Positions 1-64,000 of a stretch of DNA of 64,000 nt are shown here, one piece after another (within the stretch, counting starts at the first letter, position 1; every line of letters begins with the position of its first letter). The notes below the pieces were generated by a model. The model saw nothing but the letters and a program-made list of their open reading frames with translations. It was not told the DNA's origin and ran no database searches. The stretch is from Bacillota bacterium. GTDB taxonomy: Bacteria > Bacillota > JAAYKD01. The DNA is taken from positions 192,001 to 256,000 of the forward strand of contig OY762825.2 in NCBI GenBank assembly GCA_963666425.2. Direction: 5' to 3'. The translations under genes were made by a program, and so were the position numbers.

Positions 1-2
1 CC

Positions 3-890
3 GGTTTTGAAGCCGCACTTTTTGCCACCAGCGGTACTCAGGGTAATTTATTGGCTTTGCTGAGTCATTGCCGTTCCGGCGATGAAGTCATTCTGGAAGA
101 AGACAGTCATATTTTCGTCAATGAAGTCGGCGGCATGGCCGCTTTGGGCGGCATTCAGGCTAAAACACTGCGCGGCCCGCTTTCTGCTCAGGGGGCTCTT
201 GATCCGGCGGCTGTGGAAGCGGCTATCCGGGCGGAAAATATCCATTATCCCGTGACGACTTTAGTCTGTTTGGAAAATACCCATAACAAAGGCGGCGGTG
301 CCGCTTCTACTCCGGCTCAGATGCAGGCAGTGGCCAAGGTTGCCCATGCGCACGGCATGCAGATTCATCTGGATGGCGCGCGCGCCTTCAATGCGGCTGT
401 GGCGCAGCAGCTCACGATCAAAACTCTTTTAGAGGGTTTGGATTCTGCCCAGCTCTGTTTGTCCAAAGGCTTAGGCGCTCCGGTCGGATCCGTCTTGGTG
501 GGAGAACGTGATTTCATCAAACGTGCCAGAAAATGGCGCAAAATGATCGGCGGCGGTATGCGTCAGGCCGGCGTGATTGCTGCGGCCGGTTTATTTGCTT
601 TGCAGAACAATATCCCGCAGCTGAGCGAAGATCACGCCAATGCCGCTTTGCTTGCCGATGCACTGGATCAAGTCAAGGGTCTGCAGGTAGTCAGACCGGA
701 TATCATGACGAACTTAGTCGTGGTGAATACGGAAGCTTCCGGTAAAAAGGGTACGGAATGGGTAGCGATGATGGCCGAAAAGGGCATAAAAATCGGCGCC
801 AACGGCCCCTTTAGCATCCGTTTTGCGACGCATTTGGATTTATCCCAGGCGGATATCAAAGAAGCCATCGAGCGAATCCATACTATTTAA
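3..890 (+). CDS. ltaE: Low-specificity L-threonine aldolase (5' end outside window)
   Basis: Frame is open from base 3 (GFEAALFATSGTQGNL). Motifs CLENTHN, HLDGAR, PLP-lysine CLSKGLGAPVGS and GGGMRQAG. Confidence 0.9.
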   Translation, partial: GFEAALFATSGTQGNLLALLSHCRSGDEVILEEDSHIFVNEVGGMAALGGIQAKTLRGPLSAQGALDPAAVEAAIRAENIHYPVTTLVCLENTHNKGGGAASTPAQMQAVAKVAHAHGMQIHLDGARAFNAAVAQQLTIKTLLEGLDSAQLCLSKGLGAPVGSVLVGERDFIKRARKWRKMIGGGMRQAGVIAAAGLFALQNNIPQLSEDHANAALLADALDQVKGLQVVRPDIMTNLVVVNTEASGKKGTEWVAMMAEKGIKIGANGPFSIRFATHLDLSQADIKEAIERIHTI

Positions 891-907
891 TAGGAGGAAT
901 TGAGGAT

Positions 908-2056
908 ATGCTGGCATTTATCAATGCAGAGATCTGGACAGCAGCGAACGGTAAGCTTAAAAACGCTAAAATTCTGCTGCAGGATGGTAAAATTAGCGCG
1001 ATTGGTCAGGATATTGCCATTCCGGCGGCAGCAAAAGTGATTGACGCAGAGGGAAAGATCATCACACCCGGTTTGATTGACACGCACAGCCATGTTGGCG
1101 TGATGGAAGAATCGATCGGCTGGGCCGGTGACGATGTCAACGAGTGTACCGATCCCAATACGGCGCAGGTCAGAGCTTTGGACGGAATCAATCCTTATGA
1201 TCAGGGTTTTGAAGATTGTCTGGCCGGCGGTGTCACGACGGTACAGGTGGGACCCGGTTCCGGCAATGTGATCGGCGGTGAAATGGTTGTCCTAAAGACA
1301 GCCGGCAGCGTAGTGGATCAGATGGTGATTAAGCAATTATCCGGTATGAAGGCCGCCTTGGGTGAGAATCCCAAGAATGTCTATGGCAGTCAAAAAAAGA
1401 TGCCTTCTACCCGCATGGGATCCGCTGCGGTGCTGCGCACGGCCTTGCTGGACGCCAAGAATTATTTGTTGAAAAAAGAAGCCGGTAAAGAGCAGGCTTT
1501 TGACATGCGCAAGGAAAATCTGGGCAAAGTTTTGACGCGTGAAATTCCTTTGCGCATCCACGCGCATCGAGCCGACGATATTATGACCGCGCTGCGCATT
1601 GCCGAGGAATTCCAGATTGAAATTTCCTTGGAACACTGCACAGAGGGAGATAAAGTGGCGGAATTGATTGCCGCCAAGGGGATTTATGCCGCAGTTGGTC
1701 CGACCATGAGCGCAAAATCCAAAGTCGAGTTAAAGGATCTGGGTTATCATACCCCTGTGGCATTGGCCAAAGCCGGCGTAGCTTTTTCCATCATTTCGGA
1801 TCACCCGATTATTCCGGAAAAATATCTGCATATTTCCGCAGGGCTCGCCATTCGCGAAGGTTTGGATGAAGAAATTGCCTTCCAAGCCATCACCGAAATT
1901 CCGGCGAAAATGTTGGGTCTGTTTGATCGGATCGGTTCTCTGGAGGTCGGCAAAGATGCCGATTTGGTTGTCTGGAGCGAAGATCCCTTTGAGCTGATGG
2001 CGCAGGTTTGCTATACCGTGATTAACGGAACGATCGTCTGGCAGGGAGGGAAATAA
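908..2056 (+). CDS. Metal-dependent amidohydrolase (imidazolonepropionase-like)
   Basis: PGLIDTHSH, K-ALGENPK, HAHRADD, SDHP, GSLEVGKDAD; GGAGG/GAGG RBS upstream. Confidence 0.88.
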   Translation: MLAFINAEIWTAANGKLKNAKILLQDGKISAIGQDIAIPAAAKVIDAEGKIITPGLIDTHSHVGVMEESIGWAGDDVNECTDPNTAQVRALDGINPYDQGFEDCLAGGVTTVQVGPGSGNVIGGEMVVLKTAGSVVDQMVIKQLSGMKAALGENPKNVYGSQKKMPSTRMGSAAVLRTALLDAKNYLLKKEAGKEQAFDMRKENLGKVLTREIPLRIHAHRADDIMTALRIAEEFQIEISLEHCTEGDKVAELIAAKGIYAAVGPTMSAKSKVELKDLGYHTPVALAKAGVAFSIISDHPIIPEKYLHISAGLAIREGLDEEIAFQAITEIPAKMLGLFDRIGSLEVGKDADLVVWSEDPFELMAQVCYTVINGTIVWQGGK

Positions 2057-2058
2057 AG

Positions 2059-3219
2059 ATGCTGGCTATCATTAATGCTAACTTATATCCGATTTCTACT
2101 AGCAGGTTAACTGGTGCTACCATGCTGGTGGAAAACGGTAAAATCATCGCAGTCGGTCAAAATATTGCCATCCCAAATGATGCGGAAGTGATCGACGCTG
2201 CCTCTTACACGATTCTGCCCGGCTGGGTTGACGCGCATACCCACGTCGGTATCTGGGGTGAAGCTGAAGGTCATGCCAGTTATGACGGCAATGAAGGTTC
2301 TTCTCCCATCACACCGCAGGTGCGCGGCCTGGATGCTGTCAACCCGGCGCATCACAGTTTTGCCGATGCCAGAAGCATTGGCACCACAACCGTACAGACC
2401 GGTCCCGGTTCCGGCAATATCTTAGGCGGTGAAATGCTGACCATCAAGACAGCCGGCCATGTGATTGATCAGATGGTCTTAAGGGCTCCCAGTGGAATCA
2501 AATCGGCTTTGGGTGAAAACCCAAAACGCTTCCACGGTCAGGCCATGAAGCGGATGCCTTCCACCCGGATGGGCTCTGCCGCCATGCTGCGGGAATATCT
2601 GATCAAAGGCCGCGAATATATGGCGAAGCTCAAAGAGGGCAAAGCAGATTTTGATTTGGGTCTAGAGAATATCGCGAAAGTGCTGCGCCTGGAATTGCCG
2701 CTGCGTGTGCATGCGCACCGTGCCGATGATATTGTGACCGCCACCCGCATTGCCGATGAATTTCAGATTCAAATCTCCATCGAGCATTGCACAGAAGGTC
2801 ACCTGATTGCCGATTATCTGGCGGAAAAGGGTTTTCCCGCTTGTGTGGGACCAACGCTCGGTCATCGTTCCAAAGTAGAAACACAAAACTTAAGCTTTAC
2901 CACCCCGGCGATCCTGCATGCAGCCGGCGTGAAAATTGCTTTGATTACCGATCATCCCTTCGTGCCGATTCCTTTCTATAATGTGGTTGGCGCCTTGGCG
3001 ACGGCCAATGGCTTGCCGGAAGCGGCTACCCTGCGGGCGATGACTTTATCACCGGCGGAGATCCTCGGTGTGCAGGCGCGGGTTGGTTCCCTCGAAGTGG
3101 GCAAGGACGCCGATTTTGTTATTTGGTCCGGGCATCCTTTCAAAACCCGCTCTCAGGTCCTTGCCACCTATATTGAAGGAAAGCGAGTCTATCAAAGAGA
3201 AGATCATCGCAGCAAGTAA
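2059..3219 (+). CDS. Metal-dependent amidohydrolase, tandem paralogue of the upstream gene
   Basis: PGWVDAHTH, KSALGENPK, HAHRADD, TDHP, GSLEVGKDAD. Confidence 0.88.
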   Translation: MLAIINANLYPISTSRLTGATMLVENGKIIAVGQNIAIPNDAEVIDAASYTILPGWVDAHTHVGIWGEAEGHASYDGNEGSSPITPQVRGLDAVNPAHHSFADARSIGTTTVQTGPGSGNILGGEMLTIKTAGHVIDQMVLRAPSGIKSALGENPKRFHGQAMKRMPSTRMGSAAMLREYLIKGREYMAKLKEGKADFDLGLENIAKVLRLELPLRVHAHRADDIVTATRIADEFQIQISIEHCTEGHLIADYLAEKGFPACVGPTLGHRSKVETQNLSFTTPAILHAAGVKIALITDHPFVPIPFYNVVGALATANGLPEAATLRAMTLSPAEILGVQARVGSLEVGKDADFVIWSGHPFKTRSQVLATYIEGKRVYQREDHRSK

Positions 3220-3240
3220 CGATTTTTGAACGTTTTTTTT

Positions 3241-3283
3241 AAAGAACAGGAATTGGGCATAGAATGGCTGATTCCTGTTCTTT
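3241..3283 (+). terminator. Inverted repeat, probable terminator
   Basis: AAAGAACAGGAAT...ATTCCTGTTCTTT just after the amidohydrolase stop codon. Confidence 0.5.
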
Positions 3284-3313
3284 GTTGCTTTCCACTCGAA
3301 AAAATGATATGAT

Positions 3314-4249
3314 TTGAGCAAAGAAACTCCGAAGGGGGAGAGTGCCTTGGCTTTCCAGACTTTTGACGAACTGATCCGCTTTGCCCGGGAAAGGCAGACA
3401 AAAAAGACGGTTGCTGCGGTTTGTCCGGATGACCCGGCTACCCTGCAGGCGATCTATGACTGCCAACAGCAGGGGTTGCTGCGGGCGCTGCTAATTGGTG
3501 AAGAAGCGAAAATCCGCAGTCTTTGGCTTGCTTTAGGTGGAAAAACAGCTGAACTTGAGATCATCGACGCGAAAGACAAAACACTTGCGGCCGCGAGAGC
3601 GGTTGCGGAAATTCGGGCCGGCCGAGCTGATTTTCTAATGAAAGGAAATCTCGATACCGCGGTTTTACTGAAAGCCGTTGTGGATAAAGAAAAGGGTTTG
3701 CGCAGCGGTAAACTAATTTCACACCTGGCTTTTTTGCAGATTCCGGGTTATCATAAGTTAATCGTCCTGACCGACAGCGGTATGGTGCTGAAACCGGACC
3801 TTACTCAAAAAAAAGCCATTCTGCTCAATGCAGTACTGGCATTGCAGGCTTTGGGTTATACATGTCCCAAAGTAGGCGTTTTAGCGGCGATAGAAAAAGT
3901 CAATCCGTCGATGCCGGAAACGATCGATGCGGCTGCCCTGACCGCCATGAATCGCAGCGGTGAACTGCCAGACTGCTGGGTGGAGGGACCGATCTCTTAT
4001 GATCTGCTGATGAGCCGGGATATCGCCGAAAAGAAAGGCTATAGCAGTCCGGTTGTAGAAGACGCGGATATCATGCTGGTCAGCGATCTGACCAGCGGCA
4101 ATCTTCTGGGTAAAGCATTGACGGTTTCGGCCCATGCCCAGATGGCCGGGCTGATCGTAGGAGCCAGCGTGCCGATCGCCCTGACATCCCGCGGCTCTCA
4201 CTTGACAGAAAAATTGAACTCTCTGATTTTAGCGGCTATCTGCTGCTGA
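3314..4249 (+). CDS. ptb: Phosphate butyryltransferase (PTA/PTB family); exact start uncertain
   Basis: ADFLMKG, TDSG, LAAIEKVNPSMPETIDAA, VEGP, GNLLGK, LTSRG; adjacent to buk. Confidence 0.88.
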   Translation: MSKETPKGESALAFQTFDELIRFARERQTKKTVAAVCPDDPATLQAIYDCQQQGLLRALLIGEEAKIRSLWLALGGKTAELEIIDAKDKTLAAARAVAEIRAGRADFLMKGNLDTAVLLKAVVDKEKGLRSGKLISHLAFLQIPGYHKLIVLTDSGMVLKPDLTQKKAILLNAVLALQALGYTCPKVGVLAAIEKVNPSMPETIDAAALTAMNRSGELPDCWVEGPISYDLLMSRDIAEKKGYSSPVVEDADIMLVSDLTSGNLLGKALTVSAHAQMAGLIVGASVPIALTSRGSHLTEKLNSLILAAICC

Positions 4250-4258
4250 GGAGGCATC

Positions 4259-5329
4259 ATGCAGACCATCTTAGTGCTCAACCCCGGTTCCACTTCCACC
4301 AAAGTGGCGCTGTTTCAGGACAAAAACAAGCGGTATGAGTGTAATTTGCAGCATGCGTCCGCTGTTTTAAAACAATTTCCTCAGATCAATGATCAGATCG
4401 AACTGCGCAAAGCGGCGGTCTTAGCTTATTTACAAGAGATTGGTTTTGATGCCAAAGCGTTGACTGCCATCGCCGCCCGCGGCGGGGTGATCGGTCAATT
4501 GGAAAGCGGCGCATATCGGATTGATGCAGCCTTAGCCCAAGCTTCGCGACTTTCCCCGGCACCGCATGCCTCCAATTTGGCGCCGATTATCGCCTACGAA
4601 TTATCTGAGCAGTGGCAGCGGCCGGCCTATATCTATGATCCTGTCTGTGGCTGCGGCATACCTGAATCGCTCTATACGATTTCCGGGATCAAAGAACTGC
4701 CCAGACCGTTTTTAACCCATGTTCTGAACAGCAGAGCGGTTTGTTTTGAATATGCTGCCCGTGAAGGAATTGATGTCCTGCGCAGCAGTTTTATTGTGAC
4801 GCATCTGGGCGGCGGTATCACCAGCAATCTGATTCGCAACGGCAAAATTCTGGATTTGGTGGGAGACGATGAAGGCACTTTTTCACCGGAACGCTCCGGT
4901 GGTGTGCCTTGCCGTGCTTTGGTCAAATTATGTTATTCTGGCCGCTATACGGAAAGAGAAATGCAGACGCTGCTGAAAGGCAAAGGCGGTTTGGTCGCTT
5001 ACCTCGGCAGCAATGATTTTATCGAAGTGGAAAAGCGAGCCTATGATCAGCAAGACGCAGAAGCCTTGCTGCTGATCCAGGCGTTGGCACTGCAGATTGC
5101 CAAGGATATCGGTTCATTAGCGACCGTGGTCAACGGTGAGGTGGATGCGATCCTGCTGACGGGAGGTTTGGCGCATTCCGCCAGGCTTTGCGGCCTGATC
5201 ACGCAGAGAATTCGCTTTTTGGCTCCTGTTGCCGTGCTGGCCGGTTCGCGCGAAATGGAAGCCTTGGCTTTCGGTGTGCTGCGGGTTTTAAATGGTGAAG
5301 AAGCGGCACACACTTTTCAGGAGGCATGA
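4259..5329 (+). CDS. buk: Butyrate (branched-chain carboxylate) kinase
   Basis: LNPGSTSTK, ARGG, HASNL, HLGGGIT, FSPERSG, LTGGLA, EMEALA. Confidence 0.92.
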   Translation: MQTILVLNPGSTSTKVALFQDKNKRYECNLQHASAVLKQFPQINDQIELRKAAVLAYLQEIGFDAKALTAIAARGGVIGQLESGAYRIDAALAQASRLSPAPHASNLAPIIAYELSEQWQRPAYIYDPVCGCGIPESLYTISGIKELPRPFLTHVLNSRAVCFEYAAREGIDVLRSSFIVTHLGGGITSNLIRNGKILDLVGDDEGTFSPERSGGVPCRALVKLCYSGRYTEREMQTLLKGKGGLVAYLGSNDFIEVEKRAYDQQDAEALLLIQALALQIAKDIGSLATVVNGEVDAILLTGGLAHSARLCGLITQRIRFLAPVAVLAGSREMEALAFGVLRVLNGEEAAHTFQEA

Positions 5330-5389
5330 AAGCTGCTGAAAACCGGCGAGTGGAGCTTGAGCAGAATGAACTGGGAGGGAGACCGAACC

Positions 5390-6721
5390 ATGGATCTTTT
5401 TGATTTGGCGGCTGCGGACGACAACAAACGCAGCGAGCCGCTGGCCTCGCGCATGCGGCCGCAGACTTTGGATGAAATCATCGGACAGGAAGCAATCATC
5501 GGCAAAGGAACCCAACTGCGCCGTGCGATCGAGGCGGACCGCATCGGTTCGATTATTTTCTACGGTCCGCCCGGCAGTGGGAAAACGACCATTGCCCGTC
5601 TGATTGCCCATTACACCAAAGCGGAATTTCATTCGCTTAGCGCGGTGTCTGCCGGCGTTGCCGATGTAAAAAAAGTGATCGCCGACGCGGCGGATTTTCG
5701 CAAAATGTACCGCAAAAAAACTATCCTCTTTGTGGATGAGATTCATCGCTTCAACAAGGCGCAGCAGGATGCTTTGCTCTCGGCGGTGGAAGAGGGGATC
5801 ATCGGCCTGATCGGCGCCACCACGGCCAATCCTTTTTTTGATGTCAACTCGGCGCTCCTGAGCCGAGCGCGAATTTATAAATTGAACCCTCTGACAGCGG
5901 TGAGTCTGGAAACCATCCTGCGGCAGGCAATGAGCGATAAAGAACGCGGTTTGGGCGAACTGCCTTTAGAAATTGAAACGGAAGCGATGCAGCACCTGAT
6001 CAACAGCGCCAACGGCGATGCCCGCAAAGCGCTCAATGGTTTGGAACTGGCAGCGCTGACGACAGCACCGGGAGGGAACGGTAAAATCCAACTGACACTG
6101 GAGATCATCGCGGAAGCGATGCAGAGCAAAGCCTTACGCTATGATAAAGACGGCGATCAGCATTATGACATTATTTCGGCTTTTATCAAATCGATGCGCG
6201 GCAGTGATCCGGATGCGGCTTTGTTTTGGCTGGCTGCCATGCTGGCAGCGGGGGAGAGCCCCCGTTTTATCGCCCGACGCGTGGTGATCTGTGCCAGTGA
6301 AGATGTCGGTAATGCCGACCCCATGGCTTTGTTGGTAGCCAATGCCGCTGCGCAGGCGGTTGAGTTGATCGGTCTGCCGGAAGCACGCATTAATCTGGCG
6401 CAGGCCGTTTCTTATGTCGCCTCGGCTGCCAAAAGCAACGCCTCTTACAAAGCCTATGAAGCGGCTGCTGCCGCAGTCGAACAGGCGGAAAACATTGAAG
6501 TACCGCTGCATCTGCGCGACGCCAGTTATCAAGGGGCAAAATCGTTCGGCCACGGCCAGGGTTATCAGTATGCGCATGATTATCCGGAGCACTTTGTCAA
6601 ACAGCAGTACTTACCGACTGCGCTGCAGGAAGCTAGTTTCTACCAACCGACAGAAAACGGTCAGGAAGCTAAGATTAAAGCGCGCTTACGGCGGCTTTGG
6701 AGAGATCGTTATGATTTTTGA
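5390..6721 (+). CDS. rarA: Replication-associated recombination protein A (MgsA/RarA AAA+ ATPase)
   Basis: [55 protein letters not shown]; ATG at 5390 after GGAGG. Confidence 0.95.
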
Positions 6722-7334
6722 GTATTTTGTGCCCGATCATCCCGCCTCCGTGAAAATTGCTGTGGGGCTCTGCCGTTTCATAGGTAATGCAGCCGAAGTA
6801 GAGAAGGAAGCAGATATAAAAAATTTCCTGGAGGAAATGAAAAGAAAATATCCGGACGCTTCGCATCACTGTTGGGCCTACCGGCTCGGTTATGACAATC
6901 GCGCCACCTTTCGTTACAGCGATGACGGTGAGCCGTCACAAACGGCAGGTGCTCCGATTCTGACCGCCATCGACCATCTCAAGCTGACCAATACAATGGT
7001 GATTGTCACACGTTATTATGGCGGCGTCAATCAGGGGGTCGGCGGCTTGATCCGGGCATACCATGCGGCGGCAGCCGCTGTGCTGCAGGAAGCCGGCTGC
7101 AAGACTGTAACGATCCTTACCGAAATTAGAATTCCCTGCCGTTATGATCAAATCGGTTTGGTCACACGGGAATTGGAAGCGATCCATGCCGGCATTGTTG
7201 CCACAGAATATCAAATGGAAGTGTTGGTACAGGCAAAAATCCGTCCGGTGGACCTGGCACGCTTCTCGGCGCGCCTGTTTGATTTATCCAGCGGCACCAT
7301 TCAAGTAATAAGAACAGAGGAAGAAGCAGAGTGA
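6711..7334 (+). CDS. YigZ/IMPACT family protein
   Basis: DASHHCWAY, SDDGEPSQTAG, VTRYYGG-GGL. The real start is ATG 6711; the upstream part of the track ORF is overlap with rarA. Confidence 0.9.
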   Translation: MIFEYFVPDHPASVKIAVGLCRFIGNAAEVEKEADIKNFLEEMKRKYPDASHHCWAYRLGYDNRATFRYSDDGEPSQTAGAPILTAIDHLKLTNTMVIVTRYYGGVNQGVGGLIRAYHAAAAAVLQEAGCKTVTILTEIRIPCRYDQIGLVTRELEAIHAGIVATEYQMEVLVQAKIRPVDLARFSARLFDLSSGTIQVIRTEEEAE

Positions 7335-8437
7335 TGAAAAAACAACGGGTACTGATGGCGATGAGCGGCGGTGTGGACAGTTCCTTAGCCGCTTGTTTAT
7401 TGCAGGAGCAAGGTTATGAAGTGATTGGAGCGACAATTCGCAATTGGACCCCACCCGGATGGGAAGAATTGACCGCTGAGGTGGGCGGCTGCTGTTCACT
7501 TTCCACGGTAGAGGATGCCAGACGAGTGGCGTTTCAGCTGGGGATTCCTTTTTATGTGCTGAATTTCGCCGATGCTTTTGAGAATGAAGTAGTCAAGCCT
7601 TTTGCCGCAGCCTATCTGGCGGGGGAAACCCCGAATCCTTGCGTGCTCTGTAATAAGACCATGCGTTTTGGTTTGCTTTATCATAAAGCGAGAGAATTGG
7701 AAGCCGATTTTGTTGCCACCGGTCATTATGCCCGTGTGCACTATGCCGACGAGCGTTATCATTTGCTGAAAGGGCTCGATGCCAAAAAAGATCAAAGTTA
7801 TATGCTCTATACCGCAACGCAGCAGGCTCTGGCCATGACACTGTATCCGCTTGGCGCTTACAACAAGGAACAGACCCGACAAATGGCACGTGAGAGGGGT
7901 TTGGCGGTCGCGGGGAAACCGGACAGCCAGGATGTCTGCTTTATCCCGGATGGCAACATCGAAGGATTCCTTGCTGCTTATCGACCCGGCAATTATGCGG
8001 GTGAGATCGTTTACCGTGACGGACGGATTCTGGGCAGACATACAGGCTATCAGCAGTTTACGATCGGACAAAGAAAAGGGCTTGGTCTTGCCTGGCCGCA
8101 GCCGCTCTATGTACTGAAGATTGATGCCGTCAGCAAAAGGGTCATCGTTGCTGAAAAAGAATTCCTCTACAGCAACCGCTTACAGGCCGATCAGCTGAAT
8201 TGGATTGCCTTTGATGCGCTGCAGGAACCCTTGCAGGTATCAGCCAAAATTCGTTATGCGGCAAAGCCGGTGGATGTGCTGATCAGTCCGTCTTGCGACG
8301 GCAACTGCAGCGTTGAATTTAAAGAAGAGCAGCGGTCGGTTACGCCCGGTCAGGCCATTGTATTTTATAAAGGCGACGAGGTGCTCGGCGGCGGCAGGAT
8401 TCGTCAAATATTCGGTGAAGAGGAGAGAGAAGCATGA
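7331..8437 (+). CDS. mnmA: tRNA 2-thiouridine(34) synthase
   Basis: AMSGGVDSS, TPNPCVLCN, ATGHYA, KDQSY, SQDVCF, TIGQRKGLG, TPGQ. Confidence 0.96.
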   Translation: MMKKQRVLMAMSGGVDSSLAACLLQEQGYEVIGATIRNWTPPGWEELTAEVGGCCSLSTVEDARRVAFQLGIPFYVLNFADAFENEVVKPFAAAYLAGETPNPCVLCNKTMRFGLLYHKARELEADFVATGHYARVHYADERYHLLKGLDAKKDQSYMLYTATQQALAMTLYPLGAYNKEQTRQMARERGLAVAGKPDSQDVCFIPDGNIEGFLAAYRPGNYAGEIVYRDGRILGRHTGYQQFTIGQRKGLGLAWPQPLYVLKIDAVSKRVIVAEKEFLYSNRLQADQLNWIAFDALQEPLQVSAKIRYAAKPVDVLISPSCDGNCSVEFKEEQRSVTPGQAIVFYKGDEVLGGGRIRQIFGEEEREA

Positions 8438-8700
8438 TAGAGACACAAACGATTGATTTTTGTGAAGATAACTTACGTTCAGTGGCAGGCGCTGCCGAAA
8501 CGGCAGAAAAAATCAAAGCAGCGCTGCGGGATACACCGCTGCGTTTTTATACGCAGCGGTGTATCAATGCCTGCCGACCGTGCCATCGCAGCAGTTTAAT
8601 CTTAAGATTAAACGATGAATTGATCGAAGCTGAAACAAACGAAGAAATCATGGAAAAAATACTAAAAAAATTCAACCAAAGCGCTTGCGAAAATAGTTAG
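8434..8700 (+). CDS. Small Cys-containing protein, DUF1450/YuzB-like
   Basis: ATGA overlap with mnmA; DFCEDN and CINACRPC motifs; 88 aa. Confidence 0.6.
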   Translation: MIETQTIDFCEDNLRSVAGAAETAEKIKAALRDTPLRFYTQRCINACRPCHRSSLILRLNDELIEAETNEEIMEKILKKFNQSACENS

Positions 8701-8713
8701 AATGTGTTATATT
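8685..8713 (+). promoter_or_regulatory. Sigma-A promoter of tRNA-Leu
   Basis: TTGCGA-17 bp-TATATT with TGn extended -10. Confidence 0.7.
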
Positions 8714-8734
8714 CTTGATGCGCCAGAAAAACAT

Positions 8735-8820
8735 GCCGGAGTGGCGGAATGGCAGACGCACTTGACTCAAAATCAAGCGTATTTACGTACATGCCGGTTC
8801 AAGTCCGGCCTTCGGCACCA
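8735..8820 (+). tRNA. tRNA-Leu(CAA)
   Basis: GCCGGAG acceptor/CTTCGGC-ACCA, D-loop GGCGGAATGGCAGAC, anticodon arm CTTGA-CTCAAAA-TCAAG, long variable arm, GGTTCAAGTCC. Confidence 0.97.
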
Positions 8821-8821
8821 T

Positions 8822-8871
8822 AACAGTTAAGGCAACTGATACAATCGTATCAGTTGCCTTAACTGTTTTTT
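8822..8871 (+). terminator. Intrinsic terminator after tRNA-Leu
   Basis: Perfect 21-bp stem AACAGTTAAGGCAACTGATAC-aatc-GTATCAGTTGCCTTAACTGTT followed by a T run. Confidence 0.85.
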
Positions 8872-9225
8872 ATGCCCCCCGAAATGAATGGAAAGCAGAA
8901 GCTTATTACAGCGAACAAAAAGTGGCTTAAACCTCTTACCTCTATGGCAGGATATCTCACCTGTTCGCTTAAAAAAATGTCGTTCAACTTGGCGATATTT
9001 GACCGAAACGCTGCAAACAAGGTTTCTGACGAGTTGCCTGATATTAAAAATAAATACATAGGTGGTCATTCGAGGGGGGGAATGGCAAGCAGTTATGCTG
9101 CAAATAATAAAGATAAGATCAAAGGTAATATTTTTCTCGTCGATAAGCAGAGAAGACCAACAGGATATAGCAGTAAAAGTGATTTTAGACTCCATACAGG
9201 AGAAATACAAAGAATGATGTTTTGA
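8872..9225 (+). pseudogene. Decayed alpha/beta hydrolase fragment
   Basis: KMSFNLAIFDRNAA...YIGGHSRGG resembles the MPFNLAVF...GGHSLGG nucleophile elbow; no credible N-terminus and premature end. Confidence 0.65.
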
Positions 9226-9591
9226 TGTCACTTCATCATAAACAATATTGTAATTAGACAAGTGAAAAGAGGATCAATAGGAAAGCTGCACTTATTTATT
9301 TTTCAATTGAAGGTAACACGAAATATGTCGCAGAATAAATAGTAAAAGTATTAGATGCAGACATGATACAGAGGATGCCGGCAAAGAAATATCCAACGGG
9401 TAAAGTCAGAAAATTTTTAGGGTGTGAGAAAAGTGCTGCTTTTAAAGAAAAATGCATGCCTTTCTGTTGATTATCTATAGCGGAGTTTTCAGCAACGATG
9501 TTCTTTGATGATATAATAACTGCATCGCGGCAAGAGTCTAAAAAGGGTACCAATCAAGAAATTTAGAACAAAACGGAAGGAGGATTTTTAA

Positions 9592-10383
9592 ATGGAACTA
9601 GATCAATTTGCACGATTACGCAGGTTTAATTTGATTATGGGGGCGTTGCACTTTGTTCAGGGACTGGCGATGCTTTTTCTTGCAACTTCGGTTATTCAGA
9701 ATATTGCTGAGTTCAAGCCGACAATTATTCAGTTTTATCTGACGTTTGATCCGCAATCCCAATCACTTGTTTCTGCTTCGAGAACACTTTTTGATTTGCC
9801 GTTTGGTATTTTAGTGGCGATTTTTCTTTTGCTATCGGCCTTCTTTCACGGACTGATTGCTTTACCAAAAGGGATGAATGCGATCTATAACAGAGATTTG
9901 GCAAAGGGTATTAATAAATTCCGCTGGTTTGAATACTCTCTTAGCTCATCCATAATGATCGTTTTGATTTCCACTCTATTTGGCATATATGATATTGCTA
10001 CCTTATTATTGATTTTTATCGTCAATGCTTCCATGAATCTGTTTGGTTTGGTTATGGAACAATTGAACGAAGGCAGCAACAAAGACAATGTGCGATGGGG
10101 ACCTTTTATCTGGGGTTCGCTTGCAGGGATTGCTCCCTGGATAACGATTTTGTTATATATGTTTGGTACGGGTGAATTCAGTCGGGTTCCTTGGTTTGTC
10201 TGGGCTATCGTCGGAACCTATTTCGTTGCATTCAACACGTTCCCTGTTAACATGATCCTGCAGTACAAGAGAATCGGGAAATGGAGCAACTACCTTTATG
10301 GAGAAAGAACGTACATTGTTCTAAGTCTTGTAGCCAAATCGATTCTGGCCTGGCTGGTTCTGTTTGGTGCAATGCAGCCATGA
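9592..10383 (+). CDS. heR: Heliorhodopsin
   Basis: 7-TM protein with ALHFVQ, FFHGL, NKFRWFEYSLSSSIM, FNTFPVNM, YGERTYIVLSLVAKS (retinal lysine); GGAGG RBS. Confidence 0.93.
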   Translation: MELDQFARLRRFNLIMGALHFVQGLAMLFLATSVIQNIAEFKPTIIQFYLTFDPQSQSLVSASRTLFDLPFGILVAIFLLLSAFFHGLIALPKGMNAIYNRDLAKGINKFRWFEYSLSSSIMIVLISTLFGIYDIATLLLIFIVNASMNLFGLVMEQLNEGSNKDNVRWGPFIWGSLAGIAPWITILLYMFGTGEFSRVPWFVWAIVGTYFVAFNTFPVNMILQYKRIGKWSNYLYGERTYIVLSLVAKSILAWLVLFGAMQP

Positions 10384-10432
10384 TTGGAGTGCCGGAGCGG
10401 TCATATGAGTTAATGGGCAGGAGGGCACATCA

Positions 10433-10828
10433 ATGAACCAATGGTATGAAAAACTAGCGAAACCCTCCTGGTCTCCTCCCGCCCGTCTTTTTGGCCCAGT
10501 ATGGACGGTGCTCTATATTGGCATTGTGTTCACATATGGTGTAGTAACGGTTATGTTTGCGAAATCGCAAATATCATGGTTTGTTATATTGCCATTTCTG
10601 GTAAATATATTGTTTAACTTTGCTTTTACACCTTTGCAATTTAAGCTTAGAAATAATAATCTCGCTCTTATCGATATTATTCTGGTACTTATCACGCTGA
10701 TTTGGGCTTTGCTAGCAATATTTCCGTTTGCTCCTTGGATTTCATGGGTAAACATTCCCTATCTGCTATGGGTTACCTTTGCCACAGTACTGCAATCAAG
10801 TATTACCTGGCTGAATAGATCAATATGA
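10433..10828 (+). CDS. tspO: TspO/MBR family tryptophan-rich sensory protein
   Basis: WYEKLAKPSWSPP..FGPVWTVLY, PYLLWVTFA; hydrophobic 131 aa. Confidence 0.9.
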   Translation: MNQWYEKLAKPSWSPPARLFGPVWTVLYIGIVFTYGVVTVMFAKSQISWFVILPFLVNILFNFAFTPLQFKLRNNNLALIDIILVLITLIWALLAIFPFAPWISWVNIPYLLWVTFATVLQSSITWLNRSI

Positions 10829-10889
10829 GATGACTGCCTAATCGGTTACATACATAGAAGGGATCGGCACAGATCCAGAAGGAGTCGAG

Positions 10890-11216
10890 ATGAATAGAAG
10901 AATGAAACGAGCGCTCATTGGCGGGGCACTGCTGGGACTTGTCTGTGTGGTGGGAGCATATGTTAGGTCTGGGTTTACCGCTTCTCCGATATTTGTGTTC
11001 TCACTCTGGTACAACCGGGTTATCCTCGGTCTGGTCGTAGGTGCCCCCTGGATTGTTATGGTCCGAAGTAAGGCATTGTTACGTGGCGCTGTTCTTGGGC
11101 TTATGGTTTCCTTTGCATTCTAAAGTTCTACCGGATTTCAAGATCATATAAGTTTTGTAGCAGGAATTTTGTATGGCGTGATACTGGAAGGATGGCTTAG
11201 CCGACCTGAAAAATAA
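10890..11216 (+). pseudogene. Small membrane protein interrupted by in-frame TAA at 11121
   Basis: GGAG RBS and hydrophobic ORF. The same frame continues after TAA as SSTGFQDHISFVAGILYGVILEGWLSRPEK*, a further TM-like helix. Confidence 0.6.
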
Positions 11217-11422
11217 ATGGAATAGAGAAAAAGTATAAAGCTTATTAGTTGGAGTGCTACGATAAAAGTAGAGTCTGAATCGCGGGGAGATGCTATACTA
11301 AAAAGTATACGTATAAGGAGAGCGATAGAGGATGTTGTTGCGTCCAAGTAGCTTTGGCTGCAAACTGACAAGAACTTTTGACCGCATTTTTACAGCAACC
11401 ATGACCGCTTTTTGCGAAGCTC

Positions 11423-11700
11423 TTAACTCATTTCACCTTCAATCACCAGACGAACCATATGGTCATCAATAATTCGGTGTTTACCAGTTGCGCCATACAA
11501 TAAGCAATTGGTGCAGAGCTTGTTAATCAGGTGCGGGATACCGGTAGAATAAAGATAGATTTCCTGAATCGCCGCATCGGTAAAGAGATCGCGCTCCACT
11601 CCTGCATAGCGTAACTGGCTTTGGATAAACGCAGCTGTTTCAGCTTTATCCAAGGACTGTAATCGGTATAGAATATCAATGCGCTGCCGGACGGACGGCC
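11423..11700 (-). pseudogene. C-terminal fragment of ExeA-type AAA ATPase (transposition helper)
   Basis: LFTDAAIQEIYLYSTGIPHLINKLCTNCLLYG...IIDDHMV; no Walker A or B region present. Confidence 0.75.
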
Positions 11701-11778
11701 ACTTCTTCGGCTTTTTGCGATTGCAGTATTGAGGTTCACTCCTTCTGTTTTACTCTTAACAGAAGAATACCTTATCCC

Positions 11779-12052
11779 TTAAACAAGCAGCAATACCGAA
11801 CGGGTCTGTGGCAGTAAATTTGAATTGTGCACAATGGATTCTATAGTGCAGCTGCAGTGCCGCCGATAAGGAACGATGCAAGCCGGTAATTCATGATAAA
11901 TCTTGGCGCAGTCTCTACATTGCAGCCGCCGGATGATCAGGATGATTCGTTCACCGCTTGACTTAATCAACTTTCGCTTACGACTCCCGATTACTTTTAT
12001 AGTTCCTCCGCAAACGGGGGAGGCACTTTCTTCTTTGCTTCTTACATAAAAA
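11779..12052 (-). pseudogene. DUF6431-like transposon Zn-ribbon gene fragment
   Basis: FYVRSKEESASPVCGG..VIGSRKRK..IRRLQCRDCAKIYHELPACIVPYRRHC; start disrupted. Confidence 0.65.
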
Positions 12053-12499
12053 TTGCTTCGTTTTCACTCTTGCGCTCAAGGGAAAAATTTGATACAAGTA
12101 TTATGCTTTTGATGAGACACCCCTTGGGCTCTTGTGCTGGTTACACATTGAGCTCCTTGTTGAGGGGTGTCTTTTCCTTTCTCTTTTTGGCCATCATACC
12201 AAACAACTCTCGGTCAGGCAATCTTAGCATTTTGCGGCCTGTTTGAGCTGGCTATAACAATCAGACCACAATATGATGCGATTATTATGGTCAAAGTATC
12301 TCTCTAACCACTATGTTACTGTCAGAACCTTTTTAATCTGCATTGAGAAAAATGACAGCATCAATTATCCTACGCTGCATAAGCTGCTCGGTGTATCACC
12401 GGAAATTTGGCTTCCGTTCTTAAAATATGCTGAATTATCCCAGAACCTAAAAACCAAACTTAATGAGTCGAGTGTAAAACTGGGAAAGCTTAATCCTCT

Positions 12500-13702
12500 T
12501 TATGGCAGATAGAAAGCGTCCATATCGTTTTCCCATCCGTTGACGCAACTTGATAAAAACCGTACCGCATTGTTAAGAACATCCATATCAATATGTTCTG
12601 TAGTATCATCAGAGGAATGGAGAACGGTATCGAGCAGACCAAATATGTTACTCGCAGTAATGGCGACGGTGGGTACACCATAGGTGGCGAATATCATATG
12701 ATCGCCCATCGGCCATGGCTTAATTCGTTCTATGTCTGTTATTTTTTTTGCACGCTCCATAATCCTATTCTCGATTTTTTTTGAACACGAATAGAACGAA
12801 ACAGATGTGGCGCTGTTCTTTAACCCGATACCGTCCACATTTATAGCCAAGATGTATTCCGTCGAAAGATAGCCCATAAATGCCATTTCTCCGGGATTGG
12901 AATAGTAGTCCTCCCCGTTAAATAGAACGATTTCGATTTGGAAAGGATAGTGCGTGCCCGAAAGAGATTCCGCGAAAGCCAGTAGAGCGGACACGCCGGA
13001 AGCGTCGTCAAGAGCGCCGGGGGTCGCCGGTTTTGTGTCAATATGCGCCGAAAAACACACCTTGTCATGTTTCGTCCCATAACTAGCAATCACGTTATGT
13101 GCCTTTACCGGAATACGCTCGGTGTGGATGGTCAGCTTCGCCCGCCTGTCAGAACTTTGCGAAAAGACATCCAGCATATCCGAGCATACTACAGCGCACG
13201 GAATGTTAAAATCCCCGTCCTGTATAATGTGTTCTTTACCCGAAATAGCCGTAATGATAGCAATTGGATTCTTTTCTTCCAGCAACGCTATGATTTGCTT
13301 GTGTTCGTCAGGGTTATAAAACTCAAAATTTTTCGGCATAAAGGGTTCTTTGCACAAATCGCCATGTAAGACCGCTATTTTTTCCGTTAGCTCCGCGTTC
13401 CGGAGTGCGTCCACCGTGTCAATACAAATAAACTCCGCAGCAACATCGCATGGCAGAGAATATTCCGCTGGTTCCACCGGTATTTCCCGATTGTCAACCA
13501 GCAGCGCGGCACCGGAGTTTATCCAATCCATGCAGTCAAACTCTTGTTTTCGTACCTGGAGCCCGCATTTTTGGAAGGCCTCAAAAGTGTACTCAACAGC
13601 AGCTTTATTCTTCGCAGAGCCGGTTGGCCTTGCCCCGATGGTTTTACAGAGCATCTCCATGTTGCTCTGTAATGAAATAACGTGATTCTTCAAATAAAAC
13701 AC
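12500..13702 (-). CDS. M28 family metallopeptidase
   Basis: IGARPTGS, SAHIDT, GALDDASG, NGEDY, NVDG, DH, LHSSDD; no signal peptide. Confidence 0.85.
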   Translation of the reverse strand: MFYLKNHVISLQSNMEMLCKTIGARPTGSAKNKAAVEYTFEAFQKCGLQVRKQEFDCMDWINSGAALLVDNREIPVEPAEYSLPCDVAAEFICIDTVDALRNAELTEKIAVLHGDLCKEPFMPKNFEFYNPDEHKQIIALLEEKNPIAIITAISGKEHIIQDGDFNIPCAVVCSDMLDVFSQSSDRRAKLTIHTERIPVKAHNVIASYGTKHDKVCFSAHIDTKPATPGALDDASGVSALLAFAESLSGTHYPFQIEIVLFNGEDYYSNPGEMAFMGYLSTEYILAINVDGIGLKNSATSVSFYSCSKKIENRIMERAKKITDIERIKPWPMGDHMIFATYGVPTVAITASNIFGLLDTVLHSSDDTTEHIDMDVLNNAVRFLSSCVNGWENDMDAFYLP

Positions 13703-13750
13703 CCCTTTGTAAAATTAGTGATTCCAGTACAAATCCTCATCCGGCTAAAT

Positions 13751-13768
13751 TCTTGACCAAAATTGCAA
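13751..13768 (-). promoter_or_regulatory. Putative AraC-family operator, copy 1 (before peptidase)
   Basis: TCTTGA-ccaaaa-TTGCAA on the + strand; matches three other copies. Confidence 0.6.
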
Positions 13769-13779
13769 ATATCAAAACC

Positions 13780-13926
13780 TCAGCCGCTCGTCTTGGCGGC
13801 ATTTCTCCGGGGAATAGTGAAGAAGCTCAATAGCAGAAGCAGAATCCCGCATACGCGAATCACATGCTGAATCTTTACCGCATCGACAAGCGGCCCGAAC
13901 AACGCCATGCCAAGCGACAGGAATCC
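13780..13926 (-). pseudogene. C-terminal remnant of an MFS efflux transporter (Mef-like)
   Basis: Minus frame reads GFLSLGMALFGPLVDAVKIQHVIRVCGILLLLLSFF...*; directly preceded by a GGGGTG RBS-like site and an operator copy. Confidence 0.6.
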
Positions 13927-13957
13927 GCTCTACATCACCCCGTTTGCAGAAATTCAT

Positions 13958-13975
13958 TATTGACTTTCTTTGCGA
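13958..13975 (-). promoter_or_regulatory. Putative AraC-family operator, copy 2 (before MFS remnant)
   Basis: TATTGA-ctttct-TTGCGA, 16/18 identical to the copy at 16606. Confidence 0.6.
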
Positions 13976-13983
13976 AAAATCGC

Positions 13984-16530
13984 TCAAGCATTTATCAGCG
14001 CGCATAGACACGCACCCGTTTGAGAACGGGCTGTTTTTGCCACCGTTTCCGGCGTACCCTGCACGATAATCTCGCCACCGGCGTCGCCGCCCTCCGGCCC
14101 GAAATCAACCACCCAATCGGACATGGCAATGACATCGAGATTGTGTTCTACGCAAATCACGGTGTTGCCAAGCTCTACCAATTCATTCAATAGCGCAACC
14201 AGCTTTTTGACGTCGTGGGGATGAAGCCCCGTAGTCGGTTCATCCAAAAGATACAGCGAATACCCGCTTGTGCGCTTTCCCAGTTCCTTTGCCAGCTTTA
14301 TGCGCTGCGCTTCGCCGCCCGATAAGGTCGTGGCGGACTGTCCAAGGCTCAAATATCCAAGGCCGACTTTCTGCAAAACGGACAGCCGATCCAAAATGGG
14401 GGGTACGTCGCAGAACACAGCGGCAGCCTCCGCAATGGTCATTTGTAAAATGTCGGAAATGCTGAATCCTTTGTACTCTACTTCTAAAATGCTTTTCTGG
14501 TACCGTCGCCCGTGGCAGGCGGGGCATTTAACCTGAACATCCGGCAGGAAATGCATAGATATGGTAAGTTCACCGCTCCCCTCGCATTTTTCACATCTGC
14601 CTCCCGGAACATTAAAGGAGAAATGTTTTGGCAGCAGTTTTTTCTTTTTGGATTCATCCAAAGAGGCATATAAATCTCTGATGTAGGAAAAAACATCAGT
14701 ATAGGTCGCAGCGTTGGAGCGGCTTGTTCTTCCAATGGGCGATTGGTCGATGGTGATAATATCGCTGACATTCTCTAATCCAGAAATTTCTAGGTGGTCG
14801 GGCTTTTCTTTGGAATGACCGAAATAAATCTCAGCTTCGCAGCCAAGAATATCGAACAGCAGTGTGGATTTCCCGCTGCCGGATACCCCGGCCAGAGAGA
14901 CGAGCATTCCCAAGGGTAAGTCCACATCAATGTCTTTCAAATTGTGTTTATGTGCGTTAGATATTGAAATGCTTTTTCCGTTGCCGGTTCTTCTTTTCGT
15001 GGGAATATTGATTTTATCCATACCAGAAAGACAACGTCCCGTATCTGAATATTCACAGGCTGCGATTTCATCAGGTGTTCCTGCGGCGACAATCTCACCG
15101 CCGCCCTTACCGGCTTCTGGGCCAAAATCGACAATATAGTCGGCAGCTTGAATAATCTCAATATCATGCTCAATAACCAATACCGTGTTGCCCAAATCCC
15201 GCAGTTTCTTCAAAACTTCAATCAGTCTTTTCGTATCGCGGGCATGGAGTCCGACAGTCGGTTCATCAAGTACATATAAAACCCCTGTCAGACCGCTGCC
15301 CAAAAGAGAGGCCAGTCTAAGCCGCTGGGCTTCACCCGCCGACAATGTGACGGCGGCGCGTTCCATGTTCAAGTATCCCACACCGACATCCAAAAGCCTC
15401 TTGATTCGCTGTTCTAAATCGTCAATCACCGGTTTTGCGATCAGCAAAGCCTCCTGGGTTGTGAATGAGGGCAAATTCTTGACCCAGTCTAAAACATCGT
15501 CTAATGATTTTTTGGACAGTTCAATAATACTGATTTCCCCAACTGTTACGGCTATGCTTTCTTTTCGTAAGCGTACTCCACCACATTCAGGGCAAACCTC
15601 TTCATGGAATAAACCACCTAATTTTTCCTTTGAACCGCTCCCCATCTCAGAATGCCGCCTTACGAGATTGGTAACAACGCCCTCAAACCGCCCCTCTGGA
15701 ACTGTTTTGGGTGGTTTGACACCGGGGAAATGCCTGCAAAATTGCGGGCTTAATACACCGTACAAAAGATAGTCCATCTGTATCTGCCCATAATTTTTCA
15801 GCGGCTGATTGATACTGATAGGAAACCCGTAGAAGCTGCCCGCGTTTTCAATAGCCTCCGAATATCGGTCAATGTGAAACTTATCCCAAATGCGAACCCC
15901 ACCGTCGCGAATACTCAAATCAGTATTTATAATCCGTTCAAGGTCGGGTGTATTTACAACCCCAAGCCCCCTGCATGCCGGGCAAGCTCCCTCTGGTTTG
16001 TTAAAGGAAAAATGGCTCATTAACAGTTCAGGGAGCTTTTCACCGCAGGAGGGACAAACGATCATGTTTTCATCCACATCGGAGTTGCCGGTACTGTCTT
16101 CCAACGGTTCATCCCACTGCATGGAATCTGTTTCCATTTCCATTTCAAAGGGTTGGCGTATCAGTTCACCGCAACGAGGGCATTTTCTAACGCCGAGTTT
16201 AGCAAACAGTATCCGCAGATAAGTGAAAACCTCCGTGACGGTGCCTACCGTAGAACGGGGATTGCGGTTACTATTTCTTTGGTCAATGCTGATGGATGGG
16301 GACAAGCCGATAATGGCGTCAACCTTTGGTTTGCTGATGAAATCTGTTACCATCCCCATGGATTCCATATATTGCCTTTGACATTCTTTTTGAAGGGTAT
16401 CCAATGCAAGCGTTGATTTACCGCTTCCCGAAAGACCGGTAAATACCACCAGCTTGTTTTTGGGAATCCGCAGCGAGATGTTTTTGAGGTTATTTTCCCT
16501 CGCTCCCTTTATTTCAATATACGTATCCAT
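13984..16530 (-). CDS. UvrA-like ABC ATPase, short class II type (UvrA2/DrrC-like)
   Basis: [59 protein letters not shown]; about 848 aa, short N-terminal half; ATG 16530 after GGAGG. Confidence 0.9.
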
Positions 16531-16581
16531 TTGATTTCCTCCCAATATTTTTCTTATGGCACATAACATTATTCGCTCTTC

Positions 16582-16623
16582 ATTATAGAGAAAAACGCGA
16601 CAGGTTCTTGACTTTCCTTGCGA
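16582..16623 (-). promoter_or_regulatory. Promoter with AraC operator copy 3 at the -35 position
   Basis: Minus strand TCGCAA-ggaaag-TCAAGA, then 18 bp, then TATAAT. Confidence 0.7.
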
Positions 16624-16688
16624 TTTTTCTGCGTGAAAAATGACGCCCGGATAAACCGAGCGCCATATTATGACGACACACAGGTTTT

Positions 16689-17597
16689 CTATTTGTTTAT
16701 TTGGCGAACCGGGCGCGCTTCAATGCAGCCTCGATACCCCTGTGGCTCCATCTGAAACCGTGGCGCATCCTCGTTGGCCCATTCAAAACCGTATAGTTCA
16801 GGTGAGTAGTTTTTCATCACTTCCCACAAATCCGCAATCGCCTCATCAAAATGCTCGTCCTCAAAGGGCTGCCCTTGAAAAACTATCATTTTGCATGGGG
16901 GTAATGGTATAAGCTCGAAGCCATCCGGCACAACACCGGTATAGTCGGCGGGGACTTCGACGCCCTGTGCGTAAGTGGAGGATCCGGGTGTGCGAAAATT
17001 GTCCGGCAGCCACACGCCGATTGGTTCATATAACGCTTCTTTTACGCTGCACAGCAATCCCCAATTATCACACCCGACTTCCTCACAATACTCAAAATAA
17101 TCCTTGGCGTTCGTACCTCTTTTCAATATCAGATTTCTTGCCGGCCGATCGATAACTTGAATAAAAACTGTTTGATTTGCCTGTCTTCTTTTCATTTGAT
17201 ACTCTCCTTTCAAAAAGTAGAGATACCGTTCACGAATAGAGTTGGGCATAAACAGATAGATAGGAGTAGGGTTTTTGCTGTACTTATGTGGCGTTACGCC
17301 AAACTCTTTTGAAAACGCTCTCGTAAATCCCTCGTGAGAATCGAACACGAAATCGAGTGCCACATCAATGACCTTGACCTTTTCGTCCCTTAACTTCAAA
17401 GCGGCGCGGGTAAGCCTGAGTGTACGTATGTAGTCAAAAGGAGATTTTCCGACAAACTCCCTAAAAAGCCTTGCGCAATGAAAAGGAGAATAGCCTGCAC
17501 TTTTTGATAAATCATGTAAGGTGATAGAGCTTTGGAGGTTCTGTTCAATATAGTCCTGCATTCTTTGTACAGCTTCAATATTACCTAATTTTTCCAT
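16689..17597 (-). CDS. AraC family regulator with C-terminal GyrI-like effector domain
   Basis: N-terminal HTH_AraC (QRMQDYIE, GYSPFH, FDSHEGFTRAF..FG.TP) plus effector domain (GVEVPADY.G.VPDGF, APRFQMEP). Confidence 0.88.
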   Translation of the reverse strand: MEKLGNIEAVQRMQDYIEQNLQSSITLHDLSKSAGYSPFHCARLFREFVGKSPFDYIRTLRLTRAALKLRDEKVKVIDVALDFVFDSHEGFTRAFSKEFGVTPHKYSKNPTPIYLFMPNSIRERYLYFLKGEYQMKRRQANQTVFIQVIDRPARNLILKRGTNAKDYFEYCEEVGCDNWGLLCSVKEALYEPIGVWLPDNFRTPGSSTYAQGVEVPADYTGVVPDGFELIPLPPCKMIVFQGQPFEDEHFDEAIADLWEVMKNYSPELYGFEWANEDAPRFQMEPQGYRGCIEARPVRQINK

Positions 17598-17621
17598 CTG
17601 CTCACCCCGTCAGTATAAAGA

Positions 17622-17663
17622 ATGATAGCACAGCGCAAAGATAAATCTTGATTTGGACTGCGA
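17622..17663 (-). promoter_or_regulatory. Promoter with AraC operator copy 4 (autoregulation)
   Basis: Minus strand TCGCAG-tccaaa-TCAAGA, then 18 bp, then TATCAT. Confidence 0.65.
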
Positions 17664-17764
17664 TAATTATTTATTTTCTTGCTTCATAAGGACAGAAAAC
17701 GCATCTCACTGGTGGAAATTTGATTGCACTGACAATGCCAGTTGCATTATTTTAAGTAATGGCT

Positions 17765-20700
17765 TTAGTCAATTGAGCAAACTAAGGGTAATGATAAAGG
17801 TGTTATCGTATCTGCTATTTCCAGAATGAAAATTTTTAGATTGTAACCAAGCTCAGTGGCATCACTTACCGAGACATTATTAAAATCAATCGTATTATCA
17901 CCAATTTGCAAGATACCGGCATGTGAGGTTAGGGAAACAAGCTTGTTATTACTACTATAAATGGCTAAAAACACATTTACGGTGGAAGAAGAATCTTTAT
18001 GATTATAAATGTATACGTGAGCATCGCCCGATAAAGAATTGATTGAGCGTGCGAGATTATTATTGATCATAGCTGTATATAAATAATCGGAAGAATCTGT
18101 AGTATATCCAGACCAGGATGCCGTATCAAATCCTGTTGATTTTTGCAGATAATGAATCACAAACTCAGTTGATAAATTATCAAACACAGATGTCCCTAAA
18201 CTGGGTGCATTACCGTAGAAATACATCGAGTTTAATTTGCTACAATTAAAGAACGCATTATTATCAATACTCGTAACATTCTTGGGGATGCATAGAACTT
18301 CTAAGCTGCTGCAATTGTAAAAGGCATAAGCAGCAATGCTGACTAAACTTTCAGGAAGAGTAACACCTGTTAAGCCAGTACAATGACTGAAAGCGTATGT
18401 ACCTATTTTTGTTACAGCGATATCATTGATCGTAATCGGTATGACTACAGCAGCGTCAGAGCCGATATAATCAAGAATTGTTCCCGCATCCGGATCAAAT
18501 CTAAAATTCATTGTTTCTATGATAGCAGATGCAGAGCTTGGAGCATACACTGCGTGTGAATAAGCACTCAAAATGGAGGTTGTAAAGCCAAGAGCATTTT
18601 CCTGGTAATAGAGTATAAAGCTCTCATTCGTATCATAGCGAACATCACCAAATGTAAATAAACCAAGGTTAGCTGGTACATCACCTTCAAAATAGGCAGC
18701 CACTAAATTTCTGCACCTGCGAAACGCGTCATCTTCCAGATTAGTAAGACTGCTTGGCAGTGTTATCCTGCTTAAGCTATCGCAATAACTAAAAGCTCCA
18801 ATTTCAATGTCTGTTACGCCATTTGCGATCGTTACGCTTCTTAATTTCGAGCAATCGGCAAAAGCCCCTTGGCCGATATTTGATACACTTCCGGGTATGT
18901 TTACAGATACTAAATTTTGGCAATTATAAAACGCCTCGGTTTCGATACACTTTACTCCATTTGCTATTATGATTGTTGTCAAATTGATGCAATCATAAAA
19001 CATTCTCTCACTAATACTTTCCAAACTGCCAACGATGTATGCGCTTCTTAAATTATCACAGCCTGAAAATGCAAAACTACCAACATAGGTTACCTTGCTT
19101 GGTATCGTGATACTCGTTAAATAAATACAACTGCTAAACGCTCCTTCACCAATGCTTTCCAAGTTGGCGGATAGGTTTACCGCTGTTAGCCCGCAGAAAC
19201 CCGAAAAAGCATTTTTCCCTATCGTAATCACGCTATTCGGTATGACGATATCGGATAAAAGAAGGCACCCAGAAAATGCATAGTCCCCTATGCTGATTAT
19301 TTTATCCTGCAGGTCGACGTGAGTTAATTTGCTGCAGCCGGAGAACATAGAATTACCGATGTTTGTTAAATTAGCCGGCAGCACGATACTGACCAAATTC
19401 GTGCAATTCTCAAATACACCGTTACCGAAGTTTGTCAAACTGGCAGGCAGTGTGATCTCGCTTAAACTGCTACAGTTAGAAAAGGCCATATTACTGATTA
19501 AGGTAACTCTACTCGGTATGTTTACTTCGTTAAGGTTAGTACAAAAAGCAAAAGTGCTTGATTTTATCTCTGTTATGTTATTGGAGAAAACGATATTTAT
19601 TAAGTCGCTGCAGCCAAAAAAAGCTCCTTTATCAATGCTTGTTATGCTGTCTGGCAGGGTTAGGTTTGTTAATCCAATACAACCGTAAAAAGCATAGGCG
19701 CCGATTGCTTCTACGCCGTTGGATATCCTAAGATCAGTCAAGCCACTGCAAAAAAAAGCATCAGAGCCAATTGTTTTGATATTTCCTGCCAGGATGACAC
19801 TGGCTAAACTTGCACAGGAAGAAAACGCTTTTGCACCAATGCTTGTAATCCCATCTGGAAGGCTAATCGAGCCTAAGCTGTAGCAATTTTGAAACATGCT
19901 CTCGGTGATGGCGGTGAGATTGCTGGGAAGTGTTACGGATCCTAGATTGATGCAGTCTTGAAAGGTGCAACTACCAATGAAGGTGAGACTGTTTGGCAGC
20001 GTCACTGCTGTTAAACTGCTGCAGCCTTGAAAAATGTTACTACCGATGCTGATTAAGCGATCTGGCAGGGTAATTGACATGAGATTGCTGCAGCCTTGAA
20101 ATACAGCATTCGCAAAACAGCTTATACTGTTAGGAATAGAGATCGACAATAAACTGCTGCAGTCTTGAAAGACACTCTCTTCCAGGCTGGTTAGGTTATT
20201 TGGAAGATTGATCGAGATTAATCGATTGCAGTTTTGAAAGGCATATTTACCGATAATGGTGACACTGTCCGGGATACTGATTGAGGTTAGGTTGAGGCAG
20301 TTCCGAAGAGCACCTTCGCTGATCGTATTTACGCCATTTGGTACTGTATAAGCACCACTCAAGGTAGTGGGAACGATCAGCAGTACTGACAGTTCTTTAT
20401 TAAAAAGTACACCGTTCAAGCTGGCGAAATACAAATTTCCGGCCTCCACTTCGATGGATTGTAAGCCGCTGCAATCCAAAAACGCACCACCACCCAGGCT
20501 GCTGAGACTGCTTGGCAGTGTGATGGAGGTTAACTGGCTGCAGCCTTGAAATGCGCAGCTGCCTATATTGATCAGACTATCGGGCAGGCTGACCGTACTT
20601 AAATTACTGCATAGATAAAAACTAAACATACCGATGCTGGTAACACCATTTGGGATGCTGACGGAGGTGAGATTCGTGCGCCAGCGAAAGGTATAATCAG

Positions 20701-20974
20701 CAATTTGTGTTACATTGACATTGTCTATCACACTGGGGATGACAATCGAACTATCGGAACCGTAATAAGCCGAGATGGTGCCGGTTGTTGGATCAAAAGC
20801 AAAATCAGCAGGATCCGTTACAGAAGCTTCGACAGACATGGAAGCAAGCAATTCAGGCCGAATTTGTGGTTTTTCAATTTGTTCTGCCAATACCATTGAA
20901 AAAGGAACCGTGATATAAAATAGCATACCAACTGCAAGAGCTATGACAAATGTCAATTTAGGTATTCTAAACAT
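17765..20974 (-). CDS. Secreted BspA-type leucine-rich-repeat (LRR_5) surface protein
   Basis: Signal peptide; many roughly 23-aa repeats LxxIxIPxxVxxIGxxAFxxCxxL; ATG 20974 after GGAGGG. Confidence 0.93.
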   Translation of the reverse strand: MFRIPKLTFVIALAVGMLFYITVPFSMVLAEQIEKPQIRPELLASMSVEASVTDPADFAFDPTTGTISAYYGSDSSIVIPSVIDNVNVTQIADYTFRWRTNLTSVSIPNGVTSIGMFSFYLCSNLSTVSLPDSLINIGSCAFQGCSQLTSITLPSSLSSLGGGAFLDCSGLQSIEVEAGNLYFASLNGVLFNKELSVLLIVPTTLSGAYTVPNGVNTISEGALRNCLNLTSISIPDSVTIIGKYAFQNCNRLISINLPNNLTSLEESVFQDCSSLLSISIPNSISCFANAVFQGCSNLMSITLPDRLISIGSNIFQGCSSLTAVTLPNSLTFIGSCTFQDCINLGSVTLPSNLTAITESMFQNCYSLGSISLPDGITSIGAKAFSSCASLASVILAGNIKTIGSDAFFCSGLTDLRISNGVEAIGAYAFYGCIGLTNLTLPDSITSIDKGAFFGCSDLINIVFSNNITEIKSSTFAFCTNLNEVNIPSRVTLISNMAFSNCSSLSEITLPASLTNFGNGVFENCTNLVSIVLPANLTNIGNSMFSGCSKLTHVDLQDKIISIGDYAFSGCLLLSDIVIPNSVITIGKNAFSGFCGLTAVNLSANLESIGEGAFSSCIYLTSITIPSKVTYVGSFAFSGCDNLRSAYIVGSLESISERMFYDCINLTTIIIANGVKCIETEAFYNCQNLVSVNIPGSVSNIGQGAFADCSKLRSVTIANGVTDIEIGAFSYCDSLSRITLPSSLTNLEDDAFRRCRNLVAAYFEGDVPANLGLFTFGDVRYDTNESFILYYQENALGFTTSILSAYSHAVYAPSSASAIIETMNFRFDPDAGTILDYIGSDAAVVIPITINDIAVTKIGTYAFSHCTGLTGVTLPESLVSIAAYAFYNCSSLEVLCIPKNVTSIDNNAFFNCSKLNSMYFYGNAPSLGTSVFDNLSTEFVIHYLQKSTGFDTASWSGYTTDSSDYLYTAMINNNLARSINSLSGDAHVYIYNHKDSSSTVNVFLAIYSSNNKLVSLTSHAGILQIGDNTIDFNNVSVSDATELGYNLKIFILEIADTITPLSLPLVCSID

Positions 20975-21402
20975 AACAATCCCCTCCATCAAATTGATTA
21001 GAACCAATTAGGAATAATATACCATTTGTATCGATTAAAAGCAATATAATTTTACCAATATTATGCATAAAATATCGTAATCTGATGGAACAGTTGGAGA
21101 GAACACTATGTTAAAAGTATGAATATTAGTTTCTGAGGGTATTTCACTTGGTTGAAAAGTTAGCCATTACATAGTATAATAAAGCAATCGTTCGGACCTT
21201 TGCTTTCTTTGTTTTCAAAAAAAACTGAAGTAAAAGATATAGCTGCAGGGAAGCATGATGCTGCAATATTCGCTTCTCCTACTTGTGACGATTTCCACCC
21301 TTGGCTGACACCAACGTAATCGAAAGAAGATTTGGTTTTATAAAACTGCCGCCATACACAGCAATAAGAAAATCTCTCCCGAGAAGAAAAGGAAGGTTAC
21401 CC

Positions 21403-22989
21403 ATGGCATTTCTTGTGCAAAGTCTTCGCATCCCCTTAGAAGAGCGGGGTCGGGTTCTGCCGTACTTAGCGGAACGCATCGGTTGTCCAATCAGCGAGAT
21501 AGAGAACCTGCAGATCGTTCATGAAGCCATCGATGCCAGGCGCAGCCAGATTAATTTTGTTTATCACCTCGAGTTTGAGCTCAAACAACCGCAAAAATGG
21601 CTGCAGCGTTCGCGCATCCCCCTGCTGCCGGCGCCGGTTCGCGAGTATGTCTCACCGCATCCCGGCAGCTTGAAATTGGCGCATGCGCCGGTGATTGTGG
21701 GAGCAGGACCTGCCGGCTTATTTGCCGCCTTGCTTTTTGCGGAAAACGGTTATCAACCGCTTTTATTGGAAAGGGGAGGCCCAATTGAAGAACGCGTCAA
21801 AGCGGTCGAACAATTCTGGCAGAGCGGAACGCTTGATCCGCAAAGCAACGTGCAATTCGGCGAAGGCGGAGCCGGTACCTTCTCGGACGGAAAACTGACC
21901 ACGCAGATTCGCGATCCGCGTATCTTTCAGGTTTTAAAGCAATTTGTGGCTGCCGGCGCACCGGCGGATATTCTTTACAGTCATAAACCGCATATCGGGA
22001 CAGATCGTCTGCGCCAAATCATGATCCGCATGCGGCAGCGAATCCTTGCCTTAGGCGGACAAATCCATTTCTATGCCTGTTTGGATCATTTGTTCCTGGC
22101 AGAGGATCGCCTGCAAGGAATCCGCCTGACTGACGGCAATGAAATTGCCGCAGAAGCTCTGATCTTGGCCATCGGGCACAGTGCCAGAGACACCTTTGCC
22201 AATCTCTTTGCACAAAACCTGGCGATGGAAAGCAAAGCGTTTTCTTTGGGCGTGCGCATCGAACACCTGCAAAGCTGGATTGATGCAGCGCAATATGGCA
22301 GTTTAGCCGGACACCCAAAGCTTGATGCTGCCGATTATAAATTGGTCTACCATGCCAAGAGCGGCAGAACTGTCTATAGCTTTTGTATGTGCCCCGGCGG
22401 GCAGGTGGTTGCCTCCGCCAGTGAGCCGGGATATTTGGTCACCAACGGCATGAGCTACCATGCCAGAGACGGCAAAAACGCCAACAGCGGTCTGTTGGTG
22501 GCTGTTTCACCGCAGGATTATGGCTCCGATGCTCCTTTGGCGGGTATGGAATTCCAAAGGAAATGGGAAGCGTTGGCGTACGCTGCCGGCGGAGCTGCTT
22601 TTCGCGCGCCGCTGCAGCGTCTGGATGATTTCCTGTTGGGAACCGTGACTAAGGAGCCCAAGGCAGTGTTGCCAACTTACCGCCCCGGTGTGGAAATTGC
22701 CGATCTGAATCGCTGTCTGCCGGAATATGTCAGTGAGGCTTTACGGGAAGCAATCCCGGCTTTGGCTCGGAAACTCAAAGGATTTGATCAGCCAGAGGCA
22801 ATCCTAACCGGCATTGAAACACGCAGTTCATCGCCTTTGCGTATTTTACGCAATGAAAACGGTGAAAGCTCGATCAAAGGCCTTTACCCTGCGGGAGAAG
22901 GAGCCGGTTATGCCGGTGGCATCGTTTCTTCCGCAGTGGACGGATTAAGAGCTGCCGAACAGATTATCCAGCAATATGCTCCGAGGTGA
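21403..22989 (+). CDS. NAD(P)/FAD-dependent oxidoreductase (uncharacterised FAD-dependent dehydrogenase family)
   Basis: GAGPAG, SNVQFGEGGAGTFSDGKL, KPHIGTD, SFCMCPGG, ETRSSSP, GEGAGYAGGI. Confidence 0.88.
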   Translation: MAFLVQSLRIPLEERGRVLPYLAERIGCPISEIENLQIVHEAIDARRSQINFVYHLEFELKQPQKWLQRSRIPLLPAPVREYVSPHPGSLKLAHAPVIVGAGPAGLFAALLFAENGYQPLLLERGGPIEERVKAVEQFWQSGTLDPQSNVQFGEGGAGTFSDGKLTTQIRDPRIFQVLKQFVAAGAPADILYSHKPHIGTDRLRQIMIRMRQRILALGGQIHFYACLDHLFLAEDRLQGIRLTDGNEIAAEALILAIGHSARDTFANLFAQNLAMESKAFSLGVRIEHLQSWIDAAQYGSLAGHPKLDAADYKLVYHAKSGRTVYSFCMCPGGQVVASASEPGYLVTNGMSYHARDGKNANSGLLVAVSPQDYGSDAPLAGMEFQRKWEALAYAAGGAAFRAPLQRLDDFLLGTVTKEPKAVLPTYRPGVEIADLNRCLPEYVSEALREAIPALARKLKGFDQPEAILTGIETRSSSPLRILRNENGESSIKGLYPAGEGAGYAGGIVSSAVDGLRAAEQIIQQYAPR

Positions 22990-22993
22990 CAGC

Positions 22994-24247
22994 ATGGCAA
23001 ACGAGCAAAAAAATTACGATATCGCGGTTTTAGGTGGCGGAGCGGCCGGAATGATGGCCGCTATTGCGGCTCATCGCACCAATCCGCTGCTGAAAATATT
23101 GATCTTGGATAAGAACGATCAATTGGGGCGTAAATTACTGGCTACCGGCAACGGGCGATGCAATTTCAGCAATGCCGATCAATCGCTGCAGAATTATCGC
23201 AGCAACGACCCGCAGATTGTCAGACAAGTGCTGCAGAATTTTGGTTTAGAGCAGACGCTGGACTTTTTCCATCGGCTCGGTCTGCACTTGCATTGTGAAG
23301 AAACACGTTATTATCCACGCAGCAATCAAGGAAAAATCGTTCGTGAGCTTTTGAAAAACGAGATTGACAGTTACCCCCTAACGCAGCTGTTAAACACGCC
23401 TGTGCGTGAAATCGAGGCATTAGCACAGGGTTTCCGTTTGTCGTCGGTAAATGGAACGCTTGGCACTGCCCGCAAACTGATTCTATGCAGCGGTGGCGCG
23501 GCGGCGCCGCAATTAGGAACGAGCGGTGATTTTTATGCTTGGCTGCAAAAGATGAATCATCGTGTTCTTGCGCCGGTCCCCGCTTTGATGCCCCTGCATT
23601 TAGAAATGAATCACTTGAAAAAGCTTGCCGGGATTCGTTTTGAGGGTAAAGCGAGCTTACTGATCGATGGCGAAAAGACAGTCCAATCGGAAGGGGAGTT
23701 CCTCTGGACTAATTATGGAATTTCCGGCATTCCAACGCTGGAACTCAGCCGGTTTGCCTCAAGAGCGCTTTACGAAAAAAAAGCGCTGCAGCTGCAGCTG
23801 GATTTTTTACCGGAATTTAACCTTCAAGCAGCACAAAATCTGGTATTCGACTGGCTGATGCAGGACGCCAGTCAAGTCACTGTCTCACTGAGCGGTTTGC
23901 TGCACAGCGATCTGGCAGCTTTCTTGGTCGGGAAGGTGGAGCAGCAAATTGGCGCAATTCGCTTCCTGCATCCCGGGCAAGCCGGTTTTTTAGCAAACCT
24001 GCTGAAAGAGTATACGGTCAGTGTCAGCGGCTGTAAAGACTGGTCGAATGCTCAGACTACCTGCGGCGGCGTGCTTTTGAGTGAAATAAATCCTACAACT
24101 ATGGAATCAAAACGGCAAGAGAATTTGTTCCTTGCCGGAGAAGTCCTTGATGTGGATGGAAACTGTGGTGGGTATAATTTACAATGGGCTTGGTCATCCG
24201 GCTTTCTGGCTGGCAGAGGCGCCGCACTGGTCAGCCGGGAGAAGTAA
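22994..24247 (+). CDS. HI0933/BaiN family flavoprotein
   Basis: GGGAAG, GRKLLATGNGRCN, TCGGV, AGEVLDVDGNCGGYNLQWAWSSG. Confidence 0.9.
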   Translation: MANEQKNYDIAVLGGGAAGMMAAIAAHRTNPLLKILILDKNDQLGRKLLATGNGRCNFSNADQSLQNYRSNDPQIVRQVLQNFGLEQTLDFFHRLGLHLHCEETRYYPRSNQGKIVRELLKNEIDSYPLTQLLNTPVREIEALAQGFRLSSVNGTLGTARKLILCSGGAAAPQLGTSGDFYAWLQKMNHRVLAPVPALMPLHLEMNHLKKLAGIRFEGKASLLIDGEKTVQSEGEFLWTNYGISGIPTLELSRFASRALYEKKALQLQLDFLPEFNLQAAQNLVFDWLMQDASQVTVSLSGLLHSDLAAFLVGKVEQQIGAIRFLHPGQAGFLANLLKEYTVSVSGCKDWSNAQTTCGGVLLSEINPTTMESKRQENLFLAGEVLDVDGNCGGYNLQWAWSSGFLAGRGAALVSREK

Positions 24248-24260
24248 TTTCTGCGTTTAA

Positions 24261-24338
24261 AAAGCCTGAGTCAGTGTCTTTTTTGACAACTCCGTTTTTT
24301 AGTGGAGCTTGTCTCTTTCAGACACTGACTCAGGCTTT
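24261..24338. terminator. Long compound inverted repeat between convergent genes
   Basis: 19-bp perfect arms AAAGCCTGAGTCAGTGTCT/AGACACTGACTCAGGCTTT with an inner GACAACTCC/GGAGcTTGTC stem. Confidence 0.65.
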
Positions 24339-24398
24339 CCGCTATGCAGTTTTTTTATGTTATCATCTCATTTCCATTCGTTGTCTATTTCTTTAAGA

Positions 24399-25598
24399 TT
24401 ATGATAGTTTTGTGAAAACTGTTTCGATGCGCTCTAAAGCCCAATCGAGTTCCGGTTTGCTGATGATCAGAGGCGGGGTGAAGCGGATGGTGGTGGCATG
24501 TGTCTCTTTGCAGAGCAGACCTTCTGCCATCAGCGCTTCACAGTATTTGCGGGCATTGCCGTATTCCGGTTTGATTTCCACGCCGATCATCAATCCTTTG
24601 CAGCGAATTTCTTTTACGGCAGGACAGACAATTGCTTTAAGCCTTTCGGAGAAATAGTCACCCATTTCGGCAGCACGAGCCGGCAGATCCTCCTCGATCA
24701 AAACATCCAAAGCAGCGATGCCGATGGCCGCGGCCAAAGGATTGCCACCGAAGGTGGAACCATGATCGCCAGGTGAAAAGACGGACATGATAGCGCGATC
24801 AGCTAAAACCACCGAGATCGGATAAACGCCGCCGCCCAGGGCTTTGGCTAAAATCAAGAGATCCGGTTTGACATTCTCATGTTCAAAACAGAACATTTTG
24901 CCGGTGCGGCCTAAGCCGACCTGAATTTCATCAAAAATCAGCAGAACATGATGTTGATCCGCGATTCGGCGGAGCTGCTGCAAATACCCTTGCGGCGGGA
25001 TAATCACACCGCCTTCTCCCTGAATCGGTTCCACTAAAATAGCGCAGGTGTTCTGATCAATCAACTGCTCGATCGCCTGACTGTCGCCATAAGCTGCAAC
25101 GCGAAAACCGGGTGTGAAGGGACCGAAACCATCCTGATATTGTTCTTCGGTCGAAAAGGAAATCACGGTTACGGTACGGCCGTGGAAGTTATTAGCGCAG
25201 ACAATGATGTTGCATTGATTCTTGGCAATGCCCTTGACTTTTTCTCCCCATTTGCGGGCGATTTTGATGGCTGATTCCACTGCTTCCGCACCGGTATTCA
25301 TGGGCAGCGCTTGCTCATAACCGGCCAGATCCGCAATCTTTTTCAAAAATAACCCCATTTGGTTATTAACAAAAGCGCGGGACGTGATCGTGATTTTACC
25401 CATTTGCTCGATCGCTGCTTTGATGATTCTTGGATGACAATGTCCTTGATTGACGGCAGAATAGGAAGCCAGCATATCGAGATATTTTCTGCCTTCCGTA
25501 TCCCATACCCAGCATCCCTGACCTTGTTCGATCACAACGGGCAGCGGCTTATAGTTGTGTGCGCCGTATTGATCTTCTAATTTTAAGTACTCCTGCAT
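24399..25598 (-). CDS. rocD: Ornithine--oxo-acid aminotransferase
   Basis: GAHNYKPLPVV, YSAVNQGHCHP, PMNTGAEAVE, NFHGRT, EPIQGEGG, DEIQVGLGRTG, HGSTFGGNP, LCKETH; ATG 25598 after AAGGA. Confidence 0.93.
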   Translation of the reverse strand: MQEYLKLEDQYGAHNYKPLPVVIEQGQGCWVWDTEGRKYLDMLASYSAVNQGHCHPRIIKAAIEQMGKITITSRAFVNNQMGLFLKKIADLAGYEQALPMNTGAEAVESAIKIARKWGEKVKGIAKNQCNIIVCANNFHGRTVTVISFSTEEQYQDGFGPFTPGFRVAAYGDSQAIEQLIDQNTCAILVEPIQGEGGVIIPPQGYLQQLRRIADQHHVLLIFDEIQVGLGRTGKMFCFEHENVKPDLLILAKALGGGVYPISVVLADRAIMSVFSPGDHGSTFGGNPLAAAIGIAALDVLIEEDLPARAAEMGDYFSERLKAIVCPAVKEIRCKGLMIGVEIKPEYGNARKYCEALMAEGLLCKETHATTIRFTPPLIISKPELDWALERIETVFTKLS

Positions 25599-25739
25599 AG
25601 CATCCTTCCTTTCCTGCAATTTGGCACAGTTCCTTAATATAACTCGGTGTAATCGAATCAAACATGGAACCAAAACGAAGAATAGTGTATAAAAATACTA
25701 TGAATTGATTTGATATACACGGATATTATATTATTCTAT

Positions 25740-25768
25740 ATCATATCAGCCCAAATGCTGTATGTCAA
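25740..25768 (-). promoter_or_regulatory. Sigma-A promoter for rocD
   Basis: Minus strand TTGACA-17 bp-TATGAT. Confidence 0.65.
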
Positions 25769-25880
25769 GCCGGAGACTACAGATTATTCAACGGAAGCAC
25801 TTATTGTGCTTTAACGGCAAATGTGATATGATTATTTTGTTACAGTGCAAACTTATAAAAGTAGAGAAGGAGTGTTTTTA

Positions 25881-27125
25881 ATGGACAGAAATACATTATT
25901 GAACGAAGGTATTCTGGCGAAATTTCTCCGTTACGTGGAAATGGATTCACAATCCCGCGATGGCAGCACGACAGTCCCCAGCTCCGACTGCCAGCTCAAA
26001 TTGGCAGCAGTATTAAAAGAGGAATTACTTACTTTGGGTTTAAAAGATGCGATTGTCGATGAGTTCGGAATTGTTACTGCCACGCTGCCGGCAACCGCGG
26101 GCAAAGAAAACACACCGGCGATTGGCTATTTAGCCCATATGGATACGGTTCCGGCTGTGCCTGCTTCTAATGTCAAACCTCAGGTAATTCACAATTATGA
26201 TGGCGGTAAAATTGTGCTCGCTTCCGGTGACGTAATTGATCCGGACGTTTGTAAAGAATTGAAACTGGCAGTCGGGCATGATCTGGTTACTTCCGATGGC
26301 AGTACTTTGCTTGGTGCTGACGATAAGAGCGGTATTGCAGCAATCATGGAAGCAATCTGCCGGATGCTGAAAGACGACAAGCTGGTCCATGGACCTTTTA
26401 AAGTAGGATTTACCGTTGACGAAGAGATAGGCTCCGGCATACAGCATTTTAATGTCAAACGTTTTGGAGCAGAAGTTGCATATACGCTCGATGGCGGCAC
26501 GATCGGCGATTATCAGGATGAAACCTTTAATGCTTACAATGTGAAAGTTCATATCACCGGACGCAGCAGCCATACCGGCACTGCCAAAGGTGTGATGATC
26601 AATGCCATGCATATGGCAGCCCAGCTCTGCGCCGCGATCCCGGCCAATATGCGCCCGGAAACGACGGACGGTTATGATGGATTTGTGCATCCCAATACGA
26701 TTAGCGGCACCTTTGAAACCATCACGATGAGCATGATTCTGCGTGATTTTAACGCGGAAGGTTTAAAGCATAAAGTAGCTTGGCTGGAAGCGCAATGTGC
26801 GGCTTTACAGGCAGCTTATCCGGGCTCTTTGGTGCAAATTGTGCACACCGGCGGTTACCGCAATATGAATGAAGTACTGAAAGATCAGAAAGAAATCGTC
26901 GAGATTGCCCGTACGGCCATGATCAATTGCCAAGTGGAACCGAAGAAATCGATCGTCCGCGGCGGTACCGACGGCTCTCAATTGACCTTCATGGGTTTGC
27001 CGACCCCCAATCTGTTTTACGGTGGCTGCAACGCGCATTCCCGTGCCGAGTGGGCTTCGGTACAGTTTATGGAGAAAGCAACCGATGTGATCGTGGAAAT
27101 TGCCCGTTTATGGAGTAATCAATAG
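25881..27125 (+). CDS. pepT: Peptidase T (M20B tripeptidase)
   Basis: KFLRYV, AHMDT, SDGSTLLGADDK, FTVDEEIG, ETFNA, RGGTDG, LPTPNLF. Confidence 0.93.
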   Translation: MDRNTLLNEGILAKFLRYVEMDSQSRDGSTTVPSSDCQLKLAAVLKEELLTLGLKDAIVDEFGIVTATLPATAGKENTPAIGYLAHMDTVPAVPASNVKPQVIHNYDGGKIVLASGDVIDPDVCKELKLAVGHDLVTSDGSTLLGADDKSGIAAIMEAICRMLKDDKLVHGPFKVGFTVDEEIGSGIQHFNVKRFGAEVAYTLDGGTIGDYQDETFNAYNVKVHITGRSSHTGTAKGVMINAMHMAAQLCAAIPANMRPETTDGYDGFVHPNTISGTFETITMSMILRDFNAEGLKHKVAWLEAQCAALQAAYPGSLVQIVHTGGYRNMNEVLKDQKEIVEIARTAMINCQVEPKKSIVRGGTDGSQLTFMGLPTPNLFYGGCNAHSRAEWASVQFMEKATDVIVEIARLWSNQ

Positions 27126-27872
27126 ATGGCAAGTAAACCGGAGCGCCTCGACAAGATCCTGGTGCACATGAACATCGGCTCCCGCAGCGATATCAAAAAA
27201 ATGGCTCGTCAGGGTATGATTGAAGTGAATGGTGAGATCGTCCGCGATAGCTCCCTGCATTTCAATGCCGAGGAAGTCAGCATCAAAGTAGAGGGTAAAC
27301 CAATCAAATATAGCCGCTTCGTCTACTGGCTGATGAATAAACCGCAGGGCGTGATTACGGCAACCCGTGACGGACGCGAACGGACGGTCTGCAATTTGCT
27401 CAGTGAAGAAGATTTTCTGTTTGAACCATTCCCCATTGGGCGACTGGATCGAGACACGGAAGGATTTCTGCTGCTGACCAATGACGGGGAATTATCCCAT
27501 TTTTTGCTTTCACCCAAGTTTCATGTGCCGAAAACCTATTACCTGGAGGTAAAAGGTCTTCTGAACGAAGAGTCCGTTGCTGCCTGCAAGCTGGGGGTTA
27601 CACTTGACGATGGTTACAAAACCATGCCAGCCGAATTAAAACTGCTTTCAATGGATGCAGCAGCTTCCACTGCGGAATTAACCATTCACGAGGGAAAGTA
27701 TCACCAAGTGAAACGGATGATGGAAGCATTGGGCTGCGAAGTGACCTATCTGAAACGCATTTCTTTTGGTCCGCTGCAGATGGATGCCAATTTGCCGCTG
27801 GGGGCTTATCGCCCTTTGAGCGAAGCTGAAATCGCTGCACTGCGCAAAGCGGTAGGGCAGGACGAGAAATAA
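27126..27872 (+). CDS. RsuA-family rRNA pseudouridine synthase
   Basis: S4 domain (RLDK), NKPQG, GRLDRDTEG.LLLTNDG, HVPKTY, EGKYHQVKRM. Confidence 0.92.
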   Translation: MASKPERLDKILVHMNIGSRSDIKKMARQGMIEVNGEIVRDSSLHFNAEEVSIKVEGKPIKYSRFVYWLMNKPQGVITATRDGRERTVCNLLSEEDFLFEPFPIGRLDRDTEGFLLLTNDGELSHFLLSPKFHVPKTYYLEVKGLLNEESVAACKLGVTLDDGYKTMPAELKLLSMDAAASTAELTIHEGKYHQVKRMMEALGCEVTYLKRISFGPLQMDANLPLGAYRPLSEAEIAALRKAVGQDEK

Positions 27873-27878
27873 AAAACT

Positions 27879-27927
27879 GAAACCATCCGAAAAGTAAAGC
27901 TGAATGAATCGCCTTTCGGATGGTTTT
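27879..27927 (+). terminator. Probable terminator
   Basis: AAACCATCCGAAA...TTTCGGATGGTTT inverted repeat. Confidence 0.55.
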
Positions 27928-27987
27928 GTTATGATCGCGCAGGAAATTTTCCAGCCGCTGCGGAATGATCAAGTGAGGTGATTCTAT

Positions 27988-28494
27988 ATGCAGGACGAAA
28001 TTTTAGTGGTTCATCCCTTACAGCCGATTTATGATCAAAAATCCAAAGTCTTAATTTTGGGAACGATGCCGTCACCGGTTTCCCGGCAGGTCTTATTTTA
28101 TTATGGCCATCCGCAAAACCGATTTTGGTCGGTGATGGCAGCGATTTGCGGCGAATCTTTGCCAACGGATCAGGAAGGCAAGAAGAGTTTGGCTCTGCGG
28201 CATGGCTTTGCTCTATGGGATGTCCTGCATAGCTGTAGCATCCGCGGCGCTGAGGATACGACGATTCGCAATCCCGTGGCCAACGATTTCACCGAAGTTT
28301 TGCATTCAAGTGAGATCAGCCACATCTTTACGACCGGACTGCAGGCAACGCGGCTTTATCAGAAGCTCTGTCTAGCGCAGACTGGCATGCCGTCGGTTTA
28401 TTTGCCTTCCACCAGCGCGGCCAATAGAGGGAACTATCCTCTGCAGGAATTGCTGCAATATTATACAAAAGAATTGCAGGGATTTTTACGATGA
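27988..28494 (+). CDS. DNA-deoxyinosine glycosylase (UDG family 6)
   Basis: LILGTMPS, YYGHPQNRFW, ALWDV, LPSTSAAN. Confidence 0.88.
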   Translation: MQDEILVVHPLQPIYDQKSKVLILGTMPSPVSRQVLFYYGHPQNRFWSVMAAICGESLPTDQEGKKSLALRHGFALWDVLHSCSIRGAEDTTIRNPVANDFTEVLHSSEISHIFTTGLQATRLYQKLCLAQTGMPSVYLPSTSAANRGNYPLQELLQYYTKELQGFLR

Positions 28495-29606
28495 ACAATG
28501 GCTGGAGTGACAAACAGGTATTGCAGCTGGCAGAGCCAGGACTGCTGACGGATTTTTGCTTTCCTACGCAAGGATTGCTCGCCTGGTATGGCAAAAATGC
28601 CCGTGCTTTGCCCTGGCGGCAGCAACCGAGTGCTTATCATACCTGGATCTCGGAAATCATGCTGCAGCAAACGAGGGTAGAAACAGTGATACCCTATTAT
28701 CTGCGTTTCCTTGAGGCTTTTCCCACGGTTCAGGCATTGGCCGAAGCGGAAGAAGACCGCTTATTGAAGCTCTGGCAGGGACTTGGTTATTATAACAGAG
28801 TACGGAATATGCAAAAAGCAGCGCAGCTTCTGATGCAGAAGCAAAACAGTGATCTGCCTTCTTCGCCCGAAGAGTTGCTAAAGCTGGCCGGGATCGGTGA
28901 TTATACGGCTGCAGCCATTGCCTCGATTGCTTTCAGCGTGGTGATTCCTGTCTTGGATGGTAACGTATTGCGGGTGATGGCGCGAGTACTGGCAGTAGAA
29001 GCAGAAATAGAAACGGCTGCCGTGAAAAAAACTTTGCAGCAAATTGCCTTTACCTGGATCAGTAAAGCAATGCCGGGAGATTATAACCAGGCGATGATGG
29101 ATTTGGGTGCGACCATTTGCCTGCCGAACGGTGCTCCGCTCTGCCTAGTCTGTCCATGTCAATCTGTTTGTTTAGCCTTTCGATTGAACCGCAGCGATCT
29201 GCCAAAGCGCAAAGTCAAGACAGAACGAAAAAAACAGGCACTGACCGTCTTGTTGTTACAATCCGAAGATCACTTCCTGCTGCGTCGGCGCAGCAGCAAA
29301 GGGCTCTTAGCTAACTTGTGGGAGTTTCCCAATTTTCCGGGTCACTTAGAGGAAAACGAAATCAAACAACTGCTGCGAAATTTACAAACCCCCTTGCTTG
29401 CGATCAAACAGCTGCCAAAGGGCAGACATATCTTTACTCATATCGAGTGGGAAATGACTGCCTGGAACATCGAAATAGCCAAAGAAAATCCATTTCTTGA
29501 TGGCGTTTGGGTCACAAAAGAGGAAATGGCCAATGAATATGCCATTCCCAACGCCTTTTCCTTTCTGCTGGAACCATTATTACTGCTGAAAGAAGAGAAA
29601 CCATGA
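28491..29606 (+). CDS. mutY: A/G-specific adenine glycosylase
   Basis: WISEIMLQQT, WQGLGYY, GIGDYTA, DGNV.RV, NQAMMDLGATIC..CxxCxxxxxC, LWEFP. Confidence 0.95.
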   Translation: MNNGWSDKQVLQLAEPGLLTDFCFPTQGLLAWYGKNARALPWRQQPSAYHTWISEIMLQQTRVETVIPYYLRFLEAFPTVQALAEAEEDRLLKLWQGLGYYNRVRNMQKAAQLLMQKQNSDLPSSPEELLKLAGIGDYTAAAIASIAFSVVIPVLDGNVLRVMARVLAVEAEIETAAVKKTLQQIAFTWISKAMPGDYNQAMMDLGATICLPNGAPLCLVCPCQSVCLAFRLNRSDLPKRKVKTERKKQALTVLLLQSEDHFLLRRRSSKGLLANLWEFPNFPGHLEENEIKQLLRNLQTPLLAIKQLPKGRHIFTHIEWEMTAWNIEIAKENPFLDGVWVTKEEMANEYAIPNAFSFLLEPLLLLKEEKP

Positions 29607-31537
29607 TCAATATCGGAATTGTAGCGCATGTGGATGCTGGGAAAACCAGTCTGACTGAAAATTTACTCTATGTGAGCGGCAAGATTCGCCAAAAAGGCAG
29701 TGTTGATCAAGGAACAGCGCAGACAGACCGGTTGGACATCGAGCGGCAGCGAGGCATATCCATACGGACAGCTTCTGCGACGCTGACTTGGCAGGACATT
29801 CGGATCAATCTGTTGGATACACCGGGACATGTTGATTTTATGGGTGAAGTTGAGCGCTGTTTTGCGGCACTGGATGCAGCAGTTCTTGTCATATCAGCGG
29901 TGGAAGGGATTCAATCTCATACCGAATACTTATGGCAGACCTTACGGGAATTAAAAATTCCATGCTTGATTTTCATTAACAAAATTGATCGTGCCGGCTC
30001 GCAAATCGAGGCAATTTTGTTGGAAATGCAACAAAGGTGGCAGATACAGCCTTGTTTGATGAGCGAGGTCAGCAGGGAAGGCGATAAAAGCTGCGACAGC
30101 CATAGTAAACCTTTGCGTGAGGTGTTTTCCGAGCAGTTGATCGAGCTGGATGATACGCTGCTGGAACAGTATTTAAGCGGTAGAACCATCAAGGATGCAG
30201 ATTATGCAGTCGTTTTTCGCAGACTAGTCGCGGACTTAACGCTGGTGCTGGTTTACTGCGGCAGCATGGCCATGGGTTTGGGGGCGGAAGAGCTGTTGGA
30301 TGCAATCGTCCAATGGCTGCCGGAATCATCCACCGATTGTGAAGCACCTTTGAGCGGTATCGTTTATAAAGTAGAGCATGATACCGCCTTAGGACGTGTG
30401 GCGCATGTGCGTCTCTTTAGCGGCAGTCTGCAAAACAGAGATGAAATCATTCTGCCAAGAGAGCAGGAGAAACGCAAGATTTTCCAGATCAGACAATTCA
30501 ATGGTGCAAAACAAGAAGACAGCGGAATGCTCAAAGCGGGTGAGATTGGAGCCGTTTATGGGCTCAGCAGCATCCGGGTTGGCGATATTTTGGGAAGTGT
30601 TGATCAGCCAGACCAAAACCGGAGCTATACACATCCTTTTTTGAGCGTGCAAATTCAAGCTCTGCAAACTGCTCAAGATCCATTGCTGATGCAGGCGCTG
30701 CAGGAATTGTCAGCGGAAGATCCCTTGCTGCAGGCAGAATGGAGAAAAGAATCGCGGGCGGCTCAAGTCAAAATTACCGGAACCATTCAATTGGAGATTA
30801 TTCAAGCCCTATTGCAAACACGCTTTCATTTGCAGGTCCGATTATTTTCACCGGAAGTAGTTTATTATGAAACACCCATTCGCTCAGGAATCGGTTTTGA
30901 GGAATATACGATGCCAAAGCCCTGCTGGGCTATATTGAAATTACAAATTGAACCGGGAGAGCGGGGGAGCGGATATCAATTTTCTTCCATCGTCTCCAAT
31001 GATAAACTTTATTATCGTTATCAGAGACATATTGAACAATCCCTGCAAAACTGTTTGAAACAAGGCATTTATGGCTGGCCGGTGACGGATTTGAAAATCA
31101 CTCTCATTGATGGAGAACATCATATTGTGCATACCCATGCCTTAGATTTTTTTGTGGCGACGCCGATGGCTTTTCTAAAGGGGATGCAAAACTGCGGCAG
31201 TAGTTTATTGGAACCGATTTTGTCTTATCATTTCGAAGGGCCGTCGAACTATGCCAATAAAATCGCAGGCGATATCATGAAGATGCGCGGACGTTTTCGT
31301 GGACCGTATATTTTCGATGGGCAATTCACCTTAGAAGCGGAAATTCCTGCAGCAACTTCCATGAACTATCAGCTGACGCTGAGTCGGCTCAGCGATGGCA
31401 GGTGTCGGATGAGTAGCCGTTTTTACGCTTACGAACCCTGTGCTTTAGAGGATGGTAAGATCACGGATCGGATAGGTATTTCACCTCTAGATCGGGAAAA
31501 ATGGATTCTACAGGCGCGTAATGCCTTATCATCATAG
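29603..31537 (+). CDS. EF-G-like translational GTPase related to TetM/TetO ribosomal protection proteins
   Basis: AHVDAGKT, ERQRGISI, DTPGHVDF, NKID; 644 aa with Tet-like C-terminal extension; domain IV loops diverge from TetM. Confidence 0.85.
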   Translation: MINIGIVAHVDAGKTSLTENLLYVSGKIRQKGSVDQGTAQTDRLDIERQRGISIRTASATLTWQDIRINLLDTPGHVDFMGEVERCFAALDAAVLVISAVEGIQSHTEYLWQTLRELKIPCLIFINKIDRAGSQIEAILLEMQQRWQIQPCLMSEVSREGDKSCDSHSKPLREVFSEQLIELDDTLLEQYLSGRTIKDADYAVVFRRLVADLTLVLVYCGSMAMGLGAEELLDAIVQWLPESSTDCEAPLSGIVYKVEHDTALGRVAHVRLFSGSLQNRDEIILPREQEKRKIFQIRQFNGAKQEDSGMLKAGEIGAVYGLSSIRVGDILGSVDQPDQNRSYTHPFLSVQIQALQTAQDPLLMQALQELSAEDPLLQAEWRKESRAAQVKITGTIQLEIIQALLQTRFHLQVRLFSPEVVYYETPIRSGIGFEEYTMPKPCWAILKLQIEPGERGSGYQFSSIVSNDKLYYRYQRHIEQSLQNCLKQGIYGWPVTDLKITLIDGEHHIVHTHALDFFVATPMAFLKGMQNCGSSLLEPILSYHFEGPSNYANKIAGDIMKMRGRFRGPYIFDGQFTLEAEIPAATSMNYQLTLSRLSDGRCRMSSRFYAYEPCALEDGKITDRIGISPLDREKWILQARNALSS

Positions 31538-31767
31538 AATATGTGCAGGCTATTTTTAATCAGCACTGAACGGTATCGGTCATAAGAAGGATGCTTATTG
31601 CGCTGTACGCTTCAAAATTGAAATCTAAAAGGAAGCTAGCTTATGAATGGGAGACTTGAGAAAGAAATTCGTGCGACAAAAAATATGACTGTAAGAATAG
31701 AAGACAGTGGCTCTGAAGACGAGAAGAAGAACGATTACAGGCTCATTACTGAACCTAAAATGCAAAA

Positions 31768-31807
31768 CTCCCAACTTCTCAAAATACTAATTTTGAGAAG
31801 TTGGGAG
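31768..31807. repeat. Perfect 18-bp inverted repeat
   Basis: CTCCCAACTTCTCAAAAT-acta-ATTTTGAGAAGTTGGGAG. Confidence 0.75.
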
Positions 31808-32437
31808 GATAGGATAAAGAGGTTTTTACGTTTTCTAAGCCTCTTCTGAAATCGGGTCTATTTCGGTTCCCATGCCATTAGCAGCAAACCTTTTGGCACA
31901 GTTCAACAGTTTGCTTTACTTATAAGCTGCTTTCTTGAAATCACAAGGTTACTGTGTAATTAGGTTACGGTGTACTGAAGCATCTCTACTGTCGCTATTG
32001 ATTCCAGATTCCAATATTACTGCACATAACATATCTTTGTGCAATCTATCGGGAAAACCTTCACTCGGCAGATCAATCGTCACACAATACAATAGTAAGC
32101 AATCACTTGGCTATAAAGCAATTTCGCTTGTTGATTGTCAATCCGGGAAATTCCTGTTTACAGGGTCTTCTTGATGTCTCAAACTAATTGCTGATTCTGT
32201 AAAAAACAGCAATGACAGATAATTAACAAAATTCGAAGGAAACTGCAAATCACCGTTACTGTTATTAAATTCTCCTCACTTATACACATTAGTACATTTT
32301 TTAGGAAAATTCTTTCGTAATATTGTCAAAAATAGATAAAATTACTATTATAAACCATATATTGGCAATATACTCCACGATAATCAGCTGAATATTTCTT
32401 AAATAATCCATAATTTAAAATAATTCTTGTTAACCTG

Positions 32438-32467
32438 TTGACGAATTGGGCTGACTTATAGTATAAT
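32438..32467 (+). promoter_or_regulatory. Sigma-A promoter of tRNA-Trp
   Basis: TTGACG-18 bp-TATAAT with an AT-rich upstream region. Confidence 0.75.
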
Positions 32468-32508
32468 GGCTTTCGTTGGGGCAAAGAGTTTGCTTCTGAC
32501 TTATCTAT

Positions 32509-32584
32509 AGGGGAGTAGCTCAATTGGTAGAGTACCGGTCTCCAAAACCGTAGGTTGCGGGTTCGAGTCCCTCCTCCCCTGCCA
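32509..32584 (+). tRNA. tRNA-Trp(CCA)
   Basis: AGGGGAG/CTCCCCT-G-CCA acceptor, AGCTCAATTGGTAGAG D arm, CGGT-CTCCAAA-ACCG anticodon arm, GGTTCGAGTCC. Confidence 0.95.
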
Positions 32585-32593
32585 AAGAAAAAA

Positions 32594-32639
32594 CCGTCAC
32601 AATGGATACGTTTTAGTATCTATGTGACGGGTTTTTTTT
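32594..32639 (+). terminator. Intrinsic (probably bidirectional) terminator after tRNA-Trp
   Basis: CCGTCACA.TGGATAC-gtttta-GTATCTATGTGACGG followed by T8; A run on the 5' side. Confidence 0.8.
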
Positions 32640-32657
32640 ATAGATATAATGTTTTTA

Positions 32658-33512
32658 CTATCGATACTCCTCAACAATAGTAGTAAGTGAATTTAGAGTA
32701 TGCAAAATAGATAGAAATTCTTCACTAACTGGTTTTTCAGCGGTATATCCGTTCATCAAAATTTCACGGCTTTCCGCTTTCCAATACCACATATCAAAAA
32801 TCGGATGACCGATATAAGCGTCCCCAAAATCGATGATCCCTGTGTATTGATGCGTTGCTTCATCCATAAAGACGTGGCAGATGTAAGGATTGGCATGCAC
32901 AGCTACAAACCGATCTGCACATTGTAGCTTTTGCAGCTCTTTCTCCAGTGCATCCAAAGCAAATTCTAATTTTCCTGCGTTTAGGTTCTCTTTGGCTCGC
33001 AAGGCCGCTTGATATCTTCGCCGTAATCTGAATACGACATCTTCAGGTTCATCCTGAGGAAAGAGACCGCTTGCCATCATAGATTTTTGATCGATTTCAT
33101 GGATCTTGCGCAATTCTTTTCCCAACTCGAAAAGCAGTAAGTTTTTTTCCTTTTTGGATATGCGGGCACGTTCCACCGCAATTCCAGGCATCCGTGTCAT
33201 ACAAATGGCTTCGACGCCGTCTTTCTTTCCGTAGCCAAGCACCCGAGGGACGTTTACATTCGTTTGTATTTCAAGCTGTTTGAGAAAGAACACTTCCTTT
33301 TCTAAACTGGTACTGGTGCGCAATTGCTGTGGACGCTGAACTTTTAAGATAATATCGTCATCAACCGCATAGGTGCGTGCCTCGCCGCCCGATTCATCAA
33401 TATTTTTCACGCTCTTTGCTTTCGGTATATATTGCCGGACAATATCAAGTATCACCGCCTCATCCAAGATTGGGTCAGGGGCATTGCGTTGAAAATAGAT
33501 GGTTTCTCTCAT
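32658..33512 (-). CDS. Aminoglycoside phosphotransferase/choline kinase-like (APH fold) protein
   Basis: ILKV, KE, VPRVL, LRKIH, HAN at the Brenner position, GIIDFGDA. Confidence 0.8.
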   Translation of the reverse strand: MRETIYFQRNAPDPILDEAVILDIVRQYIPKAKSVKNIDESGGEARTYAVDDDIILKVQRPQQLRTSTSLEKEVFFLKQLEIQTNVNVPRVLGYGKKDGVEAICMTRMPGIAVERARISKKEKNLLLFELGKELRKIHEIDQKSMMASGLFPQDEPEDVVFRLRRRYQAALRAKENLNAGKLEFALDALEKELQKLQCADRFVAVHANPYICHVFMDEATHQYTGIIDFGDAYIGHPIFDMWYWKAESREILMNGYTAEKPVSEEFLSILHTLNSLTTIVEEYR

Positions 33513-33689
33513 GATATCTTTCTCCTTTGCTGATCATTCTATTATGACAGATACCACGATTGCAAGCAAAAGGCTCGCACAAGCCGGATACTGCAGCATC
33601 CTTGACCGATACGAGTCTCAGTACCGAGGCAGTTGAACCTTTATGTGACGATCAGTATGCACAATGGTGTATTTCAACTTTCCTAGTGA

Positions 33690-34346
33690 TTATTCTTCCG
33701 ATTGATTTGTATTTCTGATTCTGGCTTTTTGATCCGCTCGATTGAGTATTATACCAAAAGCCATCCCACTGATTAAGCCAATGATCAAACCGTATGCGAT
33801 GCGCTCAAAAGCAATGCCGAGATAGAGTCCGCCGGCTAAACCCAGCAGAAGGTAGATCGGAAGCCAGGTGAATTTCGGTTTTTCCAGTTCGTAGAGTAAA
33901 CCTTCCTCCCCTACACCGATCTGCCGAAAATAATTCTTTGCCAATACTTTTTGCGATGCGGTGTTTTGCGCATCGGTCTCGGCCTGCACGTAAAAACAAT
34001 CCGCATGACGAAACGCCCAGGCGCAGAGCTCTCCCACTGCTTCTGTCATAAAACCTTGATTTTGATATGCTTCTAAAAGGCCATAACCAATTTCGACTTC
34101 GTGATTGAGATTGGGAGGACCTTTGAAGCAGGCACCGCCGATGACAAGACCGGATTCTTTCAAACAGATTTTCCAATTGGTATACCACAGATACTGGTCT
34201 TGACGATCCTTCATACCTTGACGCATGCAGCGATAGGCCTCGTTCAGTTCATGTTCAGCCGTCACTGCGATCAATTGATCCATTTCTTCTTCATCAAGCG
34301 CCGATATGACCAGCCGTTTAGTGGTGACTTTATCGATAAGATACAT
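33690..34346 (-). CDS. RimJ/RimL-type GNAT acetyltransferase with C-terminal membrane helices
   Basis: FKGPP..EVEIGYG..YQNQGFMTEAV, NTASQKVL.K..F; two Gly-rich hydrophobic helices at the C-terminus. Confidence 0.82.
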   Translation of the reverse strand: MYLIDKVTTKRLVISALDEEEMDQLIAVTAEHELNEAYRCMRQGMKDRQDQYLWYTNWKICLKESGLVIGGACFKGPPNLNHEVEIGYGLLEAYQNQGFMTEAVGELCAWAFRHADCFYVQAETDAQNTASQKVLAKNYFRQIGVGEEGLLYELEKPKFTWLPIYLLLGLAGGLYLGIAFERIAYGLIIGLISGMAFGIILNRADQKARIRNTNQSEE

Positions 34347-34364
34347 GAATCTGCCCTTTCCGCC

Positions 34365-34976
34365 TTATGTTTGCTCACTTTTCTGAAAAGAAATCTTGCG
34401 CTCTGAGTGATTCAGCAGTCGCTGGATATTGCCGTGGTGCAGAATCCAGATCAGAGCAGTCAGACAGCCTGCAAAGAGCAGATCAGGCCATGCGGCAGAA
34501 CTCGCTAAGAGCATCAAGGGCCAAAACAGCGACATTAACAGCGATCCCAAGGAAACATAGCGGGTCAGCCAAACAACGACTACCAGAATGACCAGTGATA
34601 GGATACCGATCCAGGGAAAAAACAGGACGATAACGGTTGTAGAGACCGCAACGCCTTTACCGCCTTTAAAGTGTAAGAAAATCGACCAGTTATGCCCGCA
34701 AATGACAGCCAATCCGCTGATGTAAAAGGCACTTTGCGGTGCTTTCAGGAAAAAAGGCAGAGCAAGAGCCAGAAAAGTTTTCAGGATATCAAAGAGCAGT
34801 GAGATCAAAGCTCCTTTTAAGCCTAAGGTGCGCAGCGCATTGGTTGCTCCTACGTTGCCGCTGCCATATTTTCTGATATCAATGTTCTGCATGATGCGAG
34901 CAATCAGATAGGCCGATGGAATAGAACCGCAAAGGTAGGTGTAAATTGCAAAGTAAAGCAAAGATAATTTCTCCAT
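34365..34976 (-). CDS. plsY: Glycerol-3-phosphate acyltransferase PlsY
   Basis: YLCGSIP, DIRKYGSGNVGATNALR, GHNWSIF..FKGGKGVA, YVSLGS, H.GNIQRL...E. Confidence 0.95.
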   Translation of the reverse strand: MEKLSLLYFAIYTYLCGSIPSAYLIARIMQNIDIRKYGSGNVGATNALRTLGLKGALISLLFDILKTFLALALPFFLKAPQSAFYISGLAVICGHNWSIFLHFKGGKGVAVSTTVIVLFFPWIGILSLVILVVVVWLTRYVSLGSLLMSLFWPLMLLASSAAWPDLLFAGCLTALIWILHHGNIQRLLNHSERKISFQKSEQT

Positions 34977-35011
34977 TCAAAATCGCCGTTTCTATCGTTT
35001 ATTTGTCATCG

Positions 35012-35521
35012 TTAAAGTGTAGGGGTGGTGGGATTTTTGACTGCTTCTTTCGCTGCTTCTTTCGCTGCTTCTTTCGCTGCTTCTTTAGCAGCTTCCTGCT
35101 TTATTTCTTCCGCTACTTGGTGAAAAGCAGCTTCACTGGCGGTATCCGTAACTTTTTTTTGTTTTTTCATGAATTGGTTCGATACTTTATCCACTAATCC
35201 AGGCATTAAGTCAATCAAACGATCCAAACTGGTATTTGCTTTTTGATTCTGGACTTGCAGCATGGTAACCTGGTCGCCATTGACAACCAAAAAAGCGATC
35301 GGGCAGATTTTCGCACCAGCCCCAGCACCCAAACCGCCGCCTGCTTTGGCTGCATCTTCGGCGTTTTTTTCACTGCCTCCGGAACCGAAACCGAATGTAA
35401 TATTGACTACCGGTAAAATCGTGATAGCGCCGATGACAATCGGTTCTCCAATGACCGTTTCCGAAGTGACAAGATTTTTCAGGTCTCCAATTAATGTGGC
35501 TAGATATTCTTTTTGTTGCAT
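35012..35521 (-). CDS. GerW/YtfJ family sporulation protein
   Basis: TVIGEPI, ILPV..FGFGSGG, GAGAGAKI.PIAFLV, DRLIDLMP. Confidence 0.85.
   Translation of the reverse strand: MQQKEYLATLIGDLKNLVTSETVIGEPIVIGAITILPVVNITFGFGSGGSEKNAEDAAKAGGGLGAGAGAKICPIAFLVVNGDQVTMLQVQNQKANTSLDRLIDLMPGLVDKVSNQFMKKQKKVTDTASEAAFHQVAEEIKQEAAKEAAKEAAKEAAKEAVKNPTTPTL
35041..35086. repeat. 12-bp tandem repeat, about 3.8 copies (encodes KEAA)
   Basis: (CTGCTTCTTTCG)x3 plus CTGCTTCTTT in the YtfJ tail. Confidence 0.9.
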
Positions 35522-35612
35522 GATCGTCCATCCTTTCTTTGCTTTTCCTTCTTTTGAATTGGGTGAGTATTCTAAAAACAGCTGCAGGCAAAATCACTCG
35601 AAAAATTAAAAA

Positions 35613-36491
35613 TTAAAGCTCGGCTGCTCTGTAAAGCCGATAGACCTGAATCAGAGGCCGCCTTAAATCTTTGTCCAGTATAAGATGCAGTAAAATTTCT
35701 GTGATGGATATTCTGCATTTCAGTGTTAATTTGAGGTTGCAGATGCTGCCGGTAAAAATAGGTTCTACAGTAAAATAACAGAATGACAAAGAAGGCAGCA
35801 GTGTATAGCATGTAGAAAACAAAAAAGCGGTGTCAGCCGGATCCTCTAATCCCAACTGCCCTTGTAGTTGCAGCGGTTTGATGTGCAGTAATCGAAAAAG
35901 TTTAATCAGGAAGGTAAAAAACATATCTTTATACTGCATGCCCATGCGAATGTAATCTATAATCTCCTGAAAATTAGTGTCTGAGGAGGAACCGGAGGGG
36001 GATGCTTTGGCTTCACTATCCTTTAAGCTTGCCTGTGACGGATCAGCAGAAGCAGTCTTTGCCGGTTCGTTTCGCATATCAGCTGAGGCGCTGCGCGGCG
36101 CTGTAGGCTCCGGCTGTTTCGGGATGGTTTTTGTTTCCGTTCTTCTGCTCTTTCCTTTTTTTACTGCGGCCGGTTTTGCAGCCTCAGTGGCTTTTGCACC
36201 CGGCAATTGATTTTCAATCAAACGAGAGAGATCAAGCAGCCAAGCCCAGCGGAGCTTGATCTGATAATCGAATTTTTCCTCAAAAAAAGAACAGGAAGCT
36301 GTAATATGAAAAGGTAATGCTAAAATTAGAAGGATGAAGAGCAGAAGGCAAGGAAGAATAATGAGCAAAATACTAACAATTCTTCCTATTAACCAAAAAA
36401 GCCAAATGGTACTCTTCAGACAAAGAGCAATAAATAGCACGATACCGATTATTTTCAATGGCAACCATAGAAGCCTATTGATACTCCTCAC
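35613..36491 (-). CDS. DUF2953/YtfI-like membrane protein
   Basis: N-terminal TM helices, low-complexity linker, GLEDPADTA motif; directly upstream of ytfJ. Confidence 0.75.
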   Translation of the reverse strand: MRSINRLLWLPLKIIGIVLFIALCLKSTIWLFWLIGRIVSILLIILPCLLLFILLILALPFHITASCSFFEEKFDYQIKLRWAWLLDLSRLIENQLPGAKATEAAKPAAVKKGKSRRTETKTIPKQPEPTAPRSASADMRNEPAKTASADPSQASLKDSEAKASPSGSSSDTNFQEIIDYIRMGMQYKDMFFTFLIKLFRLLHIKPLQLQGQLGLEDPADTAFLFSTCYTLLPSLSFCYFTVEPIFTGSICNLKLTLKCRISITEILLHLILDKDLRRPLIQVYRLYRAAEL

Positions 36492-36545
36492 CTCGCTTTC
36501 ACACTACAGAGGGTGGACTTCCGGTTTTAGGTGCTTTGGGAAAGG

Positions 36546-37457
36546 ATGCTTTTCTTGAGACGATATTATCTTGCGACCGCTGCGCTGCTTCTGGTGACTG
36601 TGATTTGGGGATCCACTTTTCCCCTGTCAAAAATCGTTCTGACCGAAATTTCGCCCCTCTATTATCTGGGCATCCGTTATGCCATTACAACCATCGTAAT
36701 GACAGTGCTTTTTCATCGGCAAATCCATCTGCACTGGCGGACCAGTTGGCAGGCAGCGCTTCCGCTTGGGCTTGCGATTTTTCTTGCCTATCTTCTGCAA
36801 ACGCTGGGTGTGATGGCAACAACAGCCAGCAAAGCCGGCTTTTTTACAGCCTTCGCTGTCGTTTTGGTACCGCTGCTGTTGTTTTTTTTGCAAAAAGAAA
36901 AGCCCCCGATTTCCCTATTTGTTGGTGTTGCTTTGGCGGCGATCGGCTTAGGTTTGCTTTCCGGTATTCTGGAAGAGCAAATGAGCTTCAACCTGGGAGA
37001 TTTCCTGGTTTTACTGAGTGCCTTGTGTTTTGCAGTCCAGATCATTCTGGTTTCCAGAATGAATTCCAACTCAAATGCGGTCTCTATTGCTACCATTCAA
37101 TTTGCTATTGTCGCTTTGTTTTCCTTCTTCTTTGCTTTTTTTCTGGAGAAAGTACCAGTTTGGGCAAACATCCCCTCTGCCTCCTGGTTCATTCTGATTT
37201 TCTTGGCCGTTTTCGCCACTGCGTTTGCCTTCACTATTCAAATTTTGGCACAAAAAGAAATGTCAGCCGGACAAACGGCCATGATCATGACCTTTGAACC
37301 TGTTTTCTCTGCTGGATTCAGTTGGCTGTTTTTACGGGAACAAGTGACTTTGCTTGGATTCTGCGGCGGTGGGTTGATTCTAGTGGGGATGTTGATCAGT
37401 CAATTTTACCCTGTACTGGAAGCAAAACGTGCGAAAAAAATTCTACAAATCGATTGA
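36546..37457 (+). CDS. DMT/EamA family transporter
   Basis: IWGSTF, LQTLG...TASKAGF, GDFLVL, FEPVF; about 10 TM segments. Confidence 0.9.
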   Translation: MLFLRRYYLATAALLLVTVIWGSTFPLSKIVLTEISPLYYLGIRYAITTIVMTVLFHRQIHLHWRTSWQAALPLGLAIFLAYLLQTLGVMATTASKAGFFTAFAVVLVPLLLFFLQKEKPPISLFVGVALAAIGLGLLSGILEEQMSFNLGDFLVLLSALCFAVQIILVSRMNSNSNAVSIATIQFAIVALFSFFFAFFLEKVPVWANIPSASWFILIFLAVFATAFAFTIQILAQKEMSAGQTAMIMTFEPVFSAGFSWLFLREQVTLLGFCGGGLILVGMLISQFYPVLEAKRAKKILQID

Positions 37458-37546
37458 TGCAACTCGCAAAAAATCCATCAGATGAATCAAAAAGCGCTTC
37501 TCGGTTCGCTCTTGCAGCAAAAAAACCAGGAAGCGCTTCTTACTGA

Positions 37547-38653
37547 CTAAATTTCAGCAAGGAATCTTCGGATTTCCTCCACCGTGTTAAAAAAGGACGG
37601 GCTAACCCTTAATACCCCTGCACGGTAGGTTACGATGATCTTTTTACTGTATAGATCGAGGTAGAGCTGTTTATTTTTTTCGGCGTTGCCAGTGCTGAAA
37701 ATCAGAATGGCAGAGCGTTCGCCGACTTGTTCAATCGGTGAAATGATGCTGTAACCTTTTTGCTGAATTCCTGCAATCAATAGATCGGTTAAATACAGCA
37801 CGCGTGCATAGATTTCCTCGATACCAATCTCCAAAAGCAGATCGAGTCCGGCTGTCCAGGCATAAAACAAAGCATAAGCAATCGAGCCTGTCTCAAAACG
37901 GCGGGCATCCTCGTAATAATGAAGATCACTGAAGATATTCTCCGCGGCAAACATGCCGGGCAGCACCGGTGTGATGAGTGACTGCAGTTCTTGACGGACA
38001 TATAAGAAACCGGTTCCCGGCATACCGAGCAGCCATTTGAAACCAGCACAACATAGAATATCAATGCCATCTTTCTCAATATTAAGCGGCATCACCCCGG
38101 TGGCTTGAATTCCGTCAACTAAGAAGCAAGCTCCGACTTGATGTGCAATTTTGCTTAGAGCCTGCAAGTCGCTGCGAAAACCGGAATTGAACCGCACAGC
38201 GGCAACCGCCACGATGCGGGTGTGCTGATCAACTAAGGCGGCCACCGTTTCCGGCTTGATCCGCTGATCGGCTTCAACCGGAACCACGCGCACCTCAACA
38301 TTCTTCTCTCTTAAGGCCAACCAGGGAAATGTATTATTCCAGTGTTCATCAGCTGGCACAACAATATTATCCCCTGCCTGCCACTGAAATCCGGCAGCTA
38401 CAAGACCGACTCCCACCCCTGTACTGGTAACCAGAGCATATTCTTCGGGTTTTCCTCCCAATAATTGAGCCAGTCTTTTGCGTACTTCTGCTCGGACGTC
38501 TGCCGGTTTGTCCTGTGGCGCCAGACTCGCTGAATTTAAGTATTCTTCCAGTTTTAGCCGAAAGCGCTCATTGAGCGGAGATTCTGCGGCATTGTTTAAA
38601 AAAGTGTAATTTTGGGTTACCGGAAATAATTTCCGTAATTCGGTAATATTCAT
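37547..38653 (-). CDS. Aminotransferase class V PLP enzyme (cysteine desulfurase/selenocysteine lyase-like)
   Basis: FLNNAA, VDGIQA.G, AGFKWLLG.PG.G, RFETGS, RVSP.FFN. Confidence 0.85.
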   Translation of the reverse strand: MNITELRKLFPVTQNYTFLNNAAESPLNERFRLKLEEYLNSASLAPQDKPADVRAEVRKRLAQLLGGKPEEYALVTSTGVGVGLVAAGFQWQAGDNIVVPADEHWNNTFPWLALREKNVEVRVVPVEADQRIKPETVAALVDQHTRIVAVAAVRFNSGFRSDLQALSKIAHQVGACFLVDGIQATGVMPLNIEKDGIDILCCAGFKWLLGMPGTGFLYVRQELQSLITPVLPGMFAAENIFSDLHYYEDARRFETGSIAYALFYAWTAGLDLLLEIGIEEIYARVLYLTDLLIAGIQQKGYSIISPIEQVGERSAILIFSTGNAEKNKQLYLDLYSKKIIVTYRAGVLRVSPSFFNTVEEIRRFLAEI

Positions 38654-38687
38654 GATTTCTTCTCCTCTTCGATCAGATGATCGGGCT

Positions 38688-39914
38688 TTATAGTTCTACA
38701 CCATTCAGTTGCAGTAATTTTCTGGCGCTCTCCAGAGAATCTACACCGGTTGAATTTTTAATTGGAGCAAATTCCTTCTCCCGAATGACTTCGAAGGACA
38801 AACAGTTATCCATTAAATGGATCATATCCAGCACCAGCAATTCAAATTTATAGCCATTGGGTTGCTCCGGTTTAATGTGGATGCCATTCTCATCCAGATA
38901 AGGTATTTTCTTTTCAACGACATGTACCGGTATTTGCTGATCTGAAATCGCTTCCAGTTGATCCAATTGGAAAAGGTAATTCAGAATCACACCCCAATTG
39001 AAGAGTAAATCGCCTTTCGCATCTCTGGAATGGATCAGTTCATCCGTCAATTCAAAATATTCAACGATGGATGGTTTCCCATCTTCCAGGCATAATACAC
39101 CAACACGTTCTTCCGGATCTGCTTTCCGTACAACTTTGGCGCCGCAGACACAATTGTGCTGCATAGTCGCGCCGATAAACACCGGATCAGCGATCTGCTG
39201 CAAGGGATTATCAACGGAGAAAATATTCAGCCATTCTACACCTTGCTGTTTCATTTGCTCAACCAAGCCAGCCTTCTGCAGTGAAGTAAACCAGCCGCCA
39301 TTGCCGTTCGGTGAGAGCGAAATTTCGTACGGTTTTTCCAAGTAAACCTTACCGTTATAAGCAACAGAGGGTGCCACCTCTTGCTGAAAGAAGAAAATAA
39401 AATTCTTCTGATAGCCAAAATAATCGTGTTCCGCTAAGAACTCCATCGTGTCCTGATGATTCTTTTCGCTGGTCATAATATAAAGCGGCAGCCAAGCACC
39501 AGCATCCCGCACAACTTCCAGCAGGTTCTGGATCAGAAGCTGAAATAAATAGAGGGTTCGATCGATACCAACATTCAGCATACCCTTTGGTTTATCGAAA
39601 CCCAAACGAGTTCCCTGCCCGCCGGCCAGGAGAATAGCGGCTACTTTATGCTGTCGGATGGCTGCCAGGCCGGTCTCACGGTAAATCTCTTTGTGGGCGT
39701 TGATTTCCGTTATCGTTAAGGCGTTCAGAGGAGCTAGCTTCCCTTTGATGCTTGCTGCCTGTTTGTTTTTAATCAAATCCAACAGAGAAAAATCGATGTG
39801 CTCAATTTGTGAGAGAAGATGCTGTTGCTGCGAAGCGGTTAAGTCATCATAAAACTTTAAAAGATGCTGCTGATCATATTTACTTAATTTATTGATTATA
39901 TTTTGCGCTACCAT
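38688..39914 (-). CDS. UDPGP type-1 nucleotidyltransferase (UAP1-like UDP-GlcNAc pyrophosphorylase)
   Basis: LAGGQGTRLG..PKG, YIMTS, SPNGNGG, SVDN, VEY.E, KFE, EFAPIKN. Confidence 0.9.
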   Translation of the reverse strand: MVAQNIINKLSKYDQQHLLKFYDDLTASQQQHLLSQIEHIDFSLLDLIKNKQAASIKGKLAPLNALTITEINAHKEIYRETGLAAIRQHKVAAILLAGGQGTRLGFDKPKGMLNVGIDRTLYLFQLLIQNLLEVVRDAGAWLPLYIMTSEKNHQDTMEFLAEHDYFGYQKNFIFFFQQEVAPSVAYNGKVYLEKPYEISLSPNGNGGWFTSLQKAGLVEQMKQQGVEWLNIFSVDNPLQQIADPVFIGATMQHNCVCGAKVVRKADPEERVGVLCLEDGKPSIVEYFELTDELIHSRDAKGDLLFNWGVILNYLFQLDQLEAISDQQIPVHVVEKKIPYLDENGIHIKPEQPNGYKFELLVLDMIHLMDNCLSFEVIREKEFAPIKNSTGVDSLESARKLLQLNGVEL

Positions 39915-40092
39915 TGCAATACAACTCCTTTTCTTGCCAACCCTTGTGGCTTCGCTTGATTTCTATCAATTATAACAGATTCTCTTGAGAGTTCCAAGAG
40001 CATTTCGCGAATAAAAAAAGAAGAGTCTGTTGCAAATCTGCGTTCTCTGTGCCATACTGAAAGAACTGATTCTGGAGGAGGGTTCAATCATA

Positions 40093-41025
40093 ATGAAACT
40101 CGGTTTAAGCAGTTACTCAATTTGCAGCTATTTCCGCAGCGGAGAAAAAACGATTTTTCAGGGGATGGAACTCATTAAAGAAATGGGTTACGAACATATG
40201 GAATTGGTTCCTTTCGGCATAACGTTGCTCGATTCGGAAAGTTTTGAAATCGATCTTCCTTTCGTAAAAGCGATTGCTGAAAAATCCCGGCAGCTGGATT
40301 TGCCTTTATCTGCCTTTTCATTGAATGCCAACCTATTGATGCAGGATGAAAGTGAACAGAAACGAGAACTTTTTCGCGTCAAACGCCATATTGATCTGGC
40401 TGCTCTGCTGGGGGTCGATTCCATGCGCTTTGACATGGCTTCTTTTCGCCATCCCTACGAGCGCAGCACAGCAGCCGACCTGGCTAAGGATCTGCCGCAG
40501 CTCGTGCAGAATGCACGTGAAATCATCGATTATGGCGAGTCGAAAGGCTTGACCATGACCATGGAGAACCATGGCTTTTATCTCAACGGTGCCGAGCGTA
40601 TAGCTCAGATTTTTCAGGCAGTCGATCGACCGAATTATAAACAAACATTGGATGTGGGGAATTTCCTTTGCGTCGATGAAAATCCTCTGACCGAAGTAGC
40701 CAAATGTATCAGACAGGCACATACCATCCACCTCAAGGACTTTTATATCCGAAGAGTAGGAACGCCTCAGGATCAGGCGCTCGCAGCTTCTGCCTTCGGT
40801 AGGAAGGGTTGGATCACCAGTCATTCCGGCAAATACCGCATCTTAGGTTCGATTATCGGGTTGGGGGATCTGGATTTATTTGATATTATCCAGACGATCA
40901 AGCAATCGGGTTTCAACGGCAATATATCAATTGAGTTTGAAGGATTGGAAGAACCCCTGGCTGCTAGCAAAATGTGCCGTGAAAATGCTCTTGCCATCTG
41001 GCAGAGTATTCCTGAAAAAGTGTAA
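40093..41025 (+). CDS. Sugar phosphate isomerase/epimerase (xylose-isomerase-like TIM barrel)
   Basis: MKLGLSSYS, ENHG, LDVGNF, HLKDF, SIEFEG. Confidence 0.85.
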   Translation: MKLGLSSYSICSYFRSGEKTIFQGMELIKEMGYEHMELVPFGITLLDSESFEIDLPFVKAIAEKSRQLDLPLSAFSLNANLLMQDESEQKRELFRVKRHIDLAALLGVDSMRFDMASFRHPYERSTAADLAKDLPQLVQNAREIIDYGESKGLTMTMENHGFYLNGAERIAQIFQAVDRPNYKQTLDVGNFLCVDENPLTEVAKCIRQAHTIHLKDFYIRRVGTPQDQALAASAFGRKGWITSHSGKYRILGSIIGLGDLDLFDIIQTIKQSGFNGNISIEFEGLEEPLAASKMCRENALAIWQSIPEKV

Positions 41026-41029
41026 AAGC

Positions 41030-41067
41030 CAAAGGCAGCCTTTCGTTGCAACGAAAAGCTGCCTTTG
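41030..41067. terminator. Palindromic terminator between convergent genes
   Basis: CAAAGGCAGCcTTTCGTTG/CAACGAAAaGCTGCCTTTG. Confidence 0.65.
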
Positions 41068-41175
41068 GGTTCGTACGTACTCAATCCGCAATTGCTGTCT
41101 TCCAGCCGTTTACATCTGTTAACTTGGCATCGTTTCAAGTTGACTCTTGTGCTTATATTTGAGCGAAACGAATGT

Positions 41176-42078
41176 TTAGAAAATATCTGGCAGCAGATAA
41201 GTCAGCCAAAAGCTGCTAATAAAGGAAGCAGCATTGGCTGTCAGGGCATAAAGAATGGGGTTGCTTTGCAATAATCCATTCTTTTTCTGACAATACCTGA
41301 AGAGATAAAAATAAACTGTTGCTTCAATGCAGCAAACCAATATTTCCAGGAAAACGAAAGCAAGTAAAAAAGCAACTTGCCCTCGATAATAATGAATGAA
41401 ACTGAGCAGAAGATTCAGGATTGTCTGAGTCACTAGATTCGTCAGGAGAATGATCCACAAATGAAGTTTTGACTGATAATGAAAAAGTAAGGCAATACCG
41501 ATCTCCAATAGAATCGCGATTCCGCTTAGGATCAGCAATGACACAATTTCTGATTGAAAACTGTAATTATTTTCTGATCTGACGGTCAAAATCTCAGCAG
41601 CCGTTCCGTTGGGAGTGAGGGCAACTGCCGCTTGATAATTACTGTCAAAAGCATAACGCTCATAAGGTCCACTCACAGCAAAAGAATTCGAAGCCGGAAA
41701 ATAAATTAGGATTTTGAAAACCGTCGGTGGATAGTTACCCCATTGAAAGGATTGGTTATTGCTGCATTTGCCGAAATATTGCAGAAAATAAAAGCCACCC
41801 TGATCGCGATAAGCCAAAAATCGTTGATAGATATCGTAATCCAGATTCCCTGGTCGATAATAAGTTTTTGTGTAGCCATCGGTCAAGGCGCTGTAGGGCC
41901 CGGTTGTGTCTGTTTCGGAGAGTAAGGTAACATAATAAACGACATTCTCCAGTCCGCTAAACTTAATGACAATCGAGGGCTTCTGGCCTACATCGGCATA
42001 TACTATTCCTGAAAGCAATAGACAGCAAAGGAGCAGAAAAAGCAGCAGCATACAGGTTAGCAGACCGCGTTGTTTCAT
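41176..42078 (-). CDS. Conserved-type hypothetical membrane protein (signal peptide, extracellular domain, about 4 C-terminal TM)
   Basis: 300-aa ORF with GGAG RBS; hydropathy pattern. Confidence 0.75.
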   Translation of the reverse strand: MKQRGLLTCMLLLFLLLCCLLLSGIVYADVGQKPSIVIKFSGLENVVYYVTLLSETDTTGPYSALTDGYTKTYYRPGNLDYDIYQRFLAYRDQGGFYFLQYFGKCSNNQSFQWGNYPPTVFKILIYFPASNSFAVSGPYERYAFDSNYQAAVALTPNGTAAEILTVRSENNYSFQSEIVSLLILSGIAILLEIGIALLFHYQSKLHLWIILLTNLVTQTILNLLLSFIHYYRGQVAFLLAFVFLEILVCCIEATVYFYLFRYCQKKNGLLQSNPILYALTANAASFISSFWLTYLLPDIF

Positions 42079-42273
42079 TTTGCCTCTCCCCTTTCTCCGA
42101 CTAACAGTTTTATCGTCTTGACAAAGATTATAGCATAACCAAGGCTCGAAAGAAATTCAGAAACTCAAAAAAAAGGAGTTTGCGAAATAAATAATCTTTT
42201 GTGATATCATCACAGATAATAGTTCATCTAAACTGTAAAATATAATAATTACTCGATATGCGGAGGTGGAATC

Positions 42274-42690
42274 ATGAAAAAATCTTTGACACTGTTCTTC
42301 CTACTTTTCCTTGCTGCCTTGCTTGTCTCATGCAGTGCCTCTTCAACCGATCATACAGCAGGCTATCAGAAAATCAACGCCCAAGCCGCTAAGGAGCGCA
42401 TCGACAGCCAAGATGAACTGATCATCGTTGATGTTCGCACGGAAGAGGAGTTTCAGGTAAAGCATATTGAAAACGCCATTTTGATTCCAAATGAAACAAT
42501 TACGACCGAAAAACCTGCTCTCTTACCGGATTTTGATGCAGAAATTCTCATCTATTGCCGCTCCGGTAATCGCAGTGCCGAGGCAGCAGCAAAATTAGCG
42601 AAATTGGGTTATCGTAAAATTTATGATTTCGGCGGGATCATCGACTGGCCTTATGCTACAGTAAGTGAACTGAAAAGCAGCACGCATTAG
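42274..42690 (+). CDS. Rhodanese-like domain lipoprotein
   Basis: Lipobox LVSC; VDVRT.EE, HIENA, YCRSGNRS, DFGGI.DW. Confidence 0.9.
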   Translation: MKKSLTLFFLLFLAALLVSCSASSTDHTAGYQKINAQAAKERIDSQDELIIVDVRTEEEFQVKHIENAILIPNETITTEKPALLPDFDAEILIYCRSGNRSAEAAAKLAKLGYRKIYDFGGIIDWPYATVSELKSSTH

Positions 42691-42766
42691 TTTAGCAAAA
42701 AAGCACCTCCCGAAAGCATCTGTGATCGGGAGGCGTTTTGATGTACCGTTTTTGTTTCAAGTTGAG

Positions 42767-43513
42767 CTATGTAATCTGATAGGTGGCAATTTCGACTAAG
42801 CCGGATTTTGATTTTTCAACCTCAGTCAGTTGACGTTCAAATTGATATCCTTTATATTGGAGGGCAATTTCTAAAAAGCAAAGGCTGATTCCCAAATCAA
42901 TTGTATTAAAATAGCCAAGGAAACTGACAGGAATGAACGACCTGATCTTGTTGCTGCGGTACACCTTGATCTGCTGCTTGTCACTCACAAATCTCCAGCT
43001 TTGTGTATTCATGGCGCTGGGAGCCAGCCGAACTGCTTCCATCACATCGGAATCAAACTCACCTTGCCAGATTTCCTCTTTGCTTTTACGTTTAAACTCT
43101 GAAATGTCCCGGCGAAAATCCTGTTGACTGGACTTACCAAAGGCCAGCATCATCACATATTCCAGCCCATCCAGCATCTTTTGCTTTGTCTTTGCCAACC
43201 CATACCAACAGGCGCCAATTTCCTGAGCGGTGAAAAAGAGATCCATTTGTTCCAGCAGGAAACCTGCATTTAACAAATAATGAGGTTTCTTTTCGCTGTA
43301 AATCAGGAGGCAGTATTCACCGTATTTCGCTGTGGTAAGAGCACGGCTGACAATTTCAAAACGGACTTTGATCTCACTGTCCAGAGGGATCAGTTGAGTC
43401 AGAGCATGCTTAATATGAACCAATTCCTCAGCTTTCAGAGAAAGTGCCGCATCAAATTTCCGGATAGATTTTCTTTTGAAAATCATGTTGTAGAGTTCTT
43501 TCAAGATGTTCAT
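42767..43513 (-). CDS. Nitroreductase family protein
   Basis: RKSIRKF, G.CW.G, RLAPSAMNTQSW. Confidence 0.85.
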   Translation of the reverse strand: MNILKELYNMIFKRKSIRKFDAALSLKAEELVHIKHALTQLIPLDSEIKVRFEIVSRALTTAKYGEYCLLIYSEKKPHYLLNAGFLLEQMDLFFTAQEIGACWYGLAKTKQKMLDGLEYVMMLAFGKSSQQDFRRDISEFKRKSKEEIWQGEFDSDVMEAVRLAPSAMNTQSWRFVSDKQQIKVYRSNKIRSFIPVSFLGYFNTIDLGISLCFLEIALQYKGYQFERQLTEVEKSKSGLVEIATYQIT

Positions 43514-43792
43514 TTCCTTTCAGCGATCTTCATAGATGGTTTTGCTCAATCATATCTTCCGATAATTTCTTGGCATTTGGTATAAATCAGATTTACTGGG
43601 GATGACTTTAGAATAAATGCATGTTGCTCTTAGATACTATACTATGCAAGCAAAGATTGCAAAACAAATTTTAGTTGGTGACGTAGAGATCATGGTATTA
43701 CAAAGATAATCTCGTATGTAACAAAATCCGAGTAGAGTATTAAAAGAATATTGGAGATATAAGACGGTAGGAACATAGAAAATTACTATCTA

Positions 43793-43844
43793 CAAAAAAG
43801 GAGCCAATCAAAACTTATCTTTCAGCTTTGATTGGTCCTTTTTG
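43793..43844 (-). terminator. Terminator downstream of amtB
   Basis: CAAAAAAGGAgCCAATCAAA...TTTGATTGGTCCTTTTTG. Confidence 0.6.
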
Positions 43845-43875
43845 TAATTCAATCTATAAAACCTGTAATGACCAT

Positions 43876-45093
43876 TTATTCTAAATGGTAAGCTTCCTCG
43901 TGATGGATAGAAATATCCAAACCGTTCTCTTCTACCTCTTTTGACACACGCACTGGCAAAAAACGATTGACCACATACAAAATAAGTAATGTCACGATAA
44001 AAGAATACAGTGAAATAATCAGCACGCCTACTATTTGCATTAAAAATTGGTGAATGTCTCCACTGATTAAACCTCCAATTCCATTGATGGATTTTATAGC
44101 AAAGACTCCAACCAAAATACTACCTAAAATACCACCGACACCATGAACTCCCAATACATCCAGAGCATCATCCAGATCAAGCTTGATACGAAGTTGAACA
44201 GCATAATAACAGACAACTCCAGCAATTAGTCCGATTACGGCAGCTGCCCAAGGTTCGACATAACCTGCTGCCGGAGTGATGGTCGCAAGACCCGCCACCG
44301 CCCCGGTTAAGGCAGCTAAAAAGCTTGGTCTTTTATCCTTTATCCAGGAAATGCTCAACCACGTCACCATGGCCACAGCTGCTGCAATATTGGTATTAAC
44401 AAAAGCAATTGCTGCGATAGAATTTGCTGCCAATGCTCCTCCGGCATTAAAACCAAACCAACCAAACCAAAGTAATGCGACTCCTAAAGCTACATAAGTA
44501 ATATTGTGTGGTTCATGATCCTGATGAGAAGAAATACTTCTTTTACCTACAAATAACACAGATGCCAGCGCAGCTAATCCAGCACTTGCATGAACCACCA
44601 TTCCGCCTGCAAAATCAACTACCCCCATTTGCTGCAGAAAACCGCCACCCCATAACCAATGTGTAATCGGAATGTAAATCAAAAAACTCCAGCCAATTAG
44701 AAAAAGCAAATAACTTTTAAAGTTTACCCGATTGGCAAATGCTCCTGTAATCAGAGCAGGTGTTATCACAGCAAACATTTGCTGATAGCTAAAAAAGGTA
44801 ATAAATGGAATGGTTGCACCATAACTGGAATTCGGTACTAAACCAACGCCATTTAAAAAAGCATATTTCAGACTGCCAATCATACCGAAAATATCGGGAC
44901 CAAATGCAAGTGAAAAACCAACACAAAACCAAATAATTGTTACTACGCCCATAGAAATAAAACTCTGCATCATAATGGTTAAGACATTTTTTTTAGAAAC
45001 CAAACCACCATAGAAAAAAGCCAGCCCTGGTGTCATAAGGCAAACCAGTGCAGCACAAAGTATGATAAATGCGGTATCCCCGCTATTAATCAT
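43876..45093 (-). CDS. amtB: Ammonium transporter (stand-alone)
   Basis: MTPGLAFFYGG, QMFAVITPALITGA, HWLWGGG, DFAGGMVVH, WFGWFGFN, DDALDV..VHG, RVS.E.E..GLD. Confidence 0.96.
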   Translation of the reverse strand: MINSGDTAFIILCAALVCLMTPGLAFFYGGLVSKKNVLTIMMQSFISMGVVTIIWFCVGFSLAFGPDIFGMIGSLKYAFLNGVGLVPNSSYGATIPFITFFSYQQMFAVITPALITGAFANRVNFKSYLLFLIGWSFLIYIPITHWLWGGGFLQQMGVVDFAGGMVVHASAGLAALASVLFVGKRSISSHQDHEPHNITYVALGVALLWFGWFGFNAGGALAANSIAAIAFVNTNIAAAVAMVTWLSISWIKDKRPSFLAALTGAVAGLATITPAAGYVEPWAAAVIGLIAGVVCYYAVQLRIKLDLDDALDVLGVHGVGGILGSILVGVFAIKSINGIGGLISGDIHQFLMQIVGVLIISLYSFIVTLLILYVVNRFLPVRVSKEVEENGLDISIHHEEAYHLE

Positions 45094-45170
45094 TAGAGTC
45101 GCTTCCCTTCCCTTAATTGGAGATGTTGTACGATCTCTCTACTTCTAATTTAACCTGATAGAACCAATTC

Positions 45171-45217
45171 ATTATAAAAAAAATAATGGTTTATGGAAAT
45201 ACCATAAAACCATTATT
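45171..45217 (-). promoter_or_regulatory. amtB promoter region with palindromic candidate response-regulator site
   Basis: AATAATGGTTTATGG-aaata-CCATAAAACCATTATT; TATAAT on the minus strand at 45176-45171 with a poor -35. Confidence 0.5.
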
Positions 45218-45269
45218 CTCACCGGAAGTAACCCTTATTATTCTGTTTATTTTTCTTACCAGTTGATCT

Positions 45270-45911
45270 CTAGATCTCAATTATATGATTACGTACTGCA
45301 TAGAGTACAAGCTCCGTAATGTTTTTGAAATTACTCTTTCTCATGATGCTTGCCCGATGTGTTTCCACCGTTTTTATTGAAATCATCAGCAAATTTGAAA
45401 TTTCTTTATTACTATAACCTTCTGCGATTAATTTTAGTACTTCTCTCTCTCTAGCAGAAAGATCATTACCTTTTTTTTCATTTTCCAGAAAGCCATGCAG
45501 TAAAGTTGGAGCGAGTAAGGAAGAAACATAGATTTTATTCTCCATCACGTCATGAATGGCCTGGATTAATTCTTCCAAAGCACTTTCTTTCAGTACATAC
45601 CCATTTGCACCATTCATAAAAGCTTCAGCTACGAGTTCTTCATTTTTAAACATGGTCAAAAAGATGATTTTTAAATGGGGGAACTGCTTTCTTAGATGTT
45701 TCGCTGCATCAATCCCACTTCTTTTTGGCATAGAAATGTCTAAAATAAGCACATCAGTAATTACTTTCGATAGCTCTTCTTCCACTACAATCCCATCTGC
45801 TGCTTCTCCAACCACTTCAAAATCGCTCTCTTGTTTCAAAAGCATGATTAAGGCATCCCGCAATATTTTGTGGTCATCGGCGATGTAAATTTTAATTTTA
45901 TAATTCATCAA
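45270..45911 (-). CDS. NarL/NreC-type response regulator (REC + LuxR HTH)
   Basis: ADDH, LILDISMP, FLT, YVLK; LSAREREVLKLIAEGYSNKEI..KTVETHR. Confidence 0.95.
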   Translation of the reverse strand: MMNYKIKIYIADDHKILRDALIMLLKQESDFEVVGEAADGIVVEEELSKVITDVLILDISMPKRSGIDAAKHLRKQFPHLKIIFLTMFKNEELVAEAFMNGANGYVLKESALEELIQAIHDVMENKIYVSSLLAPTLLHGFLENEKKGNDLSAREREVLKLIAEGYSNKEISNLLMISIKTVETHRASIMRKSNFKNITELVLYAVRNHIIEI

Positions 45912-47802
45912 TCAGAGGTACCTCCACAACAACTCTTGTTCCTTTGCCTATAACACTAAAAATCTGAAATTTGCCTCCAAGCATTTTCACTCTATCACTC
46001 ATGGATGGTATTCCCATGCCATATGCTTGATTCTCCGTCTGGAAACCTACTCCGTCATCTATAATCTGAAAGTTATATAAGCTATGTTCACTATCTGCAC
46101 CAGCCAAAATAAGGACGTTTTGCGCTTTTGCATGTTTAACAATGTTGGTCAACGCTTCTTGAATAATTCGATAGATATTCAGGGTTATCATTTCATCAAA
46201 AAGAGGAATCGGTTTGTTTATTTCTAAACTACAATGTATAGACCCCATTTTATTCAAATCCCTTGTCATGGATTCTAATCCACCAATTAAGCCGTTTGAC
46301 TTCAGTATTTCTGGTTTTAGGTTATTCAATACAGCTCGAATTTCATCTATGGAGTTATCTGTTAAAACAGCTGCTTGCTGCGTTTTCTGCAAAAGTTCTT
46401 CCTGTTTGATTTCTGTTTTTGGAGTAAGCAATTGCTTATTTGTTATACCTAAGATAATCTTTAGCGCTGCAAGACTTTGTCCGACTCCATCATGTAAATC
46501 TCTAGCGAGTTTTGTTTTCTCTTGTTCTTCTGTTACTGTTAACAAACGCGTCTGTTTGCGTAATAAATCATTCTTTTGCTTAATTTCAGTTTCATATTCG
46601 CTGATTTCCAGATATTTTTCCCACGAATAAATATCAGAGAATTCTACAATATTGAGCCCTTTTTGTTCTTCCGCTTCCGTAACACGTAAACCAAAACTAT
46701 GATCAATGATTCGAAACATGAGATAAGCTGTGCCAAAAACCCAGCAAAAATTCACTGTTAAGCCGAACAATTGAATCAAAAATTGACTAAAACGATTTGC
46801 GGCACGCATAAACTCCACATTTATAAAAAAAGGAAGCAATAAGGTACCCGCCAAGCCGCCGAATAAGTGGATGGGGATCGCTCCAACTGCATCATCAACA
46901 CCCATTTTATCCAGAATGTGTTTTGATAAATGAACGAACATACCGGATAGAAATCCTATCATTAAAGCTGCCATCGGCTCCAAGTAACATGATCCCGCTG
47001 TAATTGCGACCAACCCGCCCAGCACTCCATTAAATATAGCGATCAAGTAGCCTCCATTTCTCAACAGAAGCATGTTCATCACCAATGCTCCGATCATTCC
47101 GGAAGCAGCTGCGAGATTCGTATTGATTAAGATCAAACCAACCTTTTCGTTAAAAGCAAGCAGACTTCCGCCATTAAAACCAAACCAAGCAAACCAAAGA
47201 ATAAAAACACCTAAGACAGCAAAAGGAATATTTGATTTGCTGTTTTTCATTTTGATTCTCTTCCCAACAACAATGGAACCGGCTAACGCGATAAATCCTG
47301 CTGTCGTATGAACAACAGTAGCACCGGCAAAATCAATAAAGCCCAAAGCAGAAAGCCATGTTCTTTGATTTAAAAACAGACCACCCCATACCCAATGCCC
47401 ATAAATAGGGAAAATAACAATCGCACTGATAAATGCAGCAATCTGTAAAGGGATCAGTTTTGTCCTTTCTGACATAGATCCTGCAAATATGGTGACTGCG
47501 GTTGCTGCAAACATTAATTGAAAAAACACAAAAGCATACCCCAATGAAGAAGCTCCAGAAATACCAGTAAAAAACCAGAAGCCATTGCCGATGAATCCAT
47601 AAAATGTTCTTCCAAACATCAAGGGAAACCCAAAAATACAAAAGCCAACCGTTGTTACCATGAAGGTTAATAGATTTTCTATCGCAACAAATATCACATT
47701 TTTGCTTTGAACAAATCCTACTTCATAGCATATAAATCCCGCTTGCATAAAGAAAACAAAACAGCCACAGATAATAATCCAAAGCATATTTATATTTTGC
47801 AC
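45898..47802 (-). CDS. Ammonium transporter-histidine kinase fusion (Amt + HisKA_3 + HATPase_c)
   Basis: First ~390 aa are Amt (FFMQAGF, FQLMFA, HWVWGG, DFAGATVVH, WFGFNGGS, DDAVGAIPIH). Then EKTKLARDLHDGVGQSL, RIIQEALTNIVKHA, DDGVGF, GMG. GTG start after GGAGG. Confidence 0.93.
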   Translation of the reverse strand: MQNINMLWIIICGCFVFFMQAGFICYEVGFVQSKNVIFVAIENLLTFMVTTVGFCIFGFPLMFGRTFYGFIGNGFWFFTGISGASSLGYAFVFFQLMFAATAVTIFAGSMSERTKLIPLQIAAFISAIVIFPIYGHWVWGGLFLNQRTWLSALGFIDFAGATVVHTTAGFIALAGSIVVGKRIKMKNSKSNIPFAVLGVFILWFAWFGFNGGSLLAFNEKVGLILINTNLAAASGMIGALVMNMLLLRNGGYLIAIFNGVLGGLVAITAGSCYLEPMAALMIGFLSGMFVHLSKHILDKMGVDDAVGAIPIHLFGGLAGTLLLPFFINVEFMRAANRFSQFLIQLFGLTVNFCWVFGTAYLMFRIIDHSFGLRVTEAEEQKGLNIVEFSDIYSWEKYLEISEYETEIKQKNDLLRKQTRLLTVTEEQEKTKLARDLHDGVGQSLAALKIILGITNKQLLTPKTEIKQEELLQKTQQAAVLTDNSIDEIRAVLNNLKPEILKSNGLIGGLESMTRDLNKMGSIHCSLEINKPIPLFDEMITLNIYRIIQEALTNIVKHAKAQNVLILAGADSEHSLYNFQIIDDGVGFQTENQAYGMGIPSMSDRVKMLGGKFQIFSVIGKGTRVVVEVPLIDEL

Positions 47803-47888
47803 ATCTTAATCCTCCATAGAATATTCATCGTTATTCGCATCCTCTGATGAAAAACATGCAAGCTTTTTAATTTTCTAAATACAGAATG

Positions 47889-48089
47889 CTATACTGTATT
47901 CTGTATTTGATTCATCTTCCAGTAATAGCCATGATTTGCCAGCAACTGCTCATACGTACCACTTTCTACGATCCCGCCATCTTCGATAACAAGAATAAGA
48001 TTCGCATGCCGTATGGTAGACAAGCGATGTGCTACGGCAATAATGGTGCGCGATCCAGCCAGTTGGTTGACAAGATCCTGAATATGCAA
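47889..48089 (-). pseudogene. C-terminal fragment of an ABC exporter ATPase
   Basis: RTIIAVAHRLSTIRHANLILVIEDGGIVESGTYEQLL; no Walker A or TM domain upstream. Confidence 0.8.
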
Positions 48090-48464
48090 TTCCTTTTAAA
48101 ATTAAGGCAGACATACGGTGCAATAGCAAGATAAGTTTAAAGCGAATCAGTTGATCAATGGAATACATTTCTCGGTCTCCTGGTTTTGTTATGGTATTTT
48201 TTAAAGCAAGTATGACATACTATCTTACAATGTCAAGCTGTTTTCAATCAAAAATCGGTTCGGCTTCTGACAGACTATCGCGTAGACATAAGTATTAGAA
48301 ACTATATTTTTCAGAAAAGAAAATCATTAATATTTTTTTTGAAAAAACACACTTTTGTCACAGTTATTTGATATGATAGGGTTGCAGTGGGTTCCAGTGC
48401 GGATGTTTGCGCACAGGAAATCCAGATAATCTCCACTGCAAATAAGAAAAGGAGGTTTTTGTAA

Positions 48465-49082
48465 ATGAAAAAAATTACTCGGATTTTGCTCGTCGTAACG
48501 ATGATCCTGGCTGTCAGCAGCGGAGCTTTCTTCGTCTTTGCAGCATCCAATTACACCACACCTGCCGAAATCGTTGCAGGCTTGACCGGACGAAGTTTAG
48601 AGAGTGTGATCGCAGAGCATGATGAAACCGGTGATAATTACGGTCAAATCGCCGCAGCTGCCGGTCTGCGCAATGAGTTTATTAATGAAATGGCATTGCT
48701 TCGCCAAGATAAAATTGCCGCTAAAGTAGCTTCGGGAGACATTACCCAGGCACAAGCCGATGAAATCCTCACCCTGCTTGCCGCCCATCAGGCGCTGGGT
48801 AATGGTTTAGCTGCCAGAATCAGCCAGAAGTTAGGTTTGGGTCGCGGTATGATGAATGGCTTTGGCCAAAATATCGAAGTCCTCAAAGAGAAGATCGCTG
48901 CGAAAGTAGCTTCCGGCGCTTTAACCCAAACCCAGGCTGATCAAATTCTTGCTTTGATTGCCGAACGCCAGGCGAATTTCGCGGACGGCAATCCTGGAAC
49001 AGCGAATCATTCACGTATTGGTCTGAGGACTGATTTACGTCAGAGTATCGGCCGCATCTTGAACAACAAAACTAACCGCTAA
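48465..49082 (+). CDS. Secreted helical protein, DUF2680-like
   Basis: Signal peptide, TPAEIVAGLTG, two copies of KIAAKVASG.(I/L)TQ.QAD; AGGAGG RBS. Confidence 0.7.
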   Translation: MKKITRILLVVTMILAVSSGAFFVFAASNYTTPAEIVAGLTGRSLESVIAEHDETGDNYGQIAAAAGLRNEFINEMALLRQDKIAAKVASGDITQAQADEILTLLAAHQALGNGLAARISQKLGLGRGMMNGFGQNIEVLKEKIAAKVASGALTQTQADQILALIAERQANFADGNPGTANHSRIGLRTDLRQSIGRILNNKTNR

Positions 49083-49107
49083 ACTTCTGCGGAAGCACAT
49101 CTAATGT

Positions 49108-49148
49108 GAAACCCCTATGCCTGAATTTTCAGCAGGTATAGGGGTTTC
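49108..49148. terminator. Bidirectional terminator
   Basis: GAAACCCCTATGCCTG...CAGGTATAGGGGTTTC. Confidence 0.7.
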
Positions 49149-49172
49149 TTGTTCATCAGAGCAACTTAGTTT

Positions 49173-50186
49173 TCACATCTCATCGTTTTTTTGTATACAA
49201 TGAACATTCTCTTTATTAAAAGATAAATAAACGTGATCATTGACCTTTCGCTGGCTGGCAGCGGAGTTGCCCGATGTATCCACCATCACGGTCTCCCCTG
49301 CCGACAAAACCAGATATCTTGAACTAAACCCCAAATGCTCTTTTTGCAGGATCATACCCGGCATACCGTTTTCGGCAAAATCGATATTCTCTGGGCGCAG
49401 CAACAAAGTTTCCTTGTCATGGCAAACGAATTCTCTGCCTAAAACTTGAGCGATTCCCTGCTGACCATAGAAAAAATTAGCTCGACCAACAAAGTCAGCC
49501 ACAAACTCATTAATCGGCTGTTGATAAACTGCATTAGGCGTATCCGTTTGCCAAATGCGTCCTCGATCCATTACCGAGATACGATCCGCAATACTCATCG
49601 CTTCTTCCTGGTCATGCGTTACGTATATAGCGGTGATTCCTAAATTTTTCTGAATCTGCCTTAAATTGGAGCGCATCGTCACCCGCAGCTTTTCATCTAA
49701 ATTGGATAAAGGTTCATCAAAAAGCAAGACATCCGGTTCTGTGATCAATGCGCGTGCCAGCGCAACCCGCTGCCTTTGTCCTCCCGATAACTCCTGAATC
49801 TGCCGGTGTTCCATTCCTTTCAACTCCATCATGGTCAGGATGCGTTCTGTCTTTTGTTGTATTGCCGCTTTTGGCAGTTTTCGTATCTGCAAACCAAAAA
49901 TAATATTTTCATAAACATTCAAATGCGGAAATAAGGCATAGCTTTGAAAAACCATAGAAGTATTGCGCTTTTGTGCGGGTAATTGCGTAACATCCTGATC
50001 GTTAAAGAAAAGTTTGCCTGTTGTCACCGGAATTAAGCCCGCAATCATACGCAGCAGGGTGCTTTTGCCACAACCGGAAGGTCCCAGTAAAGCCATCATT
50101 TCTTTGTCATAAATAGTCAGCGATACATCTTTTACTGCTTCGGTTTGGTCGTATTTCTTACTGATTGCTTCAAGATTAATCTTCAT
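49173..50186 (-). CDS. ABC importer ATP-binding subunit (FbpC/PotA-like)
   Basis: GPSGCGKS, VFQSYALFPH, LSGGQRQR, FDEPLSNLD, VTHDQEEA. Confidence 0.93.
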   Translation of the reverse strand: MKINLEAISKKYDQTEAVKDVSLTIYDKEMMALLGPSGCGKSTLLRMIAGLIPVTTGKLFFNDQDVTQLPAQKRNTSMVFQSYALFPHLNVYENIIFGLQIRKLPKAAIQQKTERILTMMELKGMEHRQIQELSGGQRQRVALARALITEPDVLLFDEPLSNLDEKLRVTMRSNLRQIQKNLGITAIYVTHDQEEAMSIADRISVMDRGRIWQTDTPNAVYQQPINEFVADFVGRANFFYGQQGIAQVLGREFVCHDKETLLLRPENIDFAENGMPGMILQKEHLGFSSRYLVLSAGETVMVDTSGNSAASQRKVNDHVYLSFNKENVHCIQKNDEM

Positions 50187-51865
50187 CGATTCAGCCTTCC
50201 TATTTTCAATATGACGCTTTTCCCATACGCAAGCAGTTGAAAAAGCAGCATCAACAGCAATGTGAGACCGGAAAGCATCAGAGCCAGCACAGCTGGTACT
50301 CCCAAGCTTAAACCTCCGGTCATGGATTGGAATAAGACTTGCACTATCACTTTGTTGCTAGGCATCAATAAAAAGATAATCACGCCGAGAGAAGTCATTG
50401 TTGATGAAAAAATCTTAATAAAAGAATTGATAAAAGCGTCCTTTAACAAAGGCAATGTAATTTTATGGTAGATATATGCTTCGCCAGCCCCCAGATTTCT
50501 GGCTGCATTCTCAATATCTGGATCAATGTGCTGTAAGATTGCGTAGCACGTCTTCATAGAAACATGGATGTTGCGTGCAATGCAGACAAGGTAAAGAATG
50601 GCGGTTGTACCTAAAAGAATCACTGGCTCTAAATCGGGTAATAGATAACGTCCGATGCCAAAGAAGGGATATTTAAAAGTAACAAGACAACCTACACCGA
50701 AGAGGATACCGGGTACGGCGGCAGGCAGCATTGCCATTGTCTCCAATAAGCGACCTCCCTTCAATCGTCTGCGCTCATTCAGATAAGCGGCAATCACACC
50801 CAGTAAGGCAGAACCCAATCCGGTTGTTATGGCTAACAAAATGCTGTTGAGCAGTGGTTTTAAGTATTTCTGCGGCTCACTCTGCAGAACGGTATTTAAG
50901 TGCGCGAAGGTAAAAGAATAATCCGATCCCCAACTCACTGTAAAAGCCCCGACAAAAACAAAAAGAAAATTCAGGATAAAAACTGACATCATGGCAAGGA
51001 TCAGAAGAATTAAACTCTTGGCGACAAGCGGAAGAATGTTTGTATATTCTATACCAATGCTTTGGCTTTGATCTCCCAGATAACTCTGGCGATTGGCATA
51101 CTTGCTTTGCAGATAGAAAACCAAAAAACAAGGAATTAGCAGCACGATACCAGAGATACTGGCGAGCTGCATATTATACTGCCCTGTGATCTGCAGATAC
51201 AAATCGGTTGCCAATGTTCTGAAATTTCCGCCGATCACCATCGGGGTGGTGAAATCTGACATGGAGCCTAAAAAAACCAAGAGACCGGCAGAAGCGATCT
51301 CCGGCTTCATCATGGGCAGTGTAATCCGAAAGAAAACCTGCTTTTCATTGGCACCTAAATTCCTGGCAGCATCTTCAAGGTTGGTATCAACATGGCGAAC
51401 TGCCCCCGATATGATCAGATAAGCAAGGGTGGTAAAACCGATTGTCTGTAAGAAAAAGACACCTTGCCAGCCAAAGGGAGAGACATTTAAACCCAACATA
51501 CGGTAAGTAATTAATCCTCTCCTGCCAAAGAGCATAATGAAAGAAATGCTGCCAACAAAAGCCGGATTGACCAAAGGCAGCAGCATCAGAACTTTCATCG
51601 CACTTCTTCCGCGGAATTTCAAGCGATGCAGTGTGAAGGCGGTGATGATACCAAAAAATAAAGAACTGACAGTAACCGCGAATCCCAATAATACACTATG
51701 CTGCAATAAACCAAAAGCACGCAGCACTTCCGATAGACCAACCATTTGCTCACTGCTGTTTAAACCATATAAAATCACACTCAAAATCGGCAGAAAACAA
51801 AAATAAAAGACAAAGATCAAAAGGAAGGCTGTAAACAAAGGATTGAGAAAATTCCTGCTTTTCAT
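50183..51865 (-). CDS. ABC importer fused double permease (FbpB/AfuB-like)
   Basis: Two EAA-like loops (LEDAARNLGA, IENAARNLGA); about 12 TM segments. Confidence 0.9.
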   Translation of the reverse strand: MKSRNFLNPLFTAFLLIFVFYFCFLPILSVILYGLNSSEQMVGLSEVLRAFGLLQHSVLLGFAVTVSSLFFGIITAFTLHRLKFRGRSAMKVLMLLPLVNPAFVGSISFIMLFGRRGLITYRMLGLNVSPFGWQGVFFLQTIGFTTLAYLIISGAVRHVDTNLEDAARNLGANEKQVFFRITLPMMKPEIASAGLLVFLGSMSDFTTPMVIGGNFRTLATDLYLQITGQYNMQLASISGIVLLIPCFLVFYLQSKYANRQSYLGDQSQSIGIEYTNILPLVAKSLILLILAMMSVFILNFLFVFVGAFTVSWGSDYSFTFAHLNTVLQSEPQKYLKPLLNSILLAITTGLGSALLGVIAAYLNERRRLKGGRLLETMAMLPAAVPGILFGVGCLVTFKYPFFGIGRYLLPDLEPVILLGTTAILYLVCIARNIHVSMKTCYAILQHIDPDIENAARNLGAGEAYIYHKITLPLLKDAFINSFIKIFSSTMTSLGVIIFLLMPSNKVIVQVLFQSMTGGLSLGVPAVLALMLSGLTLLLMLLFQLLAYGKSVILKIGRLNR

Positions 51866-51924
51866 CGAATCTCCTTCAAAACAGGCAGCTGTTACAATAC
51901 AGCTGCCTGAATGCTTCTATTCAA

Positions 51925-52992
51925 CTATTTAGCGGCTTTTACTGCCCAGAGTTTCAAAATAGCAGTACGCTGTTGGGCATTGGCTTTAAAGTCGGTTGGA
52001 AATAAAGCAATATCCTTCAATGAGAGAATTCCTTCCGGAGCCGGAATGTCTGCTTTTACCACCAACGCTTGTTGGCATTTGCCGATTTGTTCCAATCCTC
52101 TGGTGGATAAAGCCCAGTCTACAAAGACTTTAGCAGCGTCCGGATGCGCACAACCTTCTAGAATCGCCAGAGGCTGTGGCCACCAACCTGTGCCATCTTC
52201 CGGATAGACCAGGATAATATTGGAGTCGTCACCTTCCATTTTAGCCATTCCGGTTCCGGCCGCAATTCCGACCGCGGCCTCTCCGGCTTGGGTCATCGTG
52301 GTAGGATCTGAGCCTCTGGGCGTGAAAAACGGTACCTGATCGATTAATTTCTCTAAATAAGCCCAGCCGTCTTTATCACCTTTGGTTTGTAAAATAGCGG
52401 ATATCGTATTGTAAGCAGTTCCGGAAGAGGCAGGATCCGGCATGGATACCATACCTTTCAATTCCGGTTGCAGCAAATCTTCCCATTTGCTGGGGATTTT
52501 TGCGCCCAATTGCTTAATGACTGCTTTGTTGACCACCCAATTGACCACGGTCAGAGAGGTTCCGGTCCAATACCCCTTAGCATCCTTCATATCATCAGCA
52601 ATCGTCTTTGCTTCCGGAGATACATAAGCTTTCGTTAAGCCCAATTCAGAACCACTAATAAAAGCATCGGCACCACCGGTGAACCAAAGGTCCGCCAAAA
52701 CCTTGCCGCTGTCTTTTTCATTTTGAATCCGCTGCAGCATTTCACCGTTCTTCAGGGTCAGACTTTCTACCTTGATGCCGGTGTCCTGATAAAATGCTTC
52801 CAAAGCTGGAATAATTGCATCCGTTACGGCATACATGTTCAGAACCAAACCCTTCATGGTTTTTGCATCGTAATATTCAGAACTCCAGTCTTTGTTAGCT
52901 TTTGGATCTGGGGTAGGCGAAGTTTGCTGATTACATCCGGCTATGCCCAATACCATAAGCACTACAAGTAATAATGCAGTAAATTTTCTCAT
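51925..52992 (-). CDS. ABC substrate-binding lipoprotein (AfuA/FbpA-like)
   Basis: Lipobox IAGC; ADLWFTGG, P.KWEDLL, MPDPASSGTAY, YPEDGT, AKVFVDW. Confidence 0.88.
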   Translation of the reverse strand: MRKFTALLLVVLMVLGIAGCNQQTSPTPDPKANKDWSSEYYDAKTMKGLVLNMYAVTDAIIPALEAFYQDTGIKVESLTLKNGEMLQRIQNEKDSGKVLADLWFTGGADAFISGSELGLTKAYVSPEAKTIADDMKDAKGYWTGTSLTVVNWVVNKAVIKQLGAKIPSKWEDLLQPELKGMVSMPDPASSGTAYNTISAILQTKGDKDGWAYLEKLIDQVPFFTPRGSDPTTMTQAGEAAVGIAAGTGMAKMEGDDSNIILVYPEDGTGWWPQPLAILEGCAHPDAAKVFVDWALSTRGLEQIGKCQQALVVKADIPAPEGILSLKDIALFPTDFKANAQQRTAILKLWAVKAAK

Positions 52993-53204
52993 TTTTTCTC
53001 CTTTGCTTTCATCCCTGCTTGATCAATGACAAGAATGTTAACATACCATTCTTGAGAAAGCAAACTCGAAAAATTTATACTTTTTTGTGAAACTATAGTA
53101 ATGTCTGATAAGCCCTAACCCACAGTAATTCGAGGATTGACCGCTATCGGATTTTATGGTAAGCTTCGAATATTCAAAGAATATAGCAATAAATAGGTGA
53201 AAAA

Positions 53205-53843
53205 ATGCTGATTGATTTGCACATACATGAGAAAACCTATTCTCATGACAGTAAGCTCTCTCTTGAAGAGATTGTTCTTGCTGCCAAACAAAAAGGGCTC
53301 GACGCAGTCTGTATCACCGACCATGATGATTTAAGTATTGCTCCAAAAGCAAATGCCTATGCGCAGGAAATCGGTTTTCCTATTTTCGTTGGTGTGGAGT
53401 ATTATTCTTTGCAAGGTGATTTGGTTACTTTTGGTGTGGATACGATCCCCAATCATCGCATCGACGCGCAGAGCTATATCAATTTTATTAATCAGAGCGG
53501 CGGCGTATGCTTCAGCGCTCATCCCTTTCGCAATAACCAACGAGGATTGGCAGAGAACCTGCTGACGATCAAAGGGTTGGCAGGCATTGAAGTACTGAAT
53601 GCCAATACGATAGACGAAGAAAACGAGAAAGCGGCCCTATATTGCAGGAAACTACAGATGCAGGCTTTGGGTGCCAGCGATGCTCATTTTGCAGAAAGAG
53701 TCGGACATTTTGCCAGTTGGTTCCCGCAGCAGATTCATTCGACGGACGAATTGGTTGCAGCCTTAAAAGCACGGCTTGGCAAAGCTGTCTTTTGGACCGT
53801 AGAAGGCTATCAGTTTCTAAGCGAAACAAATAAACCGCTTTAA
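53205..53843 (+). CDS. PHP-domain phosphoesterase
   Basis: IDLHIH, ITDHD, GVE, AHPFR, GASDAH. Confidence 0.9.
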   Translation: MLIDLHIHEKTYSHDSKLSLEEIVLAAKQKGLDAVCITDHDDLSIAPKANAYAQEIGFPIFVGVEYYSLQGDLVTFGVDTIPNHRIDAQSYINFINQSGGVCFSAHPFRNNQRGLAENLLTIKGLAGIEVLNANTIDEENEKAALYCRKLQMQALGASDAHFAERVGHFASWFPQQIHSTDELVAALKARLGKAVFWTVEGYQFLSETNKPL

Positions 53844-53886
53844 AAATCCCCCTCTGCTCAAATGTCAATTGAGCGTAGGGGGATTT
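53844..53886. terminator. Bidirectional terminator
   Basis: AAATCCCCCT..GCTCAA...TTGAGC..AGGGGGATTT between convergent genes. Confidence 0.7.
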
Positions 53887-53924
53887 CTTGCTATCAAAAC
53901 AGCAATTTGCTATGCTTTTTTTAT

Positions 53925-55373
53925 TTATAGGCTGTTCGGGAAATCCTTCCTGAACTGGTACACTAATTTTTCCTGCCAATCCGAGGTTGCTTGCAGACGG
54001 CCAAAGAAGAATCTAAGGTTCTTGGGTTCCTCAACAAAGCGTAAACCGCCCACCAGGTGGCGGTTTTGATGCAGCCAGGCAATGCGGTCAACCGCATATT
54101 TAATCTGCGACAGGGTAAATACCCGTCTTGGCACAGCGAGTCTCAATAATTCCATGGCAGAAAATGTTTCATTCCCAGCCGAATCACGCTGTTCAGACAT
54201 TGTCCCACGTTCCATACCGCGCACTCCGCCGGCAAGATAAAGCGCCGCCGCTAAAGCGCCTGCAGGATATTCCTGTTGTGGAATATGATCGACAAAAGCC
54301 TTTGCATCCAAATGACAACCCAAACCACCCGCTGGTGTCACAACCGGCACACCCCTTTTCACCAGTTCACCGGTCATAAAAGCGATGAATTGCGGTCCCT
54401 GGCTGATCACGTCTTCCTCCATGGTTTCATCCAAACCCACGGTCAGTGCTTCCATTTCGCGCACAGACATGCCGCCATAGGTCAGGAATCCTTCGTATAA
54501 AGTGACTAGTTCGCGCATTTTCAAATAGAGCTCCCGGTCGTGCATGCAAATACCGCCGCCTTTGGCAAAGCCCAATTTGCGAGCCGAGAAATAGGTAATA
54601 TCACAGAGTGAAGCAATTGCCAACGTGATTTCTCGGATGCTCATCGATTTGCACTGCTCTTCCCTTTCCTTCATGAAATGCAGATTATCGGCGAGCAAGC
54701 TGGCATCGAGCACTAAGAGAAGCTGATGTTTGGCACAAACACGCTTGACATCCCGCAGATTGGCCAAGGAGAATGGCTGACCGCCGATCAGATTTGTTCC
54801 TGCTTCCATGCGGACAAAAGCGATTTTCTCACTGCCGTGCAGTGCAATGCAAGTCTCCAGCTTGTCGATATCCATGTTGCCTTTGAATAATTCCTGGCTG
54901 GTTACCTCAGTACCACGATCGGAGAGCAGTTCTTCAACTGTGCCGCCATTCAGCATAATATGGGCTTTGGTCGTCGTAAAATGATAGTTCATCGGTGTGA
55001 TCATGCCAGGTTTAACAAAGACTTGCGCCAGGATATTTTCACAGGCTCTGCCCTGATGCGCTGGCAAGAAAAACTCTGTCCCGAAAATCTGATGGATTTT
55101 TTCTTCCAAACGCACGTACGTTTCACTGCCGGCATAACTGTCGTCAGCCACCATCATGGCACCCAATTGACGATCACTCATGGCATTAACACCGCTGTCG
55201 GTCAACATATCCAAGAATACATCGCGATTATTCAATAGGAACGTATTGTTGCCGGCTTTTTTGATACAAAGCAGTCGTTCCTCAATGGGCAGCAGCTGCA
55301 GTTTCTGTACGATACGGACCTTATGCATCTCCAAGGGAATTTGTTCTCCGCTGAAAAATTGAATGTTTGACAT
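53925..55373 (-). CDS. PLP beta-eliminating lyase of the tryptophanase/tyrosine phenol-lyase family, with TPL-type residues
   Basis: DMLTDSG, DSYAGS, HQGRA.E, HFTTTK, GGQPFS, SARK, YEG..TYGG, MERG, RLA.PRRV, LRFF. Confidence 0.88.
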   Translation of the reverse strand: MSNIQFFSGEQIPLEMHKVRIVQKLQLLPIEERLLCIKKAGNNTFLLNNRDVFLDMLTDSGVNAMSDRQLGAMMVADDSYAGSETYVRLEEKIHQIFGTEFFLPAHQGRACENILAQVFVKPGMITPMNYHFTTTKAHIMLNGGTVEELLSDRGTEVTSQELFKGNMDIDKLETCIALHGSEKIAFVRMEAGTNLIGGQPFSLANLRDVKRVCAKHQLLLVLDASLLADNLHFMKEREEQCKSMSIREITLAIASLCDITYFSARKLGFAKGGGICMHDRELYLKMRELVTLYEGFLTYGGMSVREMEALTVGLDETMEEDVISQGPQFIAFMTGELVKRGVPVVTPAGGLGCHLDAKAFVDHIPQQEYPAGALAAALYLAGGVRGMERGTMSEQRDSAGNETFSAMELLRLAVPRRVFTLSQIKYAVDRIAWLHQNRHLVGGLRFVEEPKNLRFFFGRLQATSDWQEKLVYQFRKDFPNSL

Positions 55374-55472
55374 GAAATTAACCCTCCTTATTTATTTGAT
55401 TGATTTTCTCGTTGATGAAGCTGCAATAATCATAATCGGCTTTCAATTTCATCATCCCTCTCGTCAGAAATT

Positions 55473-55765
55473 AAAAAAACCGTCCTTTGTGTATAAAACT
55501 ATACACAAAGGACGGATAATTCTTCCGTGTTACCACCTTAATTTTTTGACATTTCGCAATGCCAATCTTATCAAGTATCGGCCCAAAGGCGAATACTCTA
55601 GCACGATAACGGATGCAGATTTCCGGCTTAACCTACTAAGGGCAACACCCTGTTCAGCAAGCAGCTCTGAAGATGTATTCGGAATACCATTCCTTGCCCC
55701 TCTCACCTGCCGGTAGCTCTCTGTAAGGAATTATCGTATTCGTACTAGTTCTTCGTCAAAGCCAT
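55473..55765 (-). ncRNA. T-box riboswitch, Tyr specifier (UAC)
   Basis: Minus strand: GA motif, AGTA, AGAGAG bulge, GGTGAGA apical loop, specifier GAA-TAC-A (55677-55675), T-box AATTAAGGTGGTAACACGG (55543-55525), 16-bp terminator stem plus T7 (55515-55473). Confidence 0.92.
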
Positions 55766-55779
55766 TCACAATTTTTACT

Positions 55780-55809
55780 ATAGTAACATTACCGGGTAGA
55801 GTATGTCAA
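55780..55809 (-). promoter_or_regulatory. Sigma-A promoter of the T-box leader
   Basis: TTGACA-18 bp-TACTAT with TGn extension. Confidence 0.75.
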
Positions 55810-55902
55810 GTATTATTTTCTTTCCAATCTGGCTCTTGTGGTTTCATCATACTGGAGGTTTCTCTCTTCTTTATCGTAATGGATGGCAAATGGTGTGCTA
55901 GG

Positions 55903-56553
55903 TTATTCGTTATTCCTATGATCTCCGGTAATAGCGAATTCAACCCATTCAGCAATATTAACCGAATGATCGCCGATGCGTTCGAAATATTTCGCAATCA
56001 TCAGCAAATCGAGCGCTTGTCTTCCCTTTTCCGGAGCAGTCGTGATGATACCAATCAATTCTTTTTTGATGGTATCGAATAAATCATCAACAATATCATC
56101 CATTTCCATGACTTCCAGTGCAAGTGCTAAATCTCTTTTGACAAACGCATCGATGCTTTTATTGACCATTTTTATCGTTTCTGCTGCCATCAGCGGTAAA
56201 TGTTCAATTTTTTTAATATAAGGCTCATCAGCCAGGTAAACGATGATTTCGGAAATATCCCTCGCCTGGTCGCCGATGCGTTCCATATCCGTAATCATTT
56301 TTAAGGCGGCTGAAATAAACCGCAGGTCTTTCGCCACCGGCTGCTGCTGTAATAAGAGCTTCAGACAGAGATTCTCAATATGGCGCTCCTTTTCATTGAT
56401 ATCCACTTCGAAAGCAATTGTTTTGTTTGCTTCCTCAACGTTTTTCTGCAGCAAGGCGTTTGAAGTACTTTGAATCGAATTTTCAATCATTGACCCCATT
56501 TCAATCAGCTCGGTGTTCAATAGGTCCAGTTGCTCGTCAAATTTCGTTCGCAT
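55903..56553 (-). CDS. phoU: Phosphate signalling protein PhoU
   Basis: QQPVAKDLR, TDMERIGD, DDIVD, YFERIGDH.VNIAEW. Confidence 0.96.
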   Translation of the reverse strand: MRTKFDEQLDLLNTELIEMGSMIENSIQSTSNALLQKNVEEANKTIAFEVDINEKERHIENLCLKLLLQQQPVAKDLRFISAALKMITDMERIGDQARDISEIIVYLADEPYIKKIEHLPLMAAETIKMVNKSIDAFVKRDLALALEVMEMDDIVDDLFDTIKKELIGIITTAPEKGRQALDLLMIAKYFERIGDHSVNIAEWVEFAITGDHRNNE

Positions 56554-56642
56554 CAGTAAAAACCCCTCTTCCTAATTTTTTCTTTGCAATGATCAATATT
56601 AACCGGTTATTATTGGTATGACGAAGCTTCCCGGTAGTCTGT

Positions 56643-57404
56643 TTAGCCAAATCTTCCGGTAATATAATCACTTGTCCGCTGATCCTTGGGATTGGCAAAA
56701 ACCTCTTCGGTAAGACCCTCTTCAATCAGATTGCCCATCAGCATAAAGGCGACTCTATCTGCGATACGTGCTGCCTGCTGCACTGTATGGGGTGCGATAA
56801 TAATGGTATACTGCTCCTTCAATTGCCTTAAAGAGTCCTCGATTTTTGAGGTTGAGACCGGATCAAGGGCTGAACAGGGCCGGTCCAGTAAGATAATCTC
56901 CGGTTCCAGCGCCAAGACACGAGCAATACAAAGACGTTGCTGCTGTCCTCCGGATAACCTGGTTGCCGGTGTATGCAGCCGATCTTTCACTTCATCCCAG
57001 AGTGCAGCCATGCGGAGCGCCTGTTCTGCTTTTTCAGCCAAAACCGCATTGCTTTTCAATCCGAGCATACGGGGACCCAGGGCGATATTATCAAAGATGG
57101 ACATCGGAAGTGAAGTTGGTACATCAAAGACCATGCCCACTTTTCGCCGTAATTCGGTGACATTAACCTCGGGAGAGAAAATACTCTTGCCATCGATCAG
57201 GATCTCACCCGTCCTGTGCGCATTGAGGCTCAAATCGCTGAGCCGATTAAGCGTGCGGAGCAGGGTCGTAATGCCGCTGTTCGCCGGTCCGAAAATCGCT
57301 AGAATTTCATTGGCCTGGATCTCCAGACTAAGGTTCTGGATCGCTTGATTCTTTGCATAATAAAAATTCAATTCCTTAATTGCTATTTTAGCCTGTTGAA
57401 TCAT
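56643..57404 (-). CDS. pstB: Phosphate ABC ATP-binding subunit with degenerate Walker A/Q-loop/Walker B
   Basis: PstB-specific LWDEVKDRL and RTSDYITGRFG; LSGGQ intact; GPANSGIT, VFDVP, LLDRP. Confidence 0.9.
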   Translation of the reverse strand: MIQQAKIAIKELNFYYAKNQAIQNLSLEIQANEILAIFGPANSGITTLLRTLNRLSDLSLNAHRTGEILIDGKSIFSPEVNVTELRRKVGMVFDVPTSLPMSIFDNIALGPRMLGLKSNAVLAEKAEQALRMAALWDEVKDRLHTPATRLSGGQQQRLCIARVLALEPEIILLDRPCSALDPVSTSKIEDSLRQLKEQYTIIIAPHTVQQAARIADRVAFMLMGNLIEEGLTEEVFANPKDQRTSDYITGRFG

Positions 57405-57414
57405 TTTTCACCTC

Positions 57415-58251
57415 TTAACGACCTTTCGATACGAAACGATCGACCAGCATATTGAAGACAACATTGATCAGAAAGATCAGAATCATTAACAGCGCTGCGG
57501 TAGCGTAGGCATTCTCCATGGATAAACCTTCTCGTGCCAGGATGTAGAAATGCACCGCCATGGTTCGGGTCGGTGAAAAGAGCGAAGTTGGCATGCGTAA
57601 GGCAGATCCGGCTGTTAAGATAACAGCGGCTGTTTCGGATACACAGCGACCAATGCTGAGGATGATGCCATTGGCAATTCCCGGTAAAGCAGATGGAATG
57701 ACCGTTTTGGTGATGGTCTGCCATTTGGAGGCTCCCAAAGAAAAACCAACTTCCCGATAGAGATTTGGAACTGTCCGGATTGCTTCTTCCGAGGTGCGAA
57801 TGATGGTTGGCAAAATCATGATTGCCATGGTTAACCCTCCTGAGAGAATCGACCATCCCATATGAAGGTAAGTTACAAAAAAGATAAAACCAAAAAGTCC
57901 AAAAACAATTGAAGGAATTCCGGCCAGCGATTCAGCGCTGAACCGGATCACACGTGTAATTTTACTCTCGCGCGTATACTCGGTAAGATAAATTGCCGTG
58001 CCGATGCCAAAGGGTGTAGCGATCAGGACAGCGACAGCGGTTACCAACAACGTACCAACAATAGATGAAGAAATACCGCCGGAGCGTCCCATATTGCGCG
58101 GAATTTCCGTTAAGAATTGCCAGCTGAGAGCCGGTAAGCCCTTCAGAAGAATATCTCCGATGATCGCAAGAAGAATCACGATGACTAGAAGGGCGGCTGA
58201 CCAGATAACAAATTTTGCTATTTTTTGACTGGTTCGCGGATTAATCTTCAT
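57415..58251 (-). CDS. pstA: Phosphate ABC permease PstA
   Basis: GGISSSIVGT, AIYLTEY, LAGIPSIVFGLFG, LGASKWQT, ETA. Confidence 0.93.
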   Translation of the reverse strand: MKINPRTSQKIAKFVIWSAALLVIVILLAIIGDILLKGLPALSWQFLTEIPRNMGRSGGISSSIVGTLLVTAVAVLIATPFGIGTAIYLTEYTRESKITRVIRFSAESLAGIPSIVFGLFGFIFFVTYLHMGWSILSGGLTMAIMILPTIIRTSEEAIRTVPNLYREVGFSLGASKWQTITKTVIPSALPGIANGIILSIGRCVSETAAVILTAGSALRMPTSLFSPTRTMAVHFYILAREGLSMENAYATAALLMILIFLINVVFNMLVDRFVSKGR

Positions 58252-58257
58252 AATGTC

Positions 58258-59103
58258 TCATTTCTTTCTTGTAATATATTGTGCACTGGCATTCAGAATC
58301 ATGATGATGACAAAAAGCACAATACCGGTAGCGAAAAGGGCTTGTTGATGCTCGCCAGCCGCATAACCCATCTCAATGCCAATATTGGTAGTCAGGGTTC
58401 GAGCTGGGTCCAGAATCGATTGAGGAATAGCGACGGCATTACCCAACACCATAATCACAGCCATCGTTTCACCAATGGCGCGGCCGAGTCCAAGAATCAC
58501 AGCGGCAACAATACCGGATTTGGCTGCCGGCAGCAACAGATAATAGATAGTTTGCCAATGCGTTAAACCCAAGGCAAAAGCACCCTCGCGATATTGCCGC
58601 GGTAAGGCAAGCAAGGATACTTCAGAGATGCTGATGATGGTTGGCAAGATCATAATCGCCAGGATAATCGATCCGGCCAAGATACTCAAGCCCGGACCTC
58701 CTAAATAATTACGGATCATCGGTACTATGAAAAGTACACCCCAAAAGCCAAAGACGACCGAAGGGATCCCAGCCAGCAATTGAATCGCCGGTCTGAATAG
58801 TTTTCTAACCGTTGCGGGAGCAAACTCCGTTAAAAAAATACTGCAGCAAATAGCTACCGGAACACCTAAGACTGCGGCTCCCAGGGTTACGGAAACGGAA
58901 CCAACAATCATAGGAAAAATGCCGTAAGCTCCCTGGCTGGGAGCCCATTTCATACCGAAAACGAAATCGATCACGCCAACCTTGGCGATAATCGGTAACC
59001 CATGCATAAAGATAAAGACAGTAATCAATGCCAAAGCCGAGAGAGCCGAAAGGGCAATCACCAGGAAAATGTGTTCCGATAGGTTTTCTTTGAATTTTTT
59101 CAT
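58258..59103 (-). CDS. pstC: Phosphate ABC permease PstC
   Basis: W.P...YGIFP.IVGS, LLAGIPSVVFG, GRAIGETMAV; ATG 59103 overlaps the pstS stop. Confidence 0.93.
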   Translation of the reverse strand: MKKFKENLSEHIFLVIALSALSALALITVFIFMHGLPIIAKVGVIDFVFGMKWAPSQGAYGIFPMIVGSVSVTLGAAVLGVPVAICCSIFLTEFAPATVRKLFRPAIQLLAGIPSVVFGFWGVLFIVPMIRNYLGGPGLSILAGSIILAIMILPTIISISEVSLLALPRQYREGAFALGLTHWQTIYYLLLPAAKSGIVAAVILGLGRAIGETMAVIMVLGNAVAIPQSILDPARTLTTNIGIEMGYAAGEHQQALFATGIVLFVIIMILNASAQYITRKK

Positions 59104-59975
59104 TTTATCGTCCCTTCTGCCGGGGGAATCAATCCCTCGTTGCTCAGGATGGTCTGCCCTTGCGCCGAGAGCGTGAAATCGATGAATTGTTTGGCAATTC
59201 CGTTTGGCTGACTGCTGCAAATGAATAAGAATGGTCTGGTCAGATTATAACTGCCATTGAGAACGTTATCTCTGGTTGCTGCAATTCCTTCTAATTGAAG
59301 CGCTTTAACTGCTGGATTGACTAATCCTAAGGAAATATAACCTATCGCATTGGGATCGTCTTTCACTAGTTGCAGTACCGCTCCATTGGAATCCTGGACG
59401 ATCGCTCTGGAAGTAATTTCGGTTTTTCCCATCACCAATTCAGTAAAGGCGCTTCTTGTTCCGGAACCTTCCTCCCGCGTGATAACATTAATCTTAGCGG
59501 CAGCACCACCCAATTGACTCCAGTCGCTGCTGCTGGCAGAATAGATATCACGCAGTTGATTCAAAGTCAGATTCGCTACCGGATTCGCCGGGTTGACGAT
59601 AACAGCCAATCCATCGCGTGCGATTTCCACAAACCAGAGGGTTTTTTCTTCCGCTTTTAAAGCACGGGAAGACATGCCGATATCAGCGGTACCGGATTGC
59701 GCAGCGTTAATACCGGCGGAGGAACCTCCGCCTTGGATATCAATTTCAGCGCCGGAATAGAGGATCATATATTCTTCGGCTAATATCTCGGCGTACGGCT
59801 GCACTGAAGTGGAACCGGCTAAAATGATCCCGTTCGTATCCGTCTTATTGCAAGCAGTCGTCAGACACAGGGCTAGCAGTATAAGAATGATTGCGAGCAT
59901 GCTGGATATTTTCTTACGAAGTTTTAAGTTTACTATCTTCGATCTCATCGTTTGCATACAACCATCAAACAGCAA
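59100..59975 (-). CDS. pstS: Phosphate-binding lipoprotein PstS (start uncertain)
   Basis: Lipobox-like TTAC; GSTSV, GGGSSAG, DIGMSSR, REEGSGTR, AIGY.S. Confidence 0.92.
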   Translation of the reverse strand: MLFDGCMQTMRSKIVNLKLRKKISSMLAIILILLALCLTTACNKTDTNGIILAGSTSVQPYAEILAEEYMILYSGAEIDIQGGGSSAGINAAQSGTADIGMSSRALKAEEKTLWFVEIARDGLAVIVNPANPVANLTLNQLRDIYSASSSDWSQLGGAAAKINVITREEGSGTRSAFTELVMGKTEITSRAIVQDSNGAVLQLVKDDPNAIGYISLGLVNPAVKALQLEGIAATRDNVLNGSYNLTRPFLFICSSQPNGIAKQFIDFTLSAQGQTILSNEGLIPPAEGTIK

Positions 59976-60096
59976 GTTTTCTGTGTCAAGTCTGTTTGAT
60001 TTACTCCTTTTCCTTAAGAATCTATAAAAATTCCCGCAAAGGGAGCAGAAATTCCAAAAATAGAACTTCTTACTCCGATGAGCTGGTTATCAAATT

Positions 60097-60891
60097 TTAA
60101 CCGAAACGTCCTGTGATATAGTCTTCGGTGCGTTTGTCTTTGGGATTGGAAAAGAGCTGGGCCGTAGGTGCATACTCGACCAGAGTTCCCGCTTTATCCT
60201 GATCCATCATCATAAAAGCGGACATGTCTGATACGCGGACGGCTTGTTCCATATTATGCGTCACAATTACGATGGTATAATCACGTGCCAATTCCTGCAT
60301 GAGATCTTCTATTTTCATCGTAGATGCCGGATCCAGCGCGCTGCACGATTCATCCATCAGAATCACTTCGGGTTCCACAGCCAATGCGCGTGCGATACAG
60401 AGGCGCTGCTGTTGGCCGGGAGCAAGTTCAAAAGCAGAGTGTTTTAAATTGTCTTTCACTTCCTGCCAAAGGGCTACTTGACGCAAACTCCGCTCAACTA
60501 TATCAGTCAACTCAGCTGGGTCACTGATGTTATGATGTTTCGGACCGAAAGCGATATTATCAAAAACGGACATGGGAAAAGGATTTGGTCTTTGAAAAAC
60601 CATACCTACTTTTTTTCTTAACGCAACCACGTCTGTGTTCTTTTCGTAAATAGATGTACCGTCGAGACGAACGATTCCTGCTACTCGGACACCTGGGATT
60701 TGATCGTTCATACGGTTAAAAAGACGCAGCAATGAAGATTTGCCGCAGCCAGATGGGCCAATGATTGCTGTGATAGAACAGCTACGAATCGCAATCGTCA
60801 CGTCTTTTAAAGCATGAAAACTGCCATAATAAAGATTCACCGCTTCGGTAGAAAGTTTAATAGGCTGCTTGCTCAAAATTAGGTCATCCAT
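60097..60891 (-). CDS. pstB: Phosphate ABC ATP-binding subunit with degenerate signature motif
   Basis: GPSGCGKS, VFQRPNPF, LMDE, VTHN intact; signature reads LAPGQ; RTEDYITGRFG. Confidence 0.92.
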   Translation of the reverse strand: MDDLILSKQPIKLSTEAVNLYYGSFHALKDVTIAIRSCSITAIIGPSGCGKSSLLRLFNRMNDQIPGVRVAGIVRLDGTSIYEKNTDVVALRKKVGMVFQRPNPFPMSVFDNIAFGPKHHNISDPAELTDIVERSLRQVALWQEVKDNLKHSAFELAPGQQQRLCIARALAVEPEVILMDESCSALDPASTMKIEDLMQELARDYTIVIVTHNMEQAVRVSDMSAFMMMDQDKAGTLVEYAPTAQLFSNPKDKRTEDYITGRFG

Positions 60892-60951
60892 ATCTTACCC
60901 TCACGTTGTTTCTTATCGAATAGTTTAAAAGAAATGATTTTAGATAGATTT

Positions 60952-60982
60952 ATTATAGCAAAGAATCTAAATAAAGTCTATA
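60952..60982 (-). promoter_or_regulatory. pst operon promoter with Pho-box-like direct repeats
   Basis: Minus strand TATAGA-n5-TTTAGA (11-bp period) upstream of TGcTATAAT. Confidence 0.5.
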
Positions 60983-61175
60983 GAAACACACGGTTGTATT
61001 TCTTCATCACGTTCGAAGCTGGCAAACCCGGTTACATGTTCACACGATAATTTCTAGTCCGCTTCTTTAATATTGATGGCATGCTCTGAACGAGAAAACC
61101 AGTCAGAAAACAGTCATCCTTTCTTTGCAGCTTGCTGTTAAATAAAAAACATCAGAATTCTTCAATATTTTTTAA

Positions 61176-61223
61176 TTGACATAATGTATATTATAATATA
61201 CACTATGTTTGTTTTGAAATACA
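61176..61223 (+). promoter_or_regulatory. Sigma-A promoter overlapped by two TGT-N12-ACA operators
   Basis: TTGACA-17-TACACT; perfect palindrome TGTATATTATAATATACA (61185-61202) and TGTTTGTTTTGAAATACA (61206-61223). Confidence 0.7.
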
Positions 61224-61248
61224 TATAGTAAAAAGGAGTGAGCTTACG

Positions 61249-61767
61249 ATGTCACATCAAGAAAAAAGAACTCTCGTTTCAGTCTTAGCTGAAACAGCAA
61301 TTTTAATCACCTATTGTATCTATGCAGCAGAAAAGGCTCAAACTAGTTCAGCAATGCCGGTTGATCTGAAATCTTGGGCAATGGCAATCTTAACCTTCCT
61401 CAGCATTGGCATTGCAGCCATGATAATCATTCAGATTATCTTTCACATTCTGCTTTCGATTTCACTGGCTATCACAGAACAAGTAAAACACGGTACCTGC
61501 AATGATCCTGACCTCGAGAAGAAAATTGGTAAATCGATCAAACTTGAGATGGCAGAAGACGAAATGGATGAGTTGATTGGTCTAAAATCATCGCGGATTG
61601 GCTTTGCTGTCGTCAGTCTGGGATTTATTGCTGCTTTGCTTGCGCTTATTTTCAATTACTCCTCGGTAGTAATGCTGAACACTTTGTTTATTTCTTTTAT
61701 CGTCGCAACCATGTCGGATGGCTTAACGCAGATTTATTTTTATCATAGCGGAGTCAAAAATGGCTAA
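61249..61767 (+). CDS. Hypothetical 4-TM membrane protein paired with an XRE regulator
   Basis: AAGGAG RBS; EDEMD..I motif between TM pairs; overlaps the HTH gene. Confidence 0.75.
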   Translation: MSHQEKRTLVSVLAETAILITYCIYAAEKAQTSSAMPVDLKSWAMAILTFLSIGIAAMIIIQIIFHILLSISLAITEQVKHGTCNDPDLEKKIGKSIKLEMAEDEMDELIGLKSSRIGFAVVSLGFIAALLALIFNYSSVVMLNTLFISFIVATMSDGLTQIYFYHSGVKNG

Positions 61768-61990
61768 GAAATATCTAATTACCAACAACATTAGAAAATT
61801 GCGTTTCTTTGCCAATGAAATGACGCAGCTGCAGTTGGCAGAAAAAGCAGGAGCTTCCAGGCAGACCATCATAGCAATTGAAGCAGGAAAATACTCTCCT
61901 TCACTGGAACTCGCTTTTCGCATCGCTGACGCTTTTGATCTGCAAATCGGTGATGTTTTTCAGTGTGAAGTGAAAGAGAATGAGATTTAA
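61760..61990 (+). CDS. XRE-family HTH transcriptional regulator
   Basis: MTQLQLAEKAGASRQTIIAIEAGKYSPSLELAFRIA. Confidence 0.92.
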   Translation: MAKKYLITNNIRKLRFFANEMTQLQLAEKAGASRQTIIAIEAGKYSPSLELAFRIADAFDLQIGDVFQCEVKENEI

Positions 61991-62072
61991 GCATGCTCTG
62001 GTTGGGCTTAAATCTTTTCAAGTGCTTTACGACTGAGCAACTGTCAAATTACTGAATGGAGAGGTACAGATC

Positions 62073-63521
62073 ATGACGCAAAAAAAGGTAATTCTCATTG
62101 GCGGGGGCATGGCGGGCTTAACGGCTGCTGCTTACCTTATTCGCGCCGGATTGTCTGTAACAATTTATGAACAGCAAAGCCAAGCCGGTGGCTATATTTC
62201 TACTTTCCAGCGCAAGGGATTCATTTTTCCTGCCGGACCTAGCAGTTTTGGTTCAAACGGTGTCATCTTCCCTATTCTACAGGAACTAGGTTTGGCGGAA
62301 AAACAACGCTTTATCCCTGTCTATCATCAAATCAGTTGGGCTCAGCATGATATACCACTCAGAAACCCAAAACAGACCAGAGAAGCACTGGCGAATTGTT
62401 TTCCGGTTGAAAAATCCGCCTTGCGGCTATATTTCCGTTGGGTGGAGCACGGTGCTGCCGCCTTCCATGATTCACTAAAGAGTGGCATGATGTTTGGTCG
62501 TCATGTATTTAAATCCCTCCTGCTGACATCCATCCAACATCCTTTTTTTCTTTGGGCTGCTGCTGTTGCCAACAGACACACCAATCGCAGTCTGCATGAG
62601 CACTATTTCCAAAACGGTTTGTTGCGGCAATTATTGAATCAGCTTGGTTATCCAGTGATGTCAGGTAAAAATACATTGGGCATGTGGGCATCTTTCTACT
62701 ACGATTCTTGGCAGCCAACCGGTGGCATGCAAGCCTTTGCCGATCTCTTTGTCCATTATATCCAAGAAAAAGGCGGCGAACTTCGGTTTGGAACACGCAT
62801 CAAACGAATCAGAATAGAAAACGGTCAAGCCACAGGAGTGGAATTACCAAATGGAGAATTCATTGCTGCCGATTGGATTATCTCCGCAATCGATCTAAAG
62901 AAGACTTGTACAGAATTATTGGATGTGCAGTTCATCCCTGCTGCCATGTCCGCCAAATTGAACAGAGCTCATGCTTCCGAGTCGGTCTTTTCTGTCTACT
63001 TAGGTTTAGAAAACTCTTCGGAGTTGACAGCTGTTTTGCAGCGTTTTCAGGAAAGTCATGTTGTTTTTACCTGTGCAGATGGTAAATATCTACAGATCGT
63101 TTGGCTGAATAAAGACGATGCAACGGTAGCTCCCCCAGGTAAACAGTCTTTGTATCTTGGTTTCCTTAGCCCCTATGAAGATTGGCAGTTGCTTAAAGAC
63201 AATCACGAAGCCTATTTACAACAAAAAGCAGCTTACAGCCATGAGCTTATCGCACGGGCTGAAGAATTTTTACCGGGTTTGCAAAAACACATTGAGGTAA
63301 TCGACGCTGCCTCGCCACTGACCTATGAACGCTATACCGGTAATTGGCACGGCAGCACAGCAGGGTGGAATTGGGACCCTCAATATGCCCCACATTTCAA
63401 ATTTCCAGAGGATCTGCCGATCAAGAATTTCTATTCAATTGGTCATACTGTATTTAACCCGGGTGGTGTTCCTACCGCTATGATCACGGCTTGGTATATT
63501 GCGAAAAACATCATCGGCTAA
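62073..63521 (+). CDS. Phytoene desaturase-family FAD oxidoreductase
   Basis: IGGGMAGLTAA, GGMQ, APPGK, ASPLTYERYTGN..G, PGGGVP. Confidence 0.85.
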   Translation: MTQKKVILIGGGMAGLTAAAYLIRAGLSVTIYEQQSQAGGYISTFQRKGFIFPAGPSSFGSNGVIFPILQELGLAEKQRFIPVYHQISWAQHDIPLRNPKQTREALANCFPVEKSALRLYFRWVEHGAAAFHDSLKSGMMFGRHVFKSLLLTSIQHPFFLWAAAVANRHTNRSLHEHYFQNGLLRQLLNQLGYPVMSGKNTLGMWASFYYDSWQPTGGMQAFADLFVHYIQEKGGELRFGTRIKRIRIENGQATGVELPNGEFIAADWIISAIDLKKTCTELLDVQFIPAAMSAKLNRAHASESVFSVYLGLENSSELTAVLQRFQESHVVFTCADGKYLQIVWLNKDDATVAPPGKQSLYLGFLSPYEDWQLLKDNHEAYLQQKAAYSHELIARAEEFLPGLQKHIEVIDAASPLTYERYTGNWHGSTAGWNWDPQYAPHFKFPEDLPIKNFYSIGHTVFNPGGVPTAMITAWYIAKNIIG

Positions 63522-63628
63522 ATCAGACTAAAATAGATAAATTTAAAAACGGTAAAGAGCTACAAATCAGCTTCTTTACCGTTTTTAGGATTCCATTCCA
63601 TAGTTTTTCAATTGAAAGCAAAGATGTA

Positions 63629-64000
63629 CTAAGCTGCTTGCTTCCATCTGAAAGCAAGCACGAAGATTGCTAAATTCCCAAGAATTTCTATCGCTGAGAA
63701 AAAAGCGTAGTGAAGTGCTATATTTCCTATAAATAAAGATCCCACTTGGTAGAGAATCATCAGGCTGGAAGCTGCCATATTCGTGATCCGGTTGGCTTTA
63801 TAAGGCAGAATATTGGCTAAGAACAGCATGAGGAATGGAATCTCAAGTGAAAGACCGGCAATGAGCAAAAATCCCTGTGTCACAGGGATTCCTTCGATAT
63901 TACCAGCTAACATCATCCGTAACATCGACGCATCCATACTTGTTAAGACATCACAAAAAATGTAGTTGAGCGAGAGAACGACCCAAATCTTTGATATGAG
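63629..64000 (-). CDS. DUF6326-like membrane protein (5' end outside window)
   Basis: Frame open from the window edge: IWVVLSLNYIFCDV...EIP..M..L..ILP...NR..N. Confidence 0.65.
   Translation of the reverse strand, partial: LISKIWVVLSLNYIFCDVLTSMDASMLRMMLAGNIEGIPVTQGFLLIAGLSLEIPFLMLFLANILPYKANRITNMAASSLMILYQVGSLFIGNIALHYAFFSAIEILGNLAIFVLAFRWKQAA

Follow-up and report, generated by a model that had tools for sequence, protein, structure and literature searches.

A predicted self-contained ammonium-uptake module in a Bacillota bacterium: an Amt-histidine kinase fusion, a NarL-type regulator and amtB

Described Amt receptors and related circuits

Two Amt proteins of solved structure are regarded as ammonium receptors rather than transporters. 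Ks-Amt5 (kuste3690) of 'Candidatus Kuenenia stuttgartiensis' (PDB 6EU6) is described as an Amt-like domain that continues C-terminally into a histidine kinase, with neither a HAMP nor a PAS domain between the two parts and with no glnK adjoining its gene (PMC5764959). Its kinase is reported to change phosphorylation in response to NH4+ only when the protein is full-length, and three bulky residues of helix 1 (F27, Y30 and F34) are described as closing the transport path (PMC5764959). Sd-Amt1 of Shewanella denitrificans (PDB 8QJ3, 8QJ4 and 8QPF) instead signals through a HAMP-GGDEF output that makes use of cyclic-di-GMP, and its organism also carries a separate transporter gene, amt2 (PMC11152129). 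The same account proposes a receptor signature for the N1/N2 ammonium sites, QX6EX15NX2D[F/T]X54-60TX2[S/T], and its authors state that the roles of the two studied receptors in signalling networks remain for study (PMC11152129).

The closest parallel in circuit logic is the UhpABC-UhpT system of E. coli. In this system, a transporter paralogue that is ~30% identical to the transporter senses the external substrate, and a HisKA_3-type kinase then acts through a NarL-family regulator to induce the transporter gene (PMC7607045). In canonical amtB-glnK systems, the regulated gene encodes an ordinary assimilatory AmtB with a PII partner, under PII and TnrA/GlnR or NtrBC control. The earlier note on this DNA knew of no characterised circuit with an Amt-HisKA_3/NarL/amtB architecture, and a literature search likewise found none.

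The sensor kinase, its regulator and the transporter

The cassette described here lies in a 64,000-nucleotide stretch of DNA from a Bacillota bacterium (the window), where it consists of three genes followed by a terminator:

45898..47802, minus strand: Amt-HisKA_3-HATPase_c sensor kinase, 634 aa, GTG start (ORF list, Pfam)
45270..45911, minus strand: NarL/LuxR-family response regulator, 213 aa (ORF list, Pfam)
43876..45093, minus strand: stand-alone assimilatory-type ammonium transporter AmtB, 405 aa (Pfam, NCBIfam)
43794..43843, minus strand: intrinsic terminator after amtB, at the end of the cassette (stem 43835-43804 plus a T run)

The reading of the sensor gene as a single-frame fusion of an Amt protein and a HisKA_3 kinase is borne out by the ORF list and by Pfam, which places Ammonium_transp (PF00909) at residues 7-389 (E 4.8e-90), HisKA_3 (PF07730) at 428-498 (E 3.8e-12) and HATPase_c at 542-630 (E 5.3e-9). 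The H-box LARDLHD, which had also been claimed, is present in the translation. Within the protein, the receptor-type Amt domain takes up residues 1-389 and the CA domain residues ~497-630. The two are joined by residues 386-459, which an AF2 model (pLDDT 81) predicts to be one long helix running into the DHp helix with His437, and the linker between Amt domain and kinase is strongly conserved. The absence of a HAMP or PAS domain is shared with Ks-Amt5, as is the C-terminal kinase, although the kinase classes differ (HisKA, PF00512, in Ks-Amt5 and HisKA_3 here). The same Amt+HisKA_3+HATPase_c architecture, for which the earlier note had suggested a search, is found in 113 full-length homologues. 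Furthermore, the gene order across 42000-49200 is identical on a 48-kb contig that a second study produced. Together, the homologues and this independent contig dispose of the concern that the fusion is an assembly artefact.

The regulator contains a Response_reg domain (residues 8-119) and a GerE domain (151-205), and its start overlaps the kinase stop codon (45898-45900) by 14 nt (TTG at 45911) or 11 nt (ATG at 45908), in agreement with the overlap noticed earlier. The kinase residues H437, N553, D582, G584, G595 and G597 are invariant among 64 sequences, and the receiver translation contains the acidic pair D12/D13, D58, T86 and K108. We take these positions to be the H-box His and the N- and G-box residues of the kinase, and the acidic pocket and conserved Asp, Thr and Lys of the receiver. 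Kinase boxes, receiver pocket and GerE helix-turn-helix are thus all found in the pair. The best NCBIfam match of the kinase part is UhpB (119.6 bits against a cut-off of 408), and the best matches of the regulator are PRK15369, MctR (164.9 against 300), MadR and NarL (126.1 against 250), all under their cut-offs, with UhpA also among its matches. Because all NCBIfam scores fall far below the cut-offs, the pair does not belong to a named equivalog (UhpB/UhpA, NarX/NarL, LiaS/LiaR or MctS/MctR), and the likeness to the Uhp system is one of analogy, not membership. The Uhp proteins also differ in kind, as sensor and transporter there are of the MFS type and UhpC contacts UhpB as a protein of its own; here the sensor is an Amt and forms one chain with the kinase.

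The stand-alone AmtB contains Ammonium_transp at residues 8-402 (E 1.3e-120), scores above the curated amt cut-off (TIGR00836, 446.4 bits against 343.3) and has Af-Amt1 (362 bits) and EcAmtB (302 bits) as its best matches in a PDB sequence search. In alignment with EcAmtB, its Phe gate, Trp, Asp and both His residues are retained and Gly occupies the S219 position. The protein is ~33% identical to the Amt domain of the sensor. These two are the only Amt genes in the genome. The presumed target gene is of the same ordinary assimilatory kind as in canonical amtB-glnK systems, but its PII partner is missing. The absence of glnK/PII beside amtB had been pointed out before, and it extends further: no PII gene lies downstream of amtB in seven related loci by Pfam, and a PF00543 search of the whole 98.5%-complete genome gave no match.

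The pore and binding site of the fused Amt domain

A PDB search with the sensor domain gave Ks-Amt5 (6eu6, 315-316 bits) and Sd-Amt1 (266-269 bits) ahead of Af-Amt1 (167) and EcAmtB (133). Foldseek returned the same ranking order with 6eu6 at the top (TM 0.91, 42% identity), making Ks-Amt5 the best match in both sequence and fold. By these scores and those of the free AmtB, the fused Amt is closest to the solved receptors and the free AmtB closest to assimilatory transporters. Sd-Amt1 belongs to the same Amt subfamily as the sensor (266 bits).

The Amt/Rh fold of the sensor domain includes the selectivity filter, the Phe gate and the twin-His pore. Alignment to E. coli AmtB (chain 1xqe) pairs F107 with F98 of the sensor, W148 with W139, D160 with D157, H168 with H165, F215 with F209, S219 with S213 and H318 with H312, where the E. 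coli residue names are those we presume for these pore positions. All seven are kept, which confirms the earlier claim that the Phe gate, W148, D160, S219 and both pore His have equivalents here, and F98, W139, D157, H165, F209 and H312 show little or no variation across the 113 family members. The bulky F27/Y30/F34 of Ks-Amt5 align with F23/Y26/F30, which are conserved as F in 105, Y in 99 and F in 99 of the 113 members. Asn258 is the counterpart of Asn269, the exit-blocking residue in the exit funnel of Sd-Amt1.

The binding site is less faithful to the solved receptors. The N1-type ligands E27, N43 and T104, a Glu/Asn/Thr set shared with Sd-Amt1, are kept in 110-112 of the 113 members, and Phe47 corresponds to the Phe that Sd-Amt1 has at the T51 position of Ks-Amt5. 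The sensor fits the proposed signature at five of its seven positions (Q20, E27, N43, F47 and T104) rather than in full. At the N2 Asp position (D50 in Ks-Amt5, Asp48 in Sd-Amt1) it has T46, and the family has T in 98, N in 12, S in one and D in none of the 111 members with a residue there. At the final S/T position (T112 in Ks-Amt5) it has A107, where the family has A in 79 members, S in 30 and G in four. In addition, Tyr119 of Sd-Amt1 is replaced by Leu119, and Lys44 of Sd-Amt1 by Glu42; this Glu is found in all 111 members with a residue at that position and takes the place of the Lys or Arg of the solved receptors. The changes at T46, A107 and Leu119 suggest that the binding mode may differ, or that the ligand is bound otherwise than in the solved receptors.

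As judged from its sequence, the cassette has a receptor of a known kind, in a variant form that had not been characterised. A bolder proposal, which we put forward tentatively, is that the receptor represents an AmR subclass of its own, whose site has been remodelled and probably takes a single cation; in it the N2 Asp and the Tyr have been lost and Glu42 is invariant. Such a receptor would drive a dimer-type HisKA_3 kinase from a trimeric Amt through one unbroken helix, and the cassette would be a portable, PII-independent unit with its own receptor, relay and promoter, able to bring regulated ammonium uptake to lineages that lack Amt.

Origin, upstream region and proposed circuit

Comparison with a genome of the same genus (G010) defines the boundaries of the inserted DNA:

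42752..47888, no strand assigned: 5137-bp block absent from G010, containing a nitroreductase-like gene and the cassette (G010 comparison)
47889..48089, minus strand: ABC exporter remnant, last 66 codons (NCBIfam, G010 comparison)

Contig C30 of G010 matches the window at 41175-42751 and then resumes at 47889-48071 only ~108 bp further on. The earlier note had described the block as richer in AT than its surroundings and as adjoining a broken ABC gene. Consistent with this, the GC content of the block is 38.0% (2.9th percentile of 3130 windows) and that of the cassette (43876-47802) is 37.9%, whereas the genome as a whole has 47.2%. For the 66-aa ORF, matches to ABC exporters are confined to their final ~60 residues (for example, HepA 549-610 of 610). 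In G010 the ABC gene is intact: its open frame runs for 560 aa or more and ends at the homologous point, and relative to this gene ~1.8 kb has been deleted from the window. Furthermore, no Amt was found in any of the nine other genomes of the class, and the kinase is 74% identical to that of an Anaerovoracaceae MAG, whereas the RpoB proteins of the same pair are only 64% identical. The horizontal acquisition suggested by the earlier note is therefore supported more strongly than the sequence alone had allowed.

The conservation of the gene neighbourhood, which it had also proposed to check, proved complete: the order kinase-regulator-amtB is kept in 18 of 18 related loci (10/10 full-length loci from genome contigs and 8/8 from a phylum sample), over kinase identities of 47-88%. 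In one of them (L006), the regulator gene and amtB lie apart, with 3 kb of genes on the opposite strand between them, and the element upstream of amtB has remained with amtB. In the window, this region contains the following features:

45171..45238, minus strand: candidate amtB promoter/operator (promoter-like match, and spacing found in 16/18 loci)
45233-45238, minus strand: hexamer 1
45211-45216, minus strand: hexamer 2
45194-45199, minus strand: -35-like hexamer TTTCCA
45171-45176, minus strand: -10 hexamer TATAAT
45182..45217, minus strand: 36-nt hairpin-forming palindrome plus T run, overlapping hexamer 2 and the -35/-10 spacer

The spacing hexamer-16 nt-hexamer-11 nt-(-35-like)-17 nt-(-10-like) recurs in 16 of the 18 amtB upstream regions, with weak -35-like hexamers. 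The hexamer ATA[AC][AG]G occurs 42 times in the 18 regions, compared with 7.1 in shuffles and six in 2200 nt upstream of kinase genes, counts that overstate independence because the loci are related and that come from the very sequences on which the motif was defined. The tandem pattern has a single copy in the 3.2-Mb genome, at amtB. This phased tandem hexamer is, post hoc, a candidate site for the regulator; together with the synteny, it favours the claim that the three genes form a unit. The palindrome is unique in the genome and present only in the closest clade, where it folds in 7/7 members (-6.7 to -25.2 kcal/mol) with compensatory and G.U-type changes, and in the window and five relatives the hairpin and T run lie directly 3' of the regulator gene. 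It is likely the terminator of the kinase-regulator transcript. The G.U-type changes indicate selection at the RNA level, which could alone explain part of the motif conservation in the closest clade; clades without the spacer palindrome still have the phased hexamers.

These observations, all of them comparative, are best accommodated by a self-contained, horizontally acquired ammonium-uptake module in which a receptor kinase activates amtB through the regulator, a reading to which we assign a probability of roughly 0.6. The Amt-like domain would sense ammonium as a receptor of the same kind as Ks-Amt5 and Sd-Amt1 and would not itself transport. NH4+ would enter by the conserved selectivity filter and twin-His pore and be bound within the membrane at E27, N43 and T104. 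The resulting movement would pass along the continuous cytoplasmic helix to the DHp domain, altering phosphorylation of His437, and the phosphoryl group would be passed to Asp58 of the translationally coupled regulator. The regulator would then bind both phased sites, whose centres lie near -65 and -44 relative to an assumed transcription start, and activate amtB. Sensing at the membrane, as the earlier note had it, is plausible because the fused Amt groups with two solved receptors and not with transporters; the claim that the system switches on its own transporter is read from the position of the sites. A trimeric Amt would have to be coupled to a normally dimeric DHp domain, a geometry that counts against the proposal.

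It is unlikely that the fused Amt is instead a true transceptor, the term used in the earlier note, that both conducts and signals, so that the signal reports flux rather than binding. Every pore residue is kept, and with the N2 half of the diverting site lost, ammonium may escape trapping of the Ks-Amt5 type. Some Amts in the receptor-signature cluster are also characterised transporters, for which a possible dual transport/receptor role is raised by the authors (PMC11152129). However, Ks-Amt5 and Sd-Amt1 keep all pore residues as well and are reported to give transient currents only (PMC5764959, PMC11152129), the three bulky helix-1 residues and Asn258 are present, and a separate transporter is always encoded alongside. 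As these nearest solved relatives keep the whole pore without translocating (PMC5764959, PMC11152129), receptor and transceptor are not told apart by sequence. A circuit of opposite sign, in which the phosphorylated regulator represses amtB at plentiful ammonium, thereby substituting for the GlnK plug and avoiding futile cycling, appears quite improbable. The genome has no PII for a post-translational block of AmtB, and a protein bound at the closest-clade palindrome, which spans the -35 to -10 spacer, could occlude RNA polymerase. That palindrome is absent in other clades, however, and its changes look RNA-selected, whereas the conserved hexamers lie upstream of and abut the weak -35-like hexamers, with predicted centres at the usual position of an activator. 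Only a slight chance is given to the regulator having its real targets elsewhere, with the adjacency of amtB historical, or to the upstream element being solely a terminator of the kinase-regulator operon. The location of the hairpin would suit a terminator, and binding of the regulator at amtB is a prediction; against this stand the unbroken synteny, the hexamers of the hairpin-less clades, the lack of a second genomic copy of the tandem pattern and the element of L006, which accompanies amtB in a divergent intergenic region that has no transcript end requiring a terminator.

Under the activating circuit, receptor and relay would replace GlnK/PII and the global nitrogen regulators and could consequently work after transfer to a lineage without Amt or canonical PII. 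Sensor, regulator, candidate operator and target gene all lie within 4 kb, and regulator and target adjoin the sensor, whereas neither is named for Ks-Amt5 or Sd-Amt1 in the accounts consulted (PMC5764959, PMC11152129). The circuit works, or at least was kept, in an organism without PII or another Amt. Owing to this compactness and this host, work in a heterologous host could directly address three questions: what signal an Amt-type receptor conveys, at what ammonium concentrations it responds, and how a trimeric sensor drives its kinase. The altered binding site supplies natural variants with which the N1/N2 model could be tested, and the transfer into an Amt-free lineage suggests that nitrogen uptake can spread along with its own control.

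Organization and conservation of the cassette

The cassette consists of three genes on the minus strand, and as a module it is real, intact, and conserved. The earlier note described it as a fusion ORF, an overlapping REC-LuxR regulator, and a separate amtB, and the ORF and Pfam evidence bears this description out. The genes and the remnant upstream of the kinase are as follows:

45898-47802, minus strand: sensor kinase, 634 aa (Pfam: Ammonium_transp 7-389, HisKA_3 428-498, HATPase_c 542-630)
45270-45911, minus strand: response regulator, 213 aa (Pfam: receiver and GerE/LuxR)
43876-45093, minus strand: stand-alone Amt (amtB), 405 aa, above the NCBI curated amt cut-off
47889-48089, minus strand: ABC exporter remnant, 66 codons, similar only to the C-terminal end of ABC exporters

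The start of the regulator overlaps the kinase stop by 11-14 nt, a spacer of 176 nt separates the regulator from amtB, and a terminator-like hairpin lies 3' of amtB.

Searched against 5.8 billion proteins, the sensor kinase has at least 120 homologous clusters, with identities of 51-88%. Except for two truncated entries and P0050, a 789-aa protein, these have the Ammonium_transp, HisKA_3, and HATPase_c domains, the architecture for which the earlier note had suggested a search. The named clusters belong to Bacillota (Anoxybacterium hadale, Clostridium aminobutyricum, Desulfosporosinus, Alicyclobacillaceae, and Anaerovoracaceae). P0050 (75% identity) carries Amt, HisKA_3, receiver, and GerE in a single chain, in which the kinase and regulator genes may be fused or may have been joined by a frameshift or assembly error.

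Gene neighborhoods, which the earlier note had also proposed to compare, are uniform as well. The order kinase-regulator-amtB on a single strand is found at all 10 loci with a full-length relative in a species-level genome collection, and at all eight further loci that came from sampling 400 other genomes in the window's phylum. Two of the loci (L089 and L011) score identically and probably represent a single record, giving a total of 17 or 18 loci with this order. The family-level search gave six genomes and the order- and class-level searches the same 10 genomes; the extra loci come from the phylum sample only. Across loci the free AmtB is more conserved than the sensor (62-80% versus 47-74% identity), and none of the seven loci examined has a PII gene downstream of amtB.

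The same Amt subfamily occurs with other outputs in other phyla, as PAS-HisKA, GAF-HisKA, and methyl-accepting chemotaxis fusions. Amt-PAS-HisKA-HATPase is encoded at L013:4085-6535 (Anaerolineaceae), Amt-HisKA-HATPase at L014:413-2881 (Aggregatilineales), and Amt-GAF-HisKA-HATPase at L053:3069-5606 (a Deltaproteobacteria MAG). Receptor-type Amt domains joined to the chemotaxis domain PF00015, which are candidate ammonium chemoreceptors, are found at L015:764-3043 (Halalkalibacter oceani) and L026:6001-8247 (a Leptospiraceae MAG).

The receptor-type Amt domain and its coupling to the kinase

Searches against PDB sequences separate the two Amt proteins of the cassette. The fused domain scores 315 bits with Ks-Amt5 (6eu6) and 269 bits with Sd-Amt1 (8qj3), the two ammonium receptors of solved structure, versus 167 bits with the assimilatory Af-Amt1 and 133 bits with E. 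coli AmtB. The free AmtB scores 362 bits with Af-Amt1 and 302 bits with E. coli AmtB. Since the sensor ranks receptors first and the free AmtB ranks transporters first, the cassette pairs a receptor-type with a transporter-type Amt; the two are ~33% identical. Foldseek with the AF2 model (pLDDT 81) leaves the ranking unchanged, with 6eu6 on top (TM 0.91, 42% identity). By NCBIfam, the free AmtB reaches 446 bits against the curated amt cut-off of 343, and the fused domain falls below it at 322 bits.

The earlier note held that the fused domain retains the pore residues of the transporter, and every residue that it named is found in the alignment: F98, W139, D157, H165, F209, S213, and H312 align with F107, W148, D160, H168, F215, S219, and H318 of E. 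coli AmtB. The free AmtB (43876-45093) has Gly at the Ser219 position and keeps all the remaining pore residues. Ks-Amt5 also has all of these pore residues without translocation, its pore is closed by the bulky helix-1 residues F27, Y30, and F34, and ions are diverted to an intramembrane site formed by Q24, E31, N47, D50, T51, T109, and T112 (PMC5764959). The sensor has all three bulky residues, as F23, Y26, and F30. Its Q20, E27, N43, and T104 are identical to the Ks-Amt5 ligands and F47 is as in Sd-Amt1, but D50 and T112 of Ks-Amt5 are replaced by T46 and A107. Overall, five of the seven positions of the published N1/N2 receptor signature are found in the sensor.

The site also differs from that of Sd-Amt1, whose N2 pair Asp48/Tyr119 corresponds to Thr46/Leu119 in the sensor. 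Lys44 of Sd-Amt1, which forms a salt bridge with the N1 glutamate in the OFF state (PMC11152129), is replaced by Glu42. Among 113 aligned full-length relatives, the N2 Asp position is Thr in 98, Asn in 12, and Ser in one, and is never Asp; each of the 111 members with a residue there has Glu42 and Asn43. Judged from these alignments, the Amt-HisKA_3 proteins seem to form a receptor subclass of their own, in which the N1 half of the site is retained. This site may bind one ion, or Glu42 may serve as a displaced second acidic ligand. The family may already be placed in one of the sequence clusters of PMC11152129.

The stretch from the last Amt helix to the H-box is among the best conserved of the protein, with invariant columns in the alignments, and the sensor contains neither a HAMP nor a PAS domain. 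AF2 models a single helix (residues 386-459) that is continuous into the DHp helix with His437; the local pLDDT of 50-68 is expected for a monomer model of a dimerizing region. The kinase H, N, and G boxes are invariant across 64 sequences, and the receiver of the regulator, read from the translation, has D12/D13, D58, T86, and K108 at the usual functional positions. In NCBIfam, the kinase part comes closest to UhpB, MctS, LiaS, and NarQ and the regulator to PRK15369, MctR, MadR, and NarL, with every score far under the equivalog cut-off.

The region upstream of amtB

Two overlapping features lie in the spacer between the regulator and amtB:

45199-45171, minus strand: promoter-like pair TTTCCA, 17 nt, TATAAT
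45182-45217, minus strand: 36-nt palindrome plus T run, overlapping the promoter-like pair and unique in the genome

In the six closest loci (L003-L007, L010), substitutions within the palindrome are compensatory or of the G.U type and preserve it, with folding energies of -6.7 to -25.2 kcal/mol over the window and these loci. Such substitutions speak for an RNA hairpin, which would most simply be the terminator of the kinase-regulator transcript. At L006, three opposite-strand genes split the regulator from amtB and the upstream element remains with amtB, and more distant clades have no such hairpin; a terminator alone is thus insufficient as an explanation. The palindrome as the sole operator of the regulator was dropped because of the compensatory and G.U-type variation in seven relatives and its absence from other clades. 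A TnrA/GlnR box was likewise rejected, as the element does not fit the consensus when compared by eye and the inner palindrome varies between close relatives. A search of 43500-48600 against Rfam with E up to 1 gave nothing relevant, indicating that the amtB leader is no known riboswitch or leader.

A short hexamer is common to all clades (ATAAGG-like in the closest clade, ATACAG- or ATACGG-like elsewhere). It occurs 42 times in 18 amtB upstream regions versus 7.1 in shuffles, and six times in a control of 2200 nt upstream of kinase genes. When anchored on two hexamer copies 22 nt apart, 16 of the 18 regions have a common layout (hexamer, 16 nt, hexamer, 11 nt, weak -35-like element, 17 nt, -10-like element), and a TAnnnT hexamer stands at the exact offset in 15 of these 16. 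The 3.2-Mb genome contains a single copy of the tandem pattern, at amtB, and none of its reversed control. Because we estimate a chance expectation of ~1-2 matches per genome, the weight rests on the location of the match and on the lack of a second site. Since the motif was derived post hoc from sequences that are related to each other, it is a candidate operator. If transcription starts ~7 nt past the -10 hexamer, the two putative sites would be centered near -65 and -44, an activator-type arrangement. Reading by eye suggests that each 18-nt site is an imperfect inverted repeat.

Origin of the cassette and the proposed circuit

The genome (98.5% complete, 6.85% contamination) contains exactly two Amt genes, both within the cassette, along with one glutamine synthetase and a glutamate dehydrogenase. 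It has no PII match, extending to the whole genome the earlier observation that glnK/PII is missing beside amtB. Neither an Amt nor the fusion is found in the nine other genomes of the class (10 in the collection); seven of these nine give weak PII-like matches, none of them in the window's own genus. A same-genus genome without the cassette (G010, RpoB 96% identical) is collinear with the window on both flanks, and its rhodanese-like gene lies within ~108 bp of the 3' end of an intact ABC gene (at least 560 aa). Compared with G010, 5137 bases (42752-47888) are additional in the window's genome, and ~1.8 kb of the ABC gene is missing from it. The block has a GC content of 38.0% versus 47.2% for the genome (2.9th percentile of 3130 windows), and GC3 of the three cassette genes is 0.31-0.34. 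In an Anaerovoracaceae MAG the kinase shows 74% identity and RpoB only 64%, and in a phylum-mate the values are 53-54% for the kinase and 65-73% for RpoB. An AT-rich block, a broken ABC gene, and horizontal acquisition had been proposed from the sequence; the first two stand, and acquisition is the best reading of the base composition, the intact ABC gene in G010, and the mismatched identities.

The cassette shares one 2.9-Mb contig with rpoB and is therefore not a binning error, and a 48-kb contig from a second study covers 42000-49200 in identical arrangement, the two sequences showing 50 differences and a single 1-nt gap. A search for flanking repeats (42400-48400) found only an Amt motif common to both paralogues, and no transposase or integrase is present among the ORFs of the window. 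The block also contains a TM1586-type nitroreductase-like gene (42767-43513; GC3 0.48 versus 0.31-0.34 for the cassette), which has no relative in 88 fetched loci (L003-L082, L085-L092); this gene probably does not belong to the cassette unit and may have arrived separately. Within 47889-48168, a promoter-like site and an ATG in a different frame lie upstream of the ABC remnant, and the near-identical strain of run X3 lacks 1 nt at 48015, as would fit a pseudogene in decay. A 205-aa ORF (48465-49082) with a hydrophobic N-terminus, internally repeated segments, and weak, sub-threshold DUF2680 similarity is conserved beside the ABC gene in G010. At 3.2 Mb, the window's genome is larger than that of the same-genus relative (2.1 Mb, RpoB 96% identical).

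The module is an uncharacterized variant of an already known kind of receptor. Among its closest known proteins, Ks-Amt5 has a kinase of the HisKA class, with neither regulator nor targets named in the accessible sections of its description, and Sd-Amt1 has a HAMP-GGDEF output. The closest known logic is that of UhpABC-UhpT, in which a paralogue ~30% identical to the transporter senses external substrate and drives UhpB/UhpA to induce uhpT (PMC7607045). Searches of the open-access literature yielded no publication on the Amt-HisKA_3 architecture and no characterized Amt-HisKA_3/NarL/amtB circuit, in agreement with the earlier note.

We give a probability of roughly 0.6 to a circuit in which the receptor kinase reports external ammonium to its dedicated regulator, which would in turn activate the neighboring amtB. 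The fused Amt could also be a true transceptor, a proposal compatible with this circuit; it keeps the pore residues of a transporter together with the bulky residues of a receptor, and we consider it unlikely. The same circuit with the regulator as a repressor is somewhat less likely again given the predicted activator-type spacing. That the regulator serves other targets appears very improbable, with the tandem pattern confined to amtB and the order of the trio constant.

What is distinctive here is the complete circuit, the altered binding site, and the transfer into an Amt-free lineage. In Ks-Amt5, low NH4+ steeply raises phosphorylation and high NH4+ lowers it, a response confined to the full-length protein (PMC5764959). 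If the family behaves like Ks-Amt5, it may be speculated that expression of amtB would be restricted to conditions with ammonium present yet scarce, and, equally speculatively, such expression would suit a cell that has no PII to close AmtB.

Follow-up and report, generated by a model that had tools for sequence, protein, structure and literature searches.

In the genome of a Bacillota bacterium, a gene for an enzyme of the tyrosine phenol-lyase (TPL)/tryptophanase family stands behind a T-box riboswitch with a tyrosine specifier. The riboswitch anatomy, the specifier, the recurrence of this pairing at orthologous loci, the TPL-type pocket of the enzyme and the lack of the corresponding biosynthetic genes are shown in this study. 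The reading that we prefer, with moderate confidence, is that of a tyrosine-starvation-induced enzyme forming tyrosine from phenol, in which both the substrate and the direction of the reaction are inferred. An earlier note, made from the sequence of the analysed window (a stretch of 64,000 nucleotides), had suggested that the enzyme may make tyrosine from environmental phenol. This interpretation is supported by computation and all computational checks proposed there came out as predicted, with phenol and the synthetic direction remaining inferences.

The leader was identified in an Rfam cmscan search of the whole window as a T-box (RF00230) located on the minus strand at positions 55505-55768, with a score of 101.0 bits (E 4.2e-21; gathering score of 93 bits) and a match spanning model positions 1-219 of 219. 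It is composed of Stem I with the specifier loop, the Stem II/IIA-B region, Stem III and the antiterminator. In the covariance model (CM) alignment, the specifier codon UAC (Tyr) occupies positions 55675-55677 (minus strand) and is preceded by GAA and followed by A (GAA-UAC-A), i.e. a codon with a purine next to it, as expected of T-boxes. The T-box bulge (GGUGGUAAC), read from the CM alignment and the sequence, contains UGGU (55532-55535, minus strand), which is complementary to the ACCA-3' end of tRNA-Tyr, and the antiterminator AAGGUGGUAACACGG consists of 4 bp, a 7-nt bulge and 5 bp according to the CM structure line. Folding revealed an intrinsic terminator (55473-55515, minus strand) with a 16-bp stem (55480-55515), a 4-nt loop and seven U (centroid -28.2 kcal/mol, minimum free energy -29.9, z = -6.1; equalled by none of 200 shuffles), whose 5' arm shares sequence with the 3' arm of the antiterminator, the two being competing folds. 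With the UGGU bulge, the UAC codon and the competing terminator and antiterminator, the leader therefore meets the criteria of the T-box family, read-through by tRNA being inferred. Directly 5' of the T-box lies a sigma-70-like promoter (55780-55809, minus strand; TTGACA, 18 nt, TACTAT, with TG before the -10) conforming to 10 of the 12 consensus positions. The leader is a canonical full-length transcriptional T-box with its own promoter-like site (the latter recognized by consensus match only), and the claim of the earlier note in this respect (a canonical T-box with UAC and UGGU) held on the RF00230 match, the CM alignment and the terminator.

As a control for the codon position, the same aligned position was read in 10 other T-boxes of the host genome with annotated downstream genes. 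The codon suited the downstream gene in 9 cases: tyrS twice (UAC), trpB and TrpX (UGG), pheS (UUC), asnS and asnA (AAC), serS (UCC) and a MetN-like ATPase (AUG). In the tenth, CAC stands before the gene of a polar-amino-acid-binding protein, a combination that agrees with the assignment without proving it. The only other UAC T-boxes of the genome are those ahead of the two tyrS paralogues. The Tyr specifier of the leader is thereby shown, and its specificity for tRNA-Tyr is inferred from sequence, without read-through data. The additional claim that UGGU pairs with the A73 discriminator of tRNA-Tyr, the tRNA-Trp of the window having G73, was correct as to the bases (both tRNA-Tyr(GUA) genes of the genome have A73). 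It is nevertheless a weak argument that cannot separate Tyr from Trp in this genome, because both Trp T-boxes also carry UGGU and one tyrS T-box carries UGGC.

The downstream gene (53925-55373, minus strand), assigned by profile searches and alignments, encodes a 482-aa PLP enzyme and is preceded by a Shine-Dalgarno sequence (AAGGAGG, 55383-55389, minus strand) placed 9 nt 5' of the ATG at 55371-55373. It is present in a single copy in the genome and, since it is flanked by a convergent PHP-domain gene downstream and by pst-phoU genes upstream, it is monocistronic. The protein passes the thresholds of Pfam PF01212 Beta_elim_lyase (165.1 bits, cut-off 27) and of NF009709 (PRK13238, TPL/tryptophanase subfamily; 586.6 bits, cut-off 285). 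It falls below both equivalog cut-offs, namely TIGR02618 for TPL (435.7 versus 720.7 bits; the canonical TPL representative P0137 scores 733 bits) and TIGR02617 for tryptophanase (338.8 versus 825.8 bits). Its closest solved relatives are TPLs (9j3u, 391.6 bits; 1tpl, 379 bits), to which it is approximately 45% identical as read off the alignments. The enzyme shares superfamily with tryptophanase (TnaA), and NF009709 gives it that name. The expectation that such proteins would be auto-annotated as tryptophanases held for close homologues in NCBI sources, while some of those in JGI are named tyrosine phenol-lyase.

The enzyme differs from tryptophanase at three specificity positions, which are TPL-type, as had been claimed: its FTTT, MERG and LRFF motifs align (HMMER) with T124, R381 and F448 of Citrobacter freundii TPL, where tryptophanase-type representatives have D, I/L/V and H, respectively. 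T, R and F are found in 120 of 120 clade members and the tryptophanase-type residues in none. With TPL (EC 4.1.99.2; C. freundii, Erwinia herbicola) the enzyme has in common the PF01212 fold and family, the residues K257 (PLP lysine), D214, N185, Y71 and R404, and the whole phenol pocket (T124, R381, F448, F449, M379, F36 and F123); all of these but F36 (119/120) are kept in 120/120 members. What separates it from TPL, besides the equivalog score, is residues 461-482, which run beyond the end of the alignments to solved TPL chains, and a set of clade-invariant changes. These are R217L and K256R at the PLP site (120/120 members; L226 and R265 in the numbering of the present protein) as well as T216S, T53V, G101A and M288F (C. 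freundii numbering). Among 29 comparison rows, the 8 tryptophanase-type rows and the one canonical TPL row all have R and K at positions 217 and 256, which we take to be PLP-site residues; nothing on the roles of Arg217 and Lys256 was found in the literature searched, including two TPL papers. The clade is tight (65-94% identity), and in the family tree it groups on the side of the TPLs. No characterized member was found in the literature searched, nor were biochemical or expression data for any member. We conclude that the enzyme represents a distinct, highly conserved clade of the TPL family and is not a canonical TPL, its R217L and K256R changes having gone unseen in the earlier note; its activity is inferred.

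Homologues of the enzyme were examined for the presence of a T-box in two sets, which share some genomes. In the first set, a T-box lies directly upstream at 23 of 80 orthologous loci (in one of them as two tandem Tyr T-boxes), the specifier being UAC in all 23; Rfam was re-run on 20 of these and each exceeded the gathering score. For the second set, 401 genomes were sampled evenly across the phylum, and an orthologue (at least 65% identity) is present in 53 of them. Here a T-box precedes 26 of the 53, with UAC in 25 and UGC at the specifier position of the odd one (locus L173). The upstream recurrence of UAC T-boxes suggested as a check was thus found. No T-box was detected at 30 canonical TPL loci of the same sample (at least 720.7 bits, with 1,400 nt or more of upstream sequence for each), at five loci of a sister clade (52-53% identity), or at any orthologous locus in records named for other phyla, and fifteen Bacillota-type loci without an nhmmer match gave no RF00230 hit when re-run through Rfam. 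In loci L059 and L054, a putative ORF of 180 aa located between T-box and enzyme gene was rejected as a repeat-rich non-coding insert. Clustering of ORFs from 81 loci revealed no neighbour recurring in more than four, apart from a GC-rich antisense artefact, so neither an operon partner nor a conserved phenol-handling neighbour exists among these loci. Members of the clade also occur in records named for purple phototrophs, Campylobacterota and others. Going by record names, most carriers seem to be anaerobes and many seem to be amino-acid fermenters. It is possible that the role of the family is not uniform across carriers, because roughly half of the orthologues sampled in the phylum (27/53) have no T-box and most of those genomes possess TyrA.

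The host genome (98.5% complete) has no recognisable genes for the final reactions leading to Tyr, Phe or Trp. Prephenate dehydrogenase (PDH_N, PDH_C), prephenate dehydratase (PDT), IGPS (TrpC), TrpA and UbiD were not found in it, tblastn searches (queries: three TyrA and one PDT protein) gave a best E of 0.24, and chorismate synthase is present; the absence of tyrA, another suggested check, was thus borne out. The missing UbiD-type decarboxylase also means that no endogenous source of phenol of this kind was found in the genome. A lone trpB sits behind a UGG (Trp) T-box and follows the same salvage logic, for indole. Across the sample, no TyrA was detected in 16 of the 26 genomes with the T-box (all 16 of them also without IGPS; TyrA is present in the other 10), in 5 of the 27 that have an orthologue but no T-box and in 80 of the 348 with no orthologue. 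The association of the T-box with TyrA loss gives a raw Fisher p of 0.002, which ignores kinship. This value is overstated because the association is not phylogenetically independent: T-box status requires only 3 changes on the gene tree, and there are only 1-3 independent contrasts.

In the proposed mechanism, when tRNA-Tyr is mostly charged, the 16-bp terminator would form and transcription would end ahead of the enzyme gene. Uncharged tRNA-Tyr would pair through its GUA anticodon with UAC and through its free ACCA end with UGGU, which would stabilize the antiterminator and allow the 482-aa enzyme to be made. The physiological task of the enzyme would be to raise the tyrosine pool, and known T-box-controlled genes (for synthetases, biosynthesis and uptake) raise the supply of charged tRNA. 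The enzyme is predicted to join phenol from the surroundings to a three-carbon amino-acid unit, either pyruvate plus ammonium (the lyase reaction reversed) or aminoacrylate derived from serine (beta-replacement), the latter being the tyrosine counterpart of the action of TrpB on indole. For the host, this would be a salvage route beside uptake. Which way the reaction runs, that phenol is the substrate and what serves as three-carbon donor are all inferred.

TPL is reversible and also performs beta-replacement (PMC10170061). The catabolic gene tpl is switched on by tyrosine via TyrR and CRP (PMC10170061), whereas the leader described here senses starvation and precedes an enzyme for which synthesis, not breakdown, is proposed. 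The presence of the T-box before members of this clade and at 0/30 canonical TPL loci therefore indicates regulation opposite to that of tyrosine-induced, TyrR-activated tpl, and this supports what had been claimed of T-box control versus substrate induction. The Km values of canonical TPL in the synthetic direction are 12 mM for pyruvate, 20 mM for NH3 and 1.1 mM for phenol (PMC10170061), so salvage at environmental phenol concentrations would need a better enzyme or serine as a donor. In the literature searched, no paper pairs a T-box with tyrosine phenol-lyase or tryptophanase (regulon tables or T-box databases may list such a case), and nothing relevant was found on TPL in tyrosine auxotrophy or on the reverse reaction in anaerobes. 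As for TPL in Rhodobacter capsulatus, only one RNA-seq table was found there, in which rcc00516 'tpl' is lower in the RegA comparison (PMC5359404).

Several known systems resemble the one proposed. Stand-alone TrpB (indole salvage, Trp T-box) is likewise a PLP enzyme that adds an aromatic head group to a three-carbon unit, is switched on by its cognate uncharged tRNA and works where the rest of the pathway is missing (no TrpA, no IGPS); a trpB of this kind is present in the host genome itself. However, TrpB has fold-type II and no kinship with TPL, and it is an established synthetic enzyme, while the synthetic role of the TPL-like enzyme is inferred. The phenylalanine-4-hydroxylase of the Bacillus cereus group, which converts phenylalanine to tyrosine and is T-box-regulated (PMC2494555), provides a T-box-controlled route to tyrosine other than the prephenate pathway, but it belongs to another enzyme family, uses phenylalanine as the precursor and needs oxygen. 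The leader of tyrS, the founding T-box, shares the RNA family, the UAC specifier and the terminator/antiterminator switch, and differs in that its downstream gene encodes a synthetase rather than a lyase-family enzyme. The tnaA gene is known to be tryptophan-induced through the TnaC leader peptide.

A bolder version of the preferred reading may also be considered, although we would sooner bet against it than for it. It holds that the clade is a dedicated 'tyrosine synthase' acting on phenol and serine, a fold-type I counterpart of TrpB, in which a lyase was converted by the invariant R217L/K256R changes. The enzyme would be the only endogenous route to tyrosine in the many anaerobes that are without TyrA and the remainder of aromatic biosynthesis, and the phenol, cross-fed from tyrosine-fermenting neighbours, would be both depended on and removed from the habitat.

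Among the rival explanations, the one that survives best, yet is unlikely, is that the gene does serve tyrosine supply, with something other than free phenol as its starting material. The ring could come from another donor such as a para-substituted phenol (e.g. 4-hydroxybenzoate) that loses its substituent, the three-carbon donor could be O-acetylserine or cysteine, or the altered PLP site could enable a different step of tyrosine metabolism. Given the failed equivalog cut-off and the loss of R217 and K256, the enzyme may indeed catalyse something other than TPL chemistry. That failure and the presence of R217L, K256R, T216S and M288F in 120/120 members speak against a standard TPL, the identity of 65-81% across several phyla suggests a tightly constrained, specific function, and the high synthetic Km values of canonical TPL point the same way. 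Against this rival, the residues for the phenol hydroxyl and ring (T124, R381, F448, F449, M379 and F36) are kept, and there is neither a UbiD-type decarboxylase in the host genome nor a conserved partner gene. The chemistry is speculative and, to our knowledge, without precedent.

A second alternative, which we regard as very unlikely, is that the enzyme clears an analogue or antimetabolite of tyrosine (for instance one with a modified ring) that inhibits tyrosyl-tRNA synthetase; uncharged tRNA-Tyr would build up as a result, be sensed by the T-box and thereby switch on a detoxifying lyase. In its favour, a T-box reports charging and not tyrosine as such, and the host genome keeps two T-box-controlled tyrS paralogues; paired tyrS genes are seen where one paralogue is more selective, and TPL-family enzymes accept ring-substituted tyrosines. 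On the other hand, nothing points to the existence of such a compound, a supply role accords better with the enrichment in genomes that lack TyrA and IGPS, and, with its tyrosine pocket intact, the lyase would also break down tyrosine that is already scarce. Equally hard to sustain is an ordinary catabolic TPL, or a tryptophanase as annotated, with an incidental or otherwise purposed T-box: family membership (NF009709), the identity to solved TPLs, the many apparent amino-acid fermenters among carriers and the orthologues without a T-box favour it, but switching on a tyrosine-destroying enzyme under tyrosine starvation would be counter-productive, the T-box is kept at 23 and 26 loci of the overlapping sets and absent from 30/30 canonical TPL loci, D124, I/L/V381 and H448 occur in 0/120 members, and catabolic tpl is tyrosine-induced through TyrR.

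If the preferred reading, i.e. starvation-induced formation of tyrosine from phenol, is true, a family treated as catabolic holds a widespread clade (53 of 401 sampled genomes of the phylum) that works physiologically in the synthetic direction, and in metabolic models its carriers would cease to count as mere tyrosine auxotrophs. Phenol, from which a uraemic toxin is formed (PMC11259132), would become a nutrient supplied by cross-feeding, with the organisms that consume it acting as a phenol sink in anaerobic digesters and guts. The clade would also be a natural starting point for biocatalysts making tyrosine analogues at low substrate concentrations, and the R217L/K256R pair is a candidate for tipping a beta-eliminating lyase towards synthesis.

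The finding is a single transcription unit on the minus strand of the window (G000:C1:192001-256000), in which a 482-aa PLP enzyme of the tyrosine phenol-lyase (TPL)/tryptophanase family with an intact tyrosine/phenol pocket is under the control of a canonically built T-box that is specific for tyrosine and acts by terminating transcription. The unit comprises a consensus-type promoter-like site (TTGACA, 18 nt, TACTAT; 55780-55809), a full-length T-box leader (55505-55768; Rfam RF00230 at 101.0 bits, gathering score 93, E-value 4.2e-21, model positions 1-219 of 219), an intrinsic terminator whose 16-bp stem (55480-55515) is followed by seven U (centroid energy -28.2 kcal/mol, z = -6.1; none of 200 shuffles folds as well), and a Shine-Dalgarno sequence (AAGGAGG) ahead of the open reading frame (53925-55373), all on the minus strand. 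The antiterminator has a 7-nt bulge containing UGGU, preceded by 4 bp and followed by 5 bp, and its 3' arm is the 5' arm of the terminator; from sequence alone, this layout is predicted to be of the canonical type for read-through with uncharged tRNA. Directly upstream of the promoter lie genes for PhoU, an ABC ATPase and a permease (55903-58251, minus strand), a pst-phoU-type phosphate uptake cluster. Since these genes are of that type and the PHP-domain gene 3' of the enzyme gene is convergent, the latter stands alone behind its leader.

In the covariance model alignment, GAA-UAC-A falls in the specifier loop, with the UAC codon at 55675-55677 (minus strand). The codon position was checked by aligning the 18 RF00230 matches of the host genome, ten of which, besides that of the enzyme, precede annotated genes. 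The aligned codon suits the downstream gene in nine of these ten: two tyrS (UAC), trpB and a TrpX-type binding protein (UGG), pheS (UUC), asnS and asnA (AAC), serS (UCC) and a MetN-like ATPase (AUG). The remaining leader has CAC and precedes a polar-amino-acid-binding protein, a combination that is compatible without being diagnostic. The host's three UAC T-boxes precede the TPL-like gene and two tyrS paralogues (403 and 411 aa), which each have their own leader (G000:C1:1830374-1831913 and C1:2144833-2146372). The earlier note had also invoked pairing of the UGGU bulge with the discriminator base of tRNA-Tyr (A73; G73 in tRNA-Trp); this is true but weak, because both host Trp T-boxes likewise read UGGU and one tyrS T-box carries UGGC despite A73 in tRNA-Tyr. 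The window also carries genes for tRNA-Leu(CAA) (8735-8820, plus strand) and tRNA-Trp(CCA, G73) (32509-32584, plus strand).

The enzyme matches PF01212 (Pfam) and passed the NCBIfam 'tryptophanase' subfamily NF009709 (586.6 bits, cut-off 285), and it failed both the TPL equivalog TIGR02618 (435.7 bits, cut-off 720.7) and the tryptophanase equivalog TIGR02617 (338.8 bits, cut-off 825.8). Its closest solved structures are TPLs (9j3u, 391.6 bits; 1tpl, 379 bits), with tryptophanases at 306 bits and below. Residue numbers of C. freundii TPL were transferred via alignment to solved TPLs, and the best 120 homologues (72-94% identical to the enzyme) were compared with 29 representatives of other clades. 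Residues Y71, F123, T124, N185, D214, K257, M379, R381, R404, F448 and F449 are kept in 120/120 family members, and F36 in 119. The proposal that positions 124, 381 and 448 are of the TPL type therefore held: they are T, R and F throughout the family, and D, I/L/V and H in tryptophanase-type representatives. What the earlier note had missed is a set of six changes invariant in the clade (120/120), namely T53 to V, G101 to A, T216 to S, R217 to L, K256 to R and M288 to F. In the residue comparison, the canonical TPL row and all eight tryptophanase-type rows have R/K at positions 217 and 256; P0128, the closest outgroup of full length (48% identity), has M and R there. R217 is known as the partner of the cofactor O3' and K256 as the neighbour of the PLP lysine, roles for which no confirmation was found in the literature searched.

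A quick FastTree tree, in which P0137 (733 bits) served to label canonical TPL and P0162 (799.9 bits) the tryptophanase-like type, placed the family on the TPL side, within a well-supported 19-row clade. Source names, available for part of the 120 homologues only, include Negativicutes, Tissierella, Clostridia, Peptococcales, Thermoanaerobacterales, Sulfurospirillaceae, Aliarcobacter, Brachymonas, Ramlibacter and Competibacteraceae; Rhodobacter, Rhodovulum, Thiocapsa and Rhodocyclus are among the further names in the titles of locus records. The homologues are named 'tryptophanase' by NCBI and, for some, 'tyrosine phenol-lyase' by JGI. Several more distant proteins (P0122, P0124-P0127, P0132-P0134, P0138, P0139 and P0147; 847-928 aa, 31-37% identity to the enzyme) show two matched stretches and, judged by sequence only, may be tandem double TPL-like domains.

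The pairing of T-box and enzyme is kept in several coded families of the phylum and is absent from canonical TPL genes. Among 80 orthologous loci from one-genome-per-species contigs (Set A), an nhmmer profile built from the host's own 18 T-boxes revealed a T-box upstream of the orthologue (same strand, 39-890 nt away) in 23, all with the specifier UAC (as GAAUACA, AAAUACA or CAAUACA); when 20 of these were re-run with Rfam, all exceeded the gathering score (94-137 bits). Five loci had <300 nt upstream and were not assessable; one of these five had a possible T-box end at the contig edge. No T-box was found at Set A loci titled Proteobacteria, Campylobacterota or other phyla, and at 15 Bacillota-type loci that have long gaps upstream and lack an nhmmer match, Rfam found no RF00230 either. 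Among 401 genomes sampled evenly from the phylum (Set B, sharing some genomes with Set A), 53 carried the orthologue at >=65% identity, 26 of them behind a T-box. The specifier was plain UAC in 24 of the 26, AAU-UAC-A with one extra base in L175, and GAA-UGC-A (a Cys codon) in L173 (G407:C4:10740-13190; T-box ~51-330 nt upstream). A locus of the same genus as L173 (L142) has GAA-UAC-A, and the UGC could mark a genuine switch of specificity or have arisen by drift or through an error in assembly. Canonical TPLs (>=720.7 bits) occurred in 31 Set B genomes; 30 of their loci were returned, all with >=1,400 nt of upstream sequence, and none had a T-box even at an E-value of 1, with both positive controls detected. 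Five sister-clade loci (52-53% identity; one with just 288 nt upstream) had none either. The T-box therefore tracks the clade, not TPL-like genes generally.

Some loci show further upstream features. A tandem pair of Tyr (UAC) T-boxes precedes the orthologue at L051:1412-2202, the second alone reaching the Rfam gathering score. Elsewhere (L059:3400-3970 and L054:700-1030), T-box and orthologue are separated by 300-600 nt of inserted DNA that is rich in repeats and apparently non-coding, and whose frames give repeated peptide-like strings. Bacillota-type orthologues without a T-box (L035, L037, L041, L048, L049, L061, L062, L072, L074, L076, L082, L083, L085 and L089) are still preceded by 300-650 nt of non-coding DNA that lacks any Rfam match and possibly houses another, undescribed control element.

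The pairing occurs, among others, in genomes unable to make tyrosine by the known route. Whole-genome family searches of the host (98.5% complete, 6.9% contamination) found chorismate synthase and none of PDH_N, PDH_C, PDT, IGPS, TrpA or UbiD, each of which was detected in 9 to 14 of 14 control genomes. A tblastn search of the host with one PDT and three TyrA proteins of the same phylum (the latter matching each other at 1e-51 to 1e-79) gave nothing better than an E-value of 0.24. The host does carry a stand-alone trpB (TIGR00263, 605 bits) with a UGG T-box immediately ahead of it (G000:C1:2069997-2071643, outside the window); its second Trp T-box precedes the TrpX-type binding protein. With no TrpA and no IGPS, this trpB is usable only for making tryptophan from indole and serine, an inferred salvage arrangement parallel to the TPL-like gene, which by analogy would be its exact tyrosine counterpart.

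In Set A, TyrA (full-length-type match, E-value 1e-20 or better) was missing in 12/23 T-box-bearing genomes versus 1/57 others, the single exception (L080) having a cut upstream region; one further genome had TyrA only as a contig-edge fragment. The PDT search was limited to the first 50 genomes, of which nine lacked it, all of these T-box-bearing and TyrA-less. In Set B, TyrA was present in 300/401 genomes and not found in 16/26 with orthologue and T-box, 5/27 with the orthologue alone and 80/348 without it. Those 16 genomes, spread over six families by their coded labels, all lack IGPS as well, and four, the host included, keep trpB. A raw Fisher test (p = 0.002) overstates the association, as it ignores kinship: on the gene tree, T-box status needs just three changes, leaving 1-3 independent contrasts, too few for a test. 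The link between T-box and TyrA loss is therefore only suggestive, and the host's own state is the firm fact. In the genome of L028, where the orthologue has a Tyr T-box, a short PDH_N fragment that contains an internal TAA (G010:C68:3680-4599) adjoins an intact PDT gene and is possibly a decaying tyrA.

T-boxes turn on genes that restore charged tRNA, and T-box control has a precedent in the Phe-4-hydroxylase of the B. cereus group (PMC2494555). In contrast to this starvation-type control, canonical tpl is tyrosine-induced via TyrR (PMC10170061). We regard the regulatory logic as very likely: tyrosine shortage would switch on the enzyme. That tyrosine would then be formed from phenol is favoured by a narrower margin, and no assay supports it. 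TPL chemistry is reversible, including beta-replacement (PMC10170061). Phenol diffuses across membranes, and in anaerobic habitats such as those of these records the fermentation of tyrosine commonly ends in it. Canonical TPL has Km values for synthesis of 12 mM pyruvate, 20 mM NH3 and 1.1 mM phenol (PMC10170061), which makes serine attractive as the three-carbon donor, and likewise an enzyme improved by the PLP-site changes of the clade; we hypothesize that either or both apply.

The best-surviving alternative, still unlikely, keeps the tyrosine-supply role and assumes either that the ring or the three carbons come from another donor, or that the altered PLP site permits a different chemistry. 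Less plausible still are a role in clearing a tyrosine analogue that interferes with charging, and ordinary catabolism with an incidental T-box; the rest of the probability is assigned to no particular reading. The main points against the phenol-to-tyrosine reading are the lack of an assay of any kind, the failed TPL equivalog test, the one UGC specifier, the T-box-less orthologues in TyrA-bearing genomes and the ten T-box-bearing genomes with TyrA. Both parts, T-box and TPL-family enzyme, are of already known kinds. The literature searched holds no report of a distinct TPL clade that carries invariant modifications and is governed by a Tyr T-box; that search did not extend to the principal T-box survey or to any supplementary tables, so the gene may already be listed, without comment, in a regulon table. 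For these bacteria, the combination of such a TPL clade with a Tyr T-box would imply physiological synthesis of tyrosine from phenol.
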